Of a stretch of DNA of 64,000 nt, positions 1 through 64,000 are shown in pieces. The notes beneath the pieces are model-generated. The model saw nothing but the letters and a program-made list of their open reading frames with translations. It was not told where the DNA came from and made no database searches. Location: assembly GCA_963752475.1 (NCBI GenBank), contig CAVVYR010000006.1:512001-576000 (forward strand), written 5' to 3'. Both the position numbers and the translations under genes were made by a program. Origin of the DNA: an uncultured Chloroflexia bacterium. Its GTDB lineage: Bacteria > Chloroflexota > Limnocylindria > Limnocylindrales > CSP1-4. Position 1 is the stretch's first letter. Each line of letters begins with the position of its first letter.

Positions 1-762
1 CCCATGACCGGGGGCACCCTCGAGGTGCTCGGCATGGACCCGCGCAACGACGGCTCCGCGATCCGGCGCCGCCTCGGCGTCGTGCCCCAGGCCGACACGC
101 TCGACATGGAGTTGACGGTCATGGAGAACCTCGTCATCTACGGGCGCTACTTCGACCTGTCCTACGCGGAGTGCCGCCGTCGCGCGGACGAGCTGCTCGA
201 CTTCGTGCAGTTGACCGAGAAGGCCGACTCCCAGGTGGAGCCGCTCTCGGGCGGCATGAAGCGGCGCCTGACCATCGCCCGCTCGCTCGTCAACGAACCC
301 GACATGATCCTGCTCGACGAGCCCACCACGGGCCTCGATCCGCAGGCGCGGCACATGGTCTGGGAGCGGCTGTACAAGCTCAAGCAGCAAGGCACCACGC
401 TCATCCTCACGACCCACTACATGGATGAGGCGGAGCAGCTCTGCGATCGGCTCGTGGTCATGGACAAGGCCCAGATCGTGGCCGAAGGCTCGCCCCAGGC
501 GCTCATCAGCGAGTACGCCAGCCGAGAGGTGCTGGAGCTGCGCTTCGAGGACCTGCGCACGCCCGACCTCGATGGCAAGGGCCAGGGGTTGATCCAGCGC
601 TCGGAGCAACTGCCCGACCGCATCCTGCTCTACACCGACTCGGGTGAGGCGCTGGCCGAGGTGCTTCACGGAGAGGGCGTTCGGCCGGTGAGCCAGCTCG
701 TGCGCCGATCCTCGCTCGAGGACGTCTTCCTGCGCTTGACCGGGCGGAGGCTCATCGAGTGA
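1..762 (+). CDS. ABC-2 exporter ATP-binding subunit (NodI/DrrA-like), 5'-truncated by the window edge
   Basis: LSGGM signature, ILLDEP Walker B and TTH H-loop. Walker A is absent, so the true start lies upstream of the window. Confidence 0.9.
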   Translation, partial: PMTGGTLEVLGMDPRNDGSAIRRRLGVVPQADTLDMELTVMENLVIYGRYFDLSYAECRRRADELLDFVQLTEKADSQVEPLSGGMKRRLTIARSLVNEPDMILLDEPTTGLDPQARHMVWERLYKLKQQGTTLILTTHYMDEAEQLCDRLVVMDKAQIVAEGSPQALISEYASREVLELRFEDLRTPDLDGKGQGLIQRSEQLPDRILLYTDSGEALAEVLHGEGVRPVSQLVRRSSLEDVFLRLTGRRLIE

Positions 763-1547
763 CGGCTCGCGACCACCTGCGCAGCATCCTGCGTGTGGTG
801 GAGCACCACGCCATGGTCTATCGCCGGACCTGGCACGGGACCGTCTTCTCCACGTTCCTCAACCCCGTCCTCTATCTCGCGGCCCTGGGCGTGGGCCTGG
901 GTGCCTTCGTCGACCAGTCCAACCCTGCCGGTATCGAAGGTGTGCCCTACGCCACCTTCCTCGCACCGGGCATCCTCGTGGCCACGGCCATGAACAGCGC
1001 CACCGGAGAATCGACGTATCCGGTCATGGCCGGCATCCGCTGGCTCAAGACGTACGTGGCCATGATCATCTCGCCGCTCGACGCGCGGCACGTGGCCACC
1101 GGCCAACTGCTGTGGGCGGGCGTGCGCGTGACCCTCGGCGGCATCGTCTTCCTGGCGGTCATGATCGCCTTCGGGGCCACCGACCTGGCGCACGCGGCCT
1201 TGATGCTGCCGGTGACGGTGCTCACGGGGCTGGCCTTCGCGGCACCCATCCAGGCCTTCGCCGCGGCGCAGAAGAACGACACGCCGTTCGCCTGGCTCTT
1301 CCGCTTCGTGATCATGCCCATGTTCATCTTCAGCGGCACGTTCTTCCCCATCAGCCAGCTGCCCGAGCTGCTGCAGTACGTGGCCTATGCCACCCCGCTG
1401 TGGCACGCCGTCTCGCTCTCGCGCGGCATCGCGCTGGACATGCTCGATCCGGCGCTGGCGGTCGTGAACCTCGCGTACCTCGGCGCCCTCGTGGCGGTCG
1501 GCCTGGCCTGGTCGTACCGCACGTTCAGCCGCAGGCTGACGGAGTAG
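759..1547 (+). CDS. ABC-2 type permease
   Basis: Hydrophobic 262 aa with YATFLAPG and FSGTFFP..LP motifs; GTGA overlap with the ATPase. Confidence 0.9.
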   Translation: MTARDHLRSILRVVEHHAMVYRRTWHGTVFSTFLNPVLYLAALGVGLGAFVDQSNPAGIEGVPYATFLAPGILVATAMNSATGESTYPVMAGIRWLKTYVAMIISPLDARHVATGQLLWAGVRVTLGGIVFLAVMIAFGATDLAHAALMLPVTVLTGLAFAAPIQAFAAAQKNDTPFAWLFRFVIMPMFIFSGTFFPISQLPELLQYVAYATPLWHAVSLSRGIALDMLDPALAVVNLAYLGALVAVGLAWSYRTFSRRLTE

Positions 1548-1551
1548 CGCG

Positions 1552-2340
1552 ATGTTCATCACCACGCGCTTCATCCCCACCCGAGCCCTCGGTGGCTCGC
1601 GAGCCCACAAGGTCTTCGAGCGCAACGTCATCGTCTACCGACGCGCCTGGACCATCATCGTCAGTGGCTTCTTCGAGCCGGTCTTCTACCTGCTGGGCAT
1701 CGGCTTCGGCCTGGGTACGCTCGTGGGTGACGTCGGCGACATCCCGTATGCGGCCTTCGTGGCGCCGGGACTCATGGCCACCGCGGCCATGAACGGCGCG
1801 CTCTTCGAGTCGACCTTCAATCTCTTCTTCAAGCTGAAGTACGCCAAGACGTTCGACGCCATCCTGTCCACGCCCCTGGGGCCGTCGGACATCGCGGTGG
1901 GTGAGGTCAGCTGGGCGCTCACCCGCGGCCTGCTCTATGCCATCGCCTTCCTGGCGGTGATGCTGGTCCTTGGGTTGGTGCTCTCGCCCCTGGGCCTGCT
2001 GATGGTCCCGGGCGCGCTCCTCATCGGTCTGGCGGCGTCGGCGGTCGGCATGGCCGCGACGACGTATATGCGCAAGTGGCAGGACTTCGACATGGTCACG
2101 GTCGTAGTCATGCCGATGTTCCTCTTCAGCGGCACGTTCTACCCGATCTCGGTCTACCCCGACTGGTTGGAGACGTTCGTCGAGTTCACACCGCTCTACC
2201 GCGGCGTGCACATGATGCGGTCGTTCTCGACCGGGGAGGTCGACGCGATGATCCTCTTCGACATCGCCTACCTCTCGGTCATGGGTATCGTGGGCCTGGC
2301 CATCACCGCTCGCCGGCTACGCGGGCTGTTGCTCAAGTAG
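1552..2340 (+). CDS. ABC-2 type permease (second paralog)
   Basis: YAAFVAPG and FSGTFYP motifs; paralog of the preceding gene. Confidence 0.9.
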   Translation: MFITTRFIPTRALGGSRAHKVFERNVIVYRRAWTIIVSGFFEPVFYLLGIGFGLGTLVGDVGDIPYAAFVAPGLMATAAMNGALFESTFNLFFKLKYAKTFDAILSTPLGPSDIAVGEVSWALTRGLLYAIAFLAVMLVLGLVLSPLGLLMVPGALLIGLAASAVGMAATTYMRKWQDFDMVTVVVMPMFLFSGTFYPISVYPDWLETFVEFTPLYRGVHMMRSFSTGEVDAMILFDIAYLSVMGIVGLAITARRLRGLLLK

Positions 2341-2379
2341 CGCGCCCTGCTACGACCTGACCAGCGGCCAGGCACCGGC

Positions 2380-2547
2380 CAGACCGAGGCGCCGTCCTGA
2401 TCGCTCGGAACGGCGCCTTGAGCGGCGGCGGGAGGGTCAAGGTCCCGGGGCCTCGGTCCGGACGTCTTCACGGCGTAGACGTCCTGCCAGGGAAGGGGAG
2501 AGGCGAGTCTTCTTCCCTGTCGTACGTGCGTCTCAGTACGTAGTACC
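2380..2547 (-). ncRNA. Candidate structured non-coding RNA of unknown class
   Basis: Lies downstream of a near-consensus promoter. Serial stems 2521-25/2536-40, 2488-95/2512-19 and 2460-67/2477-84, plus a three-way junction closed by 2382-89/2451-58. Confidence 0.5.
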
Positions 2548-2552
2548 TACGG

Positions 2553-2581
2553 AGTCTATGGACCGACTACGTACGTGTCAA
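2553..2581 (-). promoter_or_regulatory. sigma70-type promoter TTGACA-N17-TAGACT, overlapped by TACGTA/CGTACG palindromes
   Basis: On the + strand, tgtcaa at 2576-2581 and agtcta at 2553-2558, with a 17-nt spacer. Confidence 0.75.
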
Positions 2582-2615
2582 GCCGGCTGGGGCTACACCG
2601 CGTCCCGGTCGCCTT

Positions 2616-2769
2616 CCTCATCCCCGAGTGGCTCGACTCGACGCGCCGACGGCCCGACTGCAGGATCCGAGGCTTGAGGTGGCTGAAACTGACGATCCGA
2701 GCCCGGTTGAGGCTGAGACGAGGCACTTCCGCGTCTTGACTGTCGAGTCCAGCTAGCTGGGGATAGCCG
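2616..2769. repeat. Long imperfect palindromic intergenic element, copy A
   Basis: Arms 2620-2642/2742-2764 (18/23 complementary). 2711-2769 is about 45/60 identical to 17800-17859. Confidence 0.6.
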
Positions 2770-2789
2770 CAGGAGGTGGAGCGCGTCGA

Positions 2790-4052
2790 TCAAGCCCGCT
2801 TCGGGCGGACGCCGAACAGCCGCCTGGCAGCGCTGAGGTCACCCCAGTCGATGCGGCTGACCCCACCGAAGGCCGCGTACTCCGCAAGTGCGGTGCGCAT
2901 GGCCTCCACGAAGCCCGGCTCCTGGCGAGGGGAGAAGGAACGCTCCCACCACAGCCCAAGGACACGGATCGTGCCGCTCTCGCGATCGATGCGCGGCTCG
3001 ATGCGGCCGACCAGGCGGTCGCCCCACAGTAGCGGCAGCACGTAGTAGCCCCAGCGGCGCTTGGCCTTGGGCACGTATACCTCCCAGACGTAGTCGAAGT
3101 CGAAGAGGTTCCGCAACAGATCGCGGTCCCATACGAGCGGGTCGAGCGGAGCCAGGAACACGACCGATGGAGAGGCAAGATCGGCGGCCGCATCGGCAGC
3201 GCGTAGCTGAGTCGATTCCTCGGCCAGCACGAATCGCCGTCCGCGCACGCCCTCGACCTCCACCGGGATGAGCGCGCCAGCATCCAGCAACTCCTCGCGC
3301 AGCTCCGCGCGGGTGGGAGTGCTGGGCGGGTCCGTGGCGCGCAACTTGCTCGCAGGGCCGAGCCCGTACCAGAGCGCGTACTCGCCGCTGGCCCCGAGCA
3401 GGCCGTGCGCCCGATAGCGCGAGAGCATCTTGTGGCGCAGCTGTTCGCGCTCGGATCGCTCATCACCCAGAAGCTCGGCCGGGAAGACCCGCTCGGTGAG
3501 GTCGAAGTACCTCCGGTTGCCCTCGCGCCTGTCGAGGCTTACGACCCCGGCCTCCCAGAGGGCCTCGAGGATGGCCCGCACCTCGGTCGTCGGACCCCAG
3601 TACCAGGAGACCTTGCCCTTTCGCTCGAAGTCGAGGCTCGTGAGCGGTCCTTCGGCGCGGATGCGCTCCAACACGTGCTCCATGGCCTCGCGATGACGCA
3701 CGAACGCATCTTCGGTGTGGATGCGGGTGAACCGCGCCCACGTGTGGCGATGCCAGGGCAGCTCGGAACTCGGGACCAGGCTGAGCATCTTGTTGTAGGT
3801 TTCGAAGAGTTCGCGCGTGCCGTAGAGCAGCTCGCTGGTCCACTCGATCTCGTAGTCGCGAACGCGTGCATGGAGTGCCAGGTCATGGTTGCGGCCGGCC
3901 ACCGCCAGCGGGTCGAACTGGATCGAGCCGAGCCGCTCGAACACCGCCCGCACGCCGTCGAGCCCGGCGGTCTGGGCGCGGGCAGGCGCGAGCATGTGGC
4001 GCTGCACGAGGAAACGGCGCGCACCGGCCGCGCTGACGACGATGGGGTCCAT
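2790..4052 (-). CDS. YcaQ/AlkZ-family (HTH_42) DNA crosslink-repair glycosylase
   Basis: GSIQFDP (QxD) motif and APLDPLVWDR...WEVYVP..KRRWGYY. Start placed at ATG 4052, 6 nt after TATGCT. Confidence 0.85.
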   Translation of the reverse strand: MDPIVVSAAGARRFLVQRHMLAPARAQTAGLDGVRAVFERLGSIQFDPLAVAGRNHDLALHARVRDYEIEWTSELLYGTRELFETYNKMLSLVPSSELPWHRHTWARFTRIHTEDAFVRHREAMEHVLERIRAEGPLTSLDFERKGKVSWYWGPTTEVRAILEALWEAGVVSLDRREGNRRYFDLTERVFPAELLGDERSEREQLRHKMLSRYRAHGLLGASGEYALWYGLGPASKLRATDPPSTPTRAELREELLDAGALIPVEVEGVRGRRFVLAEESTQLRAADAAADLASPSVVFLAPLDPLVWDRDLLRNLFDFDYVWEVYVPKAKRRWGYYVLPLLWGDRLVGRIEPRIDRESGTIRVLGLWWERSFSPRQEPGFVEAMRTALAEYAAFGGVSRIDWGDLSAARRLFGVRPKRA

Positions 4053-4125
4053 CGCCTGAGCATAGGGGTCCCGAAGTAGCGGCCGCGAGGCCAACCGCTC
4101 GACCTTCCCTATACTTCCCATCTGC

Positions 4126-5301
4126 ATGGCCACATCCCGCGACTACTACGAGATCCTGGGGCTTGAGCGCGGCGCCAGCGACGAGGACATCAAGCGCTCC
4201 TTTCGGAAGCTGGCCCAGCAATGGCACCCCGACGTCAACACCGACCCTGACGCTGACGCGCGTTTCAAGGAGATCAACGAGGCCTACCAGGTCCTGTCCG
4301 ATCCCCAACGCCGGCAGCAGTACGACATGTTCGGTCGGGCTGGCGTCGGTGGCACCGGCGCGGGCGCCGAGGGCTACGGCCCGTTCGGCGGCTTCCAGGG
4401 CTTCGGCGACATCTTCGACGCCTTCTTCGGTGGCGCTGCCGCCGGAGGTGCTGGTGGACGCCGCACGCGCCGCCCCGCCGGCGCCGACCTTCGCTATGAC
4501 CTGCAGCTGACCTTCGAGGAGGCCGTCTTCGGGGCGGAGAAGGAACTCTCCTTCAGCGCCCTCGATACCTGCGACACATGCGATGGCTCCGGCGCCGAGG
4601 AGGGTTCCGAACCCATCTCGTGCCCCCAGTGCGACGGCAGTGGCGAGGTACGTGAGGTGCGCAACACGCTGCTCGGCCAGATGGTCAACGTCACGCCCTG
4701 CGGTCGCTGCCGCGGCACGGGCCAGGTCGTCGAGAAGCCCTGCCCCACCTGTGCCGGGCAGGGTCGCGCCGAGCGCAAACGCACCCTGCGTGTGAGCGTG
4801 CCGCCCGGCATCGATGACGGCCACCAGATCCGCCTCACCGGCGAAGGGGAGGCGGCACCCCGCGGCGGCACCCCCGGCAACCTCTACGTCGTGACCCACG
4901 TGGAAGAGCATCCGCAGCTCAAGCGCGACGGTACCGAGCTCTACCTCGAGCTCACCTTGTCGATGACGCAGGCGGCTCTGGGCGCCGACATCCCCATCAT
5001 CACGCCCGACGGCGAGGAGATGCTGGAGGTCAAGGCCGGCACGCAGCCCGGGACCGAGATCCGTCGTCGTGGCAAGGGCGTCCCGCACTTGCGCCGCAAG
5101 GGCGCTCGCGGCGACCTCCATGTGCTGGTCGACATCGAGGTGCCCAAGGACCTCAGCGATCGGCAGCGCGAGCTACTCGAGGAGCTGGCCGCGGAGTCGG
5201 GAGAGCTTGCGGCTGATGGCGAGACGGCCGTGGCTGACGGGCCGCGCACGAAGCATGGCAAGCGCTCGCTGGGCGACCGCATCAAGGACGCCATCGGCTA
5301 G
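4126..5301 (+). CDS. dnaJ: Chaperone DnaJ
   Basis: J-domain with HPD, G/F-rich region and four CxxCxGxG repeats. Confidence 0.97.
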   Translation: MATSRDYYEILGLERGASDEDIKRSFRKLAQQWHPDVNTDPDADARFKEINEAYQVLSDPQRRQQYDMFGRAGVGGTGAGAEGYGPFGGFQGFGDIFDAFFGGAAAGGAGGRRTRRPAGADLRYDLQLTFEEAVFGAEKELSFSALDTCDTCDGSGAEEGSEPISCPQCDGSGEVREVRNTLLGQMVNVTPCGRCRGTGQVVEKPCPTCAGQGRAERKRTLRVSVPPGIDDGHQIRLTGEGEAAPRGGTPGNLYVVTHVEEHPQLKRDGTELYLELTLSMTQAALGADIPIITPDGEEMLEVKAGTQPGTEIRRRGKGVPHLRRKGARGDLHVLVDIEVPKDLSDRQRELLEELAAESGELAADGETAVADGPRTKHGKRSLGDRIKDAIG

Positions 5302-5303
5302 AC

Positions 5304-6299
5304 GTGAACGACGAGAAGCGGACGCCGCCCGGAGCCGATGAGGGCACCTCGGCGGCAGGGACCTGGCTGGAGCTGGCCATCGAGTGTGACCCGGAGGCGG
5401 TGGAGGCCGTGAGCGAGATCCTCTCGCGCGCGGCCAGCGGCGGCGTCTCGGTAGAGCAGCCCTTCACCACCGGGCAGGAGGGCTTGGCTGCTACGCCCAT
5501 CTTCGATGCTCCGGTGACGATCCGTGCGTACCTTCCGGCCCTCGACATGGCCGCAGCAGAGGCGGCTATCGCCCAAGCCCGTGAGCGGCTCGGCCACCTC
5601 ACCGCCTTCGATCTGCGTCCCATCGGCGAGCTGCAGGTGCGTGAGGTCCACGAGGAGGACTGGGCCTCGGCCTGGAAGGAGCACTTCCCGGTCATGCGCC
5701 TCGGACAGCGGATCGTCATCAAGCCCACGTGGCGTGAGTACGACCCTGCACCCGACGACGTCATCATCGCGCTCGATCCGGGCATGGCCTTCGGCACCGG
5801 GCTGCATCCCACCACGCGCCTTTGCCTCCTGGGCCTCGAGCGCTGGGACGACGAGGGCCTCGTCACAGGCGCCAGCGCGTTCGATGTCGGCAGCGGCTCG
5901 GGTGTGCTCGCGGTGGGTGCGGCATTGCTGGGGGCCGTGCCCGTGCGCGCCATCGACACGGACCCCATCGCGGTCGAGTCGACACACCAGAACGCCACCC
6001 GCAACGGCGTGACGGTGCGCGCCACCCAGGGCAGCTTGCCCATCGACGACGGTCCCTTCGATCTCGTCTTCGCCAACCTCGTAGCCTCGATCCTCGTCGA
6101 GCTCGCGGCGCTGCTCGCCGGGACCGTTCGACCCGGCGACGGCACGCCCGGCAGCGGTGGCCGGCTGTTGGCCTCGGGCATCTTCATCGACCGCGAGCCG
6201 GAGGTGCGGCGCGCCCTTGCGGCGGCCGGCCTGCGCGTCGTCCATCGGGAGCAGGAGACCGAATGGGTCTCGCTCGACCTCGAGCGCCCCGAACCGTGA
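5304..6299 (+). CDS. prmA: Ribosomal protein L11 methyltransferase
   Basis: LDPGMAFGTGLHPTTRLC and DVGSGSGVL motifs; follows dnaJ. Confidence 0.95.
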   Translation: MNDEKRTPPGADEGTSAAGTWLELAIECDPEAVEAVSEILSRAASGGVSVEQPFTTGQEGLAATPIFDAPVTIRAYLPALDMAAAEAAIAQARERLGHLTAFDLRPIGELQVREVHEEDWASAWKEHFPVMRLGQRIVIKPTWREYDPAPDDVIIALDPGMAFGTGLHPTTRLCLLGLERWDDEGLVTGASAFDVGSGSGVLAVGAALLGAVPVRAIDTDPIAVESTHQNATRNGVTVRATQGSLPIDDGPFDLVFANLVASILVELAALLAGTVRPGDGTPGSGGRLLASGIFIDREPEVRRALAAAGLRVVHREQETEWVSLDLERPEP

Positions 6300-6781
6300 T
6301 CCCGGCCGAGTGGTTCCCTTACCTCCTGACCATCCACATCATCCTGGCCATCTCGCTCTTCGTGCCGGCCTTCGCACTGCCATTCACGATGCGGACGCGG
6401 GGCATGGACGGCGAGCCCGTCGTCGGCGGCAACCGCGGTCGTGCCGTGCGCGGCCTCATCTGGCTCGAGGCGCACGGCACGGTCATCATCGGTGTCGGGG
6501 TCGCCGCGACCGGCATCGGCATGCTGGCCATCCTCGGCTCGCAGTTCGCACAGCAGCCCTGGCTCCTGCTCGGCATCTCCATCTATGCCGTCATCCTGGT
6601 CGTCTCGTTCTTCGTCCAGCGACCGGGCGTCCGTCGTCTGCTCGGGCTCAGGGAGGCCGCGACCGAGGAGGAGAAGGAGAAGTGGCGGCAGCGAGCGCGT
6701 CGGCAGCGCTACATCAGCTACGGCATGGCCGCAGCCATCGGCCTCATCGGTTGGCTCATGATGAGCAAGCCCCAGTTCTAG
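6296..6781 (+). CDS. Four-TM membrane protein (DUF2269-like)
   Basis: GTG 6296 overlaps the prmA stop. Four hydrophobic segments, an N-terminal TIHI and a C-terminal LMMSKP. Confidence 0.7.
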   Translation: MIPAEWFPYLLTIHIILAISLFVPAFALPFTMRTRGMDGEPVVGGNRGRAVRGLIWLEAHGTVIIGVGVAATGIGMLAILGSQFAQQPWLLLGISIYAVILVVSFFVQRPGVRRLLGLREAATEEEKEKWRQRARRQRYISYGMAAAIGLIGWLMMSKPQF

Positions 6782-6797
6782 TCCGCAGGAGGAGCCA

Positions 6798-7148
6798 GTG
6801 ACCGACCCGAACTGCCTGTTCTGCAAGATCGTGGCGGGTGAGATCCCGTCGGACAAGGTCCACGAAGACGAGCTCGTACTCGCCTTCAACGACATCAACC
6901 CGGTCGCGCCGACCCATCAGCTCGTCATTCCCAAGCGCCACATCGCCTCCGCCGCCGACCTGGCCGAGACCGATGCCGAGCTGCTGGGCCGGGTCTTCGC
7001 GGTGGCCGCGTCACTCGCGGCCGATGCCGGGTTGCCCGGCTCGGGCTATCGCGTGGTCACCAATGTCGGCGTCGACGGCGGCCAGTCGGTCGCTCACCTG
7101 CACTTCCATCTCCTCGGCGGCCGGGCCATGACCTGGCCTCCGGGCTGA
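6798..7148 (+). CDS. HIT-family nucleotide-binding protein (HinT-like)
   Basis: CLFCKI and HLHFHLLGG histidine triad; AGGAGG RBS. Confidence 0.95.
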   Translation: MTDPNCLFCKIVAGEIPSDKVHEDELVLAFNDINPVAPTHQLVIPKRHIASAADLAETDAELLGRVFAVAASLAADAGLPGSGYRVVTNVGVDGGQSVAHLHFHLLGGRAMTWPPG

Positions 7149-7158
7149 GCGCTCGCTG

Positions 7159-7698
7159 ATGCCGCTCAGGCTGCTCATGACACTGCCGCTGGTCGCGGTC
7201 CTCGCCCTCGCCGCCTGTGCCAGCCCGGACCGACCGTCGGTGGTGCCCGACGAGGTCGAGCTGCCGACGCCGATGCGCACGATCGACGTCTCCGTCCAGC
7301 GCACGATCACGGCGCTCGAGACCGCGCTGGCCGGAGCCGGGGAGCGCTTGACCATGCCCATCGGGTCATATCGGCCGTCGGAGCCGAGTTCGCTGCTGCA
7401 GTTGCCGCGGACGATTCGGCGCGTGGACCTCGCCGACCCCGACGACGGCTTCGTCGTCATCTACGAGGCGCCCAGCGACGGCGCCGCCACGGAGCTGGCC
7501 GATGATCTCGTCGAGTACGTCGAGTCCGGCTTCGGGCAGACGAACTTCGCTGCCGACACGCAGTTCGCGGTGAGTACGCTCGAGGACACGATCGTGTTCA
7601 CGACGTGGTCGCAGCGCCGCTCGGACGACCCTGACCGCGCGCAGGCTGCATTCGACGCCATCGCCAGCGTGGGCACCCCTGTCGAGATCAACAAGTAG
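7159..7698 (+). CDS. Hypothetical lipoprotein
   Basis: Hydrophobic N-terminus ending in an LAAC lipobox. Confidence 0.65.
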   Translation: MPLRLLMTLPLVAVLALAACASPDRPSVVPDEVELPTPMRTIDVSVQRTITALETALAGAGERLTMPIGSYRPSEPSSLLQLPRTIRRVDLADPDDGFVVIYEAPSDGAATELADDLVEYVESGFGQTNFAADTQFAVSTLEDTIVFTTWSQRRSDDPDRAQAAFDAIASVGTPVEINK

Positions 7699-7701
7699 GG
7701 A

Positions 7702-9393
7702 CTACTCGGCCTCTCGGACTTGCAGGGCCACATCGCCACCAGCCCACTCGCGCACGAGATTGCGCCTGATCTTCATCGTGTGCGTGCGTGGGAAGTCGCG
7801 CTCGGGCCAGAGTCGCCAGGCGGCGACTCGCTGGTGCATCGAGAGGTCGGCGTTGGCGGCCTTGACCAGGCCGTCGATCTCCGTCCGCAGCTCGTCATCC
7901 ACCTCGCGGTCGTTCGCGGCCTCTTGGTCCGCCCGCACGATGGGCACTGAGCCCGGAGGTAGCACCACCGCCTCGATGCGGCCTGGATCGGTCTCGAGCA
8001 CGACGGCCTGGGACAACCCGTGGTCGGCGAGGGCGGCCTCGATGTCCTCGGGATAGACGTTGAGCCCGTTGGGCAGCACGATCATGTTCTTCAGGCGCCC
8101 GGAGAGCCGTAGATCGCCCGACTCGGTGAACTCACCTGTGTCGCCCATCCGGTACCAGCCGTCCTCGGTGCGTGCCTCGCGCGTGTTCTCCTCGTCGCGC
8201 CAGTAGCCCGGTGAGACATTGCTGCCCCTGACCTGGATCTCGCCGGTATCGGGATCGATACGCACCTCGGTGTCCGCGTGGGAACGACCGACCAGCCCCG
8301 GTGGATGGTGCCACTCGGTGTTGGCCACCGCGAAGCCGACCTCGGTCGAGCCGTAGCCCTGCAGGACGACGATGCCGAGGTCCTCCCAGGCGATCTGGAG
8401 CTCCGGTGGGAGGTAGGACCCGGCCGAGAGGATCAGCTCGAGGGCGCCGCCCATTCGCGCGTGCACCGGGCGGAACAGCAGCCGTCTGAGGGGGTAGGGC
8501 AGGAACTTCGCGAGTCGCGGGGCATGGTCGATGTACGGGGAGCCCAGGCGTCGCTTGCGGATCTGGCGCTGAAGGCTGTTCCAGACCAGCTCGAGCACTT
8601 GGGGGGTGGCGACGAGGACATTGACTTTCAGCTCGCTCAGCAACCCGGAGATCAGGCGGAGGTTGCGCACGTACACCACCTCGGCTCCGAGCATCGTGCC
8701 CGTGAACAGGGTCCCGATCTGCTCGAGCAGATGGGACAACGGGAGGATGGAGATGGTCCTCAAGTGCCGCACCTCGAAGAGGTCCGTGAACATGCCCATG
8801 GACGCGAGGAAGTTGCCGTGGGTCAGGAGCACGCCCTTGGGCGCGGCCGTGGTGCCCGAGGTGAAGTGGATCTCGAAGAGCGAATCGCGATCTGGTTGCG
8901 GCCAGCCTCGGACCTGAGCCTCCCAATCCTTGGGCCAGTCATCGTCGGGCTCGGCCGTCAGATCGCCCAGCTTCTGGATGTCCATGCTCTCGAGTCCGAT
9001 CTCGGCGGGATCCGGAGCGTCATAGCCCTCGTCCACCGCCAGCGAGCGCGTGTCGGCGATGGAGGCGATGCGCTCGACGACCTCCTTGGTCATGCGTAGG
9101 TCGATGGGCACGACCACGAGGCTGGCCCTCATCGCGCCCCAGTAGACCGCAGGCAGGTTGGGAGTCGAGGGTGACCACGTCATCAGGCGATCGCCCGGCT
9201 CCAGCCCGAGAGAGCGGAGTCGCCAGGCCGCGAGCATCGAGCGCCGCTGCATCTCCTGCGCTGACCACGCAAGCTCGGTGCCCGAGTCCAGGCGCAGGCT
9301 GTACATGACGCGTTCCGCGGGCCAGCGCCCGGCCGCATCGTCCAGCAGCTCGACGAGCGAGTCGTAGTCCGAGGCATGGGGGAAGTCGGTCAT
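7702..9393 (-). CDS. Long-chain acyl-CoA synthetase / AMP-binding enzyme
   Basis: FTSGTTAAPKG, QGYGSTE, GWYRMGD, GRLKNMI and the C-terminal catalytic Lys (TMKIRR). Confidence 0.9.
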   Translation of the reverse strand: MTDFPHASDYDSLVELLDDAAGRWPAERVMYSLRLDSGTELAWSAQEMQRRSMLAAWRLRSLGLEPGDRLMTWSPSTPNLPAVYWGAMRASLVVVPIDLRMTKEVVERIASIADTRSLAVDEGYDAPDPAEIGLESMDIQKLGDLTAEPDDDWPKDWEAQVRGWPQPDRDSLFEIHFTSGTTAAPKGVLLTHGNFLASMGMFTDLFEVRHLRTISILPLSHLLEQIGTLFTGTMLGAEVVYVRNLRLISGLLSELKVNVLVATPQVLELVWNSLQRQIRKRRLGSPYIDHAPRLAKFLPYPLRRLLFRPVHARMGGALELILSAGSYLPPELQIAWEDLGIVVLQGYGSTEVGFAVANTEWHHPPGLVGRSHADTEVRIDPDTGEIQVRGSNVSPGYWRDEENTREARTEDGWYRMGDTGEFTESGDLRLSGRLKNMIVLPNGLNVYPEDIEAALADHGLSQAVVLETDPGRIEAVVLPPGSVPIVRADQEAANDREVDDELRTEIDGLVKAANADLSMHQRVAAWRLWPERDFPRTHTMKIRRNLVREWAGGDVALQVREAE

Positions 9394-9643
9394 GGCCGGG
9401 AAGTGTAGCGGTGAGTCCAGGCCGCGATGGAACCAGCAGGCGCGAGTGAACGATCAAGTCGAACCCGAAGCGGATCGACTCACCTACTAGTCGATGATCA
9501 CCACAGAGGGTCCGGCCGGTCATCGAGGAGGCAGATGCTCGGCGCAGGATCGGGGCCCTGGCTACTCCATCCTCGATGCACCCGACCAGTACCGCCGATG
9601 CCGGTGGACCGCTGCCTGACGGGGCTCGGGCAAGATAGTGCCG

Positions 9644-10279
9644 ATGGACAAGCGCACCTTCTTCGACATCATGGGTACCGCGCCCGCGACGGTCACCGTC
9701 GTGACCACCGTCGACGCCGACGGCCAGCCCCGCGGTTTGACCGTCGGTGCCGTGGCCAGCGTGTCAGCCGAGCCGCCGTCGCTGCTCATCAGCCTCGACC
9801 GGCGATCGCGCTCGTTGCAGCTGCTGCTGGCGGCGGGTCGCTTCGCGGTCAACTACCTGCGCGGTGACCGGGCAGAGCTCTCACGCCGCTTCTCCATGCC
9901 GATCGACGACCGGTTCGCCGGGATCGAGTGGCGCCCTGGCTCTACGGGTATGCCGATCCTGTACGAGGACAGCCTTTCGTGGCTTGAATGCCGCATCGAA
10001 CAGGTCGTCGAGGCCGGTGACCACGTCGTGCTCATCGCCGCGGTGGAGGATGGACGAACGCCAACGCCCGGCTCACGTCCGCTGATGTACTTCCGGCATC
10101 ACTACGAGGCCTGGCCCGGCAACGTCGACGACCCGCAGGCTACGGCTCCGAAGCAGGGCTCGGCTCCGAAGCAGGGCTCGGCTGCGCCCGCGCCGACGGC
10201 TCCGCCGACGGAGACGGGGCTCCCGAGGCAGACGGGCTCGGTGCCTTCGACGCGGAGGACTTCTTCGAGCCAGTCTTGA
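9644..10279 (+). CDS. Flavin reductase-like protein (HpaC/RutF family)
   Basis: VTVVTT, SVSAEPP, FAVNYL and AGDHVV motifs. The C-terminal tail overlaps the convergent LCP gene. Confidence 0.85.
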   Translation: MDKRTFFDIMGTAPATVTVVTTVDADGQPRGLTVGAVASVSAEPPSLLISLDRRSRSLQLLLAAGRFAVNYLRGDRAELSRRFSMPIDDRFAGIEWRPGSTGMPILYEDSLSWLECRIEQVVEAGDHVVLIAAVEDGRTPTPGSRPLMYFRHHYEAWPGNVDDPQATAPKQGSAPKQGSAAPAPTAPPTETGLPRQTGSVPSTRRTSSSQS

Positions 10280-11711
10280 AGACGTTCTTCACGGCCTTGC
10301 GGATCCTGGACAGGTTGGGCTTGATGTCGTAGTCGGCCTGGGTCACCCCATAGCCCTTGAGCGGTGAGAGCACCAGCGACCGGGGCTTGCGCGTATCGAG
10401 CTCGGTCGCGAGCAGCACCAGCTGCGGCAGCATCCTGGCTGGGATGTTGGTGGTCACGTACTCGTCGAACTGCGTGCGCAGCTCACCGATGACGCCCGGC
10501 TCGAGCATGGCCTCGAGGTCGACCTGATCCCTGAACGACTCGACCAGGTACTGCTGCCGGGCGGATCGGTCGAAGTCCGAGGTCGACTTGCGCGAGCGGG
10601 CGTACGCCAGCGACTCCTGACCATTCATCTTCTGGATGCCCGGTGGGACGTAGAGCTTGAGCTTGCCGCGTCCGTCGGCGGCGGCGTAGGCCGCATCGAA
10701 GAGCGGCACCTGCACGTCCACGACCACACCGCCCAAGGCGTTCACCGCTCCTCGGAAGGACTTGAGGTCGACGGCCACGTAGTGCCGGATGTCGAGCTTG
10801 TAGAGCTCCGACAGCGCGCCCATGAGCGCCCGGTAGCCACGGTCCTTGTCGTTGCCGGGGAAGAGGTCGTCACGCAGCCGCGCGGTGATGTAGAGCGTGT
10901 TGATTCGGCCGGCGTAGGCATCGCCGAAGACGGAGCGGGCCTTGCGGAAATCGGCGGTCCGTGGAAGCGGCACGTCGACGGTGTCGCGTGGCAGGGAGAT
11001 GAAGGCCATGCGACCCGAGGCCGGATCGATGCTCACGACCATCATCGTGTCGGTCAGGTAGGTCCGCTCGCCGGGCCGGCCGCTGTCGAGACCCACGAGC
11101 AGGATGTCGAGCCGCTCGTCGGAGTCCCAGGGCTCGACCGTGGGGGAGGGAGTGTCGCCAGGTTCAGGGCTGGCAGCGAGGGCGTCGGGAGCCGCGGTGG
11201 CCGAGACGATGTCTCGCAGGTCCGGCGGGAGCTCGCTGATGTCCGGGATGGCGCTGGTGTCGCCGCCGCCATCGAAGGCGTCGAGCACGTCCTGGGCGTA
11301 GCGCACCGGCATGGCGGTCGCGACGTGGCTGCCCAGGATCACGACCACGATGAGGGCGACACCGACGGCCGAGGCCGTGCGCGTGATGCCCGTCCCGATG
11401 AGCGGGTCGCGCGCGAGGCGCCAGGCGTCGAGCACCGCAGCCAGTCGGTAGAGAGCATCGAGGGCGATGAGCAGGAGCGCCGCGGTGAGGACGTCCGGAT
11501 CGACGAACGATGCCAGGGTCTCCTTGACCCCGGTCGTGGTGATGTAGCCGAGGCTCGCGACCAAGGCAAGGATGGGGAGCGCCATCCAGAGAAGGGCTCG
11601 AAGCCAGCGTCGCAGGTAGACATGGCCCAGGCCGGGCAGCAGGAACGAAAGGAAGGCGGCCGTAAACGCGCTCCTCACCGGCGCGAGTGCGGCCCTTCCT
11701 TCACTGGTCAT
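10140..11711 (-). CDS. LCP (LytR-CpsA-Psr) family protein with N-terminal TM segments
   Basis: ILLVGLD, TDTMM, SLPRD and LAYARSR...DFDRSARQQ motifs. Confidence 0.9.
   Translation of the reverse strand: MTSEGRAALAPVRSAFTAAFLSFLLPGLGHVYLRRWLRALLWMALPILALVASLGYITTTGVKETLASFVDPDVLTAALLLIALDALYRLAAVLDAWRLARDPLIGTGITRTASAVGVALIVVVILGSHVATAMPVRYAQDVLDAFDGGGDTSAIPDISELPPDLRDIVSATAAPDALAASPEPGDTPSPTVEPWDSDERLDILLVGLDSGRPGERTYLTDTMMVVSIDPASGRMAFISLPRDTVDVPLPRTADFRKARSVFGDAYAGRINTLYITARLRDDLFPGNDKDRGYRALMGALSELYKLDIRHYVAVDLKSFRGAVNALGGVVVDVQVPLFDAAYAAADGRGKLKLYVPPGIQKMNGQESLAYARSRKSTSDFDRSARQQYLVESFRDQVDLEAMLEPGVIGELRTQFDEYVTTNIPARMLPQLVLLATELDTRKPRSLVLSPLKGYGVTQADYDIKPNLSRIRKAVKNVFKTGSKKSSASKAPSPSASGAPSPSAEPSARAQPSPASEPSPASEP
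10143..10183. repeat. 18-bp tandem repeat (2.3 copies)
   Basis: cggctccgaagcagggct twice, then cggct; encodes PSPASE repeats in the LCP tail. Confidence 0.85.
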
Positions 11712-12063
11712 GCGGCAGCGGCACCCCTCTCGACGACTCGTGCACCACGGCAGCGCACGCCCCAAGCCTGCAACCTCTCGGCCGCCGAATCAAGCCCCGC
11801 CGGTGTCTCGAAGACCAAGACTCCTTCACATCGTGAACGACGCTCTCGGGCAGCCGCCGATCAGGCACGCGAGTGACGGCCGCAAGCACGGGGATGAGGC
11901 CGATCGCCGGTCCGCTGTGGCTGCCTCGCCGAGAGTGTTGCGAGCGGCCGATCGGTTGGCTCGGTGGTGTGGCCCCAGGCGTGTGGACCAGGGCGTCCGC
12001 TCACCGTCATCCTGGCCATGATCCCTTGTCCTCGCGTCGGCGTGGCGCCACTACACTCAGGTC

Positions 12064-12441
12064 ATGACTGGTGAACGACTCGCTCGGGTGACGCTCGCGC
12101 TCGACGCGGGCTATTGCGCGGTGATGGGGCTGCTCGTCATCGTCTTCCGTGCCCGCATCGCCGGACTGGTCCGCCTGCCGGGCGTGGCCATCGGCGCCCT
12201 CGGCGCAGCCATCATCGGGTGGGCCTATGTGGTTCTAGGGCAGGCGGTGCGCCTCGACTGGCGCCGCGGTATCAAGCAGACGCTGACTGCCAACGTGGCG
12301 GCAGCATCGCTCCTCGCGCTCGGCGCCGCCCTCCATCCGGGTCGAGGTGCGAGTGCGCTGATGGCTTTCGTGTCCCTCGACGCCATCTCGATGGCTATGG
12401 CCCAGGCTTTCTCGCTCACCCGACGGCGCGGCAGGGAGTAG
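12064..12441 (+). CDS. Small four-TM hypothetical membrane protein
   Basis: 125 aa, hydrophobic; TACACT 6 nt before the ATG. Confidence 0.7.
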   Translation: MTGERLARVTLALDAGYCAVMGLLVIVFRARIAGLVRLPGVAIGALGAAIIGWAYVVLGQAVRLDWRRGIKQTLTANVAAASLLALGAALHPGRGASALMAFVSLDAISMAMAQAFSLTRRRGRE

Positions 12442-12697
12442 CGCTCAGGTCGCACGGCTCGAGAGGGCCATGAGCGGAGGCAAGAGGCGTGCAGATGGCC
12501 AGCCGTCGCTGGAGCCGACCGTAGTCTCACTCGTAGTCAGCCGTTCCAGGCCACGAGGACGGTGGCCGGCCGGCGACGAGCGTGAGTGGGCATATTCCCG
12601 GCGCGGATGCCTCGATTCGGGCGACAAGAGTCGTCCCACGTTGGACTTGCGTCGGCAGGAGCGACGCGTGGCTATCGCTCGAGCTTCGAGCGGCCGC

Positions 12698-12766
12698 TAG
12701 CGTCGGTGCCGGCGACGATCGGCCATGAGCCAGGCTCCAACAGCCGATAGCGTCGGTGCAGGCGAC
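12698..12766. repeat. 19-bp direct repeat with 50-bp period
   Basis: tagcgtcggtgc(c/a)ggcgac at 12698-12716 and 12748-12766. Confidence 0.7.
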
Positions 12767-12918
12767 CTTGATCCAAGGACGAGTCGTGCTGTGTCTGGGC
12801 GATCGGCCGTGTCGTGCAGCTGGACTAGACCGATGACCTTCACGGCCGATGGGGCGGCCGGCCACCTCATCGGCGGCGATGCGCCCGCCGCGCCATGGCA
12901 CCGGAACCGCTGGGCCGT

Positions 12919-12948
12919 TTGACCGCGCGCGAGAGCGTCACCTACACT
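12919..12948 (+). promoter_or_regulatory. Promoter of rpsU (TTGACC-N18-TACACT)
   Basis: Hexamers at 12919-12924 and 12943-12948. Confidence 0.65.
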
Positions 12949-13055
12949 CTATCTCGGCCTCACCGTGCACTTCACGTCGCGCGGGGCTCCCCGTCGGTCC
13001 TGGTCCCGACGGTCGAGTGCGGCCTGATACCGACCAGCGGGAGGTGATTTCCTAG

Positions 13056-13235
13056 TTGGCAGAAGTCCGAGTCGGTGAGAACGAGACCTTCGAGGCAGCA
13101 CTGCGACGCTTCAACAAGAAGATCCAGCAGAGCGGCATCCTCGCGGAGGCCCGTCGACGCGAGCATTTCGAGAAGCCCAGCGTGAAGCGTAAGCGCAAGG
13201 AAGCGAAGCGCAAGAAGGCTGCGCGCGGCGAATAG
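13056..13235 (+). CDS. rpsU: 30S ribosomal protein S21 (59 aa; not in the ORF track)
   Basis: TTG start after GGAGGTG; translates as [59 protein letters not shown]. Confidence 0.95.
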
Positions 13236-13303
13236 CCCGCCCCCAGAGATTCCCAACAAGGTCCCCGAGCCCCCTCCACCTGCCCTATGAGAGGAGGTCC
13301 GCC

Positions 13304-13765
13304 GTGAGCCTTACCGAACAGCTCCAGGCTGACATGAAGAACGCCATGCGTGATGGCGACGCGCACCGACGCGACACGTTGCGCATGGCGCTCGCTGCTG
13401 TCCAGAACGCGGCCAAGGACAAGCGCGAAGATCTGACCGACGAGGAGGCCCTGGTTGTCCTCACCAAGCAGGTCAAGACGCGCCGCGAATCGATCTCCGC
13501 CTACACCGATGCCGGTCGCGACGACCTGGCGGCCAAGGAGCAGGCCGAGATCGAGGTGCTCCAGCCCTACCTGCCCGAGCAGATGGGCGAGGCTGAGGTT
13601 CGCGCCCTCGTGGCCGAGGCCATCGCCTCGACCGGCGCCAGTTCGCCCAAGGACATGGGTCGTGTCATGGGTGCACTCATGCCCCAGACCAAGGGTCGTG
13701 CCGACGGCAAGCTGGTGAGCGGAATCGTCAGGGAAGAACTAGCCAAGGCGGCTCCGGCCTCCTAG
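13304..13765 (+). CDS. yqeY: GatB/YqeY domain protein
   Basis: YLPEQM and KDMGRVMG...GRADG motifs; follows rpsU. Confidence 0.92.
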   Translation: MSLTEQLQADMKNAMRDGDAHRRDTLRMALAAVQNAAKDKREDLTDEEALVVLTKQVKTRRESISAYTDAGRDDLAAKEQAEIEVLQPYLPEQMGEAEVRALVAEAIASTGASSPKDMGRVMGALMPQTKGRADGKLVSGIVREELAKAAPAS

Positions 13766-13774
13766 GCTTCGCTC

Positions 13775-15271
13775 ATGCTGGCACGACGGGGGAGCCAGAT
13801 CCTCGCATTCACCAGGCGCGACGCTGTGCGCCTGGGGTTCCTCTCTACGCTCCTCGTGGCCGGACTCACGCTGGTCCTGGCCTTCAACGACCTGCGCTCC
13901 ATGTCGGGAGCCGACGACTATCTGGTGGTCTTCGGCTGGCTGTTGCTGTCCATCGTGGTGGTGACCACCCTCATGGCCTGGATGTGGCGTTTCCGCTCGC
14001 GCCTGTGGCACCGCAACAACGCCATGTTGCTGCTGGCGCTGGCCTTGCTCACGGCCACCACCCTGCTGGTCATCACCGGCGACGGCACGATCACGCCCTA
14101 TCTCGTGCCCACGTTCGCGGTCGGGCTCCTGCTCTCGGTGCTGCTCGACTCGGGCGTGGCCAGCATGGCTACGGCCATGGTCGCCGTGATGGCCGGCGTC
14201 ATCACCGGCTCCATGGACCTCGCCGCCTACACCTTCCTCGGTGGTCTCGTGGGCACCATCGTCATCGGCCGCGGCGAGCGTCTCTCGCAGTTCGTGCAAG
14301 CCGGCGCCGCCATCACGGCCGCCAACATCGCCGTCGTCACCGCCTTCACCATCATCATGGGTGGTCGGGACCTCGAGCTCTACCTCCAATTGCTCGCGGC
14401 CTCGGCCATCTCGGCCTTCGGTGCCGCCATCCTCTCGGCTGGTACGTTCGCCGTTCTCGGCAGTGTCTTCGGCATCACCACGTCCTATCAGTTGCTCGAG
14501 TTGGCCAACCCCACGCAGCCGCTCCTGCGGCGTCTGCTGCTGGAGGCTCCGGGCACGTACCACCACTCGCTGATGGTGGGCAACCTCGCGGAGCAGGCCG
14601 CGGAAGCTATCGGCGCCGATGCCCTCGTCACCCGTGTCGCGGCCTACTACCACGACATCGGCAAGCTCTACGATCCGGTCGTCTTCATCGAGAATCAGGC
14701 CGGCGGCGAGAACGTGCACGACGAGCTGCCGCCCGAGGAGTCGGCCGCGATGATCGTGGGCCACGTGGCACGCGGCATCGACATCGCCTACCAGTACAAG
14801 CTGCCCAAGGCGCTCATCGGCTACATCCCGCAGCACCACGGCACCGCGCTCATGGGCTACTTCTACGCCAAGGCCCGCCAGATCGCGGCCGAGGAGGCGG
14901 GGGCACCGCTGACGTCGGCAGCCGGCAAGGAGGCCGCCGACAAGGTCGATCCGCGCCGCTTCCGCCACGCCGGACCCAAACCTCAGACGCGCGAGGCCGC
15001 CATCCTCATGCTGGCCGACAGCGTGGAGGCCTCGGTCCGCTCACTGGCCAGCCATGACGAACCCGCCATTCGAGCGATGGTCAGCCAGATCATCAGCGAT
15101 CGCCTCATCGACGGCCAGTTCGACGAGTGCGACCTGACGCTGCGTGACCTCGATCGCATCCGTGAGTCGTTCATCGAGCAGCTGCTGGCCATGTACCACC
15201 GTCGCATCGCCTACCCCACGAACAAGATCGTCGAGCTCGAGTCACGACGAACGGAGCGCAAGGGCGCTTGA
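13775..15271 (+). CDS. 7TM-HD phosphohydrolase (PgpH/YqfF-like cyclic-dinucleotide phosphodiesterase)
   Basis: APGTYHHS, YHDIGK, QHHGT, GPKPQTREAAILMLAD and RIAYP motifs; upstream of ybeY. Confidence 0.88.
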   Translation: MLARRGSQILAFTRRDAVRLGFLSTLLVAGLTLVLAFNDLRSMSGADDYLVVFGWLLLSIVVVTTLMAWMWRFRSRLWHRNNAMLLLALALLTATTLLVITGDGTITPYLVPTFAVGLLLSVLLDSGVASMATAMVAVMAGVITGSMDLAAYTFLGGLVGTIVIGRGERLSQFVQAGAAITAANIAVVTAFTIIMGGRDLELYLQLLAASAISAFGAAILSAGTFAVLGSVFGITTSYQLLELANPTQPLLRRLLLEAPGTYHHSLMVGNLAEQAAEAIGADALVTRVAAYYHDIGKLYDPVVFIENQAGGENVHDELPPEESAAMIVGHVARGIDIAYQYKLPKALIGYIPQHHGTALMGYFYAKARQIAAEEAGAPLTSAAGKEAADKVDPRRFRHAGPKPQTREAAILMLADSVEASVRSLASHDEPAIRAMVSQIISDRLIDGQFDECDLTLRDLDRIRESFIEQLLAMYHRRIAYPTNKIVELESRRTERKGA

Positions 15272-15822
15272 GCGGAGCCGAGGGTCGCGCGGCGGTGTCC
15301 GTGGAGGTCGTGGTCCGCGAAGGCGTGCCCGAGCTGCTATCCATCGAGGAGTGCCAGCAGGTGCTGGCCGCCGCGGTGGCGGCCGCCGGTGCGCCCGAGG
15401 GTAGCTTGATCACGCTCACGCTCGCCGATGATGGCCAGCTGGCCGCCCTCAATGCCGAGCATATGGGCAATGAAGGACCAACCGACGTGCTCAGCTTCCC
15501 GCTGTTGCCGCCGTCCGCCTTTCCTGAGCACGCCGGGCAGGACCCGGCCGTGCGTGGGGCCGTCGATGCCTTCCCGATCCTGCCGGGCGAGCCCGTGAAC
15601 CTGGGTGACATCGTCGTCTCCGTGGAGCGCGCCATCGACCAGGCCGAGGGCGGCGCCGGAGGCCAGACCAGCGACCTGCGCTGGGACCCGTCCGACGAAC
15701 TGCGCCTGCTCATCACGCATGGCGGGCTGCACATCTGTGGTTGGGATCATGGAGAGCCAGAGGAGGAAGCAGCCATGCGTGCCCTAGAGCGGCAGTTGCT
15801 GCGGATCGAGCGGGACGGCTGA
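15268..15822 (+). CDS. ybeY: rRNA maturation endoribonuclease YbeY
   Basis: PTDVLSFP, LGDIV and HGGLHICGWDH metal motif. Confidence 0.93.
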   Translation: MSGAEGRAAVSVEVVVREGVPELLSIEECQQVLAAAVAAAGAPEGSLITLTLADDGQLAALNAEHMGNEGPTDVLSFPLLPPSAFPEHAGQDPAVRGAVDAFPILPGEPVNLGDIVVSVERAIDQAEGGAGGQTSDLRWDPSDELRLLITHGGLHICGWDHGEPEEEAAMRALERQLLRIERDG

Positions 15823-15853
15823 CTACCAGTCCCGCTCGGGTGCCGTGGCTCGG

Positions 15854-15976
15854 CTAGTCGTCGTCGTGCCAACGGTGCTGACGCCACCAGCCGACCCAGA
15901 GGCCGGAAGCGACCACACCGCCGATGAGCAGGACGAACATGGCGACTGCGGCCAACAGGTACGTGAACCAGTCCAT
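15854..15976 (-). CDS. Unannotated 40-aa single-TM small protein
   Basis: GGAGGTG RBS 4 nt before ATG; MDWFTYLLAAVAMFVLLIGGVVASGLWVGWWRQHRWHDDD. Confidence 0.65.
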   Translation of the reverse strand: MDWFTYLLAAVAMFVLLIGGVVASGLWVGWWRQHRWHDDD

Positions 15977-16029
15977 GACGCACCTCCACGGACAAGCGTC
16001 TCACCACGATGCCGCGAGGACAAGGGCGG

Positions 16030-16272
16030 AAGTGCCCGACCGCCTGGGCGGCCAGATGGCACCCGGGGCTCAGGCACGCGAGTGCAAGTCCCGTCGACCC
16101 TGGCCCTCATCCCGTGGAGACCGGGCGGACGCTCGAGCCGGCCGCGGGGGGCTTCTCGAGCGTCGGGCCTTCCCTGAGGGGCTCAGATCGTGCTGCGAAG
16201 CGTCGAAGAGTGTCCGTGGGATGGACCGACGCTGGTCAGGGTCGGATCGGACCGACTCGAGCGTCCGGGCAG
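16030..16272. repeat. Nested imperfect intergenic palindrome
   Basis: Arms 16095-16105/16234-16244 and 16128-16137/16155-16164; shares a 15-mer (16070-16084) with 11861-11875. Confidence 0.5.
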
Positions 16273-16459
16273 TCTGGGGAGGATGACCGGCGCCCGAGCC
16301 TGAGCCCATCTTCCACCGATCCCGGGGAGTCGTCAGGCCTCGAGTCGTGAGCCGACGGCCATGAGCGCGGTCGCCAACAGCGCCAGCGCCAGATAGGGGC
16401 CGGAGGGACCCGCTCGTGCCGAGCAGGGCCAGGCTCGAGCCGTGCCCTAGCATGGCCAC

Positions 16460-17635
16460 ATGCTTCGACCGACCGCTCTCGCCACCCTCTTCACCCTCGG
16501 CCTCACCGGGGCCGTCAGCGCCAGTGATGACTGTGTCGTTCCAGACGCGGGTGAGCCCGCGTCGAGGCTCGCCCGGACCGATCACAGCGTCACCGGCAAC
16601 CGCATCGTCGGCGGCTGCGGCCCGCTCCGTGGCGACACGCTCGACGTCGCGCTCGGTGGCACGCCTGCCTGGGTGCTGCCCGATCCCAGCGACCGGGGCG
16701 GTTCCTGGTTCGTCGTCCTCGATGACGGCACCGTCGACCACGTCATCGACGACGGCAGCGGTGCGGCCTACGTCAGCGAGAGCCAGTCACCGCCGCTGGC
16801 GCCCGGCCATCCCCCACTGGCCTTCGCCGCGGGTGAGGACGAGGTCGTCGTCGGCTCCGCGCTCGGTGCTACGGCCTGGTTTGCCGACCCCTTGCCCGAT
16901 GCGCGCGTGACCGAGATCCCCGGTGCGGCGCTGGTCGCTCCCGTCGGTCCGACCGATCGCTATGCCCACGGCGTGCTCGGCGACGAGCTGGAGGGTTCCG
17001 CCGTCGAGGTGCGCGATCAGGCCGGACCGCTGGCGCGAGTCGCGGTCGGCACCGACGAGGTCCTGGAGGGGACGTCGGCGATGGTCGTGGAGCTGGTACC
17101 GAACGACCTCGGCCACGAACTGCTCGTCACCGTCAGCGATGCCGACGACGGCGCCCGGCTGCGCGCCTACGCGCTCGATGGCTCGGTCGTGGCAGAGTCT
17201 GAGCCCATCGGCCAGAGCAACCGCTGGCTGCATCAGATCGGCGCCGGCGCGCTCGCCCCTGACGGCGAGCTCGAGATCATCGCCGTGCGCACGCCGCACA
17301 TCGGCGGCATCGTGGAGGCCTATCGTGTCGTCGAGGATCACCTCGAGCTCGTGGCCTCGACCGGGGGATACAGCTCCCACCAGCTGGGTTCGGACAACCT
17401 CGACATGGCCCTGCTCGCCGATGCCGACGGCGATGGGCGCCTCGACGTGGTCGTGCCCACGCAGGCGATGGACGAGATCGCCCTTCTCGCCCGCACGGAC
17501 GACGGCTTCGAGGAGCTCGACCGGCTGACGCTCGACGGCCGGCTGCTGACCAACGTGGCTGCCACGCCCGCCGCGGACGGTGGCTTGGTCCTCGCCGTCG
17601 GCACCGACGATGGGAAGCTGCGCATCTTCCGCTAG
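16460..17635 (+). CDS. Secreted protein with FG-GAP/VCBS-like Ca-binding motifs
   Basis: Signal peptide, very acidic, RYAHGVLGD and DADGDGRLD motifs. Confidence 0.7.
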   Translation: MLRPTALATLFTLGLTGAVSASDDCVVPDAGEPASRLARTDHSVTGNRIVGGCGPLRGDTLDVALGGTPAWVLPDPSDRGGSWFVVLDDGTVDHVIDDGSGAAYVSESQSPPLAPGHPPLAFAAGEDEVVVGSALGATAWFADPLPDARVTEIPGAALVAPVGPTDRYAHGVLGDELEGSAVEVRDQAGPLARVAVGTDEVLEGTSAMVVELVPNDLGHELLVTVSDADDGARLRAYALDGSVVAESEPIGQSNRWLHQIGAGALAPDGELEIIAVRTPHIGGIVEAYRVVEDHLELVASTGGYSSHQLGSDNLDMALLADADGDGRLDVVVPTQAMDEIALLARTDDGFEELDRLTLDGRLLTNVAATPAADGGLVLAVGTDDGKLRIFR

Positions 17636-17943
17636 CGCCTTCGTCGGTCGCCGACGTGTCGGCCGACAGCTCCGTGGACCTGTCGGCCCATGATGGCTGC
17701 ATCCGCCATCCCCTGATGGCTGAACTCGACGTCGGTTGACGCCGAACTGCTCCATCTCAGCCTCCAGCAGGCTCGGAGCGCCAACCTCGGTCCCCACCGG
17801 GCTGAGACCGCGCACTCCTGGCCCCGGGCTGGTCGAGTCCAGCCAGCAGGGGATGGCCGAGGCACGGCACCGAGTCGCCGAGGCACGGCACCGAGTCGCC
17901 GAGGCCGACGAGCTCACTGAGCGGTCCGGCATCTTCCGCTAGC
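17622..17943. repeat. Palindromic element copy B flanked by a 15-bp direct repeat, with an internal 21-bp tandem repeat
   Basis: gcatcttccgctagc at 17622-17636 and 17929-17943; arms 17705-17730/17832-17857 (24/26); gccgaggcacggcaccgagtc twice at 17856-17897. Confidence 0.75.
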
Positions 17944-18030
17944 CTCGAGCGAGTACCATCACTCACCTGCGCCGCGCGCCTGGGATCGGGTCGCGGCCGC
18001 TGCGCATGCCCACGACATGAAAGGACGCGC

Positions 18031-18789
18031 TTGAAGAAGGTCGTCGTCGGCCTGGGGAACCCCGGGTCCAAGTACGAGAACTCCCGACACAACATCGGCT
18101 GGATGGTGCTCGATCGACTGGCCGACCGCCACGGCGCATCCGGCAAGGGCAAGACCAAGGATGCCGCCGCCACCGCCCGTGGTCGCATCGGCGATGACGA
18201 GCTCATCCTGGTCAAGCCCCTGACCTATATGAACCGCTCGGGCGAGGCCATGCGCAAGGTCATGGCTCGCGAGCGCGCGCCGATGCCGGACGTGCTGGTG
18301 GTCGTCGATGACATGGACCTGCCCTTCGGCAAGCTGCGCATGAAGGCCAAGGGCAGCGCCGGCGGCCACAACGGCCTGCGCTCGATCATCGGCGAGATGG
18401 GCACGGAGGACTTCGCCCGCCTGCGTGTCGGCATCGGCAAGCCCACGAGCGGCGCCATCGGTCACGTGCTGGGCGACTTCGCGCACGCCGAGCAGCAGCA
18501 CCTGGACATGATCCTCGACGCCGCGGCCGACGCGGTCGAGCTGTGGACCGAGAAGGGTCCCGACGTGGTGGCCAACAGGTGGAACGGCTGGAAGCCGCCC
18601 ATCGAGGAGCCACCGAAGCCCAAGGCCGAGACGCAAGAGCCGCAGCAGCAGCCCAGAAGAGCGACCATCCAGCCCGAGGCTGCGCCGGAGGAGCCGAAGC
18701 CTGATGCCGACGGCGTGGTGCGGACGAAGACCGGCTGGCGCAAGCTCCTGCCCGGTATCCTCGGCGGGCGCGGCCAGGACGAGGCGTGA
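18031..18789 (+). CDS. pth: Peptidyl-tRNA hydrolase with a Pro/Glu-rich C-terminal extension
   Basis: VGLGNPG, RHNIG, KPLTYMNRSG and GGHNGLRSI motifs. Confidence 0.95.
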   Translation: MKKVVVGLGNPGSKYENSRHNIGWMVLDRLADRHGASGKGKTKDAAATARGRIGDDELILVKPLTYMNRSGEAMRKVMARERAPMPDVLVVVDDMDLPFGKLRMKAKGSAGGHNGLRSIIGEMGTEDFARLRVGIGKPTSGAIGHVLGDFAHAEQQHLDMILDAAADAVELWTEKGPDVVANRWNGWKPPIEEPPKPKAETQEPQQQPRRATIQPEAAPEEPKPDADGVVRTKTGWRKLLPGILGGRGQDEA

Positions 18790-21700
18790 CCGACGCTATC
18801 CGAAGCACGCGACTTCGCCGCCGTCGCGACGAGACACGGCCCGCGACCGCCGCGCGGCACCGCATCCCGAACCTTTCGCCGCTGACGGCGCTGCTGGCAG
18901 AGAGCGGGCACCTCGATGCCCTTGTCGACGGCTTTCGAAAGGCAGCCAGCGGCCGGGTCGGGCGGGACCTGCGCCACGTCACCTACGCGGCGCTGCCGCA
19001 TGGTGCCAAGACCTACCTTGCGGCCGCCGTGGCCGTGGCCTCGGGGGAGCGGCTGGTGTGGATCGCCCGCGATGCCGAGATCGCCGATCGGGTCGCGGAA
19101 GAGCTTGGCGCCTGGCTCGGCGGCGCCGAGCGGGTGGTGACGCTGCAGGCGCGGACGGCGCTGGCCTATGAGCGCTCCGAACTGGTGCGTGACGAATCGG
19201 CTGCACGGGTCGCGGCACTCGCGGAATGGCGTCGCGAGGGATCGGCGGCGCGCATCCTCGTAGCCAGCCTGCAGGCGCTCTTCCAGCGCACGCTCGCGCC
19301 CGACGACATCCCGTCCGAGCCGTTGCGATTGTCGGTGCGCACGCGACTGGCGATGGACCGCGTGGTCGGCGCGCTCGTCGACCTCGGCTACGAGCACGTG
19401 CCCGAAGTCGGTGGCCGTGGCGAGTTCGCGCGGCGTGGCGGCATCGTCGATGTCTTTCCCGCGGGGCAACCGATGCCCGTACGCATCGAGTGGTTCGGTG
19501 ACGAGATCGACTCGCTACGCGCCTTCGATCCCGCCGATCAGCGCGGGGTCGGATCGGTCGAGGAGGCTGTGCTGCTTCCCGCCTCGGAGTTCCTGCTCGG
19601 TGCGAGTGTCAGGGACGAGCTCGTTGAACGCATGAACCGCACCGTCGAGCGCCTGCCCGAGGGCTTGCAGTCGGACCTTGGGCGCTTCGACTCGGGAGCG
19701 CTGGGCGACGCAGCCGAGCTGTGGGGTGGCTACCTCGCCCCACACACCGCCCTCGACCACCTTGGTCCAGCGATCTGGCTTGTCGATGAGCCAGACGAGG
19801 TCTCGACCGTGGCCGAGTTCCTCCAGACCCAAGCCGAGGAACGGCGCGACGAGCTGGAGCGGGCAGGGGAGCTGCCCGCGCGCTGGGCCACCGCCTACCC
19901 CACGGCCCGCGAGTGGAAGACGGCGTTGCACGAAGCGCGAACGCTGGAGCTGACCTGGGAGTCGGAGATCGAGGGTGCGCCGCCGGGCGGCAACCCCTTC
20001 GGCTGGCATGAGCCGGTGATGCCGCCCGCGCCGATCGGCGACCTCGCCGCCACCGTCCGTCGCTGGCGGAGCCAAGGCGCACGGGTGGTGCTGGCCTCGG
20101 ACCAGTCGGCACGGCTCTCGGAGATCCTCGAGGACGACGACCAGGGCGCCGCACCCCTCGCCGACCTGCACGAGGTGGTCCCGGCTGGCGGGTTCGCGAT
20201 CATCGAACGCAGTCTCAACGGCGGCTTCGCCGGTGGTCCTGACGACCTCGCGTTCATCACCGACCGTGAGCTCTTCGGCTCGGTCCGCGTCCGTCGACCA
20301 CGCGCCATGCGGCGTGTCGTGCCACGCGACCTGCTCGAGCGTCTGGAGCCCGGAGACGTCGTCGTCCACGTCGATCACGGTGTCGCCCGCTACGACGGCC
20401 TCGTCCGACGGGCTGCCGCGGGCAGCGTGGAGGAGCGCGACTACCTTGAGCTGCGCTTCGCCGAGAAGGGCCGCATCTGGGTGCCGGTGGAGCAGATCGA
20501 GCGCGTCTCGCGATACGCGGGTGGCGACCACCCGCAGCTCTCGAAGCTCGGCGGCGGCGAGTGGCAGCGTGCCCGCACGCGGGTCAAGAAGGCCGTCGGC
20601 GATCTCGCCCGTGACCTGCTGCGGCTGTACGCCGATCGGGCCAAGGCCCACGGCCGCTCGTTCGGCGAGGACACCCCCTGGCAGTCGGAGATGGAGGCAG
20701 CCTTCCCCTACGAGGAGACGCCCGACCAGCTACGCGCTGCCATCGACGTCAAGGCCGATCTCGAGAAGGCCTCGCCCATGGACCGGCTCGTCGTGGGCGA
20801 CGTCGGCTACGGCAAGACGGAGGTCGCCCTTCGGGCCGCCTTCAAGGCCATCCAGGCTGGCACCCAGGTGGCGGTGTTGGTGCCCACGACCGTGCTCGCG
20901 GCCCAGCATCTGGTCACCTTCCAGCAGCGTTTCGCGGCCTATCCGGTCACCGTCCGTTCGCTCAGCCGGTTCGTGCCCAGAGCGCGAACAGCAGGACACG
21001 CTCAAGGGACTCGAGGCCGGCACCGTCGACATCGTCATCGGCACGCATCGATTGCTGAGCAAGGACATCGGCTTCCGTGACCTGGGGCTGGTGGTGGTCG
21101 ACGAGGAACAGCGCTTCGGCGTGACCCACAAGGAGCGCCTCAAGCAGCTCAAGACCGAGGTCCACGTGCTCACCTTGAGCGCTACGCCCATCCCGCGCAC
21201 CCTGAACCTTGCGCTCGTGGGTGTGCGCGACATGTCCGTCATCGAAACGCCGCCGGAGGACCGCCTGCCCATCCAGACGCGCGTGGCCGAGGCCTCTGCT
21301 GGCTTGGTGCGCGACGCCATCCTGCGCGAGCTCGACCGCGGCGGGCAGGTCTTCTACGTCCACAACCGCGTCGAGACCATCGATGCCCAGGCCGAGCAGC
21401 TGCGGCGGCTGCTGCCCAGCGCCCGCATCGCAGTCGGCCACGGCCAGATGGCGGAGGGGCAGCTCGAGAAGATCATGCTCGCCTTCGCGTCCGGCGAGTA
21501 CGACGTCCTCGTGTCGACCACCATCATCGAGTCGGGTCTCGACATCCCCAACGCCAACACCATCATCATCGACCGTGCTGACGCCCTTGGCCTGGCCCAG
21601 CTCTACCAGCTTCGGGGTCGCGTCGGCCGCTCCTCGCGCCGGGCCTACGCCTACCTGCTCTACCGGCGCAAGGCGGCCCTGAGCGACATCGCCCGCAAGC

Positions 21701-22389
21701 GTCTGGCGGCTATCTTCAATGCCTCGGAGCTCGGAGCCGGGTTCCAGATCGCGTTGAGCGACCTGGAGATCCGCGGTGCGGGCAACATCCTGGGCGCCGA
21801 GCAGCACGGGTACATGGCGGCCGTCGGCTTCGACCTCTACACGCGCATGCTGGCCGAGGCGGTGGAGGAGGAGAAGGCCAGCGTCGAGGGTCGTGAGCCA
21901 CGTCATGCTCGAACCCAGGCCAAGATCGATCTGCCCATCGAGGCCTACCTGTCTGACGACTACGTACCCGAAGAGCCGCAGAAGCTGGAGCTCTATCGGC
22001 GGCTGGGCCGTGTCGTCAGCGATGACGGGCTCCACGAGATCCGCACGGAGCTGCTCGATCGCTACGGGACCATGCCGGCGCCAGTGGAGCGCCTGTTGGA
22101 GGTCTCGCAGCTGCGCTATCGGGCGGAGGAGGCCGGCCTGTCGTCGGTGGCGCTCGAGAGCGGCCAGGTCGTCCTGCGTTTCGGGCCCGACTGGTCTCGT
22201 GCGGCCACGATGCGGGCTTTGGCACCGCAGTCGGTCGATGACCCCTTGCGGACGTTGCAGGGACGCATCAAGTACGGCAGCAACCAGGTGCGGGTGCGTC
22301 CGCCCGCGGAACAGGAGCGCTCGTGGTCGCTGACGCGGGCCATGGTCGACCGACTGGCGCAGCTCTCGGGCCGAGAGCCACTCGGCTAG
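18786..22389 (+). CDS. mfd: Transcription-repair coupling factor Mfd, frame broken by one extra base near 20979
   Basis: ORF 18786-21080 has the UvrB-like part, VVHVDHG and GDVGYGKT. The second frame has DEEQRFG, SATPIPRT, QLRGRVGR and TRCF. Removing one base gives a 1200-aa protein. Confidence 0.92.
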
Positions 22390-22447
22390 CGCGAACGGGG
22401 AGCAGGGGTGGGATCGGCTGCGCCCAGGACCTCCCTGGGAGCCGAAC

Positions 22448-23491
22448 CTAGCCGCCGGCCGACTCATCCGCGGCGCCTTCCGCTTGTCGTCGCTCCAGGT
22501 GGCGGGCGCCCTCCGCCTCGCGACGGGCTCGTGCCTCCTCCTGGTCCAGGGCGTAGCGCGTGGCGTAGGTGTCGGGTTCCGCCTCGCCCAGGACGATCGC
22601 GGCCGCGACGAAGTCCCGATAGCGAGTCATGGCTGCACCGTAGATCAGGGCCAGGAAGACAAGGCGTAGCCAGACCAGCGCGACGAACACCGAAGCCATC
22701 ACCCCGAAGGCCTGGAATCCGGACACGAGCCACGGGGAGAGCACGCTGTAGAGCAGCGTCATGAGCGCGATGGCGCCGCCGGCCAGTGCGGCAGGCAGCA
22801 GGGCGCTCTGGCGTGCGGGAGGGTTGGAGGGGATGACCCGGTAGGTGCCATAGACGATGCCGCCCGCGATGGCGAACGTGGCCAGGGTGCCGACCACGGC
22901 CAGGATCCACTCGCCGTCCAGCCTCAGGGCTTGAGCCACGACGGTGACGACGCCGGCGAGGATGACCGCGGCCAGGACACCCACGATGATCAGGAAGACC
23001 AGCATGACCCCCAGGACGCGTGCAAGCGCGCCGCTCACCCGCTCACCGGGGAAGAAGCGCTCGATGGCCCGAGTGAGGTTGAGATAGAGGCCGCTGGCGC
23101 CCCAGAGGAAGCCGATGAGGGCGATGGCGCCACCGACGGCCGCCAGCTCGTGGGCACCCTCGACGGCCTCGTCGGTGAAGTCGCTGAAGGCCGGGAAGGC
23201 ATCGTTGATGAGGTCGATGGCCTGCTGGCGGAACTCGGGGCTATCGACAAGCAGGAAGACGCCGGCGATGACCAGGATGAGTGTCGGGATGAGGGCGAAG
23301 AGCGCTGCGTACGAGAGTCCTCCGACGATCAGCCCACCGGCGCTGCTGCGGTACACGACCTGGATGCCGAGGGCGCGCCGGAGAAGCCCATAGCGCGTCA
23401 GCCTCGGCATCAGCCAAGCCTTGAGGCGACCCTTCTTCTTCGCTTCGGGTGCAGCCTCAGCGGTTCCTTCGTCCGTGCCCGGCTCGCTCAT
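22448..23491 (-). CDS. YihY/BrkB-family membrane protein
   Basis: LSYAALFALIP, LWGAS and FG...VALVWL pattern. Confidence 0.8.
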   Translation of the reverse strand: MSEPGTDEGTAEAAPEAKKKGRLKAWLMPRLTRYGLLRRALGIQVVYRSSAGGLIVGGLSYAALFALIPTLILVIAGVFLLVDSPEFRQQAIDLINDAFPAFSDFTDEAVEGAHELAAVGGAIALIGFLWGASGLYLNLTRAIERFFPGERVSGALARVLGVMLVFLIIVGVLAAVILAGVVTVVAQALRLDGEWILAVVGTLATFAIAGGIVYGTYRVIPSNPPARQSALLPAALAGGAIALMTLLYSVLSPWLVSGFQAFGVMASVFVALVWLRLVFLALIYGAAMTRYRDFVAAAIVLGEAEPDTYATRYALDQEEARARREAEGARHLERRQAEGAADESAGG

Positions 23492-23513
23492 CGACGGTGG
23501 CCGTGTGGCGAGC

Positions 23514-24671
23514 TCAACCTGCGGCCGGCGCCTCCAGATCGTCCTTGGAGAAACGCGCGACGTACTCCGGCCGGTAGCGGTCGTAGAGCGTCACCAGCAG
23601 CGTGATGAGGAACACGAAGAAGCCCGTGTTCTGGCCGTCGATGGGGTAGCCCAGCAAGTCGAAGACGAAGAACATCACGATCACGACGACGATGTTCAGC
23701 AGGCCGGTGACCACGAATTGGCGCAGCGCCGGGCCGGGACCGAAGCCCTGCCGTTCGAGCACCAGGCTGAGGGCCGCGTTGCCGAGGACCACGATGCCGA
23801 TGATGACGGCGATGCCGATGGGCTCAGCCTGCACGTTCAGCATGAGGCCGAAGATGATGCCGGTCAGGGCCAGCAGGCCGATCTTCTCGAACAGGCCGGG
23901 CCGCAGGAACGTCTTCGCCATGCGGGCCCGCTCTGCCTCCAGGCGTTCGGTCGGGACCTTGCGGCTCGGCTCGGCGTTGGCGTCGATGGTGAGCGGTCGG
24001 TCGCGTGGTGGAAGCTTGTTCTTCATGACCCAGTACGCCGCGGCGATGAGCAGGACGACGACGATGATGGCGATGACCACGATCCACGGCTTGGCCGCGA
24101 AGGTATCGATCCACGCGGTATCGGCCGGTACACCGAAGATGTCCTCCTTGATGAAGTCCGTCATGTCCAGCTGCGCGACATGCAGCCACCACTCCTGCGG
24201 CAGCTTGATGAAGATCCAGATGAAGGCGGTGGCGCCCACCAGGACCTTCATGTTCATCCGGCGCGGATCCCAGAATAGGCGCACGGACTCGTAGAAGATG
24301 AAGAAGTACTCGAAGGTGTTGGGGAAGATGATGAGCAGCTCGCGCACGCCGGTGATCTCGAACAGGACCACGCCCGCGAGTCGGTAGAAGATGAGGAAGC
24401 GGGCGATGTAGACGGCGGGCTGATTGGTCCAGTTGCGTTGCGTCGTGATGTAGGCGATGACCAGGTAGTAGACATCGAGGGCCTTGTCGTAGCTCTGGTA
24501 GCTGGTCAGGTCGGCGTCAGGCGCTACGGCCTGGAAGATCGACTGGTCGACGCCATCGATGATCAGGCAGGCGAGGATCGCCGGCAGCGGGAACCGAGGG
24601 ATGAGGAGCGGGACGAACAGCCGCGAGAGGACGACGGCCCAGAAGACGAGTTCGGCGCTATTGAGTTCCAT
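23514..24671 (-). CDS. Conserved-looking multi-TM hypothetical protein
   Basis: YQSYDKALDVYY, FPNTFEYFF and KLPQEWWLH segments; GGAG RBS. Confidence 0.75.
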   Translation of the reverse strand: MELNSAELVFWAVVLSRLFVPLLIPRFPLPAILACLIIDGVDQSIFQAVAPDADLTSYQSYDKALDVYYLVIAYITTQRNWTNQPAVYIARFLIFYRLAGVVLFEITGVRELLIIFPNTFEYFFIFYESVRLFWDPRRMNMKVLVGATAFIWIFIKLPQEWWLHVAQLDMTDFIKEDIFGVPADTAWIDTFAAKPWIVVIAIIVVVLLIAAAYWVMKNKLPPRDRPLTIDANAEPSRKVPTERLEAERARMAKTFLRPGLFEKIGLLALTGIIFGLMLNVQAEPIGIAVIIGIVVLGNAALSLVLERQGFGPGPALRQFVVTGLLNIVVVIVMFFVFDLLGYPIDGQNTGFFVFLITLLVTLYDRYRPEYVARFSKDDLEAPAAG

Positions 24672-24679
24672 GGCGTCTC

Positions 24680-25414
24680 CTAGATGCCGACGTTCTGCGG
24701 CAGGCTGAACATGAACCCGACGCCGCCGAGGAAGAAGAGCACGGCCACGAGAAGCATGAAGAGGCGGACGACCCGGCCCTTGAGCTTCGTGCCCACACCG
24801 GCGAAGAACAGGACCGAGGCCATGATCACCGCCGTCAGCACGAAGTTGTCGCCGGTCTGGTTGGCCTCGGCGGACGTGTCGGCGAGCACCTCGGCCTCAG
24901 CGTTCAGGCGGTCGGCCTCGGCCTGTGCCGTGGGTTGGTACTCGGGCATGTCGAAGGGCGTGCCGGGTGGGACTTCGCCCTCCGGCACAGACGAGATCCA
25001 GGACTCGAACGCCGGCTTGAACTCGTCACGGAAGCGAGCTTCGAGGAACGCTGCGCCTCCCTCGTTGTCGTCGGCCTCCTGCTGGAGCCACAGGCTCCAG
25101 ACCTGCAGGTCGACCTGGATCTGGGTCCCGAAGATGCTCGTCTGCTGTGCCGCATCGGTCTTGGCTTCGATGGCGCTGCGCGAGGAGCTCGCCTGCACAC
25201 CACCCCAGCGCGTGGCCTGGTAGGCCGACCAGGCAGCGACGATCGTTGCCAGCGCGAGGATGACGGCCGCGGCCAGCTCGATCCAGTCGGTGCGGTTGAA
25301 GCGCTCCTGGGCGATGACGTCGAGGCGATCGCCCCACGGCAGGACGGCGTCGGAGTCGGGCTCGCCAGCCGCTTCGGGGGCGTGTGGCTGGCTGTCCTGT
25401 GGATCGCTCGTCAC
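24680..25414 (-). CDS. Membrane protein, one N-terminal and two C-terminal TMs (DUF4337-like)
   Basis: GTG 25414 with GGAGG RBS; AWSAYQA..W motif. Confidence 0.7.
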   Translation of the reverse strand: MTSDPQDSQPHAPEAAGEPDSDAVLPWGDRLDVIAQERFNRTDWIELAAAVILALATIVAAWSAYQATRWGGVQASSSRSAIEAKTDAAQQTSIFGTQIQVDLQVWSLWLQQEADDNEGGAAFLEARFRDEFKPAFESWISSVPEGEVPPGTPFDMPEYQPTAQAEADRLNAEAEVLADTSAEANQTGDNFVLTAVIMASVLFFAGVGTKLKGRVVRLFMLLVAVLFFLGGVGFMFSLPQNVGI

Positions 25415-25529
25415 CTGGTCCCTCCGTGTCGCCTCGTCGGCCTGACGCACGATAGCAAACCCGGAGGTGCCCCGACCCATCGGATGGGGGAAACCGCCCT
25501 CCCTCGGCGATGCGCGCTAGAGTCCCATC

Positions 25530-26432
25530 ATGCCCCACCATCCCGAGACCATCGACGGCCTGCAGGCTGCCTTTGCCGAGCGCGACTACGTGGCCGACCG
25601 CGCGCTCGTGACCTCCGTCTTCCTCGGCCTCCAGCTGGGCCGGCCGCTGCTCCTCGAGGGCGAGGCGGGCGTGGGCAAGACCGAGCTGGCCAAGGTCCTG
25701 GCCTCGACGCTCGGGACCCGGCTCATCCGGCTGCAGTGCTACGAAGGCCTCGACGTCAACACCGCGGTCTACGAGTGGAACTACCCGCGCCAGATGCTGG
25801 AGATCCGGCTGCTGGAAGCACAAGGCAAGCTCGGCGACGCGCGCACACACGACATCTTCAGCGAGGAGTTCCTGCTCAAGCGGCCGCTGCTCCAGGCGCT
25901 GGAGGCGGCGGACGGCCAGGCGCCGGTGCTGCTCATCGACGAGATCGACCGCGCCGACGAGGAGTTCGAGGCCTTCCTGCTGGAGCTACTCTCCGACTTC
26001 CAGGTGACCGTGCCGGAGGTGGGCACCGTGCGCGCGGAGCATCCGCCGCGCGTGATCCTCACCTCCAACCGCACGCGCGAGGTCCACGATGCGCTCAAGC
26101 GACGCTGCCTCTATCACTGGATCGACTACCCCGATGCCGCACGCGAGTATGAGATCGTGCTGGCTCGTGTGCCCGACACCCCGGAGCGTCTGGCGGAGGC
26201 CATCGTGACCTTCGTGCAGCGGCTTCGGGCGGGCCAGCTGACCAAGGTGCCGGGCGTGGCCGAGACCATCGACTGGGCTTCCGCCTTGCTGGCGCTCGGC
26301 GCGGGTCGGCTGACCGCGGAGCTCGTCGACGATACGTTGGGCGTGGTGCTCAAGTACGAGGAGGACGTGCAGGCCATCCGTGGCGCCACGGCCGCCCGCT
26401 ACCTGGAGGAGCCGGCGGGTGGCGCCGGCTAG
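25530..26432 (+). CDS. MoxR AAA+ ATPase, CoxD-like
   Basis: GEAGVGKT, QCYEG, LIDEIDRAD and ALKRRC motifs. Confidence 0.9.
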   Translation: MPHHPETIDGLQAAFAERDYVADRALVTSVFLGLQLGRPLLLEGEAGVGKTELAKVLASTLGTRLIRLQCYEGLDVNTAVYEWNYPRQMLEIRLLEAQGKLGDARTHDIFSEEFLLKRPLLQALEAADGQAPVLLIDEIDRADEEFEAFLLELLSDFQVTVPEVGTVRAEHPPRVILTSNRTREVHDALKRRCLYHWIDYPDAAREYEIVLARVPDTPERLAEAIVTFVQRLRAGQLTKVPGVAETIDWASALLALGAGRLTAELVDDTLGVVLKYEEDVQAIRGATAARYLEEPAGGAG

Positions 26433-27747
26433 CAGGACGTCCGCGCCCGATAGCGGTCCCGGGATCTCCGGCAGCGCCTTCTTCTGGAACGCACTGCTGT
26501 TCACGCGTGCCCTGCGCGCCGAAGGCTTGACCACGGACCTCGGTGCCGCCATGGACTACTCGCGGGCGCTGACGCTCATCGACATCGGTGATCGCGAGCA
26601 GGTCCGAGCCGCGGGTTCCTCGATCTTCGTCCGTCGCCGCGACGAGGTCGACATCTATGACGGGGTCTTCGACCGCTTCTGGACCCGCTACGAGCTGGCC
26701 ATCGAGCCGCCCGACTTCGATCTGGAGGTGGATCTCGCGGGCCGGGAGCACGAACAAGGCGCACAGGTCGCGGCCGAGGGCGGAGCTGACGATGGCGACG
26801 TCGCGGCCGGCGCGACCGAGGACGAGGGTGACGCGTCGGAGGCCGATGGCGCCGATCTCAAGGACGAGGACGGCGCTTCCCGGTCCTGGAGTGAGCGCGA
26901 ACGCTTCCTCAGGAAGCCCTTCGACCGCATGAGCCCCGATGAGCTGCGTGATGCCGAGCGGCTCGTGGACCAGGTCCGCCCGCGTCTCGAGCAGCGGCGT
27001 TCCCGGCGCCAGGTGCTCCACCGCCACGGTCGGCTGCTGGCAGCACGGCAGATGTTCCGGGCCAACCTCCAGAACGGCGGCGACCTCGTGCAGTGGCTCT
27101 GGCGTCGGCCGGCCATGCGTCCGCGCTCGATCACCGTCATCTGTGACATCTCCGGCTCGATGGAGCGGCACTCGCGCCTGCTCATGCGTTTCGCCATGGC
27201 CTTGCATCGGATGTCCAACGTGCGCACGGAGGCCTTCGTCTTCGGTACCCACCTGTCGCGCGTGACGCACGAGCTCACGGGTCGCGACCCGGATGTCGCG
27301 CTTGACAAGGTCTCGGCGGCGGTCTCCGACTGGTCCGGTGGTACCCGCATCGGTGCCTCGCTCGAGCAGTTCAACCGCGACTGGGCCCGGCGCACGCTGC
27401 GCTCCAGCGGCGTGGTCATCGTCGTCAGCGACGGTTGGGATCGTGGCGATCCCGCTCTCGTACGTCGCGAGATGGCACGCCTGCAGCGCTCGTGCCACCG
27501 CCTCATCTGGCTCGATCCGCTCGCGGCCACCGAGTACTACCAGCCGCTCGCGGGGGGCATGGCCGCGGCCTACCCGTTCATCGACGACCTGGTCGCGGTG
27601 CACGACCTGGCCTCGCTCTTCCGGCTGGGCGAGCTGTTGGCCGAGATGGCCGAGCATCGCAGCCGCCGGCCCGACCGCAACGGCGTGCCCCGTCTCCACC
27701 GTGATCTGCGGACAGAGGTCGCCCTGCGGCCGGGGGTCGTGGCATGA
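26419..27747 (+). CDS. VWA-domain protein, CoxE-like
   Basis: MIDAS motif DISGSM, WSGGTRIG and SDGWDRGD. GTG 26419 follows GGAGGA. Confidence 0.88.
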   Translation: MAPASRTSAPDSGPGISGSAFFWNALLFTRALRAEGLTTDLGAAMDYSRALTLIDIGDREQVRAAGSSIFVRRRDEVDIYDGVFDRFWTRYELAIEPPDFDLEVDLAGREHEQGAQVAAEGGADDGDVAAGATEDEGDASEADGADLKDEDGASRSWSERERFLRKPFDRMSPDELRDAERLVDQVRPRLEQRRSRRQVLHRHGRLLAARQMFRANLQNGGDLVQWLWRRPAMRPRSITVICDISGSMERHSRLLMRFAMALHRMSNVRTEAFVFGTHLSRVTHELTGRDPDVALDKVSAAVSDWSGGTRIGASLEQFNRDWARRTLRSSGVVIVVSDGWDRGDPALVRREMARLQRSCHRLIWLDPLAATEYYQPLAGGMAAAYPFIDDLVAVHDLASLFRLGELLAEMAEHRSRRPDRNGVPRLHRDLRTEVALRPGVVA

Positions 27748-28850
27748 GGGAACTGCTCCCGACGCTCGACGCCTGGACGGCCCAAGGGCTGGCGGTCGCG
27801 CGCGCGGTGGTGATCCGGACCTTCGGCTCTTCGCCCCGACGCGAGGGGGCGACGATGCTGCGCGCCTCGGACGGACGCATCAGCGGCTCGGTCAGCGGCG
27901 GCTGCGTAGAGGGTGCGACAGCCGAGCACATGGAGGCGGCGGCCGCTTCGGGCCAGCAGCGTGTCGTGCGCTTCGGCATCAGCGATAGCGATGCCTGGGA
28001 TGTGGGCCTCGCGTGCGGCGGCACCATCGATGTGTTGGTGCAGCCGGCGGTGCCGGCCGCCGCCGTCGAGGCCGTTCGCGCCACGCTCGTGGACCGTCAT
28101 GCCGGTCGAGCACTGGTGACGACCTTGCCCCACGACTCCCCCGGTGCGGAGCTCGGCGGCTCCGAGCTGGGCCCGATGGCAGCCCCCTCCGATCCGCTCA
28201 TCGTGCACGAGGACGGCTCGCTCAGCGGCTCGCTGGGTGAGGCGGAAGTAGATGCGTCGGTCGTCACACTCGCGACCGACGCGATCTCGAGTGGCACATC
28301 GATCACGACCGAGTCGGCCGGCCGTCAGTTGTTCATCGAGGCCTTCCCGGTACGCCCGCGCCTGCTGGTCGTGGGTGCGGTCGAGGTGGCCGTCGCGTTG
28401 GTGCGACTGGGTGGCGAGCTGGGCTACGAGACGGTCCTCATCGACGGCCGCCCGGCGTTCGCGACGCGCGAGCGCTTCCCCGATGTCGACCACCTCGTCA
28501 TCGGCTGGCCCGACGAGGTCGCGGATGAGCTGCAGCTCGGTCGCGGTGATGCGGTCGCCGTGCTCAGCCACGATCCCAAGTTCGACGATCCGGCCATCAC
28601 CGTGGCGCTCGAGCGTGAGTGTCGCTATGTCGGCGCCATCGGCTCCCGCAAGACGCAGCGAGCACGCCGGGCGCGACTCGCCGCCGCGGGCCTCGACGAG
28701 GAGCAGCTGGCCCGCCTGCGCGGGCCCATCGGGCTCGACCTCGGGGGTCGGGAGCCGGCTGAGACGGCGCTGGCAATCATGTCCGAGATCGTGGCCGCCC
28801 GGCATGGCGCCAGCGGGGGCTCGCTGGTCGATAAGCCACCCCGCCGCTGA
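27744..28850 (+). CDS. XdhC/CoxF/CoxI molybdenum-cofactor insertion chaperone
   Basis: GSVSGGCVE, GLACGG, YVGAIGS and PIGLDLG...AETA motifs. Confidence 0.9.
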   Translation: MRELLPTLDAWTAQGLAVARAVVIRTFGSSPRREGATMLRASDGRISGSVSGGCVEGATAEHMEAAAASGQQRVVRFGISDSDAWDVGLACGGTIDVLVQPAVPAAAVEAVRATLVDRHAGRALVTTLPHDSPGAELGGSELGPMAAPSDPLIVHEDGSLSGSLGEAEVDASVVTLATDAISSGTSITTESAGRQLFIEAFPVRPRLLVVGAVEVAVALVRLGGELGYETVLIDGRPAFATRERFPDVDHLVIGWPDEVADELQLGRGDAVAVLSHDPKFDDPAITVALERECRYVGAIGSRKTQRARRARLAAAGLDEEQLARLRGPIGLDLGGREPAETALAIMSEIVAARHGASGGSLVDKPPRR

Positions 28851-28934
28851 GCCGAAGTCCGCGTGAGCGGTGCAGGACGTGCGCTAGACTCTGAGTTCCG
28901 CCCACCAACCAGCCCTTTCATGACGGGAGCCACC

Positions 28935-29456
28935 GTGTCCGCCGACTCGCTACGGGCCCAGATCCGCGAAGTCCCCGACTTCCCCAAGCCCGGGATCCTC
29001 TTCTACGACATCACCACCCTGCTCAATGACGCCGAGGCTTTCCGCGAGTCCATCGAGCTCATGAACGAGCCCTTCAAGGACGAGAAGATCGACATCGTCG
29101 TGGGCATGGAGTCACGTGGCTTCATCTTCAGCGCGCCGATGGCCTTGCACCTAGGCGCCGGCTTCGTGCCGGTCCGCAAGCTGGGCAAGCTGCCGGCGGA
29201 GACGATCAGCGTCGAGTACGAGCTCGAGTACGGCACCAATACCCTCGAAGTCCACCGCGATGCCATCCGCCCCAACCAGCGGGTGCTCATCGTCGACGAC
29301 CTGCTGGCCACCGGCGGCACGGTCCTGGGCACGATCGAGCTGGTCAAGCAGCTGAAGGGCGAGGTCGTCGGCCTGTCCTTCCTCGTCGAGCTCGGCTTCC
29401 TGAAGGGTCGCGAGCGCCTCGATGGCTACCCGATCAACAGCGTCATCGGGTACTGA
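28935..29456 (+). CDS. apt: Adenine phosphoribosyltransferase
   Basis: PDFPKPGI, ESRGF, RKLGKLP and VDDLLATGGT motifs. Confidence 0.95.
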   Translation: MSADSLRAQIREVPDFPKPGILFYDITTLLNDAEAFRESIELMNEPFKDEKIDIVVGMESRGFIFSAPMALHLGAGFVPVRKLGKLPAETISVEYELEYGTNTLEVHRDAIRPNQRVLIVDDLLATGGTVLGTIELVKQLKGEVVGLSFLVELGFLKGRERLDGYPINSVIGY

Positions 29457-30789
29457 CCCGCAGGATCCCCAGGAACCCGCGGAGGTTGCCGAGGCACCGC
29501 CGGAGGGGGAGGGTGACCCCGACGAAGCCGTTCACGACCCTGACCGTCGGGCGTTCTTCTTCCAGTTCGGCAAGCAGGCTGCGTCCGCGGTCGGGCAGGT
29601 GGCCGGCATGGCGGATGTCGTGGGCCGGACCTCCAGTGCCCTGGCCGGTGAGTTGCTCGGCCTCGACGAGCCCGATGCGGAGGGTGAGAAGCCGCAGTTC
29701 GCACGCTCTGGTGCGGCCGCCGATCCTGTCACGAGCGCAGCCGAGCCCGCAGCCGAGAACAGCTACCGCAGTGCCTACCGCCTGGCCGACGAGGGACTGG
29801 TCATCCTCGATCAGCGGCGGATCCCCGAAGCGCTCGAGGAGGTCGCGGCCAAGCGCGGCAGCGACGTGGCCTACTACCTGCGGCTGGGCGTGGCCCGCGG
29901 CGGTCCCCTCATGGCGCAGCTCGCGGCCTACGGACTCTGGCTCACCGCTGCCGAACGCGCGGACAAGCCTGCCGAGCAGCGTCGCGTAGAGCTGCGTCGC
30001 ACCGAGCAGACGCTCATCGACGCACGACCCTCGTCGCGTCCGCTAGCCGGTGCGGTCGAGCGCATGCGCACGTTCACGGCGCGCTTCGGTGACTCGGCGA
30101 GCGGCATCGAGGTAGCCGAGGCCATGCGCGTCGAGGCCGACGCCATCGCGGCCGAGGCGACCGCGGCCGAGGCCAGGCTGGCGAGCCGGCTCGAGGCGGC
30201 GCTGCCACGACCCGACGGTCGTCCGCTGACGCTGCTGCTCCATGGCGGCCAGGGGTCGCTCGTGGCGGGGCAGCTGGGTGCCACGCTCACCGCCCTCAAC
30301 CGTATGCGCGACGCCGGCCGTGAGCTGCGGGTCTTCCTCGCCGAAGGACGGCCCTTCATGGACGGGGCGCGGCTCGCGAGTTGGGAGCTGCGCCAGTCGG
30401 GGCTCGAGCACAAGATCGTGGCCGATGCCGCCGCTGCCTGGCTCCTGGACCGGATGCCGTTCGACGCGGTGGTCGTGCGTGGCGAGTGGCAAGCGGCCGA
30501 TGGCGACACCTCGGCGCTGGTGGGTGCCCGCGCACTCGCTCAGCTCGCCGCGGCCGCCCGCGGCGCTGACGCCAGCCCGCGCTTCGTGACCGTCACACCG
30601 TCGACGGCCATCGACGCCGACACCGCGGATGGGAACGCCATCCCCTCCGAACTCCGACCGTCGCGTGAGCTCTCCGCCTACCTCTCTGACACGCCCATCC
30701 GCACCTCCGACGCGCTCGTTCCCGCGGCGGACGTCATCCCCTCCGGGCTCATCGATGTGTGCGTCACGGATGCGGAGCCGATGGCCTGA
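29422..30789 (+). CDS. MtnA/eIF-2B-family protein with a degenerate active site (probable pseudo-enzyme)
   Basis: ILDQRRIP, RGGP, RP, EGRP..GARLASWEL and GDT are recognisable; catalytic motifs are altered. Start uncertain. Confidence 0.75.
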   Translation: MATRSTASSGTDPQDPQEPAEVAEAPPEGEGDPDEAVHDPDRRAFFFQFGKQAASAVGQVAGMADVVGRTSSALAGELLGLDEPDAEGEKPQFARSGAAADPVTSAAEPAAENSYRSAYRLADEGLVILDQRRIPEALEEVAAKRGSDVAYYLRLGVARGGPLMAQLAAYGLWLTAAERADKPAEQRRVELRRTEQTLIDARPSSRPLAGAVERMRTFTARFGDSASGIEVAEAMRVEADAIAAEATAAEARLASRLEAALPRPDGRPLTLLLHGGQGSLVAGQLGATLTALNRMRDAGRELRVFLAEGRPFMDGARLASWELRQSGLEHKIVADAAAAWLLDRMPFDAVVVRGEWQAADGDTSALVGARALAQLAAAARGADASPRFVTVTPSTAIDADTADGNAIPSELRPSRELSAYLSDTPIRTSDALVPAADVIPSGLIDVCVTDAEPMA

Positions 30790-31661
30790 TGGCGAGTGTG
30801 ACGCGCGACAGCGTGGCCGGGGAGCGTCAGCTCTCGGTGCGCAGCACCCGGGACCGGCGGTTGCTCCATCGCTTCCTGGGCCAGGACCGCGTCTTCGCGG
30901 CCTATGCCATCGCAGACACCGACGACAGCGAGTTCGGCCGCACGCGCTTCGGTGTCGCCTTCGAGGACGACGAGCCCGTGGCCGTGGTCATGGAGTACCG
31001 CGGGATCTCGCCGCAGCCCATCTTCGCCATGGGGGACCCGGCCGGCGTGAGCGCGATCCTCCGCGACATCGTGCGGCCTCGCCTCGCCTACCTCGGGGCC
31101 AAGGCGGACGTCTTCGGTGGCGTGCGCGACCACTATCGAGCGGACGCACCGGCGCCCATGGTCCGCATGGTGGTGGAGGCGGGCACCTTCCGACCCGTGG
31201 TCGGCGATGCCGTGCGCCTGGACCAGGGCGATGCCGGCCACCTCAACCGCCTGTACCAGCTGGGGTTCAACGCCTACCTGCCCGAACAGGCCGTCGCGGC
31301 CGGGGTCTACTACGGGATCCGTCGTGGCACCCGCCTCATCGCCGCTGCCGGCACGCACGTCATCAGCCCCCAGTGGGGCGTGGCCGCGGTGGGCAACGTC
31401 TACACCCATCGCGAGTACCGCGGGCAAGGCCTGGGCAAGGTCGTGACCAGCGCGGTCACGGCCGACCTGTTGCGTGAGTGCGACACGGTGGTGCTCAACG
31501 TGCGTGCCGACAACCCGCCGGCGCTGGCGCTCTACCGGTCGCTCGGCTACCGCGAACACACCGAGTTCGAGGAGCGCCTGGTCCACCGCGAAACGTCGCT
31601 GTGGGATAGCATCGTCGGGCCCGTCCGGGCCTTCGTTTCCGATCTCAGGAGGAATGGATGA
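30789..31661 (+). CDS. GNAT acetyltransferase (FR47-like C-terminal domain)
   Basis: VYTHREYRGQGLG and NPPALALYRSLGY motifs; TGATG coupling to the upstream gene. Confidence 0.88.
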   Translation: MASVTRDSVAGERQLSVRSTRDRRLLHRFLGQDRVFAAYAIADTDDSEFGRTRFGVAFEDDEPVAVVMEYRGISPQPIFAMGDPAGVSAILRDIVRPRLAYLGAKADVFGGVRDHYRADAPAPMVRMVVEAGTFRPVVGDAVRLDQGDAGHLNRLYQLGFNAYLPEQAVAAGVYYGIRRGTRLIAAAGTHVISPQWGVAAVGNVYTHREYRGQGLGKVVTSAVTADLLRECDTVVLNVRADNPPALALYRSLGYREHTEFEERLVHRETSLWDSIVGPVRAFVSDLRRNG

Positions 31662-32992
31662 CCGATACCCCCGCGCCCCAGAACCCGATGCAGACCACCT
31701 CCGGTGACGCCGATAACGGCCAGACCGCGTCCTATCCCGCCCACGATGTCGCTGACTTCGGTCTCGTGGAAGAAGGTGTTCGTCGTATCGAGTGGGCGGA
31801 ACGGGAGATGCCGGTCCTGCGCCTGATCCGCGAGCGCTTCGAGGACGAGAAGCCGCTCGACGGCCTGCGCATCGCTGCCTGCCTGCACGTCACCACCGAG
31901 ACCGCCAACCTCATGCGTACGCTCAAGGCCGGTGGTGCCGACGTCACGCTGGTGGCCTCCAACCCGTTGTCGACCAAGGACGACGTCGCAGCCGCGTTGG
32001 TCGCCGAGTACGACATCAGCTGCTACGCGGTCCGTGGTGAGGACAACGAGACCTACTACGAGCACCTCAACGCGGCCGCGGACACGCACCCGCACATCAC
32101 CATGGATGACGGCTGCGATCTCGTCGCACTGTTGCACAAGGAGCGCCCCGACCAGCTGTCGGAGATCATCGCCGGCACCGAGGAGACGACCACCGGCGTC
32201 ATCCGCCTCAAGGCCATGGCCAACGACGATGCGCTCGAGTTCCCGGTCCTGGCCGTCAACGAGGCCCAGACCAAGCACCTCTTCGACAACCGCTACGGCA
32301 CCGGCCAGTCCACCATCGACGGCATCCTGCGCGCGACGAACTACCTGCTCGCGGGGCGCCGCTGCGTCGTGGCCGGCTACGGCTGGGTGGGTCGTGGCAT
32401 CGCCAACCGCCTCAGCGGCATGGGTGCCCGTGTCACGATCGTGGAGGTCGACCCGGTCCCGGCCGTGGAGGCCCTGATGGACGGCCACCAGGTCATGACC
32501 GCCGGCGACGCCGCGGCGTGGGGCGAGATCTTCGTCACCGCTACCGGCAACCTCAACGTCTTCCGTGAAGAGCACTTTCGCGTCATGCAGGACGGGGCCG
32601 TGCTCAGCAACTCCGGTCACTTCGACGCGGAGCTCGAGCTGGCGGCCCTCGAGCGGCTGGCCGAAGGTCACGTCCGCGAGGCCCGCGAGAACGTCAGGGA
32701 GTACGACCTCGGCGAGAAGAAGCTGTACCTGCTGGCCGAAGGCCGCCTGGTCAACCTCGGCGCAGCCGAGGGCCATCCAGCGGCGGTCATGGACATGAGC
32801 TTCGCCGGCCAGGCGTTGGCGGCCGAGTACGTCGCTGCCAACCACGCCTCGCTGGGCAACGAGGTCCACGTCCTGCCCCAAGAGCTCGACAAGCGGATCG
32901 CACGGCTCAAGCTGGAGTCGCGCGGGGTCTTCATCGAGGACATGACGCCGGAGCAGACGGAGTACTACAACTCCTGGAAGCAGGGCACCTGA
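31658..32992 (+). CDS. ahcY: S-adenosylhomocysteine hydrolase
   Basis: CLHVT, DDGCD, EETTTG, KHLFDNRYG, GYGWVGRG and GRLVNL..GHP motifs. Confidence 0.97.
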   Translation: MTDTPAPQNPMQTTSGDADNGQTASYPAHDVADFGLVEEGVRRIEWAEREMPVLRLIRERFEDEKPLDGLRIAACLHVTTETANLMRTLKAGGADVTLVASNPLSTKDDVAAALVAEYDISCYAVRGEDNETYYEHLNAAADTHPHITMDDGCDLVALLHKERPDQLSEIIAGTEETTTGVIRLKAMANDDALEFPVLAVNEAQTKHLFDNRYGTGQSTIDGILRATNYLLAGRRCVVAGYGWVGRGIANRLSGMGARVTIVEVDPVPAVEALMDGHQVMTAGDAAAWGEIFVTATGNLNVFREEHFRVMQDGAVLSNSGHFDAELELAALERLAEGHVREARENVREYDLGEKKLYLLAEGRLVNLGAAEGHPAAVMDMSFAGQALAAEYVAANHASLGNEVHVLPQELDKRIARLKLESRGVFIEDMTPEQTEYYNSWKQGT

Positions 32993-33015
32993 AGACCCGA
33001 TAGCATCGCTACACG

Positions 33016-33047
33016 GAAGGCCGGCACCTGAGGAGGAGCCGGCCTTC
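33016..33047. terminator. GC-rich hairpin between convergent genes (probable terminator)
   Basis: gaaggccggc / gccggccttc perfect 10-bp stem; only a weak U-tract. Confidence 0.55.
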
Positions 33048-33055
33048 TTCCTGGT

Positions 33056-33784
33056 CTAGAAGGGCCGCAGCAGTCGGGTCATCGACCCACCGCCGGCGAC
33101 GCGCTTGGTCTTCTCGAGCAGTTCGGCGCCACCGGCCCACTCGGCTTGGTGCTCGCGCTTGAGGCGCTTCTCCTCGGCCACCATCGTGGTCCACAGCTTG
33201 GGGTAGTGGTCGCGCAGGTACTCGCTCGAGCGGTAGCGCGCCATGAGCTCGCTGACGAAGGCCGCGTAGCGTGTGACCGGGTCGGTGTCCGCGGCCAGCT
33301 TCTCGAACTCGTGCTGGTAGCCGGCGGCGGCCCGGAAGCGACCGAAGAAGCCGCCGACGCTGTGGGCACCGGTGTCCCATCCCTGGGAGTGTCCTCCACG
33401 TCGCAGCAGGGGAGCGGGTGACTCGAAGACGCAGATGACCTCGCCGCCGACGCGGTCTGCTCGGAGCTTGCCGCCGAAGGAGAGGTAGCGGTTGGCCACG
33501 CCCTTGCGGTCGCTGACGGTGATGCGTCCCCAGGAGAACGTCGTCTCGCGTGGCAGCCGGCTGGCATAGGTCAACGTCTCGCGCACGCCGAACCCGCGAG
33601 CTCCGGTGACCCAGTACTCGACGAGCTCAGGGTCGTAGTGCTTGAACGTGGGCTTGGCCCGGATGGCGACGAGCAGGAACGCCGGACCCGGACGGTCGGG
33701 CAGGTCGGGATCGGCAAGGAACCCCCAGTCGGCCAGCAGCTCCGACGCGAGCCGCGGATCTATGGAGGACGGGAGATCGGCCAT
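33056..33784 (-). CDS. Hypothetical protein
   Basis: 242-aa ORF filling the gap between ahcY and metK, with protein-like composition; no motif recognised. Confidence 0.7.
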   Translation of the reverse strand: MADLPSSIDPRLASELLADWGFLADPDLPDRPGPAFLLVAIRAKPTFKHYDPELVEYWVTGARGFGVRETLTYASRLPRETTFSWGRITVSDRKGVANRYLSFGGKLRADRVGGEVICVFESPAPLLRRGGHSQGWDTGAHSVGGFFGRFRAAAGYQHEFEKLAADTDPVTRYAAFVSELMARYRSSEYLRDHYPKLWTTMVAEEKRLKREHQAEWAGGAELLEKTKRVAGGGSMTRLLRPF

Positions 33785-33944
33785 CGACGCTCAGGATGCG
33801 CCCCCAAGTCGGGCAGGGGCACGGCCATCAGGCCCCTAATGGGCGGTCCTCGGGCCCGAGCCGGAGGTCACGGGACCACGGAACGATGGGCGCCGAGGTG
33901 CGTGCTACGCTTCCGCCGACCCCACGACAGGAGAGCGCCACTTC

Positions 33945-35126
33945 ATGACGAGCAACGCCGGTTCCGGCACCTACCTCTTCACCTCGGAGTCGGTCACCGA
34001 AGGCCATCCCGACAAGATGTGCGACCAGATCTCGGACGCCATCCTCGATGCCATCATCGAGGACACGCGGGAGCACAAGTTCCCGCATCCGCGCGTGGCC
34101 GTGGAGACCGCCACCACGACGGGCCTGGTGCTGGTCCTGGGCGAGGTCTCGACCGACGGCTATGTCGAGTTCCAGTCCATCGTGCGCGACACCGTTCGCG
34201 ACATCGGCTACACACGCTCGGAGCTGGGCTTCGACCACGAGACCTGCGGCACGATGGTCTCGGTCAAGGAGCAGTCTGGCGACATCGCCATGGGCGTGGA
34301 CGGGGCCGAGCTCGGGGCCGGCGACCAGGGCATGATGTTCGGCTTCGCCTGCCGCGAGACGCCGGAGCTGATGCCGTTGCCCATCGCGCTGGCCCACCGC
34401 ATGTCGCGCCGCCTGTCCGAGGTGCGCAAGAGCAACCAGCTGCACTACCTGCGACCCGACGGCAAGACGCAGGTCACCGTCGAGTACGAGGATGGGAAGC
34501 CCGCACGCGTGGGCACGGTCGTGGTCTCCACCCAGCACGACCCCGATATCCGCACCGAACGCCTGCGCGACGACGTCATCGAGGCGGTCATCCTGCCCAG
34601 CATCGAGCCAGAGCTGCGCTCGACCGATCCGCTGATGCACGTCAACCCCACCGGTCGCTTCGTCATCGGCGGACCCATGGGTGACGCCGGGCTCACCGGT
34701 CGCAAGATCATCGTCGATACCTACGGCGGCTACGCCCGTCACGGCGGCGGTGCCTTCAGCGGCAAGGATCCGACGAAGGTCGACCGCTCGGCCGCGTACG
34801 CCGCACGCTGGGTGGCCAAGAACGTGGTCGCCGCCGGCCTCGCCGATCGTTTCGAGGTCGAGCTGGCCTACGGCATCGGCATCCCCGAGCCGGTCAGCAT
34901 CTCGGTCGAATCGTTTGGCACCGGCGTCATCGACGACGCCGAGATCCAGACGCTCATCGAGCGTCACTTCGACCTGCGTCCGGGCGGCATCATCAACGCC
35001 CTCGACCTGTGGCGGCCGATCTACCAGCAGACCGCGGCCTATGGCCACTTCGGTCGCGAGGATCTGGACCTGCCCTGGGAGCGCACGGACAAGGCCCAGC
35101 TGCTCAAGGACGACGCCGACATCTAG
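33945..35126 (+). CDS. metK: S-adenosylmethionine synthetase
   Basis: [19 protein letters not shown] and GGGAFSGKD motifs. Confidence 0.97.
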
Positions 35127-35157
35127 CCACGCGACTCGGCGCTCCGGCCCCGGCCTC

Positions 35158-36249
35158 TCAGGGGACCTCGGCCACGGCCTCCCGCGCGATGTCGAGGTAG
35201 CGGTCGACGGTCTTGCGCATGCTCAGCTCGCGAGCCAATCGCCGCACGCCCGGGTCGGGGTCCTGGAGGGGCTTGGCCAGGAGCTCGCTGATGGCGGAGC
35301 CGAGCGGCCACGCCTCGCCAGCGGGACCGAAGAAGTTGAGCGCACCCGGCACTCGTCGGGCGTACTCGCGAGTACCGGGCAGGTCCGACACGAGCATCGG
35401 CTTGCCAGATGAGATCCACGAGGACATCGAGCCCGAGGCCGAGAGGTCGGTGAAGGGCAGGATGGCCAGGTGTGTGGCCGCCATCCAGATGCCCATCTCC
35501 TCCTCGCTGAGGTAGCCGGTGATGCGGAAGCGGTCGCCCAGACCCAGCTCCTCCGCCTTGCTGCGGGCCAGATCGTAGACGAAGGTGCGTCCCTCGATGG
35601 GGCCACCGGCGTAGACCATGATCGCGTCATCGGGCATGTAGGGCACCGCCTCGACGGCGTAGCGATGGCCCTTGCGGCCGTAGACGAATCCGAGCAGCGT
35701 GACCAGCCGGCGGTCGCCGATGCCGAGTCGGGCCCGTGCTTCCTGCGGTGACACGGGCAGCTCGCGCGACTCCACGAAGTGCGGGATGACCCGCAGCTTC
35801 TCTACCGGCACGATGCCGCGCAGGCGCTCGACCTCGATCTGCGAGTGGACCACGACGCGGTCCGCCGTTCGCCCCAGCTGTCGCAGACCCCAGACGTCAG
35901 GATGTGCATAGCGCGCACGGAAGCCGGTGCGGTCGAAGACGTCGTGCATCGTGACCACCAGCGCGCCCTTGTACGCCCGTCGGAAGCGCATCAGCCGCGG
36001 CAGGGCCCGGCCGTGCTTGCCCCAGCCGCGTTTGTTCCACTGCATGAGCACGACGTCGCAGTCGGCGAGCTGCGCGGCCACCTCCGCGAGTTGCTCCGAC
36101 GACTGGTCCACGCGCCCGGCCTCGACCTCGGTGATCTCGAGGCCCTCGCGGGTGCGGGCCTCGTCGGCGATGAGCTGCCCGTAGCGACGGACGCCGCTCT
36201 CGGGACGCCCGAGGTGGAGGAACCCCAGGTCGCGCAGCTCAGCGGTCAT
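35158..36249 (-). CDS. GT-B / family 4 glycosyltransferase (paralog 1)
   Basis: TMHD, VVVHS, IPHF, GFVYGRKG and SASGS...GKP motifs. Confidence 0.85.
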   Translation of the reverse strand: MTAELRDLGFLHLGRPESGVRRYGQLIADEARTREGLEITEVEAGRVDQSSEQLAEVAAQLADCDVVLMQWNKRGWGKHGRALPRLMRFRRAYKGALVVTMHDVFDRTGFRARYAHPDVWGLRQLGRTADRVVVHSQIEVERLRGIVPVEKLRVIPHFVESRELPVSPQEARARLGIGDRRLVTLLGFVYGRKGHRYAVEAVPYMPDDAIMVYAGGPIEGRTFVYDLARSKAEELGLGDRFRITGYLSEEEMGIWMAATHLAILPFTDLSASGSMSSWISSGKPMLVSDLPGTREYARRVPGALNFFGPAGEAWPLGSAISELLAKPLQDPDPGVRRLARELSMRKTVDRYLDIAREAVAEVP

Positions 36250-36269
36250 CGTTCGGGGTCGGTACGCGG

Positions 36270-37319
36270 TCAGTCGTCGTCGTAGCCGAGCTGCCGCAAC
36301 AGGTCGCCTGCTTCGGCGTCGATCTCGGCCATCTCGGACGGGTAGAAGGTGGAGCGCCAGGTACCTACCGACGAGTCATCGGCCCGCATCGTGGCCGAGA
36401 CGAAGGCGTCCCGTGACTTCTGGCGCTCGACGCCCAGGAAGTCGAGGATCCTCTCGGCCTCGTCGACCGGTTGCCGCACGAGATCCTCGTAGCGCAGTTC
36501 GTGGTAGCGCTCGCTGCCCAGCTCCTGGCCATCCCGCAGACCGGCTTCGGTGTAACGGCGCCAGGCCCAGGCCATGCGACGGGCGTCGCTCGCCTGCAGG
36601 AACTGGTCACGCCGGTCTTCCTCGACCCAGAAGCTGGGCCAGGGGCCGTGGAGGTAGCCGCCCGGCTCGCGCTCCCCGGACCAGGCATCTTCTGCGCGCA
36701 GCCAGGGCTTGTGCATGTGCGAGCTGGACGCGTCTCGGCCATCGCGGATGATGTGGAGGAACTGGCTGTCGGGGAAAGCCTTGGCCAGGAAGGGGATGAG
36801 GAAGATGTTGGTGGGCGTCTTCTCGGCAAAGCGCAGGTCGCCGTCTCGCTCCACGCGGACCAGCCAGCGATAGACCAGCCGGAAGAACTCGCGCGAGCGG
36901 CGGTAGCCCCACAGGCCCTGATAGACGTAGCGACCAGCGGCCTTGGTCGCCGGCGGCTCGTGGTGGTACGTCACCTCCGGCAGGCGGCCGATGCAATCGC
37001 CCAGGAAGGTCGTGCCGGAGCGTGCGGCGCCGATGATGAAGACGGAACGCTTGAGCGAGGGAAAGATCGAGCTAGAGAGCCGCTTCGAAGTCATCGGGCG
37101 GTGCCGGTCGAGCTTGAGGTAGTAGCGACGCTCGGCCCGGTAGGTCTTGCGCGCGATGCGCCACATGTCGGTGATGCCGATGGGCAGCGGCTCCGGGTTG
37201 GCATCCGGTGGGACGCTTGGGTTCAATCCGCGCGGAGGTCGGTCGTCGACCGGCGGGGTCGTCTGCGCCTCCTCGGCGGGCTTCGCGGTCGTCGGTTCCT
37301 CTGTCACGCTGTCGGTCAC
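36270..37319 (-). CDS. PAPS-dependent sulfotransferase (paralog 1)
   Basis: 5'-PSB loop GAARSGTT, EKTP, 3'-PB motif IRDGRD..S and LRYEDLV. Start at GTG 37319 is inferred. Confidence 0.88.
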   Translation of the reverse strand: MTDSVTEEPTTAKPAEEAQTTPPVDDRPPRGLNPSVPPDANPEPLPIGITDMWRIARKTYRAERRYYLKLDRHRPMTSKRLSSSIFPSLKRSVFIIGAARSGTTFLGDCIGRLPEVTYHHEPPATKAAGRYVYQGLWGYRRSREFFRLVYRWLVRVERDGDLRFAEKTPTNIFLIPFLAKAFPDSQFLHIIRDGRDASSSHMHKPWLRAEDAWSGEREPGGYLHGPWPSFWVEEDRRDQFLQASDARRMAWAWRRYTEAGLRDGQELGSERYHELRYEDLVRQPVDEAERILDFLGVERQKSRDAFVSATMRADDSSVGTWRSTFYPSEMAEIDAEAGDLLRQLGYDDD

Positions 37320-37392
37320 GCTCGTCGTCTTCCTGCCTCTCGTCCCGGGGGGTCTCGGCGGATGATAGCCCGCCTCATGCACAATCGTCGGT

Positions 37393-38490
37393 ATGTACGC
37401 CGTCATCATGGCCGGCGGGGGCGGAACGCGGCTCTGGCCGCTGAGCCGCTCTCGCCGCCCCAAGCCATTCCTGCCCCTCCTCGAAGGCAATCGCACCCTG
37501 CTCGAAGCAGCCGTCAGCCGGCTAGCGCCGCTGATCGCGCCCGAGGATGTCTTCGTCGTCACCGATACCCGCTACGCGTCGCTGGTGCAGGAGGTGGCAC
37601 CGCAGGTGCCCGCCGCCAACATCATCGGCGAGCCCTTCGGGCGTAACACCGCTGCAGCGGTCGCGCTCATGGCTCACGCCATCGACCGTCCGGCCGACGA
37701 GGTCATGGTGGTCCTGCCGGCCGATCCCGCCATCGGGGACGAAGAGGGCTTCCGTGATGGACTCGCCGCCGCCGCCGAGCGCGCGGCCGACGGCGACCTC
37801 GTGACCCTCGGCGTCGAGCCGACGGAGCCCTCGACGGGCTATGGCTATGTCCGCTCCACCGGCGAGGCCAGCGAGCACGCCGGCCGACCGACGTTCCGCG
37901 TCGAGCGGTTCGAGGAGAAGCCCACGCCCGAGCGGGCCCGCGAGCTCATCGCTTCCCGCTCGGCCTACTGGAACGCAGGCATCTTCGTCTGGCAGCGCTC
38001 GGCCGCGATCGCGGGATTGGGGGCCTACTCGGCCGATATCAGCGACCCCATCCGCGACTGGTGCGCAGACAACCACTCCAGCGGCGAGGCCGGCTGGCCC
38101 GGCGCGGCCATGGCCGAGACCTACCAGGACCTGCGCGACACGTCGATCGACTACGCCCTGCTGGAGCCGGCTTCGTTGGAAGCGAAGGTGGCGGTGGTGC
38201 CCATCTCGGTCGGCTGGAGCGATCTCGGCTCGTGGTCCGCGTTGCGTGATCATCGAGCGACCGACGGCGCCGCCGTCATCTCCACCGAGGGTGATGCTCG
38301 CGTCATCGACGTCGACGGCCAGGACGTGCTGGTGCACGCGGCCGGCGGGCGCATGGTGGCCACGGTCGGCCTCGCGGGCGTGATCGTCGTCGACACGCCG
38401 GAGGCGTTGCTGGTCATCTCGGCCGACGCGGCGCAGGACGTGAAGAAGGTCGTCAACCAGCTGAAGGACGAGAAGAGCGACCTGCTCTAA
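37393..38490 (+). CDS. manC: Mannose-1-phosphate guanylyltransferase
   Basis: MAGGGGTRLWPLSR, RNTA, FEEKP, WNAGIF, SIDYA and WSDLGSW motifs. Confidence 0.92.
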   Translation: MYAVIMAGGGGTRLWPLSRSRRPKPFLPLLEGNRTLLEAAVSRLAPLIAPEDVFVVTDTRYASLVQEVAPQVPAANIIGEPFGRNTAAAVALMAHAIDRPADEVMVVLPADPAIGDEEGFRDGLAAAAERAADGDLVTLGVEPTEPSTGYGYVRSTGEASEHAGRPTFRVERFEEKPTPERARELIASRSAYWNAGIFVWQRSAAIAGLGAYSADISDPIRDWCADNHSSGEAGWPGAAMAETYQDLRDTSIDYALLEPASLEAKVAVVPISVGWSDLGSWSALRDHRATDGAAVISTEGDARVIDVDGQDVLVHAAGGRMVATVGLAGVIVVDTPEALLVISADAAQDVKKVVNQLKDEKSDLL

Positions 38491-39563
38491 CGAGCGGCTG
38501 CAGCTCGATACAGGCCCGCGTAGCGGTCCACCACGCGCGTCGTCGAGAGGCGGCGCGCCAGGGCTTCCACGTGCGGGTCGGGCTCGTCGCCGGCCACGGT
38601 CAGGGCGGCCTCGATGGCGAGTGCCAGCTGCTCGGACTTGTACGGCGTGAACGAGTGGAACGCACCTGGCTCCATCGCGCCCAGCTCCCGGAACTGCGGC
38701 AGGTCGGAGGTGACGATGGGCCGGCCGGCCGAGATGAGCGTGGCCAACGCCCCCGAGGCCGACATCGAGCGGTAGGGCGCAAGGGCCACATCGGTGGCGG
38801 CCAGCACACGCTCCAGCTCTTCCTCGGGCACGAAGCCCATGAAGCGGGTCCGGTCCTCGACACCGTTCTTGAGCGCGTACTCCTTGAACTGGTCGACCAT
38901 GTACTCGCGGCCACGCAACGGGGCGCCCACGAAGAGGGCGTGGACGTCATCGGGCAGCTGGCGCAGGGCCTCGATGACCAGCTTGTGGCCGCGGCGCTTG
39001 ATCATGTGGCCCAGCAGGGTGATGACCCGCTTGTCGGTCAGGTCGAGCGAGGCACGTGAGGCTTCACGGTCGGGCAGGGCCGCTCGCTGCTCGACGAAGT
39101 GCGGCACGACCTCGACCTTGGCATCGGGCACTCGTCCGGCCAGCCGGCCGCGCTCCTCCTCCGAGTGGACCACCACGCTCGAGGCGGCCATGCCGAGGCG
39201 GCGCAGGCCCAGGGCCTCGGGCGTGATCGTGCGCTGCCAGCGGTTCTCCGGCGCGTAGACATCGTGGAGCGTGAAGATCGTGGGGCGACCCATCGAGCGC
39301 AGAGCGACCTCCAGCCGTGGGATGCCCCCGAGGCGCGGGTTCCAGTCAGCCACCTTCCACTGGATGTGCACGACATCGACGTCGCTCACTCGTCGACAGG
39401 CCCGACGCAGGTCGGACCAGGACGCACCGCGGTCGCCGATGTCGCTCTCGATGACTTCGATGTCCGGACGGGTCGCGGCCTCCGCGGCGAGGATTGCGCC
39501 ATAGCGTCGCAGCCCGCTGCGCTCGCGGCCGACGTGGAGGAACCCGACTCGGATCGGCTTCAT
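38487..39563 (-). CDS. GT-B / family 4 glycosyltransferase (paralog 2)
   Basis: Shares GFLH.GR..SG.RRYG, VVHS, PHFVE and SASG motifs with 35158-36249. Confidence 0.85.
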   Translation of the reverse strand: MKPIRVGFLHVGRERSGLRRYGAILAAEAATRPDIEVIESDIGDRGASWSDLRRACRRVSDVDVVHIQWKVADWNPRLGGIPRLEVALRSMGRPTIFTLHDVYAPENRWQRTITPEALGLRRLGMAASSVVVHSEEERGRLAGRVPDAKVEVVPHFVEQRAALPDREASRASLDLTDKRVITLLGHMIKRRGHKLVIEALRQLPDDVHALFVGAPLRGREYMVDQFKEYALKNGVEDRTRFMGFVPEEELERVLAATDVALAPYRSMSASGALATLISAGRPIVTSDLPQFRELGAMEPGAFHSFTPYKSEQLALAIEAALTVAGDEPDPHVEALARRLSTTRVVDRYAGLYRAAAAR

Positions 39564-40384
39564 GCGGTGTAGCCCAGCTCGCGCAACAGGTCGCCATGGC
39601 GCCGACGGAGGATCGTGCGCAGGACGGGGTCGAGCGAGTCCTTGCCCGTGCCCACGCGTGAGCGGTAGATCGTGCGGTCGTCATCGCCCGCCTCGCGCTG
39701 CTGGGCGCTGAACCACTGGTAGCGGTCGGTGGCGCTGTGCTCGGCCGGATCGAACTCGAGCACGGACGCATCCCACGGCTCGCCGAGGAACTCGAACAGA
39801 CGTCGTCCCTGGGTCTCGGGGTCGTCGACGAGCTCCTCATAGCGGAGTTCCAGGAAGCGATCGCCTGGCAGCCGCGTCCCGAGCTCGCGGGCGGCGCTGA
39901 CATAACGGGCCCACTCGGTCCGTGCGGCTCGGGCGGCCGACTTGTAGCCCCAGCGGTCGCGGAAGCTGGCGACGACGTCGTGGCCGTCACGGAGCAGGTG
40001 GACATAGAGGGCGGTCGGGAACAGCTCCTCGATGAAGGGCAGGTGGAGCGTGTAGGTGGGGTCCTTCTCGGCCCAGCGGGACTTGCCGCTGCGGGCGAGG
40101 ACCTCCGCCTGGAACGTGGTGTAGAGGCCGCGGAGATGGTCGATCCACCAATCACGTGAGAGGCCGTAGGTCGCGACCAGGTCCCAGTTCCGTCCTACCA
40201 CCGACTCGAGATCACGCAGGAAGTGCGTCTCCTCGCCGCAGGAGATGTCAGGGTGCGAGTCGAGGATGAGCCGCAGCAAGGTGGTCCCGGAGCGAGGTGA
40301 GCCGATGACGAAGATCGGCGCCGGAGCGGCCGCGTCGGAGGCGACCGAAGCCGCCATACCCGCCTCGTTCGTGTCGCCCGCCAC
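39560..40384 (-). CDS. PAPS-dependent sulfotransferase (paralog 2)
   Basis: GSPRSGTT, EKDP, LRDGHDVVAS and LRYEELV motifs. Start is 40384 (GTG) or 40357 (ATG). Confidence 0.88.
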   Translation of the reverse strand: MAGDTNEAGMAASVASDAAAPAPIFVIGSPRSGTTLLRLILDSHPDISCGEETHFLRDLESVVGRNWDLVATYGLSRDWWIDHLRGLYTTFQAEVLARSGKSRWAEKDPTYTLHLPFIEELFPTALYVHLLRDGHDVVASFRDRWGYKSAARAARTEWARYVSAARELGTRLPGDRFLELRYEELVDDPETQGRRLFEFLGEPWDASVLEFDPAEHSATDRYQWFSAQQREAGDDDRTIYRSRVGTGKDSLDPVLRTILRRRHGDLLRELGYTA

Positions 40385-40508
40385 GTGCTCCCTTTCGATC
40401 CGGTGTCTCATACGCAAGTCTAGCCCCGGCTCGCTGTACCATTCCGGATGCGTGGCGCCCCGCACTACGGGGCATCGGCGAGGTAAGGCGAGAGGAGGGC
40501 AAGCGCCC

Positions 40509-41981
40509 GTGTCCGAAACACCGCCTGCGGTGCCATCCATCGTCTTCGGGACCGATGGCTGGCGAGCCCGCATCGGCGAGGATTACACCTACGACAACGT
40601 CCGCCGATGCGCTCAAGGCGTAGCCGAGTGGGTCATCACGGAAGGCACGCAGGCGAACGGCATCGTCGTGGGCTACGACCGCCGCTTCAGCAGCGAGCAC
40701 TTCGCGATCGCCGCGGCAGAGGTGATCCTGGCTCACGACATCCCCGTGATGTTCGCGACCGAGGCCATCCCCACGCAGGTCACCTCGTACGAGGTCGTGG
40801 AGCGTGGCGCCGCCTGCGCCATCGTCATCACCGCCTCGCACAACCCCTGGACAGACAACGGCTTCAAGATCAAGTCGCCCACCGGCGCCGCGGCGCACCC
40901 CGGCATCCTCGCCGCGGTGGAGGAGTCCATCGCCGCCAACGCCGCCGGCACCCCACCGCGCAAGCCGTGGGACGAGGCCGAAGCCGCCGGCCAGATCGAG
41001 TACCTCGATCCGTTCGCGGGCTACGAGCGCTTCGTGCGCCGGTCGCTCGACCTCGACAAGCTCAAGGCGGCCCACATGCGTGTGCTGGTCGACCCGCTGT
41101 ATGGCTCCGGCGCCGGCTGGACCAGCCGGCTCCTCGCGGGCGGCAAGATCGTCGTCGACGAGATCCACAGCGAGCGCAACCCCTGGTTCGGTGGGGTCAA
41201 CCCGGAGCCCATCCGGCCGCACGTGGACGAGGCCCTGGCGCGTGTCCGTGACGGTGGCTATGACCTGGGCCTGCTGCTCGACGGCGATGCCGACCGCGCC
41301 GGTGCGGTCGACGAGAACGGCGTCTTCATCCACCAGCTGCAGTGCTACGGCCTGCTGGCGTACTACATGCTCGAGCACCTCGGTCAGCGTGACCCCCTGG
41401 TCACGACCGTGAACGAGACCTCGATGGCCTTCCGACTCGGTGAGCGGTACGGGGTGGATGTGTACGAGACGCCGGTCGGCTTCAAGTACGTCGGGCCCAA
41501 GATGATCGAGACCGACGCCATGATGGGCGGTGAGGAGTCCGGCGGCTACGGCTTCAAGATGCACCTGCCCGAGCGTGACGGCATCTACGCCGACCTGCTC
41601 CTGCTCGACCTCTTCATCCGCGAGCGCGAGGCCGGACGCTCGACCGTGTCGGAGGCGGTAGCGCACCTGCACGAGGTCGCCGGCCCGTCGTTCTACCTGC
41701 GCACGGACGTGCACACGGACCGGGCTTCCTATCCCGCGCTCAAGGCGCGCCTGCTGGCCGAGCTCGGTGACCACGCTCCCGAGGCGCTCGGCGGACGTCC
41801 TCTCGACCGCGTCGTGGCGCTCGACACCGGCGACGGCTTCAAGTTCTGGGTCGACGACGGCTCATGGCTGCTGGTGCGCTTCAGCGGCACCGAACCGCTG
41901 GTGCGGGTCTACGCCGAAGCCAGCAGTGAGCGACTGCGCGATGCCCTCCTCGCCGAGGGCGACAAGATGGTCAACGGCTAG
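40509..41981 (+). CDS. Phosphoglucomutase/phosphomannomutase
   Basis: FGTDGWR, TASHNP, DGDADR, GGEESG and RFSGTEP motifs; AGGAGG RBS. Confidence 0.93.
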   Translation: MSETPPAVPSIVFGTDGWRARIGEDYTYDNVRRCAQGVAEWVITEGTQANGIVVGYDRRFSSEHFAIAAAEVILAHDIPVMFATEAIPTQVTSYEVVERGAACAIVITASHNPWTDNGFKIKSPTGAAAHPGILAAVEESIAANAAGTPPRKPWDEAEAAGQIEYLDPFAGYERFVRRSLDLDKLKAAHMRVLVDPLYGSGAGWTSRLLAGGKIVVDEIHSERNPWFGGVNPEPIRPHVDEALARVRDGGYDLGLLLDGDADRAGAVDENGVFIHQLQCYGLLAYYMLEHLGQRDPLVTTVNETSMAFRLGERYGVDVYETPVGFKYVGPKMIETDAMMGGEESGGYGFKMHLPERDGIYADLLLLDLFIREREAGRSTVSEAVAHLHEVAGPSFYLRTDVHTDRASYPALKARLLAELGDHAPEALGGRPLDRVVALDTGDGFKFWVDDGSWLLVRFSGTEPLVRVYAEASSERLRDALLAEGDKMVNG

Positions 41982-41993
41982 GAGGGGCGCTCG

Positions 41994-43085
41994 ATGACGA
42001 TGCAGGGCGGCGCCAACATCCTCGACGACCTTGCGGCCATGGGCCGGGCGGACAGCGAAGGCATGCTCGGCCACGTCGCGGGCCTGGCGGACCAGGTCGC
42101 CGAAGGCTGGCGCATCTCGCGGCGGCTCGAGCTGCCGTGGACGGCCCCGCGCTCGGTGGCGCTGTTGGGCATGGGTGGCTCGGCCATCGGTGGCGAGCTG
42201 GTCAAGGCCGTCTGGGCGGACCGCATCAGCGTGCCCGTCGAGATCCTGCGTGGCTATGAGCTGCCGGCCTGGGTCGGCCCGGAGACGATGGTGATCGCGA
42301 GCTCCAAGTCCGGCGATACCGAGGAGTCGCTGCGCCAATTGGAGACCGCCCTGTCCCGGCGCTGCCCGGTGGTCTGCGTCAGCACCGGCGGAGCCCTGCG
42401 GCGCGTGGCCGAGGCCGCGCGCCTGCCCCTCGTGACCTTCCCCGATGGCGCCTCGCCGCGGGCCTCGCTGGGCTGGTCGCTGGCCATCGTGGCCGGCATC
42501 CTCGAGCGCGCCGGCGTGCTGGAGCTGGACGATGCCGAGATCGATGCGGCTGTCGCCGCGACACGCGAGATGGGTGGTCGTTGCGAGCCCGACGTGAGCA
42601 CGGCCGAGAACCCCGCCAAGCAGTTGGCCTGGTCGCTCGTGGACCGCTTGGTGCTCATCGGCGCGGCCGGGTTCATGGCGCCGGTGGCGCGGCGCTGGAA
42701 GCAGCAGCTTAATGAGAACAGCAAGGCCACCGCGATGTTCGACGAGTTGCCGGAGGCTACGCACAACACCGTCGTCGGCCTGGAGCAACCCGAGTCACTA
42801 CGTGATCACCTCGCGGTGGTGCTCCTCAGCAGCGGGTCGGACCACCCGCGCAACGCGCTGCGGGCACAGCTCCTGGGTGACGTCATGGACACGGGGCTGA
42901 TCTGGCATACGACCGCCGAGGCCATCGGCGAGAGCCGCCTGAGCCAAGCCCTGAGCACCGTCGTGCTGGGCGACTACGTGAGCGTGTATCTCGCCTTCAT
43001 GTATGCCGTAGACCCGTCGCCGGTGGCGGCCATCGAACACATCAAGGGGCAGCTCGCGCTGGCCGATCAGGCTGGTTCCGAGTAG
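41994..43085 (+). CDS. Bifunctional phosphoglucose/phosphomannose isomerase (SIS-type PGI/PMI)
   Basis: GMGGSAIGG, SSKSGDTEE, RWKQQLNENSK and PEATHN motifs. Confidence 0.9.
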   Translation: MTMQGGANILDDLAAMGRADSEGMLGHVAGLADQVAEGWRISRRLELPWTAPRSVALLGMGGSAIGGELVKAVWADRISVPVEILRGYELPAWVGPETMVIASSKSGDTEESLRQLETALSRRCPVVCVSTGGALRRVAEAARLPLVTFPDGASPRASLGWSLAIVAGILERAGVLELDDAEIDAAVAATREMGGRCEPDVSTAENPAKQLAWSLVDRLVLIGAAGFMAPVARRWKQQLNENSKATAMFDELPEATHNTVVGLEQPESLRDHLAVVLLSSGSDHPRNALRAQLLGDVMDTGLIWHTTAEAIGESRLSQALSTVVLGDYVSVYLAFMYAVDPSPVAAIEHIKGQLALADQAGSE

Positions 43086-43229
43086 ACCTTCGGCCCCTGT
43101 CGCTTCTTGGTGGAGTCGCTAGTCTAGGGAGCAGGGATCGACGCTGGTCAAGCAGGCCGCCTCAGGCCTGACGCGGCGTCGCGAAGAAGCTCGTCGAGGC
43201 GGACAGCGGCGGGCAGGAGGTTGGGATCG

Positions 43230-43517
43230 ATGCACTCGAGCGTCATCGGCAAGATCGAGAAGGCCCATCGTTACGCGCGTGAGCGGGACCGCATCACGGT
43301 GGAGCGCCTGGCAGTCACGTTCGCGGGGGATAACGACTCGCACCACCTGACTCTCGAAGCCGATGGCTGGCAGTGCAACTGCCACTACTTCGAGTCCCAG
43401 AAGACCTGCGCCCACATCGCAGCCATGCAGGAGATCCTGGGCGTGATGCTGCCCGAGGAGCGCCAGACGTCGCTCTTCCCGGAGTCCGAGCAGGTGCCGG
43501 AGGCCGCCGGCGCCTAG
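43230..43517 (+). CDS. Small SWIM zinc-finger protein
   Basis: CNC...CAH (CxCxnCxH) motif; AGGAGG RBS. Confidence 0.8.
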   Translation: MHSSVIGKIEKAHRYARERDRITVERLAVTFAGDNDSHHLTLEADGWQCNCHYFESQKTCAHIAAMQEILGVMLPEERQTSLFPESEQVPEAAGA

Positions 43518-43551
43518 AGGCGCAGACGACCCCGCGGCACCAGCCTGCGCG

Positions 43552-44409
43552 CTACTCAGCCACGATGCGGAACAGATACCACTGCCAACCGCGCTCGCGG
43601 TCGTAGTCCGCACGTAGCTCCAGCAGCCACTCGCCGGCTTCGTCCGGCTCGAGGCCCGTCAGCACCGCTCTGTCTGCGGGCTGATCGAACGTGGCCTCCG
43701 CGAAGCGCGTTTCGGAGCCCGTGCCCGACCTTGGTTCCAGACGTCCTTCCCAACCGATCATGGCCGAGCCGTCGTCCAGACCCAGCGCGACGGGCTCGCC
43801 GACGGTGACGATCAGTGGCTCCAGTGTCGTCGCCGGCGGTCGGAAGCCGACCTCCTGACACATGTCGACGTAGCAACCATGTCCGCGCACGCCCATCACA
43901 GCCCCCGATGCGGCCGTGATGCCGGCCTCTACCGGCGGCATCGACAGCAGCGTCTCGATGCCGGCGGGGCGGTCGGGGACTTCGAGGAGCCAGGCGTACT
44001 CGTCGTGCCGTCCCTCGTCACTCACGACGGTGGCTAGCACGAGGTGCTCACCCGGCATCTCCGGGGCGGTCACCCAGCGTCCCTCCACGACTGGCAGCTC
44101 GACGGCCGCACCCCCTTCGATGGGGGTCGCCTGGAGCGTCAGCGACGCGGTCGCGTCGAGCGGTGGCTCCACTACCACTTCCATCGTCGCCTCGCGCTGC
44201 CACGTATCGAGCGCACGGCCATCCGGGGCCGCCGTCGCCGGCATCTCCGGATCGGTTCCTGCGACGGTGCCGAAGGGTCCGCGGAGCGCGACCGACACGG
44301 TCGTGTCCTCCGGCGCGGCTGCATCTGCGGCCGGTTCGTCGGCGGCCATGGCCATCGGCAAGCCGATGGCCATGGAAAGTGCGATCACGAGGCTCGCACG
44401 AGTCGTCAC
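43552..44409 (-). CDS. Secreted acidic hypothetical protein
   Basis: Signal peptide ending AMA; GTGA overlap with the upstream peptidase gene. Confidence 0.7.
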   Translation of the reverse strand: MTTRASLVIALSMAIGLPMAMAADEPAADAAAPEDTTVSVALRGPFGTVAGTDPEMPATAAPDGRALDTWQREATMEVVVEPPLDATASLTLQATPIEGGAAVELPVVEGRWVTAPEMPGEHLVLATVVSDEGRHDEYAWLLEVPDRPAGIETLLSMPPVEAGITAASGAVMGVRGHGCYVDMCQEVGFRPPATTLEPLIVTVGEPVALGLDDGSAMIGWEGRLEPRSGTGSETRFAEATFDQPADRAVLTGLEPDEAGEWLLELRADYDRERGWQWYLFRIVAE

Positions 44410-45929
44410 TTCGTCACCTTCACCCTTCTGACCGGCGAGCGGCTGTAGCGCAGGCCCTCATCGCCGGGCTTGGGGAAGACCGCCTTGAACTCCCAGGTCG
44501 CGCCCGGCCTGAGCGTGGCCTCGTAGCGGCCCTGCTGGTAGAGCGAACGCATCCAGATGGTCTTCCAGGCGGTGTTGCTACCGGCCCGGCGATACTTCAG
44601 CTGGAGCGAGCGGCCGTTGAGCGGGTTGGTCGAGAGCTGCCGATAGGCACTGTTGCCCGCGACCTTGAGGGTGGCCGTGAGCTTCACGGCCTGGCCCCTC
44701 CTGATCGTATAGCGGCTAGCCGTGAGCGCGAGGTTGGTGGCGACGTTGTTGCAGGTAGAGATGTCCGTCTTGTTGTCGGGTGTGTCGTACAGCTCCTGGA
44801 GAGTGGCCACGTCGCAGCGACCGAATGCGTGGCGGCTGGCGCCGGCGGCCGGGCGGGCCGGCGTGATGCCCTGCATGACCGAGTCGCCCGTGGATAGGGT
44901 GAAGCCGGACGCAGAGGGGTGATTCAAGCCCGCGATGTGGCCGAGCTCGTGAAGCATCACGCGCCGGACGTCGAAGCAACCGCTTGCCGCGCCGGTCTTC
45001 TGACACCAGCGCAGCGTGCCCCACGGTAGGTCCGTGCCGTGCGGGCGGATCCAGACGCCCCAATACGAGGGCATGCTGCGTGCGGCACAGGCGATGGCAT
45101 TGACTCCACAGAAGCCGGGCAGCGATCCGGTGTAGGCCACGAGGTTGGCGCCGCTGCTGCTGTAGACGAAGTCCGGACTGCGGGATCCCGAGGACTGAGA
45201 GGCATCCGCCGCGCCGGACTTGAGCGGGCTTCTGGCCCATGCGGGCGGGGTGGCATCGGCCTTCCAGCGGAAGGTCAGCTTCTTGTCCTTGGGCCAGGCG
45301 CCGGCCGCGAAGTTCGGCGTGGGCCGAGCGGCCCCAGCCGGCTGCAGGGCGACGGTGGTCAGTGCGCCATCCGAGGGCACGCAGGCGTCCGTGCATGGCT
45401 CGTCGACGGTCGCCTGCGGAGCCCCGCTCTCGGGGTCCAGCACGTGTGTGCCCTCGTAGCGCCGGGAGTCGCGGTCGTGGATGGTGAGGCGGAGCTTGCC
45501 GGTGGTGGCGTCCTGTTGCGGATACAGGAGCCGCTTCAGTTGCCGCGTCCAGACCCGACAGGCCCGCCTGATGTCGATCATGTCCAAGCGTGTGCCTGCG
45601 TCGCTCCGCTCACCGATGAGCAGCCGATGTGAGCCCGCTGCCACCGAGAACCCGCGGGGCCCCGTGCGCAGTCGGTGCTCCTTGCCGTCGTGCTGCAGTG
45701 TCAGGCGGTAGCCCGTCACGACGCCCTCATCATCGAGCGCCGCAGCGAACGGTGAGGCGACCTCACCGTCACGAACGGCGTTACCTCTCAGGCTCTGGCA
45801 GCTTGGCAGCGTGGAGGCGTCGTCTGCTGTGGCGGCAGCGGCGGCGCCCGGTAGCGTACTCACCATCAACGTGGTTCCGAGCACGATCGTGGTGATGTGG
45901 CGGGTTCTGACATGGTGCGGTCCTCGCAT
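44406..45929 (-). CDS. Secreted metzincin (matrixin/M10-like) metallopeptidase
   Basis: HELGHIAGLNH zinc motif, Met-turn SVM and signal peptide. ATG 45929 has a GGAGG RBS. Confidence 0.82.
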   Translation of the reverse strand: MRGPHHVRTRHITTIVLGTTLMVSTLPGAAAAATADDASTLPSCQSLRGNAVRDGEVASPFAAALDDEGVVTGYRLTLQHDGKEHRLRTGPRGFSVAAGSHRLLIGERSDAGTRLDMIDIRRACRVWTRQLKRLLYPQQDATTGKLRLTIHDRDSRRYEGTHVLDPESGAPQATVDEPCTDACVPSDGALTTVALQPAGAARPTPNFAAGAWPKDKKLTFRWKADATPPAWARSPLKSGAADASQSSGSRSPDFVYSSSGANLVAYTGSLPGFCGVNAIACAARSMPSYWGVWIRPHGTDLPWGTLRWCQKTGAASGCFDVRRVMLHELGHIAGLNHPSASGFTLSTGDSVMQGITPARPAAGASRHAFGRCDVATLQELYDTPDNKTDISTCNNVATNLALTASRYTIRRGQAVKLTATLKVAGNSAYRQLSTNPLNGRSLQLKYRRAGSNTAWKTIWMRSLYQQGRYEATLRPGATWEFKAVFPKPGDEGLRYSRSPVRRVKVTK

Positions 45930-46089
45930 GGACAGCCCTTCCTCCGGCGGATGGTCCCGGCGGCCGAGGCGGTCCTCCGTATCGTGGACGACAGCACTTA
46001 CGTGCCACTTATCAGGGCTCCAGGTGCCACTTGGTCGCGTTCTGCCCCTGACCGCCGCTGTAGACTCGCGGGACACAACCGAACAGCGG

Positions 46090-46182
46090 GATCCGGGGTA
46101 CGCGAAGTCGGGGAGGATCCGACGCAGTCCCGCTACGGTGATCAGCTTCGAGCTGTCAGTCCGGACGCCGTGCCTCGAGATC
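46090..46182 (+). promoter_or_regulatory. Cobalamin riboswitch (compact form)
   Basis: GAAGTCGG..TCCGAC stem, CCCGCTACGGTGA and AGTCCGGA box; closing stem 46090-46102/46169-46182; TAGACT at 46061; sits upstream of btuFCD-like genes. Confidence 0.8.
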
Positions 46183-46215
46183 GTGCGCCAGCCCTTCGAG
46201 CGAAAGGGGAAGCAC

Positions 46216-47199
46216 GTGAACACATCTATCGTCGCGAGGGCCCTCGGCATACCAACCAGGGCCGTTCTGTTTGCCCTCACGCCTGCCGCGTTGCTCGCGG
46301 CCACGGCCCTTCCGGCCGCTGCAGACGACACCTTCCCGATCACGGTCACCGATGACGAGGGCACCGAGGTCAGCATCGAGGCCATGCCGGAGCGCATCGT
46401 CAGCCTCGCACCCTCCACGACCGAGACGATCTTCGCGCTCGGCGCCGGCGACCGCCTCGTGGGTGGGACCGACTACGACGACCATCCCGCGGAGGCCGCC
46501 GACCTCACCGACGTGGCCACCTACACCGGCGTGATCATGGAGCAGGTCGTGGCCCTCGAGCCGGATCTCGTCCTCGCCGCGGGCAACTTCTTCACCCCGC
46601 CGGACGACATCGCCAAGATGCGTGAGCTGGGCTATACCGTAGCCGTGCTGTACGCCCCCGACGTCGACACCGTGATGTCGGACATCGAGCTGATCGGCAC
46701 CGTCATCGGCGCTTCCGACGAAGCCCTGGCCATGACTGCCGAGTTGACGGCACAGATGGACGCCATCGCCGAGGAAGCGGCCGCCGTGGGCACGACCCCG
46801 ACCGTCTTCTACGAGCTCGGCGCGGAGCCGGAGATCTACGCCCCTGCGCCCGACTCCTTCCTGGCCGACATGATCGTCCGTGCCGGCGGCGCGCCCATCA
46901 CCACGGGCGATCCGGCGCTGTGGTCGATCCCGCTCGAGGAGCTGGTCGTGGCCGACCCCGAGGTCATCGTCCTGGGTGATGCCAACTACGGGACCTGTCC
47001 CGATGCTGTCGCCGCACGTGCCGGCTGGGAAGGGATGACCGCGGTCGTCAACGGCGACGTCCGGCCGGTCGACGACGTGCCCATCACGCGGCCCGGTCCG
47101 CGCCTGGCCCAGGGTCTGGCCTCGCTCGCCCGCGCCATCCACCCAGAGCTCGAACTGGCTGACTTCCCGGACGACCCGCCGATGTGTGAGGCCGCCTGA
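46216..47199 (+). CDS. btuF: Cobalamin ABC transporter substrate-binding protein (BtuF-like)
   Basis: RIVSLAPS.TE, EQVVALEPDLV and RPGPRL motifs; riboswitch upstream. Confidence 0.85.
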   Translation: MNTSIVARALGIPTRAVLFALTPAALLAATALPAAADDTFPITVTDDEGTEVSIEAMPERIVSLAPSTTETIFALGAGDRLVGGTDYDDHPAEAADLTDVATYTGVIMEQVVALEPDLVLAAGNFFTPPDDIAKMRELGYTVAVLYAPDVDTVMSDIELIGTVIGASDEALAMTAELTAQMDAIAEEAAAVGTTPTVFYELGAEPEIYAPAPDSFLADMIVRAGGAPITTGDPALWSIPLEELVVADPEVIVLGDANYGTCPDAVAARAGWEGMTAVVNGDVRPVDDVPITRPGPRLAQGLASLARAIHPELELADFPDDPPMCEAA

Positions 47200-47201
47200 C
47201 C

Positions 47202-48281
47202 ATGACCAGCTCGGACCTCGCGCAACCGCGCGCACAGGTCCACCACGGCTCCTTCGAGGCCCTGCGACGGCGACCCGTCATGCTGGGCCTCGCGGGGCTG
47301 ATGGCGTTGGTGCTCGCCTGCGTGGCCGGCGTCGCGTTGGGCACCGTCTCGGTGCCCGTGACCGAGACCGTCGCCATCCTGGCTCATCGCCTGGGTTGGC
47401 CGATGGAGCAGACCTGGGCCGATTCTTCAGAGACGATCGTCTTCACCTTGCGTCTGCCGCGGGTGCTGACCGCGCTCGTGGTCGGCCTCGGTCTCTCGGT
47501 CGCGGGCGTGACCTACCAGGGGCTGCTGCGCAACCCGCTCGCTGACCCGTACGTCCTGGGCACGGCCAGCGGCGCCGCCCTCGGCGCTGCCATCGGCGTG
47601 CTGCTGCCGATCCAGATCGCCTGGCTCGGCCTTGGCCTCGTCAACATCCTCGCCTTCGTCGGGGCGCTCCTGGCCATCTCCATCGTCTACCGCATCGCTG
47701 GCGGTGGCGGCCGCTCCACCATGACCTCGATCCTGCTTACCGGCTATGCCGTGGGCTCGATGCTCGCGGCCGGCCTGTCGCTCGCGATGTACCTCTCGGG
47801 CGCTCGGCTGCAGCAGATCTTCTACTACCTCCTTGGCAGCCTCAACGGCGCGGACTGGCAGAGCCTCGCGCTGGGCCTGCCGGTCGTGGCCGTGGGCACC
47901 GTCCTCATCCTCATGCGCGCACGCTCCATCAATGGCCTGCTCCTGGGCGAGGACACCGCGCTCCATCTCGGCGTCGACGTACGCCGCGAGCGGGCCATCC
48001 TGCTGGGCCTGGCCTCGCTGGTCACCGCTGCCGCGGTCGCTCTCGCCGGCCTCATCGGCTTCGTCGGACTGGTCATCCCACACATCGTGCGCCTCGTGGT
48101 CGGGCCCAACGCCCGCCTGGTGCTGCCGCTCTCGGCCATCTGGGGCGCGGCCTTCCTCGTCGTCGCCGATCTCGGTGCCCGCCTGGTGGGCAACCTGCCG
48201 GTCGGCATCATCACGGCCATGATCGGCGCGCCCGTCTTCGTCTACCTGCTGCGCCGCTATCGGACGGCCTACCAGCTGTGA
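47202..48281 (+). CDS. btuC: FecCD/BtuC-family permease
   Basis: RLPR, RNPLADP, GEDTALHLG and IGFVGLVIPH motifs. Confidence 0.85.
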   Translation: MTSSDLAQPRAQVHHGSFEALRRRPVMLGLAGLMALVLACVAGVALGTVSVPVTETVAILAHRLGWPMEQTWADSSETIVFTLRLPRVLTALVVGLGLSVAGVTYQGLLRNPLADPYVLGTASGAALGAAIGVLLPIQIAWLGLGLVNILAFVGALLAISIVYRIAGGGGRSTMTSILLTGYAVGSMLAAGLSLAMYLSGARLQQIFYYLLGSLNGADWQSLALGLPVVAVGTVLILMRARSINGLLLGEDTALHLGVDVRRERAILLGLASLVTAAAVALAGLIGFVGLVIPHIVRLVVGPNARLVLPLSAIWGAAFLVVADLGARLVGNLPVGIITAMIGAPVFVYLLRRYRTAYQL

Positions 48282-49033
48282 GCGGACGGGGCTTGCGGGT
48301 CGACATCGACGGGCTCGAGCTGCGCTACGACGAGGCGCTCATCCTGGCCGACATCGACCTGCACATCGAACCCGGGGAGCGTCTCTGTCTCGTCGGGCCC
48401 AACGGCGCAGGCAAGTCGAGCCTGCTGCGCTGCCTCACCGGCCTGGCCGATCCGACCGAAGGCCTCGTGCGGTTGGATGAGGTGCCGTTGGCCGAGATCG
48501 AGCGCTCGAAGCTGGCGCAGACGATCTCGGTCGTGCCCAGCCAGGTGGACCTGCCGTTCTCGATGCCGGTCGAGGACGTGGTCAAGCTGGGTCGCATCCC
48601 GCACGAGAACCCGTTCACCGGTCAGACCGACGAGGACCGGGCGGCGGCCGACGCCGCCATCCGGCGCGTGGGCATCGAGAGACTTCGCGGACGCGACGTG
48701 CGCTCGCTCTCGATGGGTGAGAAGCAACTGGTGCTGGTGGCCATGGCCGTGGCCCAGGGCGGCCGCCTCATCGTGCTCGACGAGCCCACCGTCCACCTCG
48801 ACCTGCGTCACCAGGTGGAGGTGCTTCAGCTCATCGAGGGCCTGGCCGATGATGGGCTGACGGTCCTGGCCGTGCTGCATGACCTGCCCCTGGCGGCGCA
48901 CTTCTTCCCGCGTCTGGTGCTGCTCGATGAGGGCCGCATCGTGGCCGACGGCTCATCCGCCGAGGTGCTGTCACCAGACCGCATCCGCGAGGTCTACCAG
49001 GTCGATCCCCGCTTCGTGCCCGCGCTGACCTAG
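48278..49033 (+). CDS. btuD: Cobalamin/iron-chelate ABC ATPase
   Basis: GPNGAGKS, LSMGE, LDEPTVHLD and VLHDL motifs. Confidence 0.85.
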   Translation: MSGRGLRVDIDGLELRYDEALILADIDLHIEPGERLCLVGPNGAGKSSLLRCLTGLADPTEGLVRLDEVPLAEIERSKLAQTISVVPSQVDLPFSMPVEDVVKLGRIPHENPFTGQTDEDRAAADAAIRRVGIERLRGRDVRSLSMGEKQLVLVAMAVAQGGRLIVLDEPTVHLDLRHQVEVLQLIEGLADDGLTVLAVLHDLPLAAHFFPRLVLLDEGRIVADGSSAEVLSPDRIREVYQVDPRFVPALT

Positions 49034-49425
49034 ATCGGGTCGCCGTAGCCGAGGACCTTCACGCCGAAGGGCTCGAAGTCACGCGGGTTGCGGGTCACCA
49101 CGGTCGCATCCATGCGCCACGCGACCGCGGCGATGAGGGAGTCACCCAGCGGGCTTCGCCGACCCGCAGCGCGGAGCTTGCGACGTCGGTCGCCGGCCCA
49201 GCGGGCTCCGTCCGGATCGAGGGCCAGGTACTCCAGGGCGCCGAGGAACCGACCGATCGACTGTCGTTCCTGGTGGGAGCCTCCGGCCAGTGCCTCACTC
49301 GTGGTGATGTCGCAGCTGAATAGCTCGCCGGTCTCGGCGAACAGGCGAGCGACCATCGCGACGCCGTCGCTGCGTCCGGTGGCGTGGTCGATGACGAGCG
49401 TCGTGTCGAGGAGATAGCCGCTCAA
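49030..49425 (-). CDS. vapC: VapC PIN-domain toxin
   Basis: YLLDT, E, DSLIAA and VTRNPRDF motifs. Confidence 0.88.
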   Translation of the reverse strand: MSGYLLDTTLVIDHATGRSDGVAMVARLFAETGELFSCDITTSEALAGGSHQERQSIGRFLGALEYLALDPDGARWAGDRRRKLRAAGRRSPLGDSLIAAVAWRMDATVVTRNPRDFEPFGVKVLGYGDPI

Positions 49426-49664
49426 CGCTCGCCCTCCTCGCGTAGCTCGCGGACCCAGCGGTAGGTGGCCTCCGCGGTCGGCCAGGTCTTGGAGTCCGTG
49501 ATCGCGCCACGCGTCTCCTCGATGACGCGGCCGAGGTTCTCCCTACGGGCACGGGCCTGAACGGCATCGACGATCCAGGCGCTGCGGCCTCCCTCGCCGG
49601 CGAACTCGTCTACCCGCTCGAGCAACTCCTCGGGCAGCGTGATCGTGGTCCGAACCATGGCCAT
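49422..49664 (-). CDS. vapB: RHH/CopG-type antitoxin (VapB)
   Basis: RTTITLPEELLERVD...RSAWI; overlaps the vapC start. Confidence 0.82.
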   Translation of the reverse strand: MAMVRTTITLPEELLERVDEFAGEGGRSAWIVDAVQARARRENLGRVIEETRGAITDSKTWPTAEATYRWVRELREEGER

Positions 49665-49673
49665 CGGTTCTCC

Positions 49674-49707
49674 AGTATGCGACCGAGTATGCAGCCGCAT
49701 CATACTC
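49674..49707. promoter_or_regulatory. Probable VapBC operator
   Basis: agtatgc twice (49674, 49686) and inverted gagtatg/catactc (49685-91/49701-07) just upstream of vapB. Confidence 0.6.
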
Positions 49708-49807
49708 CTGCCAGCTCCTGGTGGCTTGCCGCCCGGCGGGCGAACGCGACGAGCTGGCCATCAGGGATGAGCCCGCTGTGACCGCGGGGCGCTCCCGAGC
49801 TGGAGCG

Positions 49808-51001
49808 CTACTCGCGCTTGCGGGGCGGGTCGAAGAAGGGCAACTCCACGACCTCCGCGCCGATGCTGCCCCGCACTCCTTCGACGGACCACTCCATCTC
49901 GAGCTCGGTGCCGATCTCGGCCGATGCTGCTTTGACCGTGCCGATGGCCAGGTTCTTCTTCAACACCAGGCTCCACGAGCCGCTGGTCGCACGTCCGACC
50001 TGCTCGCCGAAGTCGTAGATCGGGATCTCATCGCGCCAGGCGTTGGCCGAGAGCGCAGGCGACAGCCCCTGCTTCGCATACAGCCGCTCGAGGTCCGCCC
50101 AGTCGAGGTCCAGCCCGACGAGCCGCCGTGGCGGACCGCCGGCTTCGGCCTCTCTGCGCAGCGCGGCCTGGCCCACGAAGGGCACCTCCTTGTCGAGCTT
50201 GACGAGGCCACCGAGGCCCAGTTCGAAGGGGGAGTAGCTCTGCTCCGGGGTCAGCGCATGGTGGACCGAGGTGTAGTCGACGCCGGCCATGATGAGCCCG
50301 GCCTCGACGCGCACGACGTCGAGCGCGAGGATGCCGGCGGGCCGGATGGCGTAGGCCGTGCCGGTCTCCATGAGCGCGTCCCAAACAGCCGTCGCACCCT
50401 CCACCGGGATCCACAGCTCGTAGCCGAGGTCGCCGGTGTAGCCGGTGCGGCTCACGTCGATGGTGACGCCCGCGATCTCCAACTCCCGGCGCCCGAAGTA
50501 GCGCAGATCGCTGAGATCGGTCTGTGCTGTCGACTGGAGCACCTCCCGTGCCAGCGGGCCCTGCAGCGCCAGCGCGCCGAGCGCGTCGGTCACGTCTTCG
50601 ATCTCGACGTCGAGGCCGCGCGAATTGAGCCTGAGCCAGCGGTACTGACCCTCCGCCGCGGTCCAGAACCACGAGGCGTCGTCCATGCGCATGAGCGTGC
50701 CGTCGTCGATGACGCGACCCTGGCTGTCACACCACGGGGTGTAGATGACCCGGCCCGGCTTGACTCCTGCGGCCGAGCGCGTGATGACGCGATCGACAAG
50801 GCGGTCGGCATCGGGGCCGGACAAGCGGTACTTGAAGAGGGGTGAGACATCGATGAGCGCGGCCGCATTGCGGATGGCGTTGTATTCGATGTCGATATGC
50901 GGCGCATACGCGCTCGAGCTGAACACCCCCGACCATTCACGCCACTGTCGCCGGACGTTCAGCTCGAGGGCTCGCTCGTCAAAGGCTGATCCGACTGACA
51001 T
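49808..51001 (-). CDS. GcvT-like aminomethyltransferase/demethylase family protein
   Basis: EYNAIRN..LIDVS, LALQGP, SRTGYTGDLGYE and RVEAG motifs; no gcvH or gcvP nearby. Confidence 0.85.
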   Translation of the reverse strand: MSVGSAFDERALELNVRRQWREWSGVFSSSAYAPHIDIEYNAIRNAAALIDVSPLFKYRLSGPDADRLVDRVITRSAAGVKPGRVIYTPWCDSQGRVIDDGTLMRMDDASWFWTAAEGQYRWLRLNSRGLDVEIEDVTDALGALALQGPLAREVLQSTAQTDLSDLRYFGRRELEIAGVTIDVSRTGYTGDLGYELWIPVEGATAVWDALMETGTAYAIRPAGILALDVVRVEAGLIMAGVDYTSVHHALTPEQSYSPFELGLGGLVKLDKEVPFVGQAALRREAEAGGPPRRLVGLDLDWADLERLYAKQGLSPALSANAWRDEIPIYDFGEQVGRATSGSWSLVLKKNLAIGTVKAASAEIGTELEMEWSVEGVRGSIGAEVVELPFFDPPRKRE

Positions 51002-51158
51002 GGACAGAGTCTAGGCCGCCCGAAGCGCGCGGATGCGACCGACCCGCAACCCGGCTGGGCGGGTAGCATGAGGCCAAGTCCGGCGACACCTCCCTGTCGT
51101 CGAGGGCGCGTGGGGGACCCGGCCGCCAGGCCGGTGAGACGCGCCGAGCGAGGAGAAC

Positions 51159-52760
51159 GTGCCACAACGCTACGACGCGGTCGTCATCGGTGGCGGCCAC
51201 AACGGCCTCATCAGCGGCGCCTACCTATCGAAGGCGGGTCTCAAGACGCTCGTGCTCGAGCGTCGGGAGGTCCTGGGCGGAGCGACGCTCACGATGGAGG
51301 TCTTCCCCGGCTTCCGCTTCAGCGTGCTCTCGTACGTGGTCAGCCTCCTGCGTCCGGAGATCATCCGCGACCTGCAGCTGCCCAAGCACGGCCTGCACAT
51401 CCTCCCGCTCGACGGGACCTTCACGCCCACCGACGGGGACCACCTCTGGCGCACCGATGACCACGCCCACACGATGCGCGAGCTGCGCCGCTGGTCCATC
51501 AACGACGCCGAGGCCTACGAGGAGTACGGCCAGCTGATGGCGCAGATGGCGCGCTTCATCAAGCCCATCCTCGCGATGACCCCGACCGACCTGCGACGGC
51601 CGGACCCACGTGACGCGGCCGACCTCGGCTCGCTGGTCAAGGACTTCTCCCAGCTGCCGCGCAAGCAGCAGCTGACGTTCGTGCAACTGATGACGATGAG
51701 CGCGGCCGAGTTCCTCGATCGCTGGTTCGAGACCGCCCCGCTGAAGGGCACGATGAGCGCCAGCGGCATCATCGGCACCAACCTTGGCGTGCACTCACCC
51801 GGCACGGCCTACGTCCTGCTGCACCACTACATGGGTGAGATCGACGGCGCCTTCCGCGCCTGGGGCATCCCCAAGGGTGGCACCGGCGGCGTGGCTGCCG
51901 CCATCGCTTCGGCGGCTCGTGCGCTGGGCACCGAGATCCGCACCGAGGCGCCGGTCTCCGAGATCCTCGTCAAGGAGGGGAAGGCTACCGGTGTCGTGCT
52001 CGAGGATGGCGAGGAGATCGAGGCCACGCACGTGCTTTCGACCCTCGACGCCAAGCGCACGTTCCTGGACGTCGTGCCCAGCGGCACGCTGCCGCCTGAC
52101 TTCGAGGCCGAGGTCAAGCGCTTCCGCTTCCGCGGCTCGAGCGGCAAGGTCAACCTCGCGCTCGATGGGCTGCCATCGTTCATCTCGCTGCCAGGCCCCG
52201 GCGAGCATCTCCGTGGGGCCATGAGCTTCAGCCCCTCGGTCGAATACATGGAGACGGCCTACGACGATGCCAAGGCCGGCCGCTTCAGCCGCAAGCCCTA
52301 CATCGACATGATCATCCCCACGTTGGTCGATCCCACCATGGCCCCACCCGGCAAACACGTCATGAGCTGCTTCGTGCACTGGGCGCCGTACCACCTCGCC
52401 GAGGACCAGGGCACCTGGGACGACCAGAAGGAGGCCTTCGGCGACGCGGTCATCGACGTCATCGCCGAGCGGGCTCCGAACATCCGCGACATCATCCTGC
52501 ACCGTCAGGTCATGACCCCCCTCGACATGGAGCGGGACGTGGGCCTGACCGAGGGCAACATCTTCCAGGGTGAGCTCACGCTCGAACAGCTCTTCTTCAA
52601 CCGCCCGGTCCCGGGTTGGAGCCGCTTCGAGACACCGCTCGAGAACTTCTGGCTGGCCGGATCCTCGACCCATCCGGGCGGCGGGATCATGGGTGCCAAC
52701 GGACGCATCGCGGCCATGAAGGTGCTCCAACAGATGAAGCGGACGGGGGGTGCCGCATGA
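51159..52760 (+). CDS. Phytoene-dehydrogenase-like FAD oxidoreductase A
   Basis: IGGGHNGL Rossmann motif, GNIFQGE and HPGGGIMG. Confidence 0.85.
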   Translation: MPQRYDAVVIGGGHNGLISGAYLSKAGLKTLVLERREVLGGATLTMEVFPGFRFSVLSYVVSLLRPEIIRDLQLPKHGLHILPLDGTFTPTDGDHLWRTDDHAHTMRELRRWSINDAEAYEEYGQLMAQMARFIKPILAMTPTDLRRPDPRDAADLGSLVKDFSQLPRKQQLTFVQLMTMSAAEFLDRWFETAPLKGTMSASGIIGTNLGVHSPGTAYVLLHHYMGEIDGAFRAWGIPKGGTGGVAAAIASAARALGTEIRTEAPVSEILVKEGKATGVVLEDGEEIEATHVLSTLDAKRTFLDVVPSGTLPPDFEAEVKRFRFRGSSGKVNLALDGLPSFISLPGPGEHLRGAMSFSPSVEYMETAYDDAKAGRFSRKPYIDMIIPTLVDPTMAPPGKHVMSCFVHWAPYHLAEDQGTWDDQKEAFGDAVIDVIAERAPNIRDIILHRQVMTPLDMERDVGLTEGNIFQGELTLEQLFFNRPVPGWSRFETPLENFWLAGSSTHPGGGIMGANGRIAAMKVLQQMKRTGGAA

Positions 52761-54373
52761 CCACGCAGCGCTGGGATGCCATCGTCGTCGGTGGCGGCCA
52801 CAACGGCCTCGTCGCCGCGGCCTACCTTGGCCGTGCCGGCCTCCGCACCCTGCTACTCGAGCAACGCGAGTCGGTCGGTGGCGCCCTGGGCACCTCCGAG
52901 ATCGCACCTTCTGCTCGCGTACCGACGCTGGCCCACACCGTCGGCCGCCTGACGCCGGCGGTGGCGCGGGAGTTGGAGCTCTCCAAGCACGGGCTGCGCC
53001 TGGTGCAGCCGGCCGCGCTGGCCACATCCGTCGGCGGCGACGGTGCGCCCATCACCCTGTGGAACGATCCCGCACGCACGGCCGCCGGCCTGGGCGCGGT
53101 GTCGGCTGCCGACGCCGCGGCCTGGGGACCGTTCGACGCGGAGGTCCGGGCGCTGGCCTCGACCCTCTGGCGACTGCTCCTGATGACGCCGCCGGACACG
53201 AAGGAGGCCAATCCAGACGTGCTCGCGGCTGGGCTGAAGTTCGGCTGGCGCTATCGCCAGCTGGAGCCTCGCCACGCGCGCGAGTTCACGCGTATGTTGC
53301 CCACGGCCATCGCCGATTACCTCGAGGACAACCTCCAGACCGACGCCTTGCGGGCGCTCATCGCCACGCGCGGTGTGCGGTACACCGCCATGAGCCCGCA
53401 CCACGGTGGCACCTCTGCGGTGATGCTGACCGACTCGGCCGGCAACCACGGGGGTGCGGCCGGCGAGACCGTCTACGCCCGGGGTGGCCCCGGCGCGTTG
53501 GCGGCGGCCATCGCCGAAGCGGCTCGAACCGCCGGTGTCGAGATCCGCACCGGTGCCCAGGTCGTCGCCTTCCGTGACGACCACGAGTCGATGCAGGGCG
53601 TGGCCCTCGCGGACGGCACCGAGCTGGAGACGAGGGTCGTGGTCAGCGGGCTCGATCCGCGCACGACACTCCAGGTGCTCACTGACCCCGAGACGCTCGG
53701 GCCCGAGCTGGGCTGGGAGGTCGACAACCTCCGCGACAAGGGCGTGACCGCCAAGGTCAACCTGGCCCTGGCCGACCTGCCCCACTTCGAAGGCCTCGAT
53801 GGCGACGATGGCGCGACACGACTGCGTGGACGCCTCGTCCTCGCGCCCTCGCTGCGCTACCTCGACCAGGCGGCCGATGCGGCCAAGTACGGTCGGATCA
53901 GCGAGGCGCCCTGGCTGGAGGCGACGATCCCCAGCCTCGTCGACCCGTTGCTCGTCGACGGTGCCGCGGCCAGCGGCGTGAAGCACGTCATGAGCGTGCT
54001 CGTGCAGTCGGCCCCGTATGCGCTGCGCGACGACGACTGGGAGAGCCAGCGCGAACCGCTCGGCGATCTCGTGGTCGAGACCCTGGAGCGAGCGGCGCCG
54101 GGCATCAGCAAGCTCGTCGTGGCCCGCGAGGTGTGCACGCCCGTGGACATCGAAGCCCAGTTCGGTGTCAGTGGCGGCCATCCGCTGCACCTGGAGCCGG
54201 GACTCGACCAGTGGTTCGCCTGGCGACCGTTGCTGGGCTACGCCCGACACCGCATGCCGGTCAAGGGGTTGTATCTCGCGGCCGCGGGGGCACACCCCGG
54301 TGGCGGTGTCACCGGTCTGCCCGGCCGGAACGCAGCTGCGGCCGTCCTCGCCGATCTCAAGGGGGAGCGCTAG
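52757..54373 (+). CDS. Phytoene-dehydrogenase-like FAD oxidoreductase B
   Basis: VGGGHNGL and HPGGGVTG motifs; ATGA coupling to paralog A. Confidence 0.85.
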   Translation: MTTQRWDAIVVGGGHNGLVAAAYLGRAGLRTLLLEQRESVGGALGTSEIAPSARVPTLAHTVGRLTPAVARELELSKHGLRLVQPAALATSVGGDGAPITLWNDPARTAAGLGAVSAADAAAWGPFDAEVRALASTLWRLLLMTPPDTKEANPDVLAAGLKFGWRYRQLEPRHAREFTRMLPTAIADYLEDNLQTDALRALIATRGVRYTAMSPHHGGTSAVMLTDSAGNHGGAAGETVYARGGPGALAAAIAEAARTAGVEIRTGAQVVAFRDDHESMQGVALADGTELETRVVVSGLDPRTTLQVLTDPETLGPELGWEVDNLRDKGVTAKVNLALADLPHFEGLDGDDGATRLRGRLVLAPSLRYLDQAADAAKYGRISEAPWLEATIPSLVDPLLVDGAAASGVKHVMSVLVQSAPYALRDDDWESQREPLGDLVVETLERAAPGISKLVVAREVCTPVDIEAQFGVSGGHPLHLEPGLDQWFAWRPLLGYARHRMPVKGLYLAAAGAHPGGGVTGLPGRNAAAAVLADLKGER

Positions 54374-54429
54374 ACACCTCGCGTCAAGGCGGCGCTCGCG
54401 CCGGTGGAGTGACGCTCCACGCCGAGGCG

Positions 54430-55413
54430 CTACTCGGCCGCCGGGTCGTCGCTCGTCGTCTCGACCCGCCACTCCCAGCTGTGGATACGATCGAGCAGCC
54501 GCCGCGCGGTGAGGTCCAGCTGGATGGGCGTGATGGCCACCGCGCCGGTGGAGACCGCGTGGAAGTCGGTCCCGGGGTCGGAGACGCCGGTCGGCGGCGG
54601 GCCGCCGAACCAGTAGTAGGGCACGCCGCGCGGGTCGAGCCGTTCGAGCAGCTTGTCCTGGTAGACACGCTTGCCCATGCGCGTGAGCTCGATCCGCGGT
54701 GGGTCGTCGGCGGCCTGCGCCGGCGTGTTGACGTTGAGCAGCTCACCCTCGCCGAGGCCATGCTCGAGGATGTTGCGCGCGACCATCTGGGCCACCTGCC
54801 CGGCCAGCTCGAAGTCGGGCTCGTCGCTCCATTCCTGGCTCATGGCGAATGCCGGGCAGCTGCTGAGCACGGCTTCCATGGCCGCGCCGACGGTGCCCGA
54901 GTAGGTGATGTCGTCGCCGAGGTTGGAGCCGTAGTTGATGCCTGAGGCCACGAGGTCGAAGCTGATGCCGAAGTAGCCCAGGAAGGCCACGCCCACCGCA
55001 TCGGTCGGGGAGCCGTCGACCGACCAGCCGGTCGAGCCGTCGTCGAGCCGGCGCTCACGGACACGCAGCGGCCGCATGAAGGTCATCGAGTGACCGACGG
55101 CCGACTGGTTCGTGGCCGGGGCCATGACGTAGACATCGCCGATCGGCTCCAGCGCCTGCTTCAGCGCCAACAACCCACGCGACTCGATGCCGTCGTCGTT
55201 GGTCACGAGGATGCGCGGCCGCGTCTCCCACTCGGATAGCGGCTTGGCCTGGCGCGGTGTGGCGCGAGCGGTCGGGATATAGCGGCCGTGCGCTGCGAGG
55301 TCGGTGTGGTCGTCGTAGGCCCCGGTGAGTCCGTCGGCCGGTGTGCCCGACCGGGTTCGCTTCGCGGGCGCGTCGTGGACTTCGCCTGGTGTCAACTCCT
55401 GCTCATCGGTCAT
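54430..55413 (-). CDS. surE: 5'/3'-nucleotidase SurE with an N-terminal extension
   Basis: ILVTNDDG and SGINYGSN...YSGTV motifs. Confidence 0.93.
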   Translation of the reverse strand: MTDEQELTPGEVHDAPAKRTRSGTPADGLTGAYDDHTDLAAHGRYIPTARATPRQAKPLSEWETRPRILVTNDDGIESRGLLALKQALEPIGDVYVMAPATNQSAVGHSMTFMRPLRVRERRLDDGSTGWSVDGSPTDAVGVAFLGYFGISFDLVASGINYGSNLGDDITYSGTVGAAMEAVLSSCPAFAMSQEWSDEPDFELAGQVAQMVARNILEHGLGEGELLNVNTPAQAADDPPRIELTRMGKRVYQDKLLERLDPRGVPYYWFGGPPPTGVSDPGTDFHAVSTGAVAITPIQLDLTARRLLDRIHSWEWRVETTSDDPAAE

Positions 55414-56642
55414 GTCGGCTCCTCGTCATCTGCTGCGGTATCGGTGGAGGTGGCGGGCCCTGTCCTGGTTCCGCCGTGAGGCGAGCCTACGACCGGGGGC
55501 GTCGGGACGCGGACCGGTCGGCCTTGGCGCTCCTCGAGCCGGCGAGCGGCTCGGCTGGTGACGTCACGGGGCCCGCCCTGGCTGCGGTTGAGATAGTGGA
55601 AGAAGAAGGCACTGATGACAGCCGCCACGGGAATGGCGAAGATGGCGCCGATGACGCCCTGCAGGCGCAGGCCGATGAGCACGCTCAGCAGCACCACCAC
55701 CGGGTGGATGCCGACGGCGCTCGACATCACGCGTGGCTGGATGAAGTTCATGGTCACGAACCAGCCGGCCCACATGATGATGAGGATCCAGATGACCGCG
55801 TCGGGCTGGGTCAGCACGGCCGCGATGACCGGTGGCGACCACGACACGAACGGCCCGAAGAACGGGATGAACTGGAAGAACGCCACGAGGGCCGTGGTCA
55901 ACGGCATGTACTCGATGTCGAGCACGAAGCTGCCGGCCGCCGCCACCGAGCCCAGCACCAGGGCCTGGATGGCCTGGCCCCGCATGAAGCCGCCGAAGGA
56001 GGAGGCCACGCTGGTCCGGAACAGGCGCATCTCCGGCGCGTAGCGCGGGGGCGTGATGCGGTTCACGAAGCCGAGCAGGTTGTCCTTGTCGACGACGATG
56101 AAGAGCGACAGGAAGATCATGATCACGAGGTTGCCCAGCACGCCCAGGCTGGCGAAGGCTACGTCCTGCAGCGGGCCCACGAACTGGCCCGATGAGCGCG
56201 CCAGCTCCTGCAGGCCCTGGTCAAGGACGACCTCGAGATCGACCTGCAGGCTAAGGTCGTCGAGCCGCTGCTGCCAGGGAGCGACGATCTCGGGCACGCG
56301 CTCCTGCAGCGAGGGCAGCTCATCGGTGAAGTCGACGATGGAGTTGGCGAGGCCAGTGGCGATGATCAGCCCGAGACCGATGAGCACGATGAAGAGGAGG
56401 CCGTAGACCACGACCACCGGGATCAGGCGTGGGACCGCCGGAGCGAGGCGTCCGAAGCCGTCGACGACCGGGTTGAGCACGAAGGCGAAGACCCAGGCCA
56501 TCACCACGATGAGGATGATGTCGCTGAAGTAGACGATGACGTCCGCGGCGAGGTTGATGAAGACCAGGCCGACGGTAAGGGTGGCCAGGATCAGGAGCGC
56601 ACGGATCCAGCGCCCTTCCTGCTCGATGAGCCGGGACAACAT
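55410..56642 (-). CDS. AI-2E (PerM/UPF0118) family transporter
   Basis: LNPVV, FMRGQ, FIPFFGP, QPRVM..VGIHP and FAIP motifs. Confidence 0.88.
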   Translation of the reverse strand: MLSRLIEQEGRWIRALLILATLTVGLVFINLAADVIVYFSDIILIVVMAWVFAFVLNPVVDGFGRLAPAVPRLIPVVVVYGLLFIVLIGLGLIIATGLANSIVDFTDELPSLQERVPEIVAPWQQRLDDLSLQVDLEVVLDQGLQELARSSGQFVGPLQDVAFASLGVLGNLVIMIFLSLFIVVDKDNLLGFVNRITPPRYAPEMRLFRTSVASSFGGFMRGQAIQALVLGSVAAAGSFVLDIEYMPLTTALVAFFQFIPFFGPFVSWSPPVIAAVLTQPDAVIWILIIMWAGWFVTMNFIQPRVMSSAVGIHPVVVLLSVLIGLRLQGVIGAIFAIPVAAVISAFFFHYLNRSQGGPRDVTSRAARRLEERQGRPVRVPTPPVVGSPHGGTRTGPATSTDTAADDEEPT

Positions 56643-56687
56643 GGGCCGAGTCTACTCTGAGCCGACGGGCATCCAGCCGTCCTCAGG

Positions 56688-57722
56688 CTAGCGGCGGGGC
56701 GCCAACCCCATGCGCTCGTGACACTCGGCCAGCGTGTCGGCGGCCTTCGGTGCGAGCGTGTCCGCGCCGGCTGCGAGGATCTCCTCCACGAGGCCCGGCT
56801 TGGCCTTCAGCTCGGCGTATCGCTCGCGCGCCTCGCCGAAGTAGCCCAGCATGCGCTCGACGAGCAGCTTCTTGGTGGCTACGCAACCGGTGGTGGCGCT
56901 GCGCTCGCCCTCCCAGATGTCCTCGTAGTCATCGGGGCTGAAGATCCGGTGCATCTGGCACACGTTGCAGACCTCCGGGCGACCCGGGTCAGACAGGCGC
57001 TGGCGCTGGGTGTCGGTGACCATCGACATGACCTGCTTCCGGATGGTGTCCTCGTCGGCGAAGATCTCGATGACGTTGCCGAGTGACTTGGACATCTTGG
57101 ACTCGCCGTCGGTGCCCTTGACGATGGGCGCCTCGCTGAACACCGCCTGCGGCTCGGGGAAGGTCTCGCCGTAGCGGCTGTTGAAGGCGCGGACGATCTC
57201 TCGCGCCAGCTCCAGGTGCGCCGCCTGGTCCTTGCCCACAGGCACGTAGTCAGCCTTGTAGATGGCGATGTCCGCCGCCTGCAGCACGGGGTAGTTGAAG
57301 AGCGCGAGGTTGACGTCGTCGGGCTGGACCCGCCGCTTCTCCTTGAACGAGGGTGTGCGTTCGACCCAGCCCATGGGCGTGACCGAGGCGAAGAGCCACA
57401 TCAGCTCGATGTGCTCGAGCCGATCGGACTGGCGGAAGAGCACGGCCTTGTCGGGATCGAGACCCAGCGCCAGCAGGCCCAACGCCATCTCGTTGGTCGC
57501 GACCCGGATGAGCTCGGCGTCGTGGGTCGATGTCAGCGCGTGGTAGTCGACGATGCAGTAGATGGCGTCGAAGCCGTCCTGCATGGCGATGTAGTTGCTG
57601 AAGGCACCGAGGTGGTTGCCCACGTGCGGCAGGCCGCTGGGCTGGACGCCGCTGAAGACGCGTCCGCCACTCCCCGGCTTCGGGCTGGCGCTGGTGGTGG
57701 GCTGAGTCATGGTGTCGGTCAT
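56688..57722 (-). CDS. trpS: Tryptophanyl-tRNA synthetase
   Basis: SGVQPSG..HVGN, YPVLQAADI, VGKDQ and KMSKS motifs. Confidence 0.96.
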   Translation of the reverse strand: MTDTMTQPTTSASPKPGSGGRVFSGVQPSGLPHVGNHLGAFSNYIAMQDGFDAIYCIVDYHALTSTHDAELIRVATNEMALGLLALGLDPDKAVLFRQSDRLEHIELMWLFASVTPMGWVERTPSFKEKRRVQPDDVNLALFNYPVLQAADIAIYKADYVPVGKDQAAHLELAREIVRAFNSRYGETFPEPQAVFSEAPIVKGTDGESKMSKSLGNVIEIFADEDTIRKQVMSMVTDTQRQRLSDPGRPEVCNVCQMHRIFSPDDYEDIWEGERSATTGCVATKKLLVERMLGYFGEARERYAELKAKPGLVEEILAAGADTLAPKAADTLAECHERMGLAPRR

Positions 57723-57811
57723 GGGTACTCGAGTGAAGTCGGGGTGGGTCGCGCGGCCGAGAGCCGTCGCCGCCCGACTCTAGCAGGCGTGCGCTGCGCT
57801 ACGATCGGGCC

Positions 57812-59116
57812 ATGGATCATGATGCCTCCGAGATGACGAACACATCGGCCGAGCCTGACTCCGAGCGAAGCGGTCCGCGAGTGGCCCTGTTCGGTCTGGG
57901 TACCGTGGGCACTGCCGTGGCTGAGCGTCTGCTGGACCCGGCCTGGGCGGCAGGCGTGGTGGCCCGAGGGCAGGCGGCCCCGAAGCTCGTGGGCGTGGCC
58001 GACCTCGACCTCGAGCGCGATCGCGGCCTGGACATCCCCGATGACGTCCGCCAGGTCACCGACTATCACGAGTTGCTCGACGACGAGGTCGACGTCGTCG
58101 TCGAGCTCATCGGCGGCTCGGGTGTGGCAGGTCAGGCCGTGCTCGATGCCTTCGCCGCGGGCAAGAGCGTCGTCACCGCCAACAAGGACCTCATCGCCCG
58201 GCGTGGCTCGGAGCTGGAGGATGCTGCTCGCGAGTCCGGCCGGTCGCTGCGCTTCGAGGCCGCCGTCCTCGCCGGTGTGCCCGTCCTGGGTCCTCTGGTC
58301 GGCGAGCTCGGTGCCAACGAGGTGCAGGTCATCCGCGGCATCCTCAACGGCACCACCAACTACATCCTGAGCACCATGGGTTCCGATGCGCGCGAGTACG
58401 CCGACGTCCTCGCCGAGGCCCAGGCCCGCGGCTACGCGGAGGCGGACCCCGTCAGCGACGTGGAAGGCTGGGACGCGGCCTACAAGCTGGTCATCCTCAG
58501 CCGCCTGGCGTGGGGTGGCTGGATCGATATCGAGCAGGTCCGGCGCAGCGCACCGGCCGTCGGTGGCGAGGCCGCTGACGGCATCACCGGCGTCCAGCGC
58601 AGCCACATGAGCGTGGCCGCGCGGCTCGGCCTCGTGCTCAAGCTCGTCTCCCGTGCGGAGCGTACCGGCGACGGGGTCCGTGGCGCGGTCACGCCCATGG
58701 CCCTCAAGGCCAGCTCGCGCCTGGGGGCTACCAGCGGCGTCACCAACTACGTCGAGTTCGGGGCTGACCCGGTCGGCCGCGTGTCGATGGCCGGACCCGG
58801 CGCGGGCGGCCCGGCGACCTCGAGCGCGATCCTCGCCGACGTCCTGGCTCTGGGCCAGGACGGAGGGTCCACCTGGGGCATCCTGCGACCGGCTGACCGC
58901 CAGGAGCTGGAGGACGACCTCGGCGGCGAGCGCGGCTGGCTCGTCATCATCGAGGGCCTGGGCGAGGCCGGCTTCCCCGATGCGGTCAAGGAGCTCGCGC
59001 TCGCCAGCACCGACGAAGGCTTCGTTTCCAAGCCCTCGAGCCTCATCGCCATGACCGCCAAGCTGGGGCTCGTCGAGCGCCCCGTGACCGTGTACCCCGT
59101 CCTCGCGGACGCCTAG
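57812..59116 (+). CDS. hom: Homoserine dehydrogenase
   Basis: GLGTVG, VTANK, NGTTNYIL, EADP..DVEG.DA..K and GPGAG motifs. Confidence 0.93.
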   Translation: MDHDASEMTNTSAEPDSERSGPRVALFGLGTVGTAVAERLLDPAWAAGVVARGQAAPKLVGVADLDLERDRGLDIPDDVRQVTDYHELLDDEVDVVVELIGGSGVAGQAVLDAFAAGKSVVTANKDLIARRGSELEDAARESGRSLRFEAAVLAGVPVLGPLVGELGANEVQVIRGILNGTTNYILSTMGSDAREYADVLAEAQARGYAEADPVSDVEGWDAAYKLVILSRLAWGGWIDIEQVRRSAPAVGGEAADGITGVQRSHMSVAARLGLVLKLVSRAERTGDGVRGAVTPMALKASSRLGATSGVTNYVEFGADPVGRVSMAGPGAGGPATSSAILADVLALGQDGGSTWGILRPADRQELEDDLGGERGWLVIIEGLGEAGFPDAVKELALASTDEGFVSKPSSLIAMTAKLGLVERPVTVYPVLADA

Positions 59117-59125
59117 GAGAAGCCC

Positions 59126-60235
59126 ATGAGTCAGGTCCTGCAGCAGCTCCGGGAGGAGCGATCGAGCATGGGTCGCCGCCCGCGACTGATGGAGCGTTTC
59201 GCTGACTTCCTGCCGCTGACCGAGGCCACGCCGGCGCTGGGGCTGGGAGAGGGCTTCACGCCCCTGGTCCGGGCCTGCAACCTCGGCCAGGCCCTCGGTA
59301 TCGAGCGTCTGTACCTGAAGGTGGAGGGCCAGAACCCCACCGGCTCGTTCAAGGATCGCGGCATGGTCGTGGCTGTGGCCAAGGCCATCGAGGGCGGCGC
59401 GCGCGCCGTCATCTGCGCCTCCACCGGCAACACCAGCTCCTCGGCCGCCTGCTACGCCGCCAGCGCCGGCATCGAGGCCGTCATCGTGCTGCCCAAGGGC
59501 AAGATCGCCGCGGGCAAGATGCTCCAGGGCCAGGCCGCCGGAGCGCGCGTGGTGGCCATCGAGGGCAACTTCGATGACGCCCTGCGCATCGTGCGCGAGA
59601 TGACTGCCGAGCGTGACCCCGACTATCCGGTCGAGTTGGTCAACTCCGTCAACCCGTATCGCCTCGAGGGCCAGAAGACGGCCGCTTTCGAGATCTGCGA
59701 GGACCTCGGCGCAGTGCCCGACTACCTCGCCATCCCGGTCGGCAACGCGGGCAACATCAGCGCCTATTGGAAAGGCTTCAAGGAGTACCGCGACGCGGGC
59801 CTGGTGGGCTCGACGCCGAAGATGATCGGCTTCCAGGCCGAGGGCGCCTCACCCCTGGTGCAGGGTCATGACTTCGACGAGCCTCACACTATCGCCACTG
59901 CCATCCGCATCGGCCGACCGGCCAGCGGCCACCTCGCGCTCGCCGCGCGGGATGAGTCGGGCGGGCTGATCGACGCCGTCACCGACGAGCAGATCCTGGC
60001 CGCCTATCGCGACATCGCACGCACGGAGGGCATCTTCTGCGAGCCTGCTTCGGCGGCTTCGGTGGCTGGTGTGCGCAAGGCGGTGGCCGATGGTCGCGTC
60101 GACCCACAGGCGACGGTCGTGGCCGTGCTCACCGGCCTGGGCCTGAAAGACCCCGACACGGCCATGCGCCTGGCCGATCCGAACCTCGAGGCGGAGCCCA
60201 CGGTCGAGGCCGTTCGCGGCGCCCTCGGCTGGTGA
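59126..60235 (+). CDS. thrC: Threonine synthase
   Basis: NPTGSFKDRG, ASTGNT, PVGNAGN and EPASA motifs. Confidence 0.94.
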   Translation: MSQVLQQLREERSSMGRRPRLMERFADFLPLTEATPALGLGEGFTPLVRACNLGQALGIERLYLKVEGQNPTGSFKDRGMVVAVAKAIEGGARAVICASTGNTSSSAACYAASAGIEAVIVLPKGKIAAGKMLQGQAAGARVVAIEGNFDDALRIVREMTAERDPDYPVELVNSVNPYRLEGQKTAAFEICEDLGAVPDYLAIPVGNAGNISAYWKGFKEYRDAGLVGSTPKMIGFQAEGASPLVQGHDFDEPHTIATAIRIGRPASGHLALAARDESGGLIDAVTDEQILAAYRDIARTEGIFCEPASAASVAGVRKAVADGRVDPQATVVAVLTGLGLKDPDTAMRLADPNLEAEPTVEAVRGALGW

Positions 60236-61233
60236 GTGCCGTGCGCTCCGGCGCCGACCTCATCGGGCGTCGGATCACGGTCGATGTCCCCGCCACCACG
60301 GCCAACCTCGGCGCGGGTTTCGATGCCCTGGCCATGGCCCTCGACCTGGCCACGATCATCGAGGTCGAGGCCATCCCGCCCGATACCGAGCCGGCCTTCC
60401 ACGTCGACGTCCACGGGGAGGGAGCAGGGCACCTGCCGACCGGGCGACGCAACCGCTTCATCAGCGCGCTCATCGACGGGCTCGAGGATGCCGGCATGGA
60501 TGCCTCCGGCTGTGGCTGGCACGTACGCATGGACAACCGCATCCCCGTCACCCGTGGCCTGGGCTCATCGGCTTCGGCCACGGTGGCAGCGCTGGTGGCC
60601 GCCGACGAGCTGCTCGCCGGCGCACTCGGAGACCAGCGCATCCTGGAACTGGCAGCCATCGCTGAAGGGCACCCCGACAACGCCGCCGCTGCGGTCTACG
60701 GCGGGCTCTGCGTCGTGGCCGATGTCGCAGGCGAGCCGCGGGCCATCCGCATCGAGCCGCCCGCGAACCTCCTGGCTGCGCTCTACATCCCGGACAAGCA
60801 CCTCTCGACCGCGGCCATGCGCGCGGCCCTGCCGGAGCACGTGCCCTTCGCCGATGCCGTACACAACGTCGGCGCGGCCACCCTCACCGTGGCTGCGCTC
60901 AGCGAAGGGCGGCTCGACCTGCTCGGCGCCGGTACCGTCGATCGCCTGCACGAGCCCTACCGCGCGGCAGCCTATCCTGAGCTGCCGGAGCTCATCGAGG
61001 CGGCGCTCGCCGCTGGCGCCAAGGGCGCTTGCATGTCGGGCGCCGGCCCCACCGTCATCGCCTTCAGTGACGAAGGCGCGGCCGCGGCCACCATCGCGGC
61101 GGCCATGGAGCGCCGTGCCCAGTCACTCCGGATGAGGGGACGAGCCGCGGTACAGGCGGTCAGGCTTGAAGGTGCACACGTGATCGGGCGTGCTGGTGCG
61201 CCGCCGGAAAGCGCATCGCTGCCGCTCGCGTAG
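60232..61233 (+). CDS. thrB: Homoserine kinase
   Basis: PATTANLGAGFD, RGLGSS, EGHPDN and SGAGPT motifs. Confidence 0.94.
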   Translation: MSAVRSGADLIGRRITVDVPATTANLGAGFDALAMALDLATIIEVEAIPPDTEPAFHVDVHGEGAGHLPTGRRNRFISALIDGLEDAGMDASGCGWHVRMDNRIPVTRGLGSSASATVAALVAADELLAGALGDQRILELAAIAEGHPDNAAAAVYGGLCVVADVAGEPRAIRIEPPANLLAALYIPDKHLSTAAMRAALPEHVPFADAVHNVGAATLTVAALSEGRLDLLGAGTVDRLHEPYRAAAYPELPELIEAALAAGAKGACMSGAGPTVIAFSDEGAAAATIAAAMERRAQSLRMRGRAAVQAVRLEGAHVIGRAGAPPESASLPLA

Positions 61234-61242
61234 ACTCGAGGC

Positions 61243-62511
61243 ATGTCCCGACTCATCGTCCAGAAGTACGGCGGCTCCTCGCTCGCAGATGCCGAGCGGA
61301 TCCGCCACGTCGCCGGGCGCATCGCGCGCGACCGCCGCGAGGGCGCAGACCTCGTGGTCGTCGTCAGCGCCATGGGTGACACCACCGACCACCTGACCGA
61401 GTTGGCTGCGGCCATCACCGATGAGCCCGATCCGCGCGAGATGGATCTGCTCCTGGCCACCGGCGAGCACATGAGCGGCACGCTCGTGACCATGGCGCTC
61501 CACGCGCAGGGCATCGAGGCCGTCTCGCTGACCGGCCCTCAGGCCGGCATCCGCACCGACACCGCCCACGGCCGTGCGCGCATCGCCAACATCGACCCCG
61601 CGCGGATGCACCGCGAGATCGAACGCGGCCGCGTCGTCATCGTGGCCGGCTTCCAGGGCTCCACGGCCGAGTCCTACGACACCGCTGAGATCACGACCCT
61701 CGGCCGTGGTGGCTCCGACACCACCGCGGTGGCGCTGGCCGCGCGCCTCGGGGCAGATGCCTGCGAGATCTACACGGACGTGGAGGGCATCTTCACGACC
61801 GATCCGCGCGTCGTTCCCGACGCGCAACTCATCCCCACCATCGGCTACGAGGAGATGCTCGAGCTCGCCCATCAGGGCGCGACGGTCATGCAGACCCGAG
61901 CCGTGGAGCTGGGTTGGGTCAACGACGTCGTCATCCGGGTGCGCTCCACGTTCAGCGACCACCCCGGCACCAGCATCCAGGAGGTTTCCGCTGTGGAGCT
62001 GCGAGACAAGGTCCGGGCCATGGCCCTCGACCGCAAGGTGGCCAAGGTCACCATCGTGGGTGTGCCCGATCGCCCGGGCATCGCCAGGTCCATCTTCGAG
62101 CCCATGGCCGACCAGGGCCTCAACGTCGACATGATCGTGCAGAACGTCGGCCACGACGGCAGCACGGACATGTCCTTCACCGTCGAGCGTTCCAACGTCG
62201 CCCGCACCGAGCGACTGCTCGAGCTGCTGGGCAAGGAGCTCGGTTTCGAAGACGTCCAGACCGACCCCGACGTGGCCAAGGTCTCGATCGTGGGTGAGGG
62301 CATCCATAACCACCCTGGCTATGCCGCCCAGATGTTCGGCGCGCTCGCGGACGAGGGCATCAACATCAGCATGATCTCGACCTCGGAGATCCGTATCACC
62401 TGCATCATCGCCGAGGACCAGATCGACGCCGCCGCCAAGGCCATCCACCGCACCTTCAGGCTGCAGGAGCCGGAGACCGCCGACCCGACGGCGGGACTCA
62501 CCGCTGGCTGA
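61243..62511 (+). CDS. lysC: Aspartate kinase with two ACT domains
   Basis: VQKYGGSS, VSAMG, LGRGGSD and STSEI motifs. Confidence 0.94.
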   Translation: MSRLIVQKYGGSSLADAERIRHVAGRIARDRREGADLVVVVSAMGDTTDHLTELAAAITDEPDPREMDLLLATGEHMSGTLVTMALHAQGIEAVSLTGPQAGIRTDTAHGRARIANIDPARMHREIERGRVVIVAGFQGSTAESYDTAEITTLGRGGSDTTAVALAARLGADACEIYTDVEGIFTTDPRVVPDAQLIPTIGYEEMLELAHQGATVMQTRAVELGWVNDVVIRVRSTFSDHPGTSIQEVSAVELRDKVRAMALDRKVAKVTIVGVPDRPGIARSIFEPMADQGLNVDMIVQNVGHDGSTDMSFTVERSNVARTERLLELLGKELGFEDVQTDPDVAKVSIVGEGIHNHPGYAAQMFGALADEGINISMISTSEIRITCIIAEDQIDAAAKAIHRTFRLQEPETADPTAGLTAG

Positions 62512-62524
62512 GCTCGCGGGAGGC

Positions 62525-63325
62525 GTGCCCGAGTTCGTCTCCCGCTTGGAGCGATTCGACCGCGTCGGTTCGACGCAGGCCGTCGTGCGCGGCTGGCTCG
62601 ACGAGGGTGGCGACGAGGTCTGCGTCGCGGTGGCCGACGTCCAGAGCGACGGCCGTGGTCGACTCGACCGCATCTGGCAGGACCGCCCCGGCGGTTCGCT
62701 GCTCGTCTCGGTCGGCTTCCGACCCATGGGCATCTCCGCCGTCCACGCCTGGCGACTGCCGGCCATCGTCTCGATCGCCATGCTCGGTGCGGCCACCTCG
62801 CTCCTGGGGCCGACGGCCGACCGCCTGGCGTTGAAGTGGCCCAACGACATCATCGCTGTCCATCACGGCCGGCTGCGCAAGGTCGCCGGCGTGCTCACCG
62901 AGTCGGGGCTGCAGGGTGATCGACTGAGCACCTCGGTCGTGGGCATCGGAGTCAACGTCGACTGGGCCAAGGGCGACTACCCCCATGAGCTGGCTGACTC
63001 CATGTGGAGCCTGTCAGAGGCGTCCGGGCGTCGCCGCATCGATCGGGACGCGTTGCTCTCGGCTTGGCTGGAGCGGCTCGGCCCACTCTACGAGGATCTG
63101 AAGTCGGGCCACTTCGACAGCCTGCGCTGGGCCGACGCACAGATCCAGACCGGTGCCACGGTCGAGGTCCAGACCGGCGCGGACGTGATCAGCGGTATCG
63201 CCGTCGGCGTCGACCGTGATGGCGGGGCGCTGCTGGTGCGGACGGGACCTGGCCGGCCCTTGAGCGCGATCGCCGTGGGCGACGTCTTGCGCTGTTCGGT
63301 GGATGACGCCGACGCAACGGTGTAA
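62525..63325 (+). CDS. birA: Biotin-protein ligase lacking the N-terminal HTH
   Basis: GRGRLDR.W, KWPND, KVAGVL and GIGVN motifs. Confidence 0.9.
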   Translation: MPEFVSRLERFDRVGSTQAVVRGWLDEGGDEVCVAVADVQSDGRGRLDRIWQDRPGGSLLVSVGFRPMGISAVHAWRLPAIVSIAMLGAATSLLGPTADRLALKWPNDIIAVHHGRLRKVAGVLTESGLQGDRLSTSVVGIGVNVDWAKGDYPHELADSMWSLSEASGRRRIDRDALLSAWLERLGPLYEDLKSGHFDSLRWADAQIQTGATVEVQTGADVISGIAVGVDRDGGALLVRTGPGRPLSAIAVGDVLRCSVDDADATV

Positions 63326-63341
63326 CGGCTAGACTTCGTCG

Positions 63342-63935
63342 GTGTTCTGGAAGGGGAGAGGGCGTAGTGAGTCCGCGGCTGTCGTCGTTCCGTTCGATGC
63401 GGATCGGCCGGCGGTCGAGGCCGCCAAACGGGATCCTGGCGCCTTCGAGCAGCTGTATCGGAAGTACGTGGCCCAGATCTACTCACTCGCGCTCTACGAG
63501 ACTCGTGACCCGCACGCCGCGGAGGACATCACCGAAGGGGTGTTCCTGAGGGCGTTCGCGGCGTTGCCGCGTTTCCGCGAGCAAGGCGAGGGCGAGGCTT
63601 CGACGTTCAAGTCGTGGCTCTACACCATCGCTCGAAACGCCATCTCCAACGAGCGACGACGCGATCGTCGCCATCCGGAAGACCCCATCGAGCTGGCGCT
63701 CGACCTGCGCGCGCCCGATGACCCTGCCGCTACCGCCGAGACGCGCATGGAGACACAGCGCGCGTTGCAGGCAGTGATGGAGTTGCCGCCCGAGCGCCGT
63801 CAGGCTGTCGTGCTGCGCTTCGTCAACGAGCTCAGTGCTCGGGAGATCGGCGAGATCATGGGCAAGTCGGAGGGCGCCGTGCGCGTGCTGATCCATCGCG
63901 CACTGACCTCGGTGCGGCAGCGACTGGAGCCATGA
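63342..63935 (+). CDS. ECF RNA polymerase sigma factor
   Basis: AEDIT, WLYTIARN and region 4 EIGEIMG..GAVR..IHRA. Confidence 0.9.
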   Translation: MFWKGRGRSESAAVVVPFDADRPAVEAAKRDPGAFEQLYRKYVAQIYSLALYETRDPHAAEDITEGVFLRAFAALPRFREQGEGEASTFKSWLYTIARNAISNERRRDRRHPEDPIELALDLRAPDDPAATAETRMETQRALQAVMELPPERRQAVVLRFVNELSAREIGEIMGKSEGAVRVLIHRALTSVRQRLEP

Positions 63936-64000
63936 CCAGGACGCCAGAGTCCGCGGCCCAGCTAGACGACGCCATCGACGCCATCATCAGGAAGGCCGGT
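63932..64000 (+). CDS. Start of a coupled gene, possibly an anti-sigma factor (truncated)
   Basis: ATGA overlap with the sigma stop; MTRTPESAAQLDDAIDAIIRKAG stays open to the window end. Confidence 0.5.
   Translation, partial: MTRTPESAAQLDDAIDAIIRKAG

Follow-up and report, generated by a model that had tools for sequence, protein, structure and literature searches.

A catalytically degenerate MtnA-family protein, probably a pseudoenzyme, encoded between apt and ahcY in uncultured Chloroflexota

The roles of individual active-site residues in the MtnA superfamily are defined by mutants of ribose-1,5-bisphosphate (R15P) isomerase (structures 3a11 and 5yfj), whose catalytic Cys/Asp pair is shared with MtnA. 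According to the available part of that report (PMC5789824), replacement of the Cys by Ser kills activity and replacement by Ala kills substrate binding, while the sugar is contacted by Asn214 and Lys215 and the 1-phosphate by Lys215 and Gln166. The same part gives the residue at the catalytic Cys position of eIF2B-alpha as Ala (human) or Gly (S. pombe), and a portion of a second report (PMC8187479) describes how the ancestral pocket of eIF2B-alpha is reused for sugar phosphates that regulate assembly. A further precedent, from SAM and polyamine metabolism and taken from an excerpt of PMC6221367, is the trypanosome AdoMetDC prozyme, a catalytically dead enzyme relative kept as a working subunit.

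Here we describe an MtnA relative (X) that has lost catalytic residues, is kept beside SAM-cycle genes in uncultured Chloroflexota, and looks like an enzyme turned non-enzymatic. It is encoded in the window, i.e. the whole stretch of 64,000 nucleotides that was analysed. No published description of X was found in the literature searched, in line with the first-pass annotation of this DNA, which had called the module undescribed.

Table 1. Genes of the block and sequence features of X (window coordinates)
Feature	Position	Strand	Remarks
apt, adenine phosphoribosyltransferase	28935..29456	+	NF002636 238 bits, TIGR01090 230 bits, both above cut-off; stop 29454-29456
X, catalytically degenerate MtnA-family protein, 455 aa	29422..30789	+	PF01008 98 bits; below MtnA equivalog cut-offs
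X N-terminal extension, aa 1-118	29422..29775	+	acidic Pro-rich variable stretch, conserved helix motif, then linker
Conserved motif of the extension, aa 39-82	29536..29667	+	D-x-x-R-R-x-F-F, then helix rich in small residues; Tat-signal-like
RGGP for RGAP, aa 159-162	29896..29907	+	Arg R159 kept
LHGGQG for THCNAG, aa 273-278	30238..30255	+	catalytic Cys to Gly275
MDG for LQG, aa 313-315	30358..30366	+	1-phosphate-binding Gln to Asp314
RGEWQ for GADRI, aa 353-357	30478..30492	+	catalytic Asp to Glu355, Arg to Trp356
TSALVG for TANKIG, aa 363-368	30508..30525	+	Asn-Lys to Ala365-Leu366
GNAT, tandem-GNAT acetyltransferase, 290 aa	30789..31661	+	FR47, Acetyltransf_1, Acetyltransf_7 in C-terminal half
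ahcY, adenosylhomocysteinase	31658..32992	+	TIGR00936 601 bits, above cut-off
metK, SAM synthetase, downstream member of conserved block	33945..35126	+	three S-AdoMet_synt domains

As shown in Table 1, X is embedded in a compact gene block. Its ATG at 29422 (no further in-frame ATG, GTG or TTG precedes codon 59) lies within the 3′ end of apt, with which X shares 35 nt; its stop codon overlaps the start of the GNAT gene (TGATG; GNAT ATG at 30789), and the GNAT stop codon overlaps the start of ahcY (ATGA). The coordinates bear out all three overlaps that had been proposed. The gene order apt-X-GNAT-ahcY, whose conservation the first-pass annotation had suggested checking, was present in 40/40 Chloroflexota loci and around each of the 27 long copies retrieved for the family of the window, and metK also belongs to the block at related loci.

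A match to PF01008 (98 bits) places X in this fold and family. The top Foldseek match of its AF2 model (core pLDDT mostly >85) was MtnA 2yvk (TMt 0.84, E 3.8e-23), and MtnAs are also its closest relatives by sequence (1t9k, E 4e-31). In the HMM comparison suggested by the first-pass annotation, X scored below the cut-offs of both MtnA models, TIGR00512 (172 bits; cut-off 279) and NF004326 (177 bits; cut-off 271), and far below that of the R15P isomerase model TIGR00511 (55 bits; cut-off 314). Three assignments were rejected: (i) canonical MtnA equivalog, on these scores and the loss of Cys, Asn-Lys and Gln, (ii) R15P isomerase, on its score and the absence of the Cys of the Cys/Asp pair, and (iii) subunit of an eIF2B complex, on the relationship to MtnAs and the bacterial nature of the organism.

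Residue-by-residue alignment with the solved MtnAs 1t9k, 6a34 and 2yrf confirmed the four motif changes noticed earlier (LHGGQG, MDG, RGEWQ and TSALVG), and their conservation was tallied in 36 members of the clade of degenerate X to which the window copy belongs and 39 canonical MtnAs aligned alongside. The catalytic Cys (39/39 canonical MtnAs) is replaced by Gly in 36/36 clade members, and the Gln of LQG (39/39) by Asp or Glu in 34/36. The Lys of ANK (39/39) is absent from all 34 clade members with a residue at this position (L 17, V 11, P 3, T 2, I 1). The Asp of GADR (39/39) is Glu in 26 and Asp in 9 of 35 clade members, i.e. an acid in every case, and the following Arg is Trp in 32/35. 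Since the substituted positions are invariant in all 39 canonical MtnAs aligned, the substitutions in X are far more than expected by chance, and the prevalence of Gly, Asp/Glu, Glu/Asp and Trp within one clade indicates that the remodelling is directed. The change of Asp to Glu is conservative, so the acid has not simply been lost.

The first-pass annotation had also regarded the phosphate-binding Arg motifs as retained, which holds for the arginines but not for the site as a whole. X keeps the Arg residues of RGAP (R159) and RPT (R202), the 1-phosphate ligands in MtnA, and that of ETRP (R310), each present in most clade members (R159 in 27/36, R202 in 33/36); His274 is likewise kept in 34/36. 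However, as judged by the alignment, R15P isomerase holds the 1-phosphate with four side chains of which two are gone here (Gln to Asp, Lys to Leu), so phosphate binding cannot simply be taken as preserved. Two positively charged side chains have disappeared from the pocket and a negatively charged one has been added, and the changes Lys to Leu, Arg to Trp and Gln to Asp would take positive charge off the phosphate site. In deeper degenerate members the Arg residues are lost too.

The genomic context of methionine salvage was then considered. In the window's own genome, which is 88.8% complete, X is the single PF01008 gene; the separate canonical mtnA for which a search had been suggested was not found. 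The same genome yielded neither MtnK (MTR kinase) nor a RuBisCO-like protein, and no MTAP or MtnB above cut-off (PNP-type proteins only in the case of MTAP); of the MtnA pathway partners sought, only the MTA/SAH nucleosidase MtnN is present. Within the window's genus, a canonical short MtnA is encoded elsewhere in 3/5 other sampled genomes, so that at 88.8% completeness its absence here could be an assembly gap. In a survey of 151 family genomes, MTAP was detected in 77/91 genomes with an MtnA above cut-off (a figure that takes in the unpublished genome G387), in 12/48 with sub-cut-off copies only and in 2/12 with none; since related genomes are not independent of one another, the figures serve as description only.

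Comparative analysis revealed that all X copies form one clade bearing the N-terminal extension (support 100). The motifs THCNTGPL, GADR[IV]A and ANK are kept in 13 family copies and not in 13 others (copies with tabulated motifs). Within the window's own family, some genera have intact X and others degenerate X, the window's genus among the latter. By position, X is regarded as the ortholog of a lineage-specific MtnA with a conserved extension in an apt-X-GNAT-ahcY-metK block. The motifs were probably lost several times independently, and other degenerate lineages have remodelled the same sites differently (TLGSTG, TAGSTG, LHGPVG). In one genus (g5), X has been deleted while apt-GNAT-ahcY-metK is kept (5/5 genomes examined), so some backgrounds can do without X.

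Lined up as intact, degenerate and deleted, these states might reflect a slow loss, with X a relic in neutral decay after the loss of the MTA-phosphorylase salvage route. Besides the repeated motif loss and the deletion in g5, this would fit the lack of detectable MTAP in 36 of the 48 genomes with only degenerate copies, and the fact that no other gene of the block evolves as fast as X (40–66% identity vs 78–96% for apt; dN/dS roughly double the value for the GNAT gene in most pairs). Nevertheless, we consider such decay extremely unlikely. The dN/dS values of degenerate X, obtained by a simple Nei-Gojobori count on hand-chosen pairs over tblastn-aligned regions with disordered linkers included, and hence rough, were 0.08–0.39 (median 0.22, 13 pairs), i.e. 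not close to 1, and those of intact X were 0.16–0.19 (3 pairs). The reading frame is unbroken in 35/40 loci, and the five loci with a split X come from long-read assemblies, where adjacent genes are broken as well. Moreover, identical replacements are fixed across a clade within which identity has fallen to 78% for apt and 68% for ahcY. The open reading frame reported as intact thus proved to be so and, at a dN/dS of about 0.2, to be kept by selection. The first-pass annotation had named retention of Cys/Asp/Lys by orthologs, coupled with neutral decay of this copy, as an outcome that would count against it; sister-genus orthologs do retain these residues, but the window copy shows no such decay.

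Loss of the thiol base, of Asn-Lys and of Gln, the failure to find suppliers of MTR-1-P, purifying selection and a fixed pocket together point to a non-catalytic role. We put the probability at roughly 70% that X is a pseudoenzyme with such a role, derived from the lineage-specific extended MtnA, and that MTR-1-P is not isomerised by it in the window's lineage. The earlier suggestion of a non-isomerase member of the MtnA/eIF2B fold is to this extent upheld by the substituted catalytic residues and the missed MtnA cut-offs. The retained Glu355, His274 and three Arg residues may still permit other chemistry or ligand binding. X could still catalyse an isomerisation or some other reaction of sugars, either with other residues (e.g. 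Glu355 and His274) or on another substrate; one candidate is unphosphorylated MTR, which the MtnN present in the genome would release. The conservation of the acid, His274 and Trp356 across the clade indicates a constrained rather than random pocket, and the dN/dS of about 0.2 would also fit. Such an activity is nonetheless unlikely: the thiol base is missing from every clade member, the homologous isomerase is inactive when its Cys is mutated (in the available part of PMC5789824), the divergent remodelling in other lineages reveals no common new catalytic set, and the downstream salvage enzymes were not found in the window's genome.

The first-pass annotation had proposed a regulatory function instead, with X as a sensor of a sugar phosphate or SAM by-product that would control the GNAT, which in turn acetylates SAM-cycle enzymes. 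X, GNAT and ahcY are indeed coupled by stop/start overlaps, X adjoins the GNAT gene at every locus of both sets, the three Arg residues are mostly kept, and eIF2B-alpha offers a precedent for sugar phosphates bound in the ancestral pocket (PMC8187479, in the part available). This model is nevertheless very unlikely to be correct. Control of the GNAT by X is hard to reconcile with two findings: in other genera the GNAT gene adjoins an X with intact catalytic motifs in just the same way, and in g5, which has deleted X, it is still found between apt and ahcY. Sensing of a sugar phosphate is opposed by the absence of a detectable route to MTR-1-P (neither MTAP above cut-off nor MtnK in the window's genome), by the loss of positive charge from the phosphate site and by the loss of the Arg residues in deeper degenerate members. 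As for the acetyltransferase, it has two GNAT-like halves, with its Pfam matches (aa 176–271) and acyl-CoA motif in the C-terminal one, as in tandem GNATs, and an invariant R-G-Q-G-L-x-K motif is present (25 orthologs, mean column identity 83%). Its model, with a pLDDT of only 70.6, resembles the tandem GNATs GLYAT, MshD and glucosamine and histidine N-acetyltransferases (Foldseek matches 7pk1 GLYAT, TMq 0.58; 1sqh; 2c27 MshD; 7q3a). The best matches of this predicted structure are small-molecule N-acyltransferases, which argues against the proposed acetylation of proteins.

The role of the presumed pseudoenzyme is most likely tied to its N-terminal extension. The acidic extension noted previously (about 115 aa) was confirmed at about 118 aa, with 22 D+E vs 8 K+R and a pI of 4.1; canonical MtnAs lack it, and alignments with PDB entries begin at aa 119–124 of X. 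The motif within it is common to intact and degenerate X, with D39, R42, R43, F45, F46, A53, A61, L78, L79 and G80 at least 90% conserved. Its GC3 (0.86) is the same as that of the core, and in the window's genome the motif profile matches X only (E 1.9e-21; runner-up 0.41).

The motif resembles a Tat signal peptide: in alignments, R-R-x-F-F is followed by about 13 uncharged, Ala/Gly-rich residues and a small-x-small site, and in some orthologs the RR pair lies 9–17 residues after the earliest possible start. Tat machinery is encoded in the genome (TatC, 198 bits), and language-model look-alikes of aa 36–84 include Tat-signal-bearing families, although all scores were <0.9 and serve as leads only. 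Export or membrane attachment of X by a working Tat signal, which would be compatible with a pseudoenzyme, is still improbable. Pfam TAT_signal (PF10518) matched 0/11 X sequences at E values up to 10, the h-like stretch has a mean hydropathy of only 0.82, and in the X of the window RR comes after 41 acidic or Pro-rich residues. Signal peptides are usually much less conserved in sequence than this genome-unique motif. In addition, intact X would be an MTR-1-P isomerase, whose substrate is cytoplasmic.

For X as a pseudoenzyme, we infer the following course. The non-catalytic role would date back to the active ancestors, as an additional function of the N-terminal helix motif, which may serve as a docking element. 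With the thiol base, Asn-Lys and the Gln that hold the sugar and 1-phosphate gone, X would no longer isomerise MTR-1-P; its MtnA body would now be a folded, probably dimeric, scaffold, and its pocket, with about three fewer positive charges, would be unsuited to an anionic sugar phosphate.

Among known systems, X is closest in fold and sequence to MtnA (S-methyl-5-thioribose-1-phosphate isomerase; 2yvk and 2yrf of B. subtilis, 1t9k of T. maritima, 6a34 of P. horikoshii), with whose intact-motif members in sister genera it is orthologous by position and shares the Arg residues of RGAP, RPT and ETRP. It differs from MtnA in its missing Cys, Asn-Lys and Gln, the change of Asp to Glu, sub-cut-off scores, the 118-aa extension and a genome in which MTAP, MtnK and MtnB were not found. 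R15P isomerases, which are archaeal hexamers activated by AMP, are more distant (18% identity; 55 bits vs the required 314). Like the AdoMetDC prozyme, X is a retained, catalytically degenerate enzyme relative; the prozyme, however, activates a live paralog (as described in the excerpt of PMC6221367), whereas no live MtnA was found in the X genome. The eukaryotic eIF2B alpha, beta and delta subunits are non-catalytic PF01008 members, and eIF2B-alpha, like X, lacks the catalytic Cys. X is bacterial and much nearer to MtnA (eIF2B chains rank 26 and below in Foldseek, at 16–17% identity), has no eIF2 or eIF2B-gamma/epsilon partners and carries different substitutions, and the loss of its motifs is recent enough for intact-motif orthologs to persist in the same family. 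X nevertheless appears to have taken the same route from enzyme to non-enzyme as eIF2B-alpha.

The MtnA-family protein encoded in the window (hereafter X), in which catalytic residues are substituted, is best read as a pseudoenzyme that arose in situ from an MtnA with an N-terminal extension and has been kept for a role without isomerization. Its gene lies in a block with apt, a gene for a tandem-type acetyltransferase (GNAT) and ahcY; metK, located beyond a 242-aa ORF on the opposite strand, scored well over curated cut-offs.

Positions of the predicted genes in and around the block
Feature	Position	Strand	Remarks
MoxR-type AAA ATPase, VWA/CoxE protein and XdhC	25530-28850	+	overlapping ends; directly upstream of apt
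apt	ends 29456	+	ORF reading; well over curated cut-offs
X	29422-30789	+	ORF of 455 aa; first 35 nt shared with the end of apt
GNAT	30789-31661	+	290 aa; start shares TGATG with the X stop
ahcY	31658-32992	+	well over curated cut-offs; start shares ATGA with the GNAT stop
242-aa ORF	33056-33784	-	between ahcY and metK

In most of 40 related loci, synteny extends from the block to the triad upstream of apt. The 242-aa ORF, kept at the same spot in 26 of these 40 loci and not detected in other genera of the window's family (f1), matched no Pfam or NCBIfam model; its atlas look-alikes (0.89–0.91) include the ADP-ribosyltransferase families Arr-ms and Tox-ART-HYD1, with low shared-feature counts, and serve as a lead only. 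A promoter and terminator scan returned no promoter-like and two terminator-like sites, compared to 1.3 expected, and gave no useful information. Coverage of the stretch by RNA libraries was small (shares of 0.05–0.12), the contigs being placed mostly on apt, GNAT and ahcY. X was touched by only two short contigs from one run (approximately 91–92% identity), which have no bearing on its expression. GNAT spans 30999-31461 and 31364-31659 were matched by contigs from two studies with 0–2 differences over 151–228 nt, and this near-identity indicates that the window organism or a very near relative was present in those samples (DNA carry-over is possible).

X matched PF01008 with 98 bits and remained under the cut-offs of both MtnA models (172 bits, cut-off 279; 177 bits, cut-off 271). 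Alignment to three solved MtnAs revealed that THCNAG is replaced by LHGGQG, GADRI by RGEWQ, TANKIG by TSALVG and LQG by MDG, at positions that are invariant or nearly so in 39 canonical MtnAs from the same search. The substitutions described in the first-pass annotation are thus real. For B. subtilis MtnA, the Cys160/Asp240 assignment was reportedly made by Tamura et al. in 2008. It is unlikely that X is still catalytic. In R15P isomerase, a homologue of MtnA, the catalytic pair consists of Cys and Asp, a Cys-to-Ser change abolishes activity and a Cys-to-Ala change abolishes substrate binding as well, the sugar is contacted by Asn214 and Lys215, and two Arg, a Gln and Lys215 bind the 1-phosphate (PMC5789824). 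X retains the Arg of RGAP, RPT and ETRP, and the proposal that phosphate binding has been kept turned out to be half right, since both Arg are present but Asp has taken the place of the Gln and Leu that of the Lys. In the most divergent X members the Arg residues are lost too. The AF2 model of X (mean pLDDT 75, core mostly >85) had MtnA 2yvk as its best structural match (TMt 0.84); MtnA structures matched better than eIF2B subunits, which share only 16–17% identity with X.

The altered pocket is shared by the clade to which the window belongs (n = 36). The catalytic Cys is replaced by Gly in 36/36 members and the Gln by Asp or Glu in 34/36, while the catalytic-Asp position is occupied by Glu or Asp in all 35 scored sequences, the Arg position by Trp in 32 of 35, and the Lys position lacks Lys in 34/34 (L in 17, V in 11, P in 3, T in 2 and I in 1). 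Neutral decay of X is unlikely in view of this uniform rebuilding, which speaks for constraint and not decay. Nei-Gojobori counts for 16 hand-chosen pairs gave dN/dS values of 0.08–0.39 (median 0.22) for degenerate X, in which catalytic motifs are lost (13 pairs), and 0.16–0.19 for intact X, in which all of them are kept (3 pairs). The ranges over all 16 pairs were 0.055–0.46 for GNAT, 0–0.36 for apt and 0.04–0.42 for ahcY; the GNAT and apt maxima come from a single pair (L030/L033) that is high in every gene, and the ahcY maximum from one 46-codon fragment.

The canonical MtnA domain of X begins near residue 119. Residues 1–118 are acidic (22 D+E vs. 8 K+R) and include a strongly conserved stretch (residues 39–82) consisting of D-x-x-R-R-x-F-F followed by an Ala/Gly/Ser-rich helix. 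The GC3 of this motif (0.86) is the same as that of the core of X, whereas codons 1–38 have a GC3 of 0.63 compared to 0.86 in the remaining gene. Since ATG 29422 is the sole in-frame canonical start upstream of the motif, the acidic leader is translated too; that its first 11 residues are conserved in close relatives probably stems from their overlap with the apt C-terminus, itself conserved and read in another frame. The leader also contains a purine run, GGAGGGGGAGGG (29502-29513), resembling a strong ribosome-binding site, and no in-frame start codon follows this run before codon 59 of X. The motif resembles a Tat signal, and the source genome encodes TatC, as would suit export of X. A working Tat signal is nevertheless unlikely, because the Pfam Tat-signal model matched 0/11 sequences, the hydropathy of the Tat-like stretch is low, and a profile of the motif recovered X alone in the source genome (E 1.9e-21; next best 0.41). 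Atlas look-alikes of residues 36–84 all scored <0.9 and are leads only. The extension motif is treated here as a specific module, and the role of X most likely involves this module.

At least 120 close homologs of X (43–78% identity) were identified, most of which, where the sources name them, are called methylthioribose-1-phosphate isomerase; for degenerate X this annotation would wrongly credit the hosts with a methionine-salvage step. A scan of species genomes yielded 79 loci, 40 of them from Chloroflexota MAGs (6 labelled Candidatus Limnocylindrales or Limnocylindria). The order apt-X-GNAT-ahcY was present in 40/40 Chloroflexota loci, mostly with metK, and X was a single unbroken match in 35. 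At the remaining five (L032, L036, L037, L058 and L061), all in long-read assemblies, X and neighbouring genes are split, and these loci were excluded from the motif counts. A profile run against 1.84 billion representatives also picked up the N-terminal motif on proteins whose catalytic motifs are all preserved, including one fully intact cluster named as Chloroflexota.

The same gene order was found at 27/27 long copies taken from family f1 genomes. Among the 26 tabulated copies (L143, an ORF run-on, was left out), 13 are intact and 13 degenerate; in the latter the replacements vary by lineage (TLGSTG, TAGSTG, LHGPVG) and GADR is kept in many. By position, X is thus orthologous to active MtnAs in other genera of the family. 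In genus g5 of this family X is deleted, leaving apt-GNAT-ahcY-metK, in 5/5 genomes examined. Short canonical MtnAs devoid of the extension occur elsewhere in some family f1 genomes (L117, L118, L144-L147) and form a separate clade. Extra MtnA-family copies were also observed outside the block, at L142 (G221:C24:6600-17700) and L134 (G260:C101:30700-41700): genome G221 contains an intact X plus a very divergent degenerate copy with an RR extension (end branch 1.5), and G260 contains two sub-cut-off copies.

In a tree of 72 X rows (L005, L016, L031 and L143, ORF run-on, and L021, L034 and L134, fragments, were dropped), computed with the columns of the catalytic trait included, all X sequences are united in one clade (support 100), within which a single long-branched group (support 94) takes in every one of the 45 degenerate rows. 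A single origin of the degenerate state was considered and rejected. A tree of the flanking genes apt, GNAT and ahcY (51/66 loci; 15 with incomplete flanks dropped) requires at least four changes between the intact and degenerate states, and groups the degenerate-X locus of genome G305 with the two intact loci from the same genus (support 100). When the G305 X was constrained to group with these two intact X, the likelihood rose above that of the unconstrained tree (lnL +15.7, p-AU 0.80). Because of these two results, the single degenerate group is read as a long-branch effect, and the loss of catalysis in the X lineage is taken to have happened more than once. Genus g3 of family f1 contains genomes with intact X alone (G088, G218, G415), with sub-cut-off X alone (G305, motifs read as degenerate) and with sub-cut-off X plus a canonical copy (G429, by HMM score alone).

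The GNAT is 290 aa long in nearly all close relatives, with a mean column identity of 83% and an invariant R-G-Q-G-L-x-K. Its model (pLDDT 70.6) resembles tandem GNATs (glycine N-acyltransferase, mycothiol synthase, MAB_4324 and the N-acetyltransferases of glucosamine and histidine). The tandem GNATs matched act, so far as is known, on small-molecule substrates. Since the GNAT accompanies intact, degenerate or absent X, its function is independent of the pseudoenzyme state, and the earlier model of X as a sensor or scaffold controlling the adjacent GNAT is not upheld. A complex prediction for X and GNAT scored 0.02 (mark 0.32) and was counted neither way on binding.

The source genome (88.8% complete, 5.8% contamination) contains one PF01008 gene. 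In this 88.8% complete assembly neither MTAP nor MtnB was found over cut-off, and MtnK, a RuBisCO-like protein and any route to MTR-1-P were likewise not found; PNP-type phosphorylases and class II aldolase and epimerase homologs are present. Since an MTA/SAH nucleosidase is encoded but MtnK and over-cut-off MTAP were not detected, MTA is probably split into adenine, for salvage by apt, and MTR. A 274-aa PNP-like protein occurs in three copies in genome G000 (C8:215847-216362, C24:17470-17985 and C23:12809-13324) with identical or near-identical scores (163 bits vs. the PNP equivalog cut-off of 218); these may be true repeats or assembly/bin redundancy (contamination 5.8%).

Among 151 genomes of family f1, MTAP was detected in 77 of the 91 with MtnA over cut-off (including unpublished G387), in 12 of the 48 with sub-cut-off MtnA-family copies only and in 2 of the 12 with no such copy; kin among these genomes are not independent, and the HMM cut-off is an imperfect proxy for intactness, as the degenerate X of G187 scores 290 bits. 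In the window's own genus, 3/5 other sampled genomes carry a canonical MtnA elsewhere and gave no MTAP match. In G334 (C3:293964-296171) a sub-cut-off MtnA-like gene (220 bits) adjoins a divergently oriented MTAP gene, and in G353 MTAP adjoins an over-cut-off MtnA on the same strand.

A broader proposal, to which we would give roughly three chances in ten, is that family f1 represents a living series of an eIF2B-type transition, with repeated loss of catalysis and a pocket rebuilt as a reader of a SAM-cycle metabolite. MtnA would first have acquired, at its N-terminus, a docking module along with a second function that is non-catalytic. Catalysis would then have been lost at least twice, or four times or more by the flanking-gene tree, with the protein retained on each occasion. 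In the window clade, the uniform changes (Cys to Gly, Gln to acid, Arg to Trp, Lys to hydrophobic) would lower the positive charge of the site by about three, and this site could read a cationic or zwitterionic metabolite such as SAM, SAH, MTA, adenine or homocysteine, and the signal might be passed on via the N-terminal module.

The literature searched, which covered few subscription journals, contained no description of an X-type protein and nothing joining Limnocylindria with methionine salvage, MtnA with pseudoenzyme, or twin-arginine with MTR-1-P isomerase. The MtnA/R15P-isomerase fold is already known to have given rise to pseudoenzymes in eukaryotic eIF2B, whose regulatory subunits are billions of years removed from their enzymatic ancestors. 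In family f1, active, degenerate and deleted states of X coexist at the same operon position within one bacterial family, and once within one genus, so that the order of events (extension, catalytic loss, pocket remodelling) is directly readable and testable with paired proteins.
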